This document shows, one piece after another, positions 1-28,010 of a stretch of 28,010 nucleotides of DNA. Where the stretch lies: contig CAYLWR010000022.1 of the NCBI GenBank assembly GCA_964387755.1, positions 1 to 28,010 on the forward strand. The letters are read 5' to 3'. The notes under the pieces were generated by a model. The model did not search any database, had not been told where the DNA came from, and saw only the letters and a program-made list of their open reading frames with translations. Source of the stretch: an uncultured Candidatus Saccharibacteria bacterium (lineage in GTDB: Bacteria; Patescibacteriota; Minisyncoccia; Phycocordibacterales; UBA9973). Position numbers and translations under genes: made by a program. Position 1 is the first letter of the stretch; each line of letters starts with the position of its first letter.

Positions 1-2556
1 TTCTTCGGGAAGTACGACTGAGATGACACCCTTGTTTCCGTGTCGTCCTGAGAGCTTGTCTCCAACTGAGATATTTCGAAGCTGCGCAACCTCAACAACG
101 ATTTTCTTGAGGACACCGCTTTCGAGCGTGTCGCCATTTTCACGAGAGAATACCTTCACACGGATCACGCGTCCGCGCTTGCCGTGATCCATTTTGAGTG
201 AGGTGTCTTTTTCATAGCGCGCCTTTTCCGCAAAGATACTTCGAAGGAGTCGCTCTTCTGGGGTAAGTTCAGTCTCACCCTTTGGAGTGATCTTTCCGAC
301 AATAATGTCGCCTTCTTTTACTTCTGCACCAACACGGATGATGCCTTCTTCATCAAGGTCCTTGAGTCTCGCTTCACCGACGTTCGGGATGTCACGGGTA
401 GTGATTTCTGGTCCGAGCTTGGTATCGCGCACTACTGAGGTGAACTCAGCGATATACATTGAGGTGAACTTTGAATCTTTGATGAGTCGTTCTGAGAGAA
501 TGATCGCGTCTTCGAAGTTTGCACCGTTCCATGACATGAATGCAACGCGCATGTTATGCCCGAGCGCAATCTGCCCATGATCAGTAGTAGAAGTGTCTGC
601 AAGGAGATCTCCCTTCTTCACCTTTTGTCCAACAGAGACAACTGGTCGCTGGTGAAATGCATTGAAGGCGTTAGTACGAGTGAAGTTGACGAGGGTATAG
701 GTGTGATCCTTACCAGTTTTGTCATTCTTGATCGTTACTTTCTTTGCATCAACGGCTACTACTTCACCTGCTTCTTCTGCGAGGACGAGACGACCTGAGT
801 ATGGCGCAGCAGATTCTTCCATGCCAGTTGCCACAAGCGGCGCTTCTGGACGAATGAGTGGTACTGCTTGTTTCTGCATGTTACTTCCCATGAGTGCACG
901 GTTCGCATCGTTGTGTTCGAGGAATGGCACCATGTTGGTCGCAACTGAGAACGCTTGGTTTGATGCAACATCAATGAAGTCCACCTCTTTTTTGTCGACG
1001 ATACCAGGAGCGGTCCGGATACGAGCTTCTACTCGATCAGGGAGCGTACCCTTATCATCCTGACGCATACCTGCGTGCGCAATGATGTAGTTCTTTTCTT
1101 CAGCAGCGTTCAGATAGACGATTTCGTCAGTGATCTTGCCACCCTTAACACGCGCATATGGAGTCTCGATGATACCGAATTCATTGATACGTGCGTAGAT
1201 CGCCAGACGAAGGATGAGACCAATGTTCGGACCTTCTGGAGTGTGGATCGGACACACACGACCATAGTGAGAGGTGTGTACGTCACGTACTTCGAGCGTT
1301 GCGCGCTCACGAGTCAGTCCCCCCGGTCCGAGTGCAGATACGGTGCGAAGCTCTTCGATTTCTGAGAGGATGTTGTCCTGTTGCATGAACTGTGAGAGCT
1401 GGTTGGTGGTAAAGAATTCCTTGATACGAGCCTGCAGCGGTCGCTGGTTTACGACCTGGATCGGAAGCGCGTTTGACGCATCGATCGTACTCATACGATC
1501 TTGTACGTTACGCTTGATCTGGGTGAATCCCATGTAGATCTTCGCTTGGAGCATTTCTCCAACGAAACGCACCCGTCGAGATGCGAGGTCATCGATATCA
1601 TCTGCAGTTGAGCCAGGAGTTGTATTGAGCGTGATGATGTGACTGATGATCACTGCGAGATCTTCTGCAGAGAGCGTCTTGCGATTCATTTCCTTGTCAC
1701 TCATGTCCATATCGAAGCGCTTGTTGAAGCGGAATCGACCAACCTGTGAGAGATCGTAGCGCTCTTCACTAAAGAGTGTTTGCACGAATTCGCGCGCGTT
1801 GTCGACGTTTGCAAGGTCACCATCACGAAGCTTGCGGTAGATCTCAACAAATGCTGAAGACTGATCCTTGACTGCGTCCTTTTCGATGGCAGCCTTGATG
1901 ATAGCTTGTGCAGTTTCGCCTTTGAAAAGCTTCACAATCATTGCATCCTCAGTGAGTCCGAGTGCACGCAAGAGTGTGATCACTGAGAACTTCTTTTTCT
2001 TGTCGATACGAACAAATACTTCGCCTGATGGATCACTTTCGATTTCGATCCATACACCACGGTTTGGAATTATCTTCGCGCCAAAGTATCGCTTGCCTTT
2101 GATTTCAAGTTCAGTAAAGAAGACACCACTCGAACGTGAGAGTTGCGGGATGATAGATCGTTCAACACCATTGATGATGAAGGTGCCGTGCGGCGTCATC
2201 ACCGGAATATCAGAAAGGAAAATTTCCTGCTCCTTTTCAGAACCAGTTTGCTTGTTGGTGAGTTTGATCCGAGCCTTGAGGCTGGTTTCAAGTGAGAGTT
2301 TATTTTCTTTTGCGTAGTGTTCGTCGTAGGTTGGCGGCGTCAAATGAAATGACACGAGATCGAGCTGGAACTTCTTGCCAGAGTAGTCCTGGATCGGCGT
2401 GAATTCTTTAAAGACTTCTTTGAGACCTTTTTCCAGGAGTACGTTGTATGAATCTATCTGATGTTGAATGAGGTTAGGAAATTCGACCAGTGGCTGTTTG
2501 TATTTTGAGAAATACTTTTTTGGACGGGGACCAGTGTGTGTTTTGGATTTGGACAT
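1..2556 (-). CDS. rpoB: DNA-directed RNA polymerase beta subunit (3'-partial, runs off the window start)
   Basis: Absent from the ORF track because it has no stop in the window. Manual translation from ATG 2556 gives MSKSKTHTGPRPKKYFSKY...GTFIINGVERSIIPQLSRSSGVFF, and the same frame reaches GDKLSGRHGNKGVISVVLPEE at positions ~80-1. Both ends are in one frame (852 codons). Confidence 0.98.
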   Translation of the reverse strand, partial: MSKSKTHTGPRPKKYFSKYKQPLVEFPNLIQHQIDSYNVLLEKGLKEVFKEFTPIQDYSGKKFQLDLVSFHLTPPTYDEHYAKENKLSLETSLKARIKLTNKQTGSEKEQEIFLSDIPVMTPHGTFIINGVERSIIPQLSRSSGVFFTELEIKGKRYFGAKIIPNRGVWIEIESDPSGEVFVRIDKKKKFSVITLLRALGLTEDAMIVKLFKGETAQAIIKAAIEKDAVKDQSSAFVEIYRKLRDGDLANVDNAREFVQTLFSEERYDLSQVGRFRFNKRFDMDMSDKEMNRKTLSAEDLAVIISHIITLNTTPGSTADDIDDLASRRVRFVGEMLQAKIYMGFTQIKRNVQDRMSTIDASNALPIQVVNQRPLQARIKEFFTTNQLSQFMQQDNILSEIEELRTVSALGPGGLTRERATLEVRDVHTSHYGRVCPIHTPEGPNIGLILRLAIYARINEFGIIETPYARVKGGKITDEIVYLNAAEEKNYIIAHAGMRQDDKGTLPDRVEARIRTAPGIVDKKEVDFIDVASNQAFSVATNMVPFLEHNDANRALMGSNMQKQAVPLIRPEAPLVATGMEESAAPYSGRLVLAEEAGEVVAVDAKKVTIKNDKTGKDHTYTLVNFTRTNAFNAFHQRPVVSVGQKVKKGDLLADTSTTDHGQIALGHNMRVAFMSWNGANFEDAIILSERLIKDSKFTSMYIAEFTSVVRDTKLGPEITTRDIPNVGEARLKDLDEEGIIRVGAEVKEGDIIVGKITPKGETELTPEERLLRSIFAEKARYEKDTSLKMDHGKRGRVIRVKVFSRENGDTLESGVLKKIVVEVAQLRNISVGDKLSGRHGNKGVISVVLPEE

Positions 2557-2568
2557 ATATAAAGACGC

Positions 2569-2595
2569 AAAAATGCCGGCCGCATAAGCGGTGGC
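2569..2595 (-). promoter_or_regulatory. Hairpin plus U-tract in the rpoB 5' leader (possible attenuator)
   Basis: Minus strand GCCACCGC-TTAT-GCGGCCGGC-ATTTTT, ending 12 nt before the rpoB ATG. Confidence 0.4.
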
Positions 2596-2665
2596 TTACC
2601 TTTCTAAACTCTCCTAATAAAATACAGAATGCAATCGCAACTCTTCCGGAAACTGTAAGGACCAT

Positions 2666-2694
2666 AGTGTAATAAATCTAGGAGAAAATGTCAA
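2666..2694 (-). promoter_or_regulatory. Sigma70 promoter for rpoB
   Basis: TTGACA (2694-2689), 17-nt spacer, TACACT (2671-2666). Confidence 0.75.
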
Positions 2695-2695
2695 T

Positions 2696-2721
2696 AAAAA
2701 AGCCGCTCCCGAAGGAGCGGC
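2696..2721 (-). terminator. Intrinsic terminator for the 2781-3032 gene
   Basis: GCCGCTCC-TTCG-GGAGCGGC followed by T6 on the minus strand. Confidence 0.85.
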
Positions 2722-2780
2722 GGATGTTTATAATCCCCACGATTAAAACAACCTAATCTGTACTTACTGAACCAATATAT

Positions 2781-3032
2781 TTACCAATGCTCCACTTTTC
2801 CCATATATCCACCTGCGTATTTAGTGAAGTCAACAACTTTTCCTAAACGACCACTTTCTTCAAGCTCACGCTTCATGCGATTATTTTCAAAAGCAATTTC
2901 CGCGTCTTTGTCCAAGAAAGTAATAGTTTTTAGTTCACCTGAGACTCTTATGGGCACATGGAGATCTAATGCTTTCAGAACAGGACGTTTTGCATACGAT
3001 GCAAGCATTGCTATATGTTGTCTGCGTTTCAT
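2781..3032 (-). CDS. Small AT-rich hypothetical protein (83 aa), stand-alone transcription unit
   Basis: ORF fills the trmD-rpoB gap and has its own consensus promoter and terminator. No recognisable domain. Confidence 0.65.
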   Translation of the reverse strand: MKRRQHIAMLASYAKRPVLKALDLHVPIRVSGELKTITFLDKDAEIAFENNRMKRELEESGRLGKVVDFTKYAGGYMGKVEHW

Positions 3033-3069
3033 TTGTAGTAAATTTAGATTTAAAAAATCAATTCAATTT

Positions 3070-3098
3070 ATGATATCATATATAAAATAATTTGTCAA
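3070..3098 (-). promoter_or_regulatory. Sigma70 promoter for the 83-aa ORF
   Basis: TTGACA (3098-3093), 17-nt spacer, TG-A-TATCAT (3075-3070). Confidence 0.7.
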
Positions 3099-3104
3099 TA
3101 TTCC

Positions 3105-3761
3105 CTATTTCTGCTGCTTTTTGCGCCATTCGTCTATTTTCTTGTGGTCGCCTTTGGTGAGGACTTTGGGTACGAGGTACTTTTTACCCTTATATACCAA
3201 TACTTCTGGGCGAGTATAGACTCGAGGACTTGCAATACGTGTTTCCTCGACACTCTCCCCTTTCCCAAGTACTCCCGAGATCTGTCGTGCAATCGCATCA
3301 GTCATCGCAAGTGCGGGAAGCTCCCCACCGGTGAGCGTGTAGGGGCCGATCGAGTATTCGTCGGCCTTGAGGATCTTGCGGACCCGATCATCGACGCCTT
3401 CATATCGACCGCAAATGAACACGATATTTGAGTACTGTTTCGCCATTTTCTTGGCGGTTGCATTATCAAAGAGTTTGCCGCTTGGAGAAAGCTGGATTAC
3501 CTTTACCTTTCCTCCGCCAGCTGGCGGATTCTTCATTTTCAATTTCGAAAAAGCATTGAGTATCGGTTCTGGCGTCATCACCATCCCTGGACCACCCCCA
3601 TACGGACGATCATCAGTTTTGTTGTGACGATCCCTGCTATAGTCTCTGATATTTTTCACCTCAAAAGACACCAGCTTTTTCTCAGCTGCACGCTTGAGCA
3701 TAGACTCGCCAATATACGAGTTGATTATTTCTGGGAAAATCGTGAGGAAATGGAATTTCAT
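3105..3761 (-). CDS. trmD: tRNA (guanine37-N1)-methyltransferase
   Basis: MKFHFLTIFPE start, DDRPYGGGPGMVM, ICGRYEGVDDRV, SIGPYTLTGGELPA. Start moved from 3779 to 3761 to match the family N-terminus. Confidence 0.97.
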   Translation of the reverse strand: MKFHFLTIFPEIINSYIGESMLKRAAEKKLVSFEVKNIRDYSRDRHNKTDDRPYGGGPGMVMTPEPILNAFSKLKMKNPPAGGGKVKVIQLSPSGKLFDNATAKKMAKQYSNIVFICGRYEGVDDRVRKILKADEYSIGPYTLTGGELPALAMTDAIARQISGVLGKGESVEETRIASPRVYTRPEVLVYKGKKYLVPKVLTKGDHKKIDEWRKKQQK

Positions 3762-3767
3762 GCATAC

Positions 3768-3793
3768 AAAAAACCACATTTCTGCGGTTTTTT
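3768..3793 (-). terminator. Terminator-like hairpin after khpA
   Basis: AAAAAACCGC-AGAAAT-GTGGTTTTTT, containing one G-U pair. Confidence 0.55.
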
Positions 3794-3800
3794 CAAGTTA

Positions 3801-4109
3801 TTACAAATCCTTGAGATCTGCCATTGCATCATCGAGGTTTGCAACATCAGGATGCTTGTACCCTGCTGGCTCGTTGATCTTGAGGTTCACCCGAGCATTA
3901 TGCTTCATCCCAACTACTCGCAAAAGTGTACGAATAGCCTTGGCGGTATTGCCAGATCGCCCAATAATCTTGCCCATATCATTTTGATTCACCGAGAGTG
4001 TGAGGAGTACTCCCATTTCGTCCACCGTGCGATCGATGACCACATCATTTGGATTTTCAACAAGTGCTTTTACGGTAAATTCGAGAAATTCTTTGTCAGA
4101 CATATGCAT
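3801..4109 (-). CDS. khpA: KH-domain RNA-binding protein (KhpA/YlqC-like)
   Basis: DMGKIIGRSGNTAKAIRTLL KH GxxG motif, in the usual position after rpsP. Confidence 0.9.
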   Translation of the reverse strand: MHMSDKEFLEFTVKALVENPNDVVIDRTVDEMGVLLTLSVNQNDMGKIIGRSGNTAKAIRTLLRVVGMKHNARVNLKINEPAGYKHPDVANLDDAMADLKDL

Positions 4110-4148
4110 ATATACATGAATCCAGTAATACTTATGATTGTATCATAT

Positions 4149-4212
4149 AAAAACACGTGCTTTTTTCGGTCCTCGGGTCAGTTCACCAGACACTCAAAAA
4201 GCACGTGTTTTT
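4149..4212. repeat. Perfect 17-bp inverted repeat with 30-nt spacer between rpsP and khpA
   Basis: AAAAACACGTGCTTTTT (4149-4165) and AAAAAGCACGTGTTTTT (4196-4212). Confidence 0.85.
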
Positions 4213-4216
4213 ATAT

Positions 4217-4519
4217 TTATTTCTTTGCTTCCTTACGCTTGGTAGTTGGAGCCTTCTTTGAGAGGACGTTCTTTTTCTTGCCTTCCACGATGCCTTCTTT
4301 CACAAGCATATTGTGCGCAGTTGCTGATGGCTGTGCACCCATCTTGATCCAGTGCTGGATACGGTCCTTATCAAATGACACTACATCAGTTTTCACCGTG
4401 TGAGAGCCGAGGATCTCGAGGAATTTACCACTTTGAGCAGCATTTTTACTATCAGTAACAACCAAGCGAAAAGCTGGTTCATTCTTGCGGCCAATGCGTT
4501 GTAGTCTGATCTTTAACAT
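4217..4519 (-). CDS. rpsP: 30S ribosomal protein S16
   Basis: MLKIRLQRIGRKNEPAFRLVVTDSK...GKFLEILGSH...WIKMGAQPS. Confidence 0.98.
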   Translation of the reverse strand: MLKIRLQRIGRKNEPAFRLVVTDSKNAAQSGKFLEILGSHTVKTDVVSFDKDRIQHWIKMGAQPSATAHNMLVKEGIVEGKKKNVLSKKAPTTKRKEAKK

Positions 4520-4585
4520 GTAGGGCAGATAATAGCAGGAACTGTGAGATTATGCAATACAAAGCTCGCATGTTAAAGTGTCACC

Positions 4586-6517
4586 ATGCAAGACGTCTCC
4601 GTCGGCTCTATATATGAGGGCACAATCAACATCTCTACCAAAGGCATTGGCTTTGTGAAGGTCCGCGACCCCAAAATGGCAGTGGAGGTTCCCCGCGAGG
4701 CACTCAACCGCGCATTTCATGGCGACACCGTAAAGGTTGAAATAACGGAGCTCCCAAACGCAGTACATGACAACCCATACGGCAAAGTCCTCGACATCAC
4801 TCGCCGAGCCAAGATCGGGTATTCTGGCACCCTCTCATTTGAACAAGGTGCGCACTGCATCGTGACCAATGATGGCCGCATGTACACTCCGATCACTATT
4901 CCTGGCGAGAAACTTTCTGGTGCCAAACAAGGTGACAAAGTATTTTGTGCGATCACTGACTGGCCAGATCCAATGAGCGCTCCAAGTGGTGAGGTGGTGA
5001 AGGTGCTTGGTAAGCCGCTCGAGAACAATGCCGAAATGCTCTCGCTCGCACTCGAAAAAGGATTTGATAACGAATATCCAGCAGCTGTAGAAGCTGAAGC
5101 AAAGGCGATCAGTGAGCATGGCATCACCGAAGAAGAGAAAAGTAATCGTCGAGACTTCCGCCAGATCACCACATTCACGATCGACCCTGAGGATGCAAAA
5201 GACTTCGATGATGCGATTTCGGTGCAATTTTTGGAAGATGAAAAAATTGAAATCGGAATCCATATTGCCGATGTGTCACATTATGTACAACCTGATACTG
5301 CCTTGGACAAAGAGGCGTATCGCCGTGCAACGAGCGTGTACCTCGTCGATCGTACGATCCCGATGCTCCCTGAGGCGCTCTCGAACGATCTCTGTTCGCT
5401 CAATCCTGATGTCGATCGCCTCACCATGAGTGCAGTATTTATCATTGATAAACATATGAACGTCGTCGACGAATGGTATGGGCGCACGGTCATTCACTCA
5501 CATCAGCGATTTACCTATGAAAATGCTCAAAAGGTACTCGATACCAAAGACGGGCCGTTTTTGAAAGAACTCCAAGCGGCACTTGCGATCGCACAAGATC
5601 TCGAGAAGAAACGATTTGCAGCTGGCGCCATGGTACTCGATACGGTTGAAGTGAAATTCAAACTCGATGAAAACGGCGTACCACTCAGTGCGTATGTAAA
5701 GGAACGCGGACAAACACACCACATGATCGAAGAACTCATGCTGCTCGCGAACCGCAAAGTTGCCGAATTCATCACCAAAGGAGACAAAGATAACAGTCGA
5801 GTATTCGTCTACCGCGTGCACGATGCACCTGATCCAGAGCGTATTGAAGATCTCAAAACATTCCTCAAGCGTATGGGATACAACCTCAAGACAAATGAGG
5901 ATGGCATCATTCCAGCGCGGACCCTCAACGACCTCGTCCAGTCACTCGAAGGCAAACCTGAAAAAGAAACCATTCAAACTGCGATTGTTCGCTCAATGGC
6001 AAAGGCTATCTACAGCACCAAAAACATCGGTCACTACGGACTTGCATTTGAGTTCTATACCCACTTCACGAGTCCGATCCGACGCTATCCTGATACGATC
6101 GTGCATCGCCTCCTTTCGCACTATCTTGCGAACGGTGTTATTCCAAAAGAAATGTGGGAATACTACGATCGTGTATGTTTGCATTCATCACAACGTGAAA
6201 AGGAAGCAGCCGATGCAGAGCGTGCATCCATCAAATACAAGCAGGTTGAATACATGTCGACCCGTGTCGGGCAGATCTTTGACGGGACAATCACCGGCGT
6301 ATCACCGAATGGGATATTTGTGGAAGAAAAAGAAACTCGCTGTGAAGGTATGGTGCGGCTTCGCGATATCGGCAACGATTACTTCGAATATAATGACAAG
6401 GAACTGGCAATCATCGGTCGCAAGACCCGCAAAGAATTTCGCATTGGCGACAAGGTTCGGTTCAAAGTGACGAATGCTGACATCGTGAAGCGATTACTTG
6501 ATTATGCACTGGTGTAG
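4586..6517 (+). CDS. rnr: Ribonuclease R (RNB family)
   Basis: Cold-shock OB folds, TIDPEDAKDFDDA catalytic motif, YTHFTSPIRRYPD, C-terminal S1 domain. The RNase R versus RNase II call is by overall resemblance. Confidence 0.92.
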   Translation: MQDVSVGSIYEGTINISTKGIGFVKVRDPKMAVEVPREALNRAFHGDTVKVEITELPNAVHDNPYGKVLDITRRAKIGYSGTLSFEQGAHCIVTNDGRMYTPITIPGEKLSGAKQGDKVFCAITDWPDPMSAPSGEVVKVLGKPLENNAEMLSLALEKGFDNEYPAAVEAEAKAISEHGITEEEKSNRRDFRQITTFTIDPEDAKDFDDAISVQFLEDEKIEIGIHIADVSHYVQPDTALDKEAYRRATSVYLVDRTIPMLPEALSNDLCSLNPDVDRLTMSAVFIIDKHMNVVDEWYGRTVIHSHQRFTYENAQKVLDTKDGPFLKELQAALAIAQDLEKKRFAAGAMVLDTVEVKFKLDENGVPLSAYVKERGQTHHMIEELMLLANRKVAEFITKGDKDNSRVFVYRVHDAPDPERIEDLKTFLKRMGYNLKTNEDGIIPARTLNDLVQSLEGKPEKETIQTAIVRSMAKAIYSTKNIGHYGLAFEFYTHFTSPIRRYPDTIVHRLLSHYLANGVIPKEMWEYYDRVCLHSSQREKEAADAERASIKYKQVEYMSTRVGQIFDGTITGVSPNGIFVEEKETRCEGMVRLRDIGNDYFEYNDKELAIIGRKTRKEFRIGDKVRFKVTNADIVKRLLDYALV

Positions 6518-6518
6518 T

Positions 6519-7541
6519 ATGCGACGCGCGTTTCTCTTTATTTCTAGTATTATCATTATTGGTTTGGTGATCTGTGTGGGAGATGTCCTCTGGGCAGAAG
6601 CGCCGACAAGCATGTTCGTGCCGCACACCGAGCGTACTGATGCGCTCACGATCGGATGGGTTGGTGATATGGTACCGAGCGAAGACGCGCTCTACAACGC
6701 GCGAGTGTTCGATAGCGTAGCTCCTGCGCTCCAGAAACCAGACCTCATGATTGGTAACCTCGAGGGTACCTTTGCACTTCCCGATCGCGTTACCAAATGC
6801 ATCTACATCACAACCATGTGTCACGCATTTGCAGGTGATCCATCATTTGCAGAGAGTCTCAAAAGTGCAGGATTTGACTTTGTCTCACTCGTGAACAACC
6901 ACTCATACGACTTTGGAAAAGAAGGACTTCTCGATACACAGGCAGTGCTCGATGCCGCTGGTATTCCCTACATTTCTCCTACTCAGCCTGCTACGAGTAT
7001 CACGATCAGGAATAAAAAAATCGGCATACTCGGACTCTCAAGTACTGAGCCTGCAAGCACGATCACCGACTACGACTTCATTACAAAGAATGTGGCAAAA
7101 CTCAAACAAGAAAATGACTTTGCCATTGTCATATTCCATGGCGGCGCAGAAGGTTCTGACAAAACACAGGTTCCTGGTACGACTGAATACATGGGAAGTG
7201 AGAACCGCGGCAACGTCGAACTCGTCGCCCACACTGCAATAGATGCAGGTGCTGACCTAGTGCTTGGTGCAGGACCGCATGTACTTCGCAAGATCGAAGT
7301 CTATAAAACAAAACCAATCGCATACTCACTCGGTAACTTCGTCGGCGGCACACACCTTGTCACAAGTGGCATACTCGGTACAAGTGCAATAGTTACTGCG
7401 GCACTCAGCGTAAACAGTCCAACAACTTTTGATATTACGTCTGTGATTCTTTCTGGGGACGGAGTACCTACCGTAGACTATTTTGAACGAGCTCGAGGAC
7501 TCATCGATGAGCTTTCGCGTGGATTGCCGGCCAGTCAGTAG
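6519..7541 (+). CDS. CapA-family (poly-gamma-glutamate synthesis-like) metallophosphoesterase with N-terminal anchor
   Basis: VGD, GNLEG, SLVNNHSYDFG, FHGG, GPHV and YSLGNF motifs. Hydrophobic N-terminus. The ATG lies 1 nt after the rnr stop. Confidence 0.88.
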   Translation: MRRAFLFISSIIIIGLVICVGDVLWAEAPTSMFVPHTERTDALTIGWVGDMVPSEDALYNARVFDSVAPALQKPDLMIGNLEGTFALPDRVTKCIYITTMCHAFAGDPSFAESLKSAGFDFVSLVNNHSYDFGKEGLLDTQAVLDAAGIPYISPTQPATSITIRNKKIGILGLSSTEPASTITDYDFITKNVAKLKQENDFAIVIFHGGAEGSDKTQVPGTTEYMGSENRGNVELVAHTAIDAGADLVLGAGPHVLRKIEVYKTKPIAYSLGNFVGGTHLVTSGILGTSAIVTAALSVNSPTTFDITSVILSGDGVPTVDYFERARGLIDELSRGLPASQ

Positions 7542-7567
7542 TGTGCTATCATTACATCGTTTCATCT

Positions 7568-7786
7568 ATGGCATACACGCTGCATCTTATTCAGATTATT
7601 TCAGGCATCGCTCTCATTGCGCTCGTACTCATCCAGCGCACACAGGGCGATATGGGCTCAACGTTCGGAGGCGACAATCTCTCATTTTTCCAGACTCGCC
7701 GCGGTGCTGAACGCTTTTTGTTCGTGCTCACAATCATCTGCGCAGTGGTATTTGCAGGAGCAAGTCTTGCAGTAATCGTACTCTAA
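7568..7786 (+). CDS. secG: Preprotein translocase subunit SecG
   Basis: Two TM helices flanking LIQRTQGDMGSTFGG and TRRGAERFL. Confidence 0.92.
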   Translation: MAYTLHLIQIISGIALIALVLIQRTQGDMGSTFGGDNLSFFQTRRGAERFLFVLTIICAVVFAGASLAVIVL

Positions 7787-7821
7787 CGAGTGGTACGTGA
7801 TGCTTCTTGGTGGACGTCAGT

Positions 7822-9327
7822 ATGACGACATTTTTTTCTTATCTCACACAACACAAGCTTCCAACAAAAGCAACGCTTCGAACACTTCTCACGCCACCAC
7901 TCACGTGGTATGGAGTCGTGTTGTATACACTCATCATCGGGATCGTTGTGGTTGCCTATATTGCACTCGCGCAACTCAATAGCAACTTCCTCGTTACAGT
8001 TCCTACAAAAGGTGGCACGCTCACCGAAGGGGTGATCGGTGCGCCGAGCTTTATCAACCCAGCACTTGCATCAACTGAAACTGATCTTGGACTTACACAA
8101 CTCTTGTATAGCGGACTATTTCGAAAGAGTGACGATGGAGTCGTCGTCGACCTTGCAAAGGACTACAGCATTTCTCCAGACGGGAGAACATACACCATCA
8201 CGCTCAAGGATAACCTCCTGTGGAGTGACAAGAAACCATTAACCACGGGCGATGTCGCATTCACTATTGCAACACTTGCAAGTCCTCGTAGTACTACCAG
8301 CAGCTATTGGCAAGGTGTCGCTACAGAGCGAGTAAGCGATACCAGCATCAGGTTCATACTTCCAGAACCTCGTTCTGATTTTCTAAGCGCACTCACTGTA
8401 GGTATCATGCCGTCACATGTGTGGACTAGTGGTGATATCGGAACAAATCCTGCAAACCTTCACCCAGTCGGAAGTGGGCCATATATGGTGCATACACTAA
8501 CCTATACCGGGGATGTACCGAGTAGTATTGAACTCGTAACAAATCCTCACTATAGTGGAACGCATCCATACATCAGCACCTACAAAGAAATATTTTTTGC
8601 AAACCAGACAGAACTTCTGCGCGGGATAGAAAGCGGGTCCATTGATATGACATTTTCTGCAACACCTGCGACTGCTGCAGTTACTTCATCTAACATGACG
8701 ATCCAAAAAGTCGCGAGTCCGTATACGATCGCACTCTTTCATCACACTGGAGAATCCATTCTTGCCAATGCAAAACTTGTACAAGTACTCAACAATGCGA
8801 TTGACAAAAATTTAATTCTTGATACAGTTGAAAGCGGTTACGGAATACTTCCAAGTACTCCTACGAACACACTCGATACATCTCCCGCCGATGTCATACA
8901 GGAACTCCAAAGTCTGGGGTACACCTCAAGAGACGGCTTTCTCGAAAAAAATGGCGCTCCTGTTGGATTTGCAATCGCCGTTGAGAACGATCCGCTATCA
9001 CTGCGTGCTGCACAAACATTGGCACACGAACTCTCGGCATTTGGGATGATAGTACCGGTCAAAGGATTCGATCATGGAACATTCCAAGATCGGCTCCGCG
9101 CTGGAGAATTTCAAGTGTTTCTTGCGAGCGAGCATGATACAAATATTCCGAGTTCCTATGAGCCCGTACTCACGCTCTACAAGAAAGTCTATCCTTTTAT
9201 AACCACAACACCGCTTCGTATCCCAGAAACACTTACCTCTCCACTACAGCGATACCAGTATCTCTCAGAATGGGCAGTCAGACACGATAGAATATGGAGC
9301 TTTATATACAACAGTATGAACAAATAA
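7822..9327 (+). CDS. ABC transporter substrate-binding protein, family 5 (peptide/nickel), membrane-anchored
   Basis: GGTLTEGVIGAPSFINP, DLAKDYSISPDGRTYTITLK, WSDKKPLTTGDVAFT, PVGSGPY. No permease or ATPase is adjacent. The start is 7822 (ATG) or 7807 (GTG). Confidence 0.88.
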   Translation: MTTFFSYLTQHKLPTKATLRTLLTPPLTWYGVVLYTLIIGIVVVAYIALAQLNSNFLVTVPTKGGTLTEGVIGAPSFINPALASTETDLGLTQLLYSGLFRKSDDGVVVDLAKDYSISPDGRTYTITLKDNLLWSDKKPLTTGDVAFTIATLASPRSTTSSYWQGVATERVSDTSIRFILPEPRSDFLSALTVGIMPSHVWTSGDIGTNPANLHPVGSGPYMVHTLTYTGDVPSSIELVTNPHYSGTHPYISTYKEIFFANQTELLRGIESGSIDMTFSATPATAAVTSSNMTIQKVASPYTIALFHHTGESILANAKLVQVLNNAIDKNLILDTVESGYGILPSTPTNTLDTSPADVIQELQSLGYTSRDGFLEKNGAPVGFAIAVENDPLSLRAAQTLAHELSAFGMIVPVKGFDHGTFQDRLRAGEFQVFLASEHDTNIPSSYEPVLTLYKKVYPFITTTPLRIPETLTSPLQRYQYLSEWAVRHDRIWSFIYNSMNK

Positions 9328-9332
9328 CAATT

Positions 9333-18397: not shown

Positions 18398-18430
18398 ATT
18401 ATAGCATACTTTACATATCTTGTAAAGTAT
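18398..18430 (-). promoter_or_regulatory. Promoter for the DGR-type target, overlapped by an operator-like palindrome
   Basis: TTTACA, 17-nt spacer, TG-C-TATAAT (18403-18398). Perfect inverted repeat ATACTTTACA-N5-TGTAAAGTAT at 18406-18430. AAAGGA SD before the ATG. Confidence 0.7.
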
Positions 18431-18484
18431 TGCCCAATCGTGTAAAACCTTTATTTATCAATGGTACTGCGTCATCAATAGGAT

Positions 18485-18796
18485 GTGGACGATATTAATG
18501 AAGTTATTAAGAAAGCGGAACATTATCGCTTTGAAGATGAAGAATCTAAAGTTTTTCTAAACTCTATTTCTGCACTTCCAACTTCAAAGAAACGACTCAA
18601 GAAATCGATCATTGAAAGGATGGAAATGCTAATTATTGCATACACTACACTAGCTACTTTTGTCCCAGACGAAACGATTGAGTACCTAGAACAACATCCA
18701 GAAGATATGAAAAAAGTTTATCTCGATATGCTTGATGATATGGAAAAATTTGAAAAAGAGATTATAAAAAAGATCTGTCATCGACAGAAGAAATGA
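18485..18796 (+). CDS. Hypothetical helical protein (103 aa)
   Basis: GTG-start ORF filling the gap, convergent with the HNH gene. No recognisable motif. Confidence 0.6.
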   Translation: MDDINEVIKKAEHYRFEDEESKVFLNSISALPTSKKRLKKSIIERMEMLIIAYTTLATFVPDETIEYLEQHPEDMKKVYLDMLDDMEKFEKEIIKKICHRQKK

Positions 18797-18810
18797 GGTT
18801 TGTAAAATCT

Positions 18811-20145
18811 CTATTTTTTGAGAGCGTTAATAGTCATATCTCTTATCTTAACCAGATCACCAGGAGAATAAACATCTGAAGCAAAATAGAACTCCTCATT
18901 AAATAAATCATCAAGGATTTTACTAGCTATAGTTTCCAGACCCATAAAAAGTCTCAATTTTTCACTATCCTCTTTACTTTCATCGACACGGTCAAGCATG
19001 GCACTGTAGTCATAACTCCAGTGATCAGTGAGAGACTTGTCGGAAGTAAAATCCCAAATATACATATTTCTTTCGTCCTCATCAGTGTCGTACTCTTTGA
19101 TTTTTTCTATAGGCAACTCTTTTTGGTTCTCAATAAAATCAATTATCTTATCACGCAGGGCAATCTGAAACTGTTCACGATTAAAGTTGGGGTATGGGCT
19201 AAGAACATGAGCAAGTATGATGCTTTTTTCTTCAAGCATCATCATTCTTCCTTGAATAAATCCTTCAAGCTGTTCTTGTGTGCGTTCTTTAGGTTCTTCA
19301 GGTGCATTCTCTTTCTTCTCCTTGATACTTGTCGTCCAAGCTTCAATGAGATCTCGCCACGCCGACCAGTTGGCTGTTTCTTCAAGCTTGGGCGCTAGTT
19401 CTTTATCAAGATCAGTAATAATCTGCTCATCGGAGTATCCCCAACACTTACGCAACGCGGTTACATATTGATTGAGCAAAATTGCCGCCCTCCGAGGATC
19501 ATAGTAACTAAACGCATTGCTTGCTTTATTTTTTATCTGAGAAAGTTTTTGATCTATAGGCTTCAGGCTACGATTAAAGAGAATTCCGCCAAGTTTGTTG
19601 ATAAAATTCTCTACACTGTGCTGGGTCGGTTTGCCATCAGCATCATACTTAATATAGGTATCTGCAGAAATGTCGATTGCGGTGAGCAAATCTTCAATAC
19701 CATATTTTCGCAAGAGCGTCCGTATCGTTCCCTCACCATTTTCACTAATGGTGAATGGTTCTATGCGAGCATGAGCATAGTCTTTTATCATTTCAAGTGT
19801 TTCCTTATCGAGATTGGATAGTGATTCTTTCCACTGAAACATGAGCTCGATTTGCTCTCGACGTTCCTGTATGAGTTCAAGTTGTTTACGCTGCTTATCT
19901 ATGGCAGACGTATCGGTCAATCGTTTATCACTTTTTCCTAAATTACAAGCATAACAACTCGTTATGAGATTGATGATTTCACTACTGCCGCCTTTTGATA
20001 CAGGGTCAATGTGGTCTACATGGAGAACAATGTCAGGAGCTTTTTGACCACAATACTGGCAAGTAAAATGATCACGTTTAAATACCTCAAATCGAACAGA
20101 TTTTGGAATCGACACACGCTTTGGCACTTCAGCAGGTTTAGCCAT
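18811..20145 (-). CDS. HNH endonuclease with a long unknown helical C-terminal region
   Basis: RFEVFKRDHFTCQYCG...HVDHIDPVSKGG...NLITSCYACNLGK in the first ~75 aa. Confidence 0.9.
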   Translation of the reverse strand: MAKPAEVPKRVSIPKSVRFEVFKRDHFTCQYCGQKAPDIVLHVDHIDPVSKGGSSEIINLITSCYACNLGKSDKRLTDTSAIDKQRKQLELIQERREQIELMFQWKESLSNLDKETLEMIKDYAHARIEPFTISENGEGTIRTLLRKYGIEDLLTAIDISADTYIKYDADGKPTQHSVENFINKLGGILFNRSLKPIDQKLSQIKNKASNAFSYYDPRRAAILLNQYVTALRKCWGYSDEQIITDLDKELAPKLEETANWSAWRDLIEAWTTSIKEKKENAPEEPKERTQEQLEGFIQGRMMMLEEKSIILAHVLSPYPNFNREQFQIALRDKIIDFIENQKELPIEKIKEYDTDEDERNMYIWDFTSDKSLTDHWSYDYSAMLDRVDESKEDSEKLRLFMGLETIASKILDDLFNEEFYFASDVYSPGDLVKIRDMTINALKK

Positions 20146-20163
20146 ATCTTTGAAAATCGAATT

Positions 20164-20385
20164 CTACAATACAAGCGCAGACTGATCAATATTTGAAGGG
20201 ATACTCTCAACAACCGTGCCGCAGCCTTTCTTGCAGGCATACTTTCCATTATTTTCTCCGTAGCTGTCTTCCATCTTCCACCATCCGTCAGGGTGAGTAC
20301 AACAAACCTCACATGGCTTAATATGATTCTCGTCATACATATATCTACCCTCGCCATTACATTTTTTGCATTTTTCCTCGGTCAT
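20164..20385 (-). CDS. Small Cys-rich putative zinc-binding protein (73 aa)
   Basis: CKKCNGEG, CEVCCTH and CKKGC. Lies 18 nt upstream of the HNH gene and is divergent from the recombinase. Confidence 0.65.
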   Translation of the reverse strand: MTEEKCKKCNGEGRYMYDENHIKPCEVCCTHPDGWWKMEDSYGENNGKYACKKGCGTVVESIPSNIDQSALVL

Positions 20386-20506
20386 ATGCGTATCTTTCCA
20401 TAAAAGAGGGTTGTAAATCAAGTACTTCTATACTCACACGACCACACTACATATTTCTTAGTCTGCATAGCTATACACCTCAAACCAGTCTGTCATTAAT
20501 ATATAC

Positions 20507-21823
20507 ATGGAAATGTTCGCAACAGCCCAAACAGGCTTCCCCGAGGTAGTGGTAACCCAAAAAGTAAGGTACTGCTTATATGCCAGAAAGTCGACAGAAC
20601 AAGACGAGAAACAAGCGCTTTCGATTGATTCACAGATCAAAGAAATGATGGCGATTGCCGAGAGAGACGGCATTGAGATTATAGATATTCGACGAGAATC
20701 TCACTCTGCAAAAGATTCAGGGCAACGCCCCGTATTTAAAGAATTGCTTGATGATATCAGACGAGGCAGGTATACAGGCATCCTAACCTGGGCACCAGAT
20801 CGACTTTCTCGAAACGCAGGAGATCTCGGGTCGCTTGTTGATTTAATGGATGAGAATAAGCTGGTTGAGATACGGACATACGGGCAGCAGTTTAGAAACT
20901 CCCCAAATGAGAAGTTCCTCTTGATGATTCTCTGTTCACAAGCCAAACTTGAAAATGACAATAAGAGTATCAATGTGAAGCGTGGACTAAAGACGCGGTG
21001 CGAAATGGGACTATGGCCTGCACAAGCACCGACTGGATATGTAAAGGAGAAACGGATGGATCGAAAATGCCAAACGCTGATCGATCCAGACCGTGCCCCG
21101 ATCGTTAAGAAAATCTTTGAAAAAGCAGCATATGAGAAGTGGAGCGGACGAAAGATATACCATTGGCTCAAATTTGAACTCAATTTCAGAAGTGCTGCGA
21201 GTAACAAGAACCTCACACTGAGCAATATATACATGATGTTAGGAAACCCCTTTTATTACGGGGTTTTTGAATACCCGAGAAAGAGCGGCAACTGGTACAA
21301 AGGAACGTATGAGCCAATCATCACCAAAGAACTGTTTGATCAAGTACAGGAGCAAATGAGAAACAATATTGTCAGATCAGAAAGCAAAGAGTTTGCCTTT
21401 ACCAAACTCATGACCTGCGGACTCTGCCAATCAGGCATCTGTGCCGATGAGAAATTCAAGAAGCCAAAGAATGGCAATATTCACCGCTATGTCTACTACG
21501 GCTGTACAAGATCGAAAGACAAGAACTGCAAATGCGGCTTTCTTGAAGAGAAGGAGCTTATCAAGCAGTTTGAAGATCTCCTCGACACGATCGATGTGGA
21601 TGAGATCAGTATCAAGGAAAAGCTGAAGACTGAAGTGGAACGGTTTAAGAAGTTTCAAAGAGTACTGTCGGGAAGCAAGGAGAAAATCGACACAAGCGAT
21701 GTTGATATACGCAACTATGCGAAGTACCTCTTGCGAGACGGTGCTGATGTTGAGAAGCGAGAATTGCTTGGATGTTTTAAGAGCAAGATAGTGATGAAGC
21801 ATAAGGTGATATCACTAGTATAG
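20507..21823 (+). CDS. Large serine recombinase (resolvase, recombinase and Zn-ribbon domains)
   Basis: YARKS with catalytic Ser29, SAKDSGQRPVF, DRLSRN, APTGY recombinase domain, CGLC...YYGC zinc ribbon. Confidence 0.96.
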   Translation: MEMFATAQTGFPEVVVTQKVRYCLYARKSTEQDEKQALSIDSQIKEMMAIAERDGIEIIDIRRESHSAKDSGQRPVFKELLDDIRRGRYTGILTWAPDRLSRNAGDLGSLVDLMDENKLVEIRTYGQQFRNSPNEKFLLMILCSQAKLENDNKSINVKRGLKTRCEMGLWPAQAPTGYVKEKRMDRKCQTLIDPDRAPIVKKIFEKAAYEKWSGRKIYHWLKFELNFRSAASNKNLTLSNIYMMLGNPFYYGVFEYPRKSGNWYKGTYEPIITKELFDQVQEQMRNNIVRSESKEFAFTKLMTCGLCQSGICADEKFKKPKNGNIHRYVYYGCTRSKDKNCKCGFLEEKELIKQFEDLLDTIDVDEISIKEKLKTEVERFKKFQRVLSGSKEKIDTSDVDIRNYAKYLLRDGADVEKRELLGCFKSKIVMKHKVISLV

Positions 21824-21845
21824 AAAAAAGGAGCCGAAGCTCCTT
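21824..21845 (-). terminator. Intrinsic terminator between the recombinase and the 96-aa gene
   Basis: AAGGAGC-TTCG-GCTCCTT followed by TTTT on the minus strand. Confidence 0.8.
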
Positions 21846-21868
21846 AGTTAAAAATCATTAAAATAAAC

Positions 21869-22159
21869 TTATGAATTTTGTGTTTTGTAGTACTCAACCA
21901 TTTGTTTGATGGAAGCCGCGTAACGCTCTCTGGCCTGTTTGACACTGTAGTCAAAGGCAACCAAGGCCATATCTGCAATTTCTTGCGGATCTTGCGCTGA
22001 TTTTTTCATTGCGTCATACAAACCTTGTCGTTTGAGGTCTTTTACAGCCTCTTCAAGGTCTTTTGTTTCCAACTTTTCTTTCCTTAAAAAGGAAAACACG
22101 GTTGTGAGCTTTTTGAACATCATGATGTTCATGAGCTCTTGGATGAACTCTTTTTTCAT
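21869..22159 (-). CDS. Hypothetical helical protein (96 aa), stand-alone unit
   Basis: ORF with a consensus promoter and its own terminator. Confidence 0.65.
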   Translation of the reverse strand: MKKEFIQELMNIMMFKKLTTVFSFLRKEKLETKDLEEAVKDLKRQGLYDAMKKSAQDPQEIADMALVAFDYSVKQARERYAASIKQMVEYYKTQNS

Positions 22160-22235
22160 AATTTATTTCTTTAAAGAACACGTATCCCATTACTAGGATT
22201 GGGGTACCAAAATTGTTTATACCTAGTATGGTCAT

Positions 22236-22264
22236 ATCTTATCATGTTTTTATGAAAAAGTCAA
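22236..22264 (-). promoter_or_regulatory. Sigma70 promoter for the 96-aa gene
   Basis: TTGACT (22264-22259), 17-nt spacer, TG-A-TAAGAT (22241-22236). Confidence 0.7.
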
Positions 22265-22311
22265 CCGATCGTAGTGGCTCAACATCCTTGCATTCGGACT
22301 ACAAAGTAGCT

Positions 22312-23010
22312 TTATTTCCCTCTCGTAATGTCAGCCTGAAGCGAAATATATTCATCCCCAGCCGCTTCAATTTGTTGTGACGTAGGCTCATCGTTTATAC
22401 CTTCTTCTAAACGTATCCGACGCTCGTCAAGGATCTCGCCTTCATACATCCAATACGCAGGTCCTTGTACTTGCCACTTACTTCCAAGCGCTCTTTGAGC
22501 TGCTAGCGAGAGCGAAATTACTTCTCCTCGAAACTCAACATGCTTCTGATCATCTGCAACATGACACACAATACTTTCGTCTCTGATGAATTCGAGCTGC
22601 GCCCCAGGCGGTATCTCAGCCATTTTGAAATTGAATGCGGAGCGTCTCTTGCGAGCAACTTCGATTGCCTCTGCATCTTCTTTTGTCTCAATACCTACAT
22701 CACGAGATGGTGTCACATCTTCAAGTGCAAGAAGCTTGAGAATAGAAACGATGCGCTCGGGAGCAATAGTGAAGAACTCTCTTTTCGGATTCTTTCTGTG
22801 ATCACCAAACGCATCGTGGAGTGCTTTTTCAACCTGGCTTACATCAGCAACGCAGACGGCATAATAACACTCAAACGGAAGCGGCACAGACGTCGATCGA
22901 GACAATTCCAAAATGCGTTGCTCAACGGAGGTGGTTGTTTTGCCGATTTTCACATATCCCGGCATTGCCTCGTTGGTTAAGATATATACTATTCCTGCTG
23001 GGTCATTCAT
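22312..23010 (-). CDS. GIY-YIG nuclease (T5orf172/MUG113-like) with a C-terminal RAMA-like domain
   Basis: GIVYILTN...YVKIGKT...R...EKALH...REFF N-terminus. C-terminus FKMAEIPPGAQLEF...VEFRGEVISLSLAA...GPAYWMYEGEIL. Confidence 0.85.
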   Translation of the reverse strand: MNDPAGIVYILTNEAMPGYVKIGKTTTSVEQRILELSRSTSVPLPFECYYAVCVADVSQVEKALHDAFGDHRKNPKREFFTIAPERIVSILKLLALEDVTPSRDVGIETKEDAEAIEVARKRRSAFNFKMAEIPPGAQLEFIRDESIVCHVADDQKHVEFRGEVISLSLAAQRALGSKWQVQGPAYWMYEGEILDERRIRLEEGINDEPTSQQIEAAGDEYISLQADITRGK

Positions 23011-23024
23011 AAATAATTTAATAG

Positions 23025-23630
23025 TTAAGCATCTCTCATCCGCATCGGCCTACTCATATCATACTGACAAATAGATCTATCATTATGAGCGGCATCAATG
23101 AGGAATTTCAGTTTTGCGGGATCATTTGCAATCTTTTCCCATGGCACAACAGAAATTAGAGCTTCTTTCTTTAAGAGATTATCAATAATTCTTTCTGGCA
23201 TAAGAGGATAACGAGCATCATATTCAGCTCTTGTATCTATAGACATCCAATTAGTATTCTCAGGGTGAACAATCTCTTTCTCGTACTTATGAGGTGCGGT
23301 ATATGTTGTACAACCAGTCGATGGTAATTTGATTACCAATATCCCGGATTTTTTATTAACACTCCCATCAAACATACTGGAGTATGTTTCCCAGTCAACA
23401 TGTTTTCGTCCCCATGTTTCAGTTCCAACAAGGACAATTGTTACTGTCGAATCGCGCAAATATTCATCTCTGATCTTTGCTCTTATCGCTTCAGCTGAGA
23501 GTGAGTCAGAAATATCTCCAACGCTTACAGAGTAGTCATTAAAAATACCATGCTGCGTATTCAATCTACACAGTTCATCCTTATAAAATTGATCGTTATC
23601 GTGATGATAACTTATAAATACATTGTGCAT
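23025..23630 (-). CDS. TIR-domain protein, Thoeris ThsB/MTH538 (DUF1863)-like
   Basis: VFISYHH, IRDEYLRDSTVTIVLVGTETWGRKHVDWE (putative catalytic Glu81), GILVIKLP. Confidence 0.92.
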   Translation of the reverse strand: MHNVFISYHHDNDQFYKDELCRLNTQHGIFNDYSVSVGDISDSLSAEAIRAKIRDEYLRDSTVTIVLVGTETWGRKHVDWETYSSMFDGSVNKKSGILVIKLPSTGCTTYTAPHKYEKEIVHPENTNWMSIDTRAEYDARYPLMPERIIDNLLKKEALISVVPWEKIANDPAKLKFLIDAAHNDRSICQYDMSRPMRMRDA

Positions 23631-23638
23631 ATTACTTT

Positions 23639-24370
23639 CTATGATTCTTCTGATAATGACGGCTTTGCTGGGATTTCTTTTACTTTTTTACTCTTTGATT
23701 GTTGTAAAATCAATCGCTTCATGCTTTCTCTGTAGTTCATGAGACGATTATTGACAACCGTTAGATCCTTCTCTAGTTCAGCAAAGTGCGTGTACTTAGT
23801 TTGTATGGACTGAGGATCGATGTCACCTTTTGCATCTTTCAGTTGCGCATCGTACCAATGTCTAAAGCGCGCTTGCCACTGCGTAAGATGTGGGCGTAGA
23901 CCTTCATTCAGAACACTTACTGATAAATCAATGATTTTAGTGGTGCTTGGTTGTTTCAGTTTACTTACTGGGATGTCTTTAATAAGTTCACGCGTAATCG
24001 AAAAGAAGTTGTACCACGAATCATAGATTTCTGAAATTACATCATTTTTTAGATCAATTGGAAGACCGATTTTTCTTGTGCTTAACTCTACCCAGATTTT
24101 ATAGGCAATCTGTCTATCTTCCCTATTTGGTTTAAATTTGAGTTTGTGCTGTCCTAACCCCATTTCTGCTTCATCAATTTCAAAATCTGAACCAGTGTAT
24201 TTACCCAATAGCTTCAGTACCCATCTAATACCTAAAACAAGACCAACAATAATAAGAATAGCAAGAAGGCTAAATTTGAATGAAAAAGTAAAGTCACGAT
24301 CGACAGAGAATGTAAAATAAGGAGACTTGGCTACTGGAGGCATAGATTGGGTTTCTTGTGATGGAGGCAT
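23639..24370 (-). CDS. Single-TM, helical hypothetical protein (243 aa), first gene of the TIR operon
   Basis: Start re-called at ATG 24370, 14 nt downstream of TG-T-TACAAT (24390-24385). TM at residues ~33-49, then IWVELSTRKIGLP, YDSWYNFF, LNEGLRPHLTQWQARFRHWY. Confidence 0.8.
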   Translation of the reverse strand: MPPSQETQSMPPVAKSPYFTFSVDRDFTFSFKFSLLAILIIVGLVLGIRWVLKLLGKYTGSDFEIDEAEMGLGQHKLKFKPNREDRQIAYKIWVELSTRKIGLPIDLKNDVISEIYDSWYNFFSITRELIKDIPVSKLKQPSTTKIIDLSVSVLNEGLRPHLTQWQARFRHWYDAQLKDAKGDIDPQSIQTKYTHFAELEKDLTVVNNRLMNYRESMKRLILQQSKSKKVKEIPAKPSLSEES

Positions 24371-24428
24371 AGTGATATAGGCGGATTGTAACATAGAAAA
24401 CATCGCGCCGGGCATTCTATTTGGTAAT

Positions 24429-24460
24429 ACAAAAAACCACCGAATTTGGTGGTTTTTTGT
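24429..24460. terminator. Terminator downstream of tRNA-Gln
   Basis: ACAAAAAACCACC-GAATTT-GGTGGTTTTTTGT, a 13-bp perfect stem. Confidence 0.85.
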
Positions 24461-24549
24461 TCTGATTGCTGCTCTCAGCAGGTATGCAATGACTGAATAG
24501 ATCCATCGAGTGATTCGACGCTCTCTGGGCGAACGAACCGTGCTCAACG

Positions 24550-24623
24550 TGGCTGCCCGACAGGGACTCGAACCCCAATTTACGGTGCCAGAAACCGGCG
24601 TCCTACCATTAGACGATCGGGCA
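24550..24623 (-). tRNA. tRNA-Gln(CTG) with encoded CCA
   Basis: Cloverleaf with acceptor TGCCCGA/TCGGGCA, D-arm GTCT/GGAC, anticodon loop TT-CTG-GC, T-loop TTCGAGT, and 3' end G-CCA. Confidence 0.93.
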
Positions 24624-24674
24624 ATGATCGTGCGCCCTACTATACCTGAAAAGATGTTTTTTTTCAATTATTCA

Positions 24675-25411
24675 CTATTCTAATTCCAGAAACTGTCTGA
24701 TGAGCGTGTTGTCGGCGAGCTGGATCGGGACGATGCTCCGCTGAGCAGTGATCGAAACTTTTTCTTTTGGAAGGTAGGTATACACACGCGCGTCGAGCGC
24801 AACATGGATCGTGCCCATTTGCTGGAGTGCGAGTGAAATATAAAGGTCTTCGGCATATAACTTCACCCCAATACTTTTATAGACAGAGAGAAATTTCTCA
24901 AATCCTCCGACACGCTCATAATCATTCTTGCGAAATGCCATATTCGATCCCCATGCAAAGCGATGCTTTTGTAGATTCAAAAATTTTCGTTTGATACAGA
25001 ACTGCCACCAGCTCGCAAGTTTCCATCCTAAATTATTGAGCACTGTTGTATATCCTGCAACGATTTTCACCTGTTCGTTTGCAGTGAGCGGCTTGATGAT
25101 ATGATTGACCCAGTTTTTATCTGCCCAAGCATCGCCATCCGTACATACAACAATATCTCCCACTGCTTCTTGGATACCTTTCATACGTGCAAAGATCGGA
25201 CCGCCTTCTCCAGTGCATTCTACAATCCGCACTGTATGATACTTGCTTGCAATCTCAACTGTACGATCAGTACAGCTGTGCGCAACAAGCAGTATTTCAT
25301 CTGGTGTATATGTTTGCTGGAGTAGCGAATCCAGACAGCGAGCAATCCACATCTCCTCATGTGCGCAATGACCACAACTGATATAGAGCTGATTGTGGAA
25401 GAATTAGACAT
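24675..25411 (-). pseudogene. Family 2 glycosyltransferase with a 1-nt frameshift near 25359
   Basis: MSNSSTISSISVVVIAH (from 25411) and MWIARCLDSLLQQT...TDGDA...GSNMAFRK (from 25352) are in different frames. Adding one A restores the AHNEE motif. Confidence 0.85.
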
Positions 25412-26327
25412 TCAAATGTCGTCGTACCGCAAGGTAGCTCGATATTGCTCCAAGCAAGAGTCCGATGAGCAGTACCGATCCTCCAATTGAGAAGAAATGT
25501 GCAGTGTAGTACGTATAGATATTCATACCGATCGCGCTCGTCATATGCTGTCCGAGAAGATAGGTCAGCGGGAGGAATATAGCAGTAACGATCACAAAGG
25601 CAAAAAATCCGTAGAGTAATCCCCCGACAATAAACGGCGCTCGCACATAGGCAGTACTTGCTCCGACGAGTCGCATGATGCCGATTTCTTCCTTGGCCAT
25701 ATAGATCGTGAGGCGCACCGTTGTAAATACGATGACAATAGAAATGAGTGCGAGGGCGAGCGTAACAGCAACGCCGATGTCTTGGGCATTTTTGATAAGA
25801 CTGTTGAGTCGATCGATCACTACTTTGTTTTGAGAGTAGTTGATACGCTCGATGATCTGGGCATTGGCGCGCGCGATCTGACTGTCTCCTTCGAGGACTT
25901 TTGCGATTGCTTCATACTGTGTCGAATCCTTTGCTTTGATCTGAAGTGCGCCACCAAATAGGTTGTCTCCGAGCTCTTCGAGTGCTTGGATCGTGAGGTA
26001 GTCATCGGCATGACGATCGCGGAACTGTATCACCTGATCATCTGCAGAGTTGTACACGACTGACGCGACCTCGGGGAGCTGCTCGAGTGTTCCTTTGAGG
26101 CTCAAGATACTGTCTTCGGGTGCATCAACCGTGAAGTACACGGCAATATCGACGCGCTGTTGTACTTGCGCGATACCATTTACGAGCACTGCTCGGAACA
26201 AGATGATAGCTGTTGCAACTGCAAGTGTGATCGTCGTTACCAAAATAGCCGCGTATGAGACTAGCCCATTACGTCGGAAGTTGATCCACCCGCTTCGCAA
26301 TACTCGTTGTAACCTAACCCAAACCAT
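25404..26327 (-). CDS. ftsX: Cell division permease FtsX
   Basis: One N-terminal TM, an extracellular domain and three TMs. EEIGIMRLVGAS...PFIVGG motif. Follows ftsE. Confidence 0.93.
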   Translation of the reverse strand: MVWVRLQRVLRSGWINFRRNGLVSYAAILVTTITLAVATAIILFRAVLVNGIAQVQQRVDIAVYFTVDAPEDSILSLKGTLEQLPEVASVVYNSADDQVIQFRDRHADDYLTIQALEELGDNLFGGALQIKAKDSTQYEAIAKVLEGDSQIARANAQIIERINYSQNKVVIDRLNSLIKNAQDIGVAVTLALALISIVIVFTTVRLTIYMAKEEIGIMRLVGASTAYVRAPFIVGGLLYGFFAFVIVTAIFLPLTYLLGQHMTSAIGMNIYTYYTAHFFSIGGSVLLIGLLLGAISSYLAVRRHLNV

Positions 26328-26348
26328 ATACTCTACTATTATACATTC

Positions 26349-28010: not shown

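Follow-up and report, generated by a model that had tools for sequence, protein, structure and literature searches.

We found that two neighboring genes of the window, by which we mean the entire 28,010-nucleotide stretch of DNA analyzed here, very probably form a two-gene type VI Thoeris system, in which a 243-amino-acid membrane protein would be the effector ThsG and a TIR protein would be ThsB, and not a system of a new kind. Type VI Thoeris (ThsB and ThsG) has been described in a preprint (Yirmiya et al., bioRxiv 10.64898/2025.12.03.692087). The assignment is made from sequence, and three observations carry it: the membrane protein is homologous to a validated ThsG, TIR genes are linked to its family as a whole, and the catalytic glutamate of the TIR is conserved.

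The cassette (22312-24390) comprises three genes on the minus strand, all co-oriented and separated by gaps of 8 and 14 nt in the list of open reading frames. Open reading frame, tRNA, and domain calls confirmed the layout given in a preliminary description of this DNA, that is, three closely spaced genes between a serine recombinase and tRNA-Gln. The features are collected in Table 1. The start of the membrane protein gene at 24370 is backed by the N-termini of its closest homologs, which open with MP.

Table 1. Features of the cassette and its surroundings within the window.
Feature	Position	Strand	Basis
thsG-like effector gene, 243 aa, ATG at 24370	23639-24370	-	ORF and homology to validated ThsG
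thsB, 201-aa ThsB-type TIR protein	23025-23630	-	PF08937, PADLOC ThsB and PDC-M50B models
T5orf172/MUG113 (GIY-YIG-like) nuclease gene, 232 aa, 14 nt 3' of thsB	22312-23010	-	PF10544, PDC-S57
TGTTACAAT, extended -10-like motif, 14 nt before the thsG-like ATG	24385-24393	-	Motif match
Intrinsic-terminator-like hairpin and T-run, 3' of tRNA-Gln	~24429-24460	-	dG -18.5 kcal/mol, z -6.2
tRNA-Gln(CTG), edge of low-GC island	24550-24623	-	tRNA prediction and GC profile
Large serine recombinase of the cassette-bearing island	20507-21823	+	Resolvase, Recombinase, and Zn_ribbon_recom domains

The 'DUF6650 and TM' form of type VI has been validated with systems of E. coli ACN001 and E. coli S1 and with one on a Gammaproteobacteria metagenome scaffold; Table S1 entry 2638504641 is one verified system with such an effector, and Ga0209396_100023224 is a second (bioRxiv 10.64898/2025.12.03.692087). 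In E. coli ACN001 (NZ_CP007442.1, 865360-866708) a 243-amino-acid TM protein is directly followed by a TIR protein, and since this TIR protein contains an exact copy of the Table S1 domain 2638504641, starting at its first residue, we identify the locus as the published system. When the E. coli ACN001 chromosome was searched with an HMM of the window family, the effector was recovered with an E value of 1.8e-15 and nothing else was significant. Furthermore, hhalign aligned the window family with E. coli ACN001 ThsG at a probability of 97.9% (E 4e-13) and, family against family, with E. coli ThsG at one of 98.6% (E 5.9e-16, 114 columns). Pairwise identity between the 243-amino-acid protein and E. 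coli ACN001 ThsG is only 25%; the motifs common to both families are T-[RK]-[KR], D, S, R, N, LT..Q, R-W, and Q. The preliminary description had proposed an undescribed system, a claim that we abandon because its membrane protein maps to a described component, ThsG.

The window and E. coli ACN001 share the arrangement of a two-gene cassette, effector then TIR, with an effector of 243 amino acids and a TIR of 201-205 amino acids; both effectors have an N-terminal membrane anchor and a homologous helical C-terminal domain, the catalytic Glu is kept, and each cassette is carried by a mobile element, which is a serine-recombinase island and a P2-like prophage, respectively. They differ in that the effector of the window has one hydrophobic segment while E. 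coli ACN001 ThsG has two. Unlike validated type VI systems, the window has a T5orf172 nuclease gene appended 14 nt downstream. Its host is of Patescibacteria type, a phylum that is not listed for type VI (bioRxiv 10.64898/2025.12.03.692087). Host species of ThsG-family members were not found among the listed rows of Table S3 of that preprint.

The 201-amino-acid TIR protein matches PF08937 (ThsB_TIR) with an E value of 6.6e-20, is matched by both the ThsB and the PDC-M50B models of PADLOC, and is 37% identical to the validated ThsB of E. coli ACN001 (E 2e-23). Of 94 aligned TIR sequences (the window TIR, TIRs linked to the family, and a pair of references), 93 keep its Glu81, and this residue lines up with the VRYE Glu of B. 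cereus ThsB, which is the catalytic position. The initial reading of this protein as a ThsB-like TIR that keeps its catalytic-position Glu81 stands on the Pfam match, the invariance, and the VRYE alignment. Multi-TIR operons with a TIR-SLOG effector likewise contain TIRs that are 58-65% identical to the ThsB of the window. Given that such near relatives are paired with TIR-SLOG effectors, the signal is not readable from the TIR and perhaps is not 2'cADPR here.

We next consider how consistently the effector family is accompanied by a TIR. Across 80 species-representative genome loci of the 243-amino-acid protein family, with flanks of up to 4 kb, a same-strand ThsB TIR was directly adjacent to the family member in 60 (28 upstream, 23 downstream, and 9 on both sides). 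Counting 13 more loci with a TIR elsewhere in the fetched flank, 73/80 contained a TIR and 7 did not. In metagenomes, TIRs approximately 75-93% identical to fragments of Ga0209396_100023224 adjoin family members (L079, L101, and others); a scan for the exact published scaffold, Ga0209396_1000232, recovered only relatives at this level of fragment identity. Whether homologs of the TM protein consistently neighbor ThsB-like TIRs had been put forward as a check, and the adjacency and flank counts answer it in the affirmative. The earlier suggestion that the TM protein and a ThsB-like TIR make up a Thoeris-type signaling pair, the former as effector, was also very probably right.

The third gene product matches PF10544 (T5orf172/MUG113, a GIY-YIG-like family) with an E value of 1.7e-17 and PADLOC PDC-S57 with an E value of 1.7e-74, the latter over residues 1-203 and model positions 1-208 of 212. 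Of the label 'GIY-YIG/RAMA nuclease' given previously, the first half is retained and the second is not: RAMA was not detected, since residues 101-232 match no Pfam family at E<=10, and the whole protein matches no further Pfam family at E<=0.1. Neither this nuclease nor the TIR has PDB relatives by sequence. The nuclease gene shares the island with the Thoeris pair and is probably co-transcribed with thsB.

We also considered whether the cassette is a system of more than two genes. One version would limit a three-component variant to the window and a sister island, L122, with the nuclease serving as a ThsB-signal-dependent output or as a DNA-damage trigger; separately, the signal of this ThsB clade might be one other than 2'cADPR, an idea drawn from the TIR relatives that pair with TIR-SLOG effectors. 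We regard this as improbable. The more general version, in which the nuclease belongs to the Thoeris pair as an integral second effector or as a trigger module, seems to us quite improbable. It is favored by the 14-nt gap to thsB on the same strand with no predicted terminator between them, and by L122, where an orthologous, 86%-identical nuclease lies near ThsG and ThsB. Even there, however, a DnaJ-domain gene parts the nuclease from thsB, and the nuclease gene occurs in 0/80 ThsG-family loci of other genomes. Furthermore, the match to PDC-S57, a single-gene candidate, is almost end to end; full-length nuclease homologs stand on plasmids beside RM, WYL, or other defense genes with no TIR nearby; and in validated type VI systems two genes suffice, with 2'cADPR as the signal (bioRxiv 10.64898/2025.12.03.692087). 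Since none of the 80 loci has the nuclease and it occurs by itself elsewhere, it is most likely, as judged from these gene neighborhoods, a co-resident passenger and a separate single-gene defense candidate, not a core part of Thoeris. This was one of two roles originally suggested for it, as an unrelated passenger. PDC-S57 is a computational candidate of a single gene, whereas its counterpart in the window sits in an operon-like array with the Thoeris pair.

It is very unlikely that the 243-amino-acid protein instead represents an effector or sensor family that has yet to be described, bears no relationship to the known effectors of Thoeris, and would define a new Thoeris type. Such a reading draws on how little the protein resembles in annotation databases. 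As previously described, it is a single-TM helical protein: one hydrophobic segment spans residues ~30-56, and in an AF2 model (pLDDT 86.8) the TM helix is followed by a domain made up of helices only. It has no match in Pfam (E<=0.1), PADLOC (2023), or NCBIfam, and a Pfam scan detected no SIR2, SLOG, Macro, or DUF2270 domain, in agreement with the first impression that SIR2, SLOG, and Macro are missing. Scanning 88 members of the family against Pfam yielded noise only, and a profile search of PDB sequences with the family returned coiled-coil noise only, so that there is no related solved structure by sequence. ESM Atlas and AFDB cluster searches returned unannotated or misnamed relatives, and tblastn of the TM protein against a phage collection gave no match. 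Set against this are a shared architecture and gene order and a profile match to the validated effector of E. coli ACN001 that is significant. The family itself is large: it comprises 2206 clusters at 90% identity, its relatives were confirmed in 256 stretches from the collection of species-representative genomes, and the basic and polar residues R99, K100, R127, N155, and R159 of its helical domain are invariant. The label PF28423.1 is attached to two relatives. The AFDB/ESM Atlas fold search gave a single weak lead, a cluster with DUF6650 in 13% of its members.

Lack of a direct DUF6650 match would also speak for a new type. PF20355.3 (DUF6650) has no match in the 243-amino-acid protein or in 88 family representatives. 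The validated E. coli ACN001 effector likewise has no PF20355.3 match, and the absence of this Pfam match therefore does not discriminate. PF20355 searches of the window's own genome, five family-carrying genomes, and E. coli ACN001 found nothing at the family locus. One sub-threshold PF20355 match (E 0.02) was seen on a contig other than that of the family locus. Alignment of the window family by hhalign with two single DUF6650 proteins was not significant, nor was that of its profile with soluble DUF6650 (a 38-sequence alignment; E 0.74). The E. coli ThsG subfamily aligned with soluble DUF6650 at an E value of 3e-4 and a probability of 39%, and one of its members has a precomputed PF20355.5 match. 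Any link of the window family to DUF6650 is thus weak and indirect, by way of the ThsG subfamily of E. coli alone. Soluble ThsG (DUF6650, PF20355), found in Bacillus type VI, has the same proposed role of a 2'cADPR-binding effector and shows weak, register-consistent similarity to the window family around an L-[ES]-[DT]-[KR]-[RK] helix motif. It differs in that it has approximately 158 amino acids and no TM helix.

Other Thoeris types were compared as well. Type I, with the SIR2-SLOG effector ThsA, was ruled out as the 243-amino-acid protein has no Pfam match at E<=0.1. Type II, with a TM-Macro effector, was ruled out by the missing Macro match and by the all-helical model after the TM helix. 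Type II (TM-Macro, His-ADPR) and type V (DUF2270 with three TM helices, 3'cADPR) share with the type VI pair proposed here the logic of a ThsB signal that turns on a membrane-disrupting effector, while the effector of the window, lacking Macro and DUF2270 domains, belongs to another family and would be expected to respond to another signal. Next to no credence attaches to a pair that works without a diffusible signal, the TIR itself depleting NAD+ as the effector and the membrane protein serving as sensor or anchor: some bacterial TIRs are NADase effectors, but this one is a ThsB-type TIR (PF08937) and groups with TIRs that make cADPR isomers in type VI, and cells expressing validated ThsG respond to exogenous 2'cADPR (bioRxiv 10.64898/2025.12.03.692087).

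For the type VI pair, we propose that upon phage infection ThsB, through Glu81, would convert NAD+ to a cyclic ADP-ribose isomer; by analogy with validated type VI, this could be 2'cADPR. A single N-terminal helix would anchor ThsG to the membrane, and the helical domain of ThsG, with R99, K100, R127, N155, and R159, is expected to bind the ThsB signal. ThsG would then probably form a homo-oligomer and compromise the membrane, so that growth is arrested before phage progeny are released. We infer signal identity, ThsG oligomerization, membrane killing, and defense activity in this host. In AF3 models ThsG is a hexameric ring (bioRxiv 10.64898/2025.12.03.692087). Four copies of residues 62-226 of the window protein, its soluble domain, were modeled as a complex and reached a score of 0.38, where the mark is 0.42; this counts neither for nor against an oligomer.

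The main value of this analysis is a correction: the membrane partner is, in all probability, ThsG, and the locus would add a copy of type VI Thoeris, not a new defense system. The widespread TM-ThsG family, which exceeds 2,000 clusters at 90% identity, is missed by Pfam DUF6650, PADLOC 2023, and NCBIfam, and annotation pipelines can therefore be expected to go on flagging it as unknown. Our data also suggest that type VI Thoeris reaches ultra-small Patescibacteria-type genomes, and in an episymbiont, a membrane effector that acts by abortive infection would be of biological interest.

The cassette is very probably the cargo of a serine-recombinase island beside tRNA-Gln in a small (~0.5-0.9 Mb class) Patescibacteria-type genome, the nuclease gene sharing both the island and, probably, the transcript. 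GC content is approximately 0.33-0.43 over 16000-24400 and 0.47-0.51 past 25200. The cassette occurs sporadically, in 1/36 same-genus genomes and in none of 24 other families searched; this distribution and the low-GC region are as expected of mobile defense cargo. A direct repeat of the tRNA-Gln 3' end was looked for at the island edge and none was found. Recombinases 58-61% identical to that of the window (tblastn) lie less than ~150 nt from ThsG-ThsB pairs in the Patescibacteria loci L010, L011, L021, and L001, and L122 carries one that is 88% identical. Large serine-recombinase islands seem to be a recurrent vehicle for the ThsG-ThsB cassette.

Finally, the single extended -10 element noted earlier is present, as TGTTACAAT; the motif class, with 4 occurrences in the window and 2.2 expected, is not enriched, so that its role as the operon promoter is no more than plausible. 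The hairpin downstream of tRNA-Gln folds better than any of 200 shuffles (0/200 fold as well), which fits insulation of the three-gene operon from tRNA-Gln transcription and is compatible with a promoter of the operon's own.

Our data indicate that the membrane protein and TIR genes of this operon, judged from homology, form a Thoeris-type TIR and membrane-effector pair of an already described kind (type VI). Thoeris types V-XI were defined by Yirmiya et al. in December 2025; type VI comprises ThsB and ThsG (DUF6650), with N-terminal TM helices in some cases, signals through 2'cADPR, and was verified in E. coli and B. subtilis, one verified system coming from E. coli ACN001 and the other 'DUF6650 and TM' system being Ga0209396_100023224 (bioRxiv 10.64898/2025.12.03.692087). 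We found that in E. coli ACN001 (NZ_CP007442.1) the gene for a 243-aa 'hypothetical protein' (865360-866091) lies immediately ahead of one for a TIR protein, the translation of which contains Table S1 domain entry 2638504641 of that study letter for letter. The window-family profile matches exactly this effector (E 1.8e-15), hhalign of the window family against it gives 97.9% (E 4e-13), and the comparison between the window family and the E. coli subfamily reaches 98.6% (E 5.9e-16), invariant motifs being common to both. Furthermore, metagenomic and genomic TIRs that directly adjoin window-family members (at loci L079, L101 and others) match fragments of Ga0209396_100023224 at ~75-93% identity. 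The preliminary description had regarded the system as possibly undescribed and its TM protein as a possible new effector or sensor for a TIR-derived signal; since the protein is homologous to the E. coli ACN001 effector and such TIRs lie beside its family, the novelty falls while the membrane-effector pairing stands, and the 243-aa protein is placed by this homology within the TM-ThsG family. The verified ACN001 system (NZ_CP007442.1 860000-871000) lies within a P2-like prophage, flanked by a DinI-family gene and degraded portal and tape-measure genes, and RefSeq still names its effector 'hypothetical protein' (WP_000286099.1).

Features of the operon and its surroundings
Feature	Position	Strand	Remarks
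ThsG-like TM protein gene	23639-24370	minus	ORF, 243 aa from ATG at 24370
ThsB-type TIR gene	23025-23630	minus	ORF, 201 aa
T5orf172/MUG113 nuclease gene	22312-23010	minus	ORF, 232 aa
tRNA-Gln(CTG)	24550-24623	minus	same strand as operon
Large serine recombinase gene	20507-21823	plus	
Promoter-like motif TGTTACAAT	24385-24393		14 nt ahead of ATG 24370
Strong hairpin and T-run	~24429-24460		between tRNA-Gln and operon; dG -18.5, z -6.2
444-aa protein gene	18811-20385	minus	N-terminal HNH domain PF01844, then ~370 aa unassigned
96-aa ORF	21869-22159	minus	downstream of nuclease, no family match

The 243-aa protein had no match in Pfam, PADLOC or NCBIfam. It contains a single hydrophobic segment (~residues 30-56), and its AF2 model (pLDDT 86.8, confident) consists of a TM helix, a β-hairpin and an all-helical domain, in that order. 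Its relatives number 2206 among 90%-identity clusters and 596 among 50% representatives, with hosts including Patescibacteria (Saccharibacteria among them), Alpha- and Gammaproteobacteria (including Pseudomonas), Chlorobiaceae, Saprospiraceae and Fervidobacterium. The preliminary description had raised the question of whether these homologs neighbor TIR genes. Indeed, a TIR HMM applied to 80 species-representative loci of the family detected an adjacent same-strand TIR gene at 60 (28 upstream, 23 downstream, 9 on both sides) and a TIR elsewhere within the flank at 13 more, leaving 7 without one.

The PF20355.3 model matched neither the window protein nor its relatives, which is uninformative since the validated E. 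coli ACN001 effector also lacks a match. Against soluble DUF6650, the window-family profile was not significant and the E. coli ThsG subfamily aligned weakly (probability 39%, E 3e-4), keeping register around the L-x-[DT]-[KR]-[RK] helix; one member of this subfamily carries a precomputed PF20355.5 match. The Fervidobacterium sp. UBA5837 member of the family (L079:4007-4546), with a called length of 179 aa, has no hydrophobic helix at its N-terminus. Among the 50% representatives, several of 160-180 aa may also be truncated or without a TM helix, and such short members could represent natural forms intermediate between the TM-bearing and the soluble ThsG. Two members (P0096, P0099) carry the precomputed label PF28423.1, from a newer release than the Pfam library used here, which may stand for a new family covering the TM-ThsG effector.

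The 201-aa protein belongs to the ThsB-type TIRs (PF08937, E 6.6e-20) and is 37% identical to the E. coli ACN001 TIR (E 2e-23). As previously claimed, it keeps the Glu at the ThsB catalytic position: Glu81 lines up with that of the VRYE motif in B. cereus ThsB, and 93 of 94 aligned TIR sequences carry it. Four metagenome contigs (L109, L114, L115, L117; ~1600-5500 in each) carry three ThsB-type TIR genes around a ~655-aa TIR-SLOG (LD_cluster2) protein. Since the last TIR in these operons is 58-65% identical to the window ThsB, one TIR clade serves different Thoeris effector types, and the TIR alone does not fix the signal molecule. We consider it somewhat probable, as a rough estimate, that the window ThsB signals through 2'cADPR. 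By analogy with validated systems, ThsB would sense infection and make a cADPR isomer, which ThsG would bind before damaging the membrane. R99, K100, R127, N155 and R159 are invariant in the ThsG family and would line a putative pocket of a probably oligomeric ThsG.

The three co-oriented genes, with gaps of 8 and then 14 nt, lie between the recombinase and tRNA-Gln as first described. The 243-aa start is favored over the 254-aa and 342-aa readings because the closest homologs open with MP... at the aligned site. The proposed extended -10 element, TGTTACAAT, is present; as the operon promoter it is plausible rather than demonstrated, since the window contains 4 sites of this motif class versus 2.2 expected. 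The hairpin is consistent with the operon having its own promoter.

GC content is 0.33-0.43 across ~16000-24400 versus 0.47-0.51 beyond 25200, where core genes lie (FtsX/FtsE/PrfB region); for the left edge of the island, no direct repeat matching the 3' end of tRNA-Gln was found. A ThsG-like gene occurs in only 1 of 36 species genomes of the same genus and in none of 24 further families of the order, and other Patescibacteria loci also have a similar serine recombinase next to the ThsG-ThsB pair. On sequence evidence, the ThsG-ThsB cassette is mobile defense cargo. A sister island (L122:247-6572, Logan DRR213774 contig) shares the recombinase (88% identical), ThsG (79%), ThsB (86%) and T5orf172 gene; there, two different ThsB genes flank ThsG, and the inserted genes encode a DnaJ-domain protein, a sigma-70 protein and an unknown protein of 360 aa. 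The 444-aa HNH protein matches an NCBIfam IscB-type HNH region (E 4.5e-15, well under the family cut-off) and, weakly, PADLOC PtuB and REase; with its neighbor ORF it may be a second defense-like module of the island. This neighbor, a 73-aa Cys-rich ORF, precedes it.

The 232-aa nuclease had been suggested to be either a second effector or an unrelated passenger. It is probably co-transcribed with the thsG-thsB pair, and the passenger reading is favored: the nuclease was found at none of the 80 ThsG-family loci, its full-length homologs occur alone on plasmids, next to a WYL-domain gene or an RM system and away from any TIR, and the sister-island ortholog (86% identical) is parted from thsB by the DnaJ-domain gene. 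Its GIY-YIG-like character is upheld by the T5orf172/MUG113 family match; the RAMA label is unconfirmed, the C-terminal half having no Pfam match at E<=10. It matches the PADLOC single-gene candidate PDC-S57 nearly end to end (E 1.7e-74) and, from these comparisons, is most readily interpreted as an independent gene of the PDC-S57 type sharing the island. The identical metagenome contigs L123 and L124 also keep the 96-aa ORF, which comes with a promoter-like site of its own (TTGACT-17-TAAGAT with TG).
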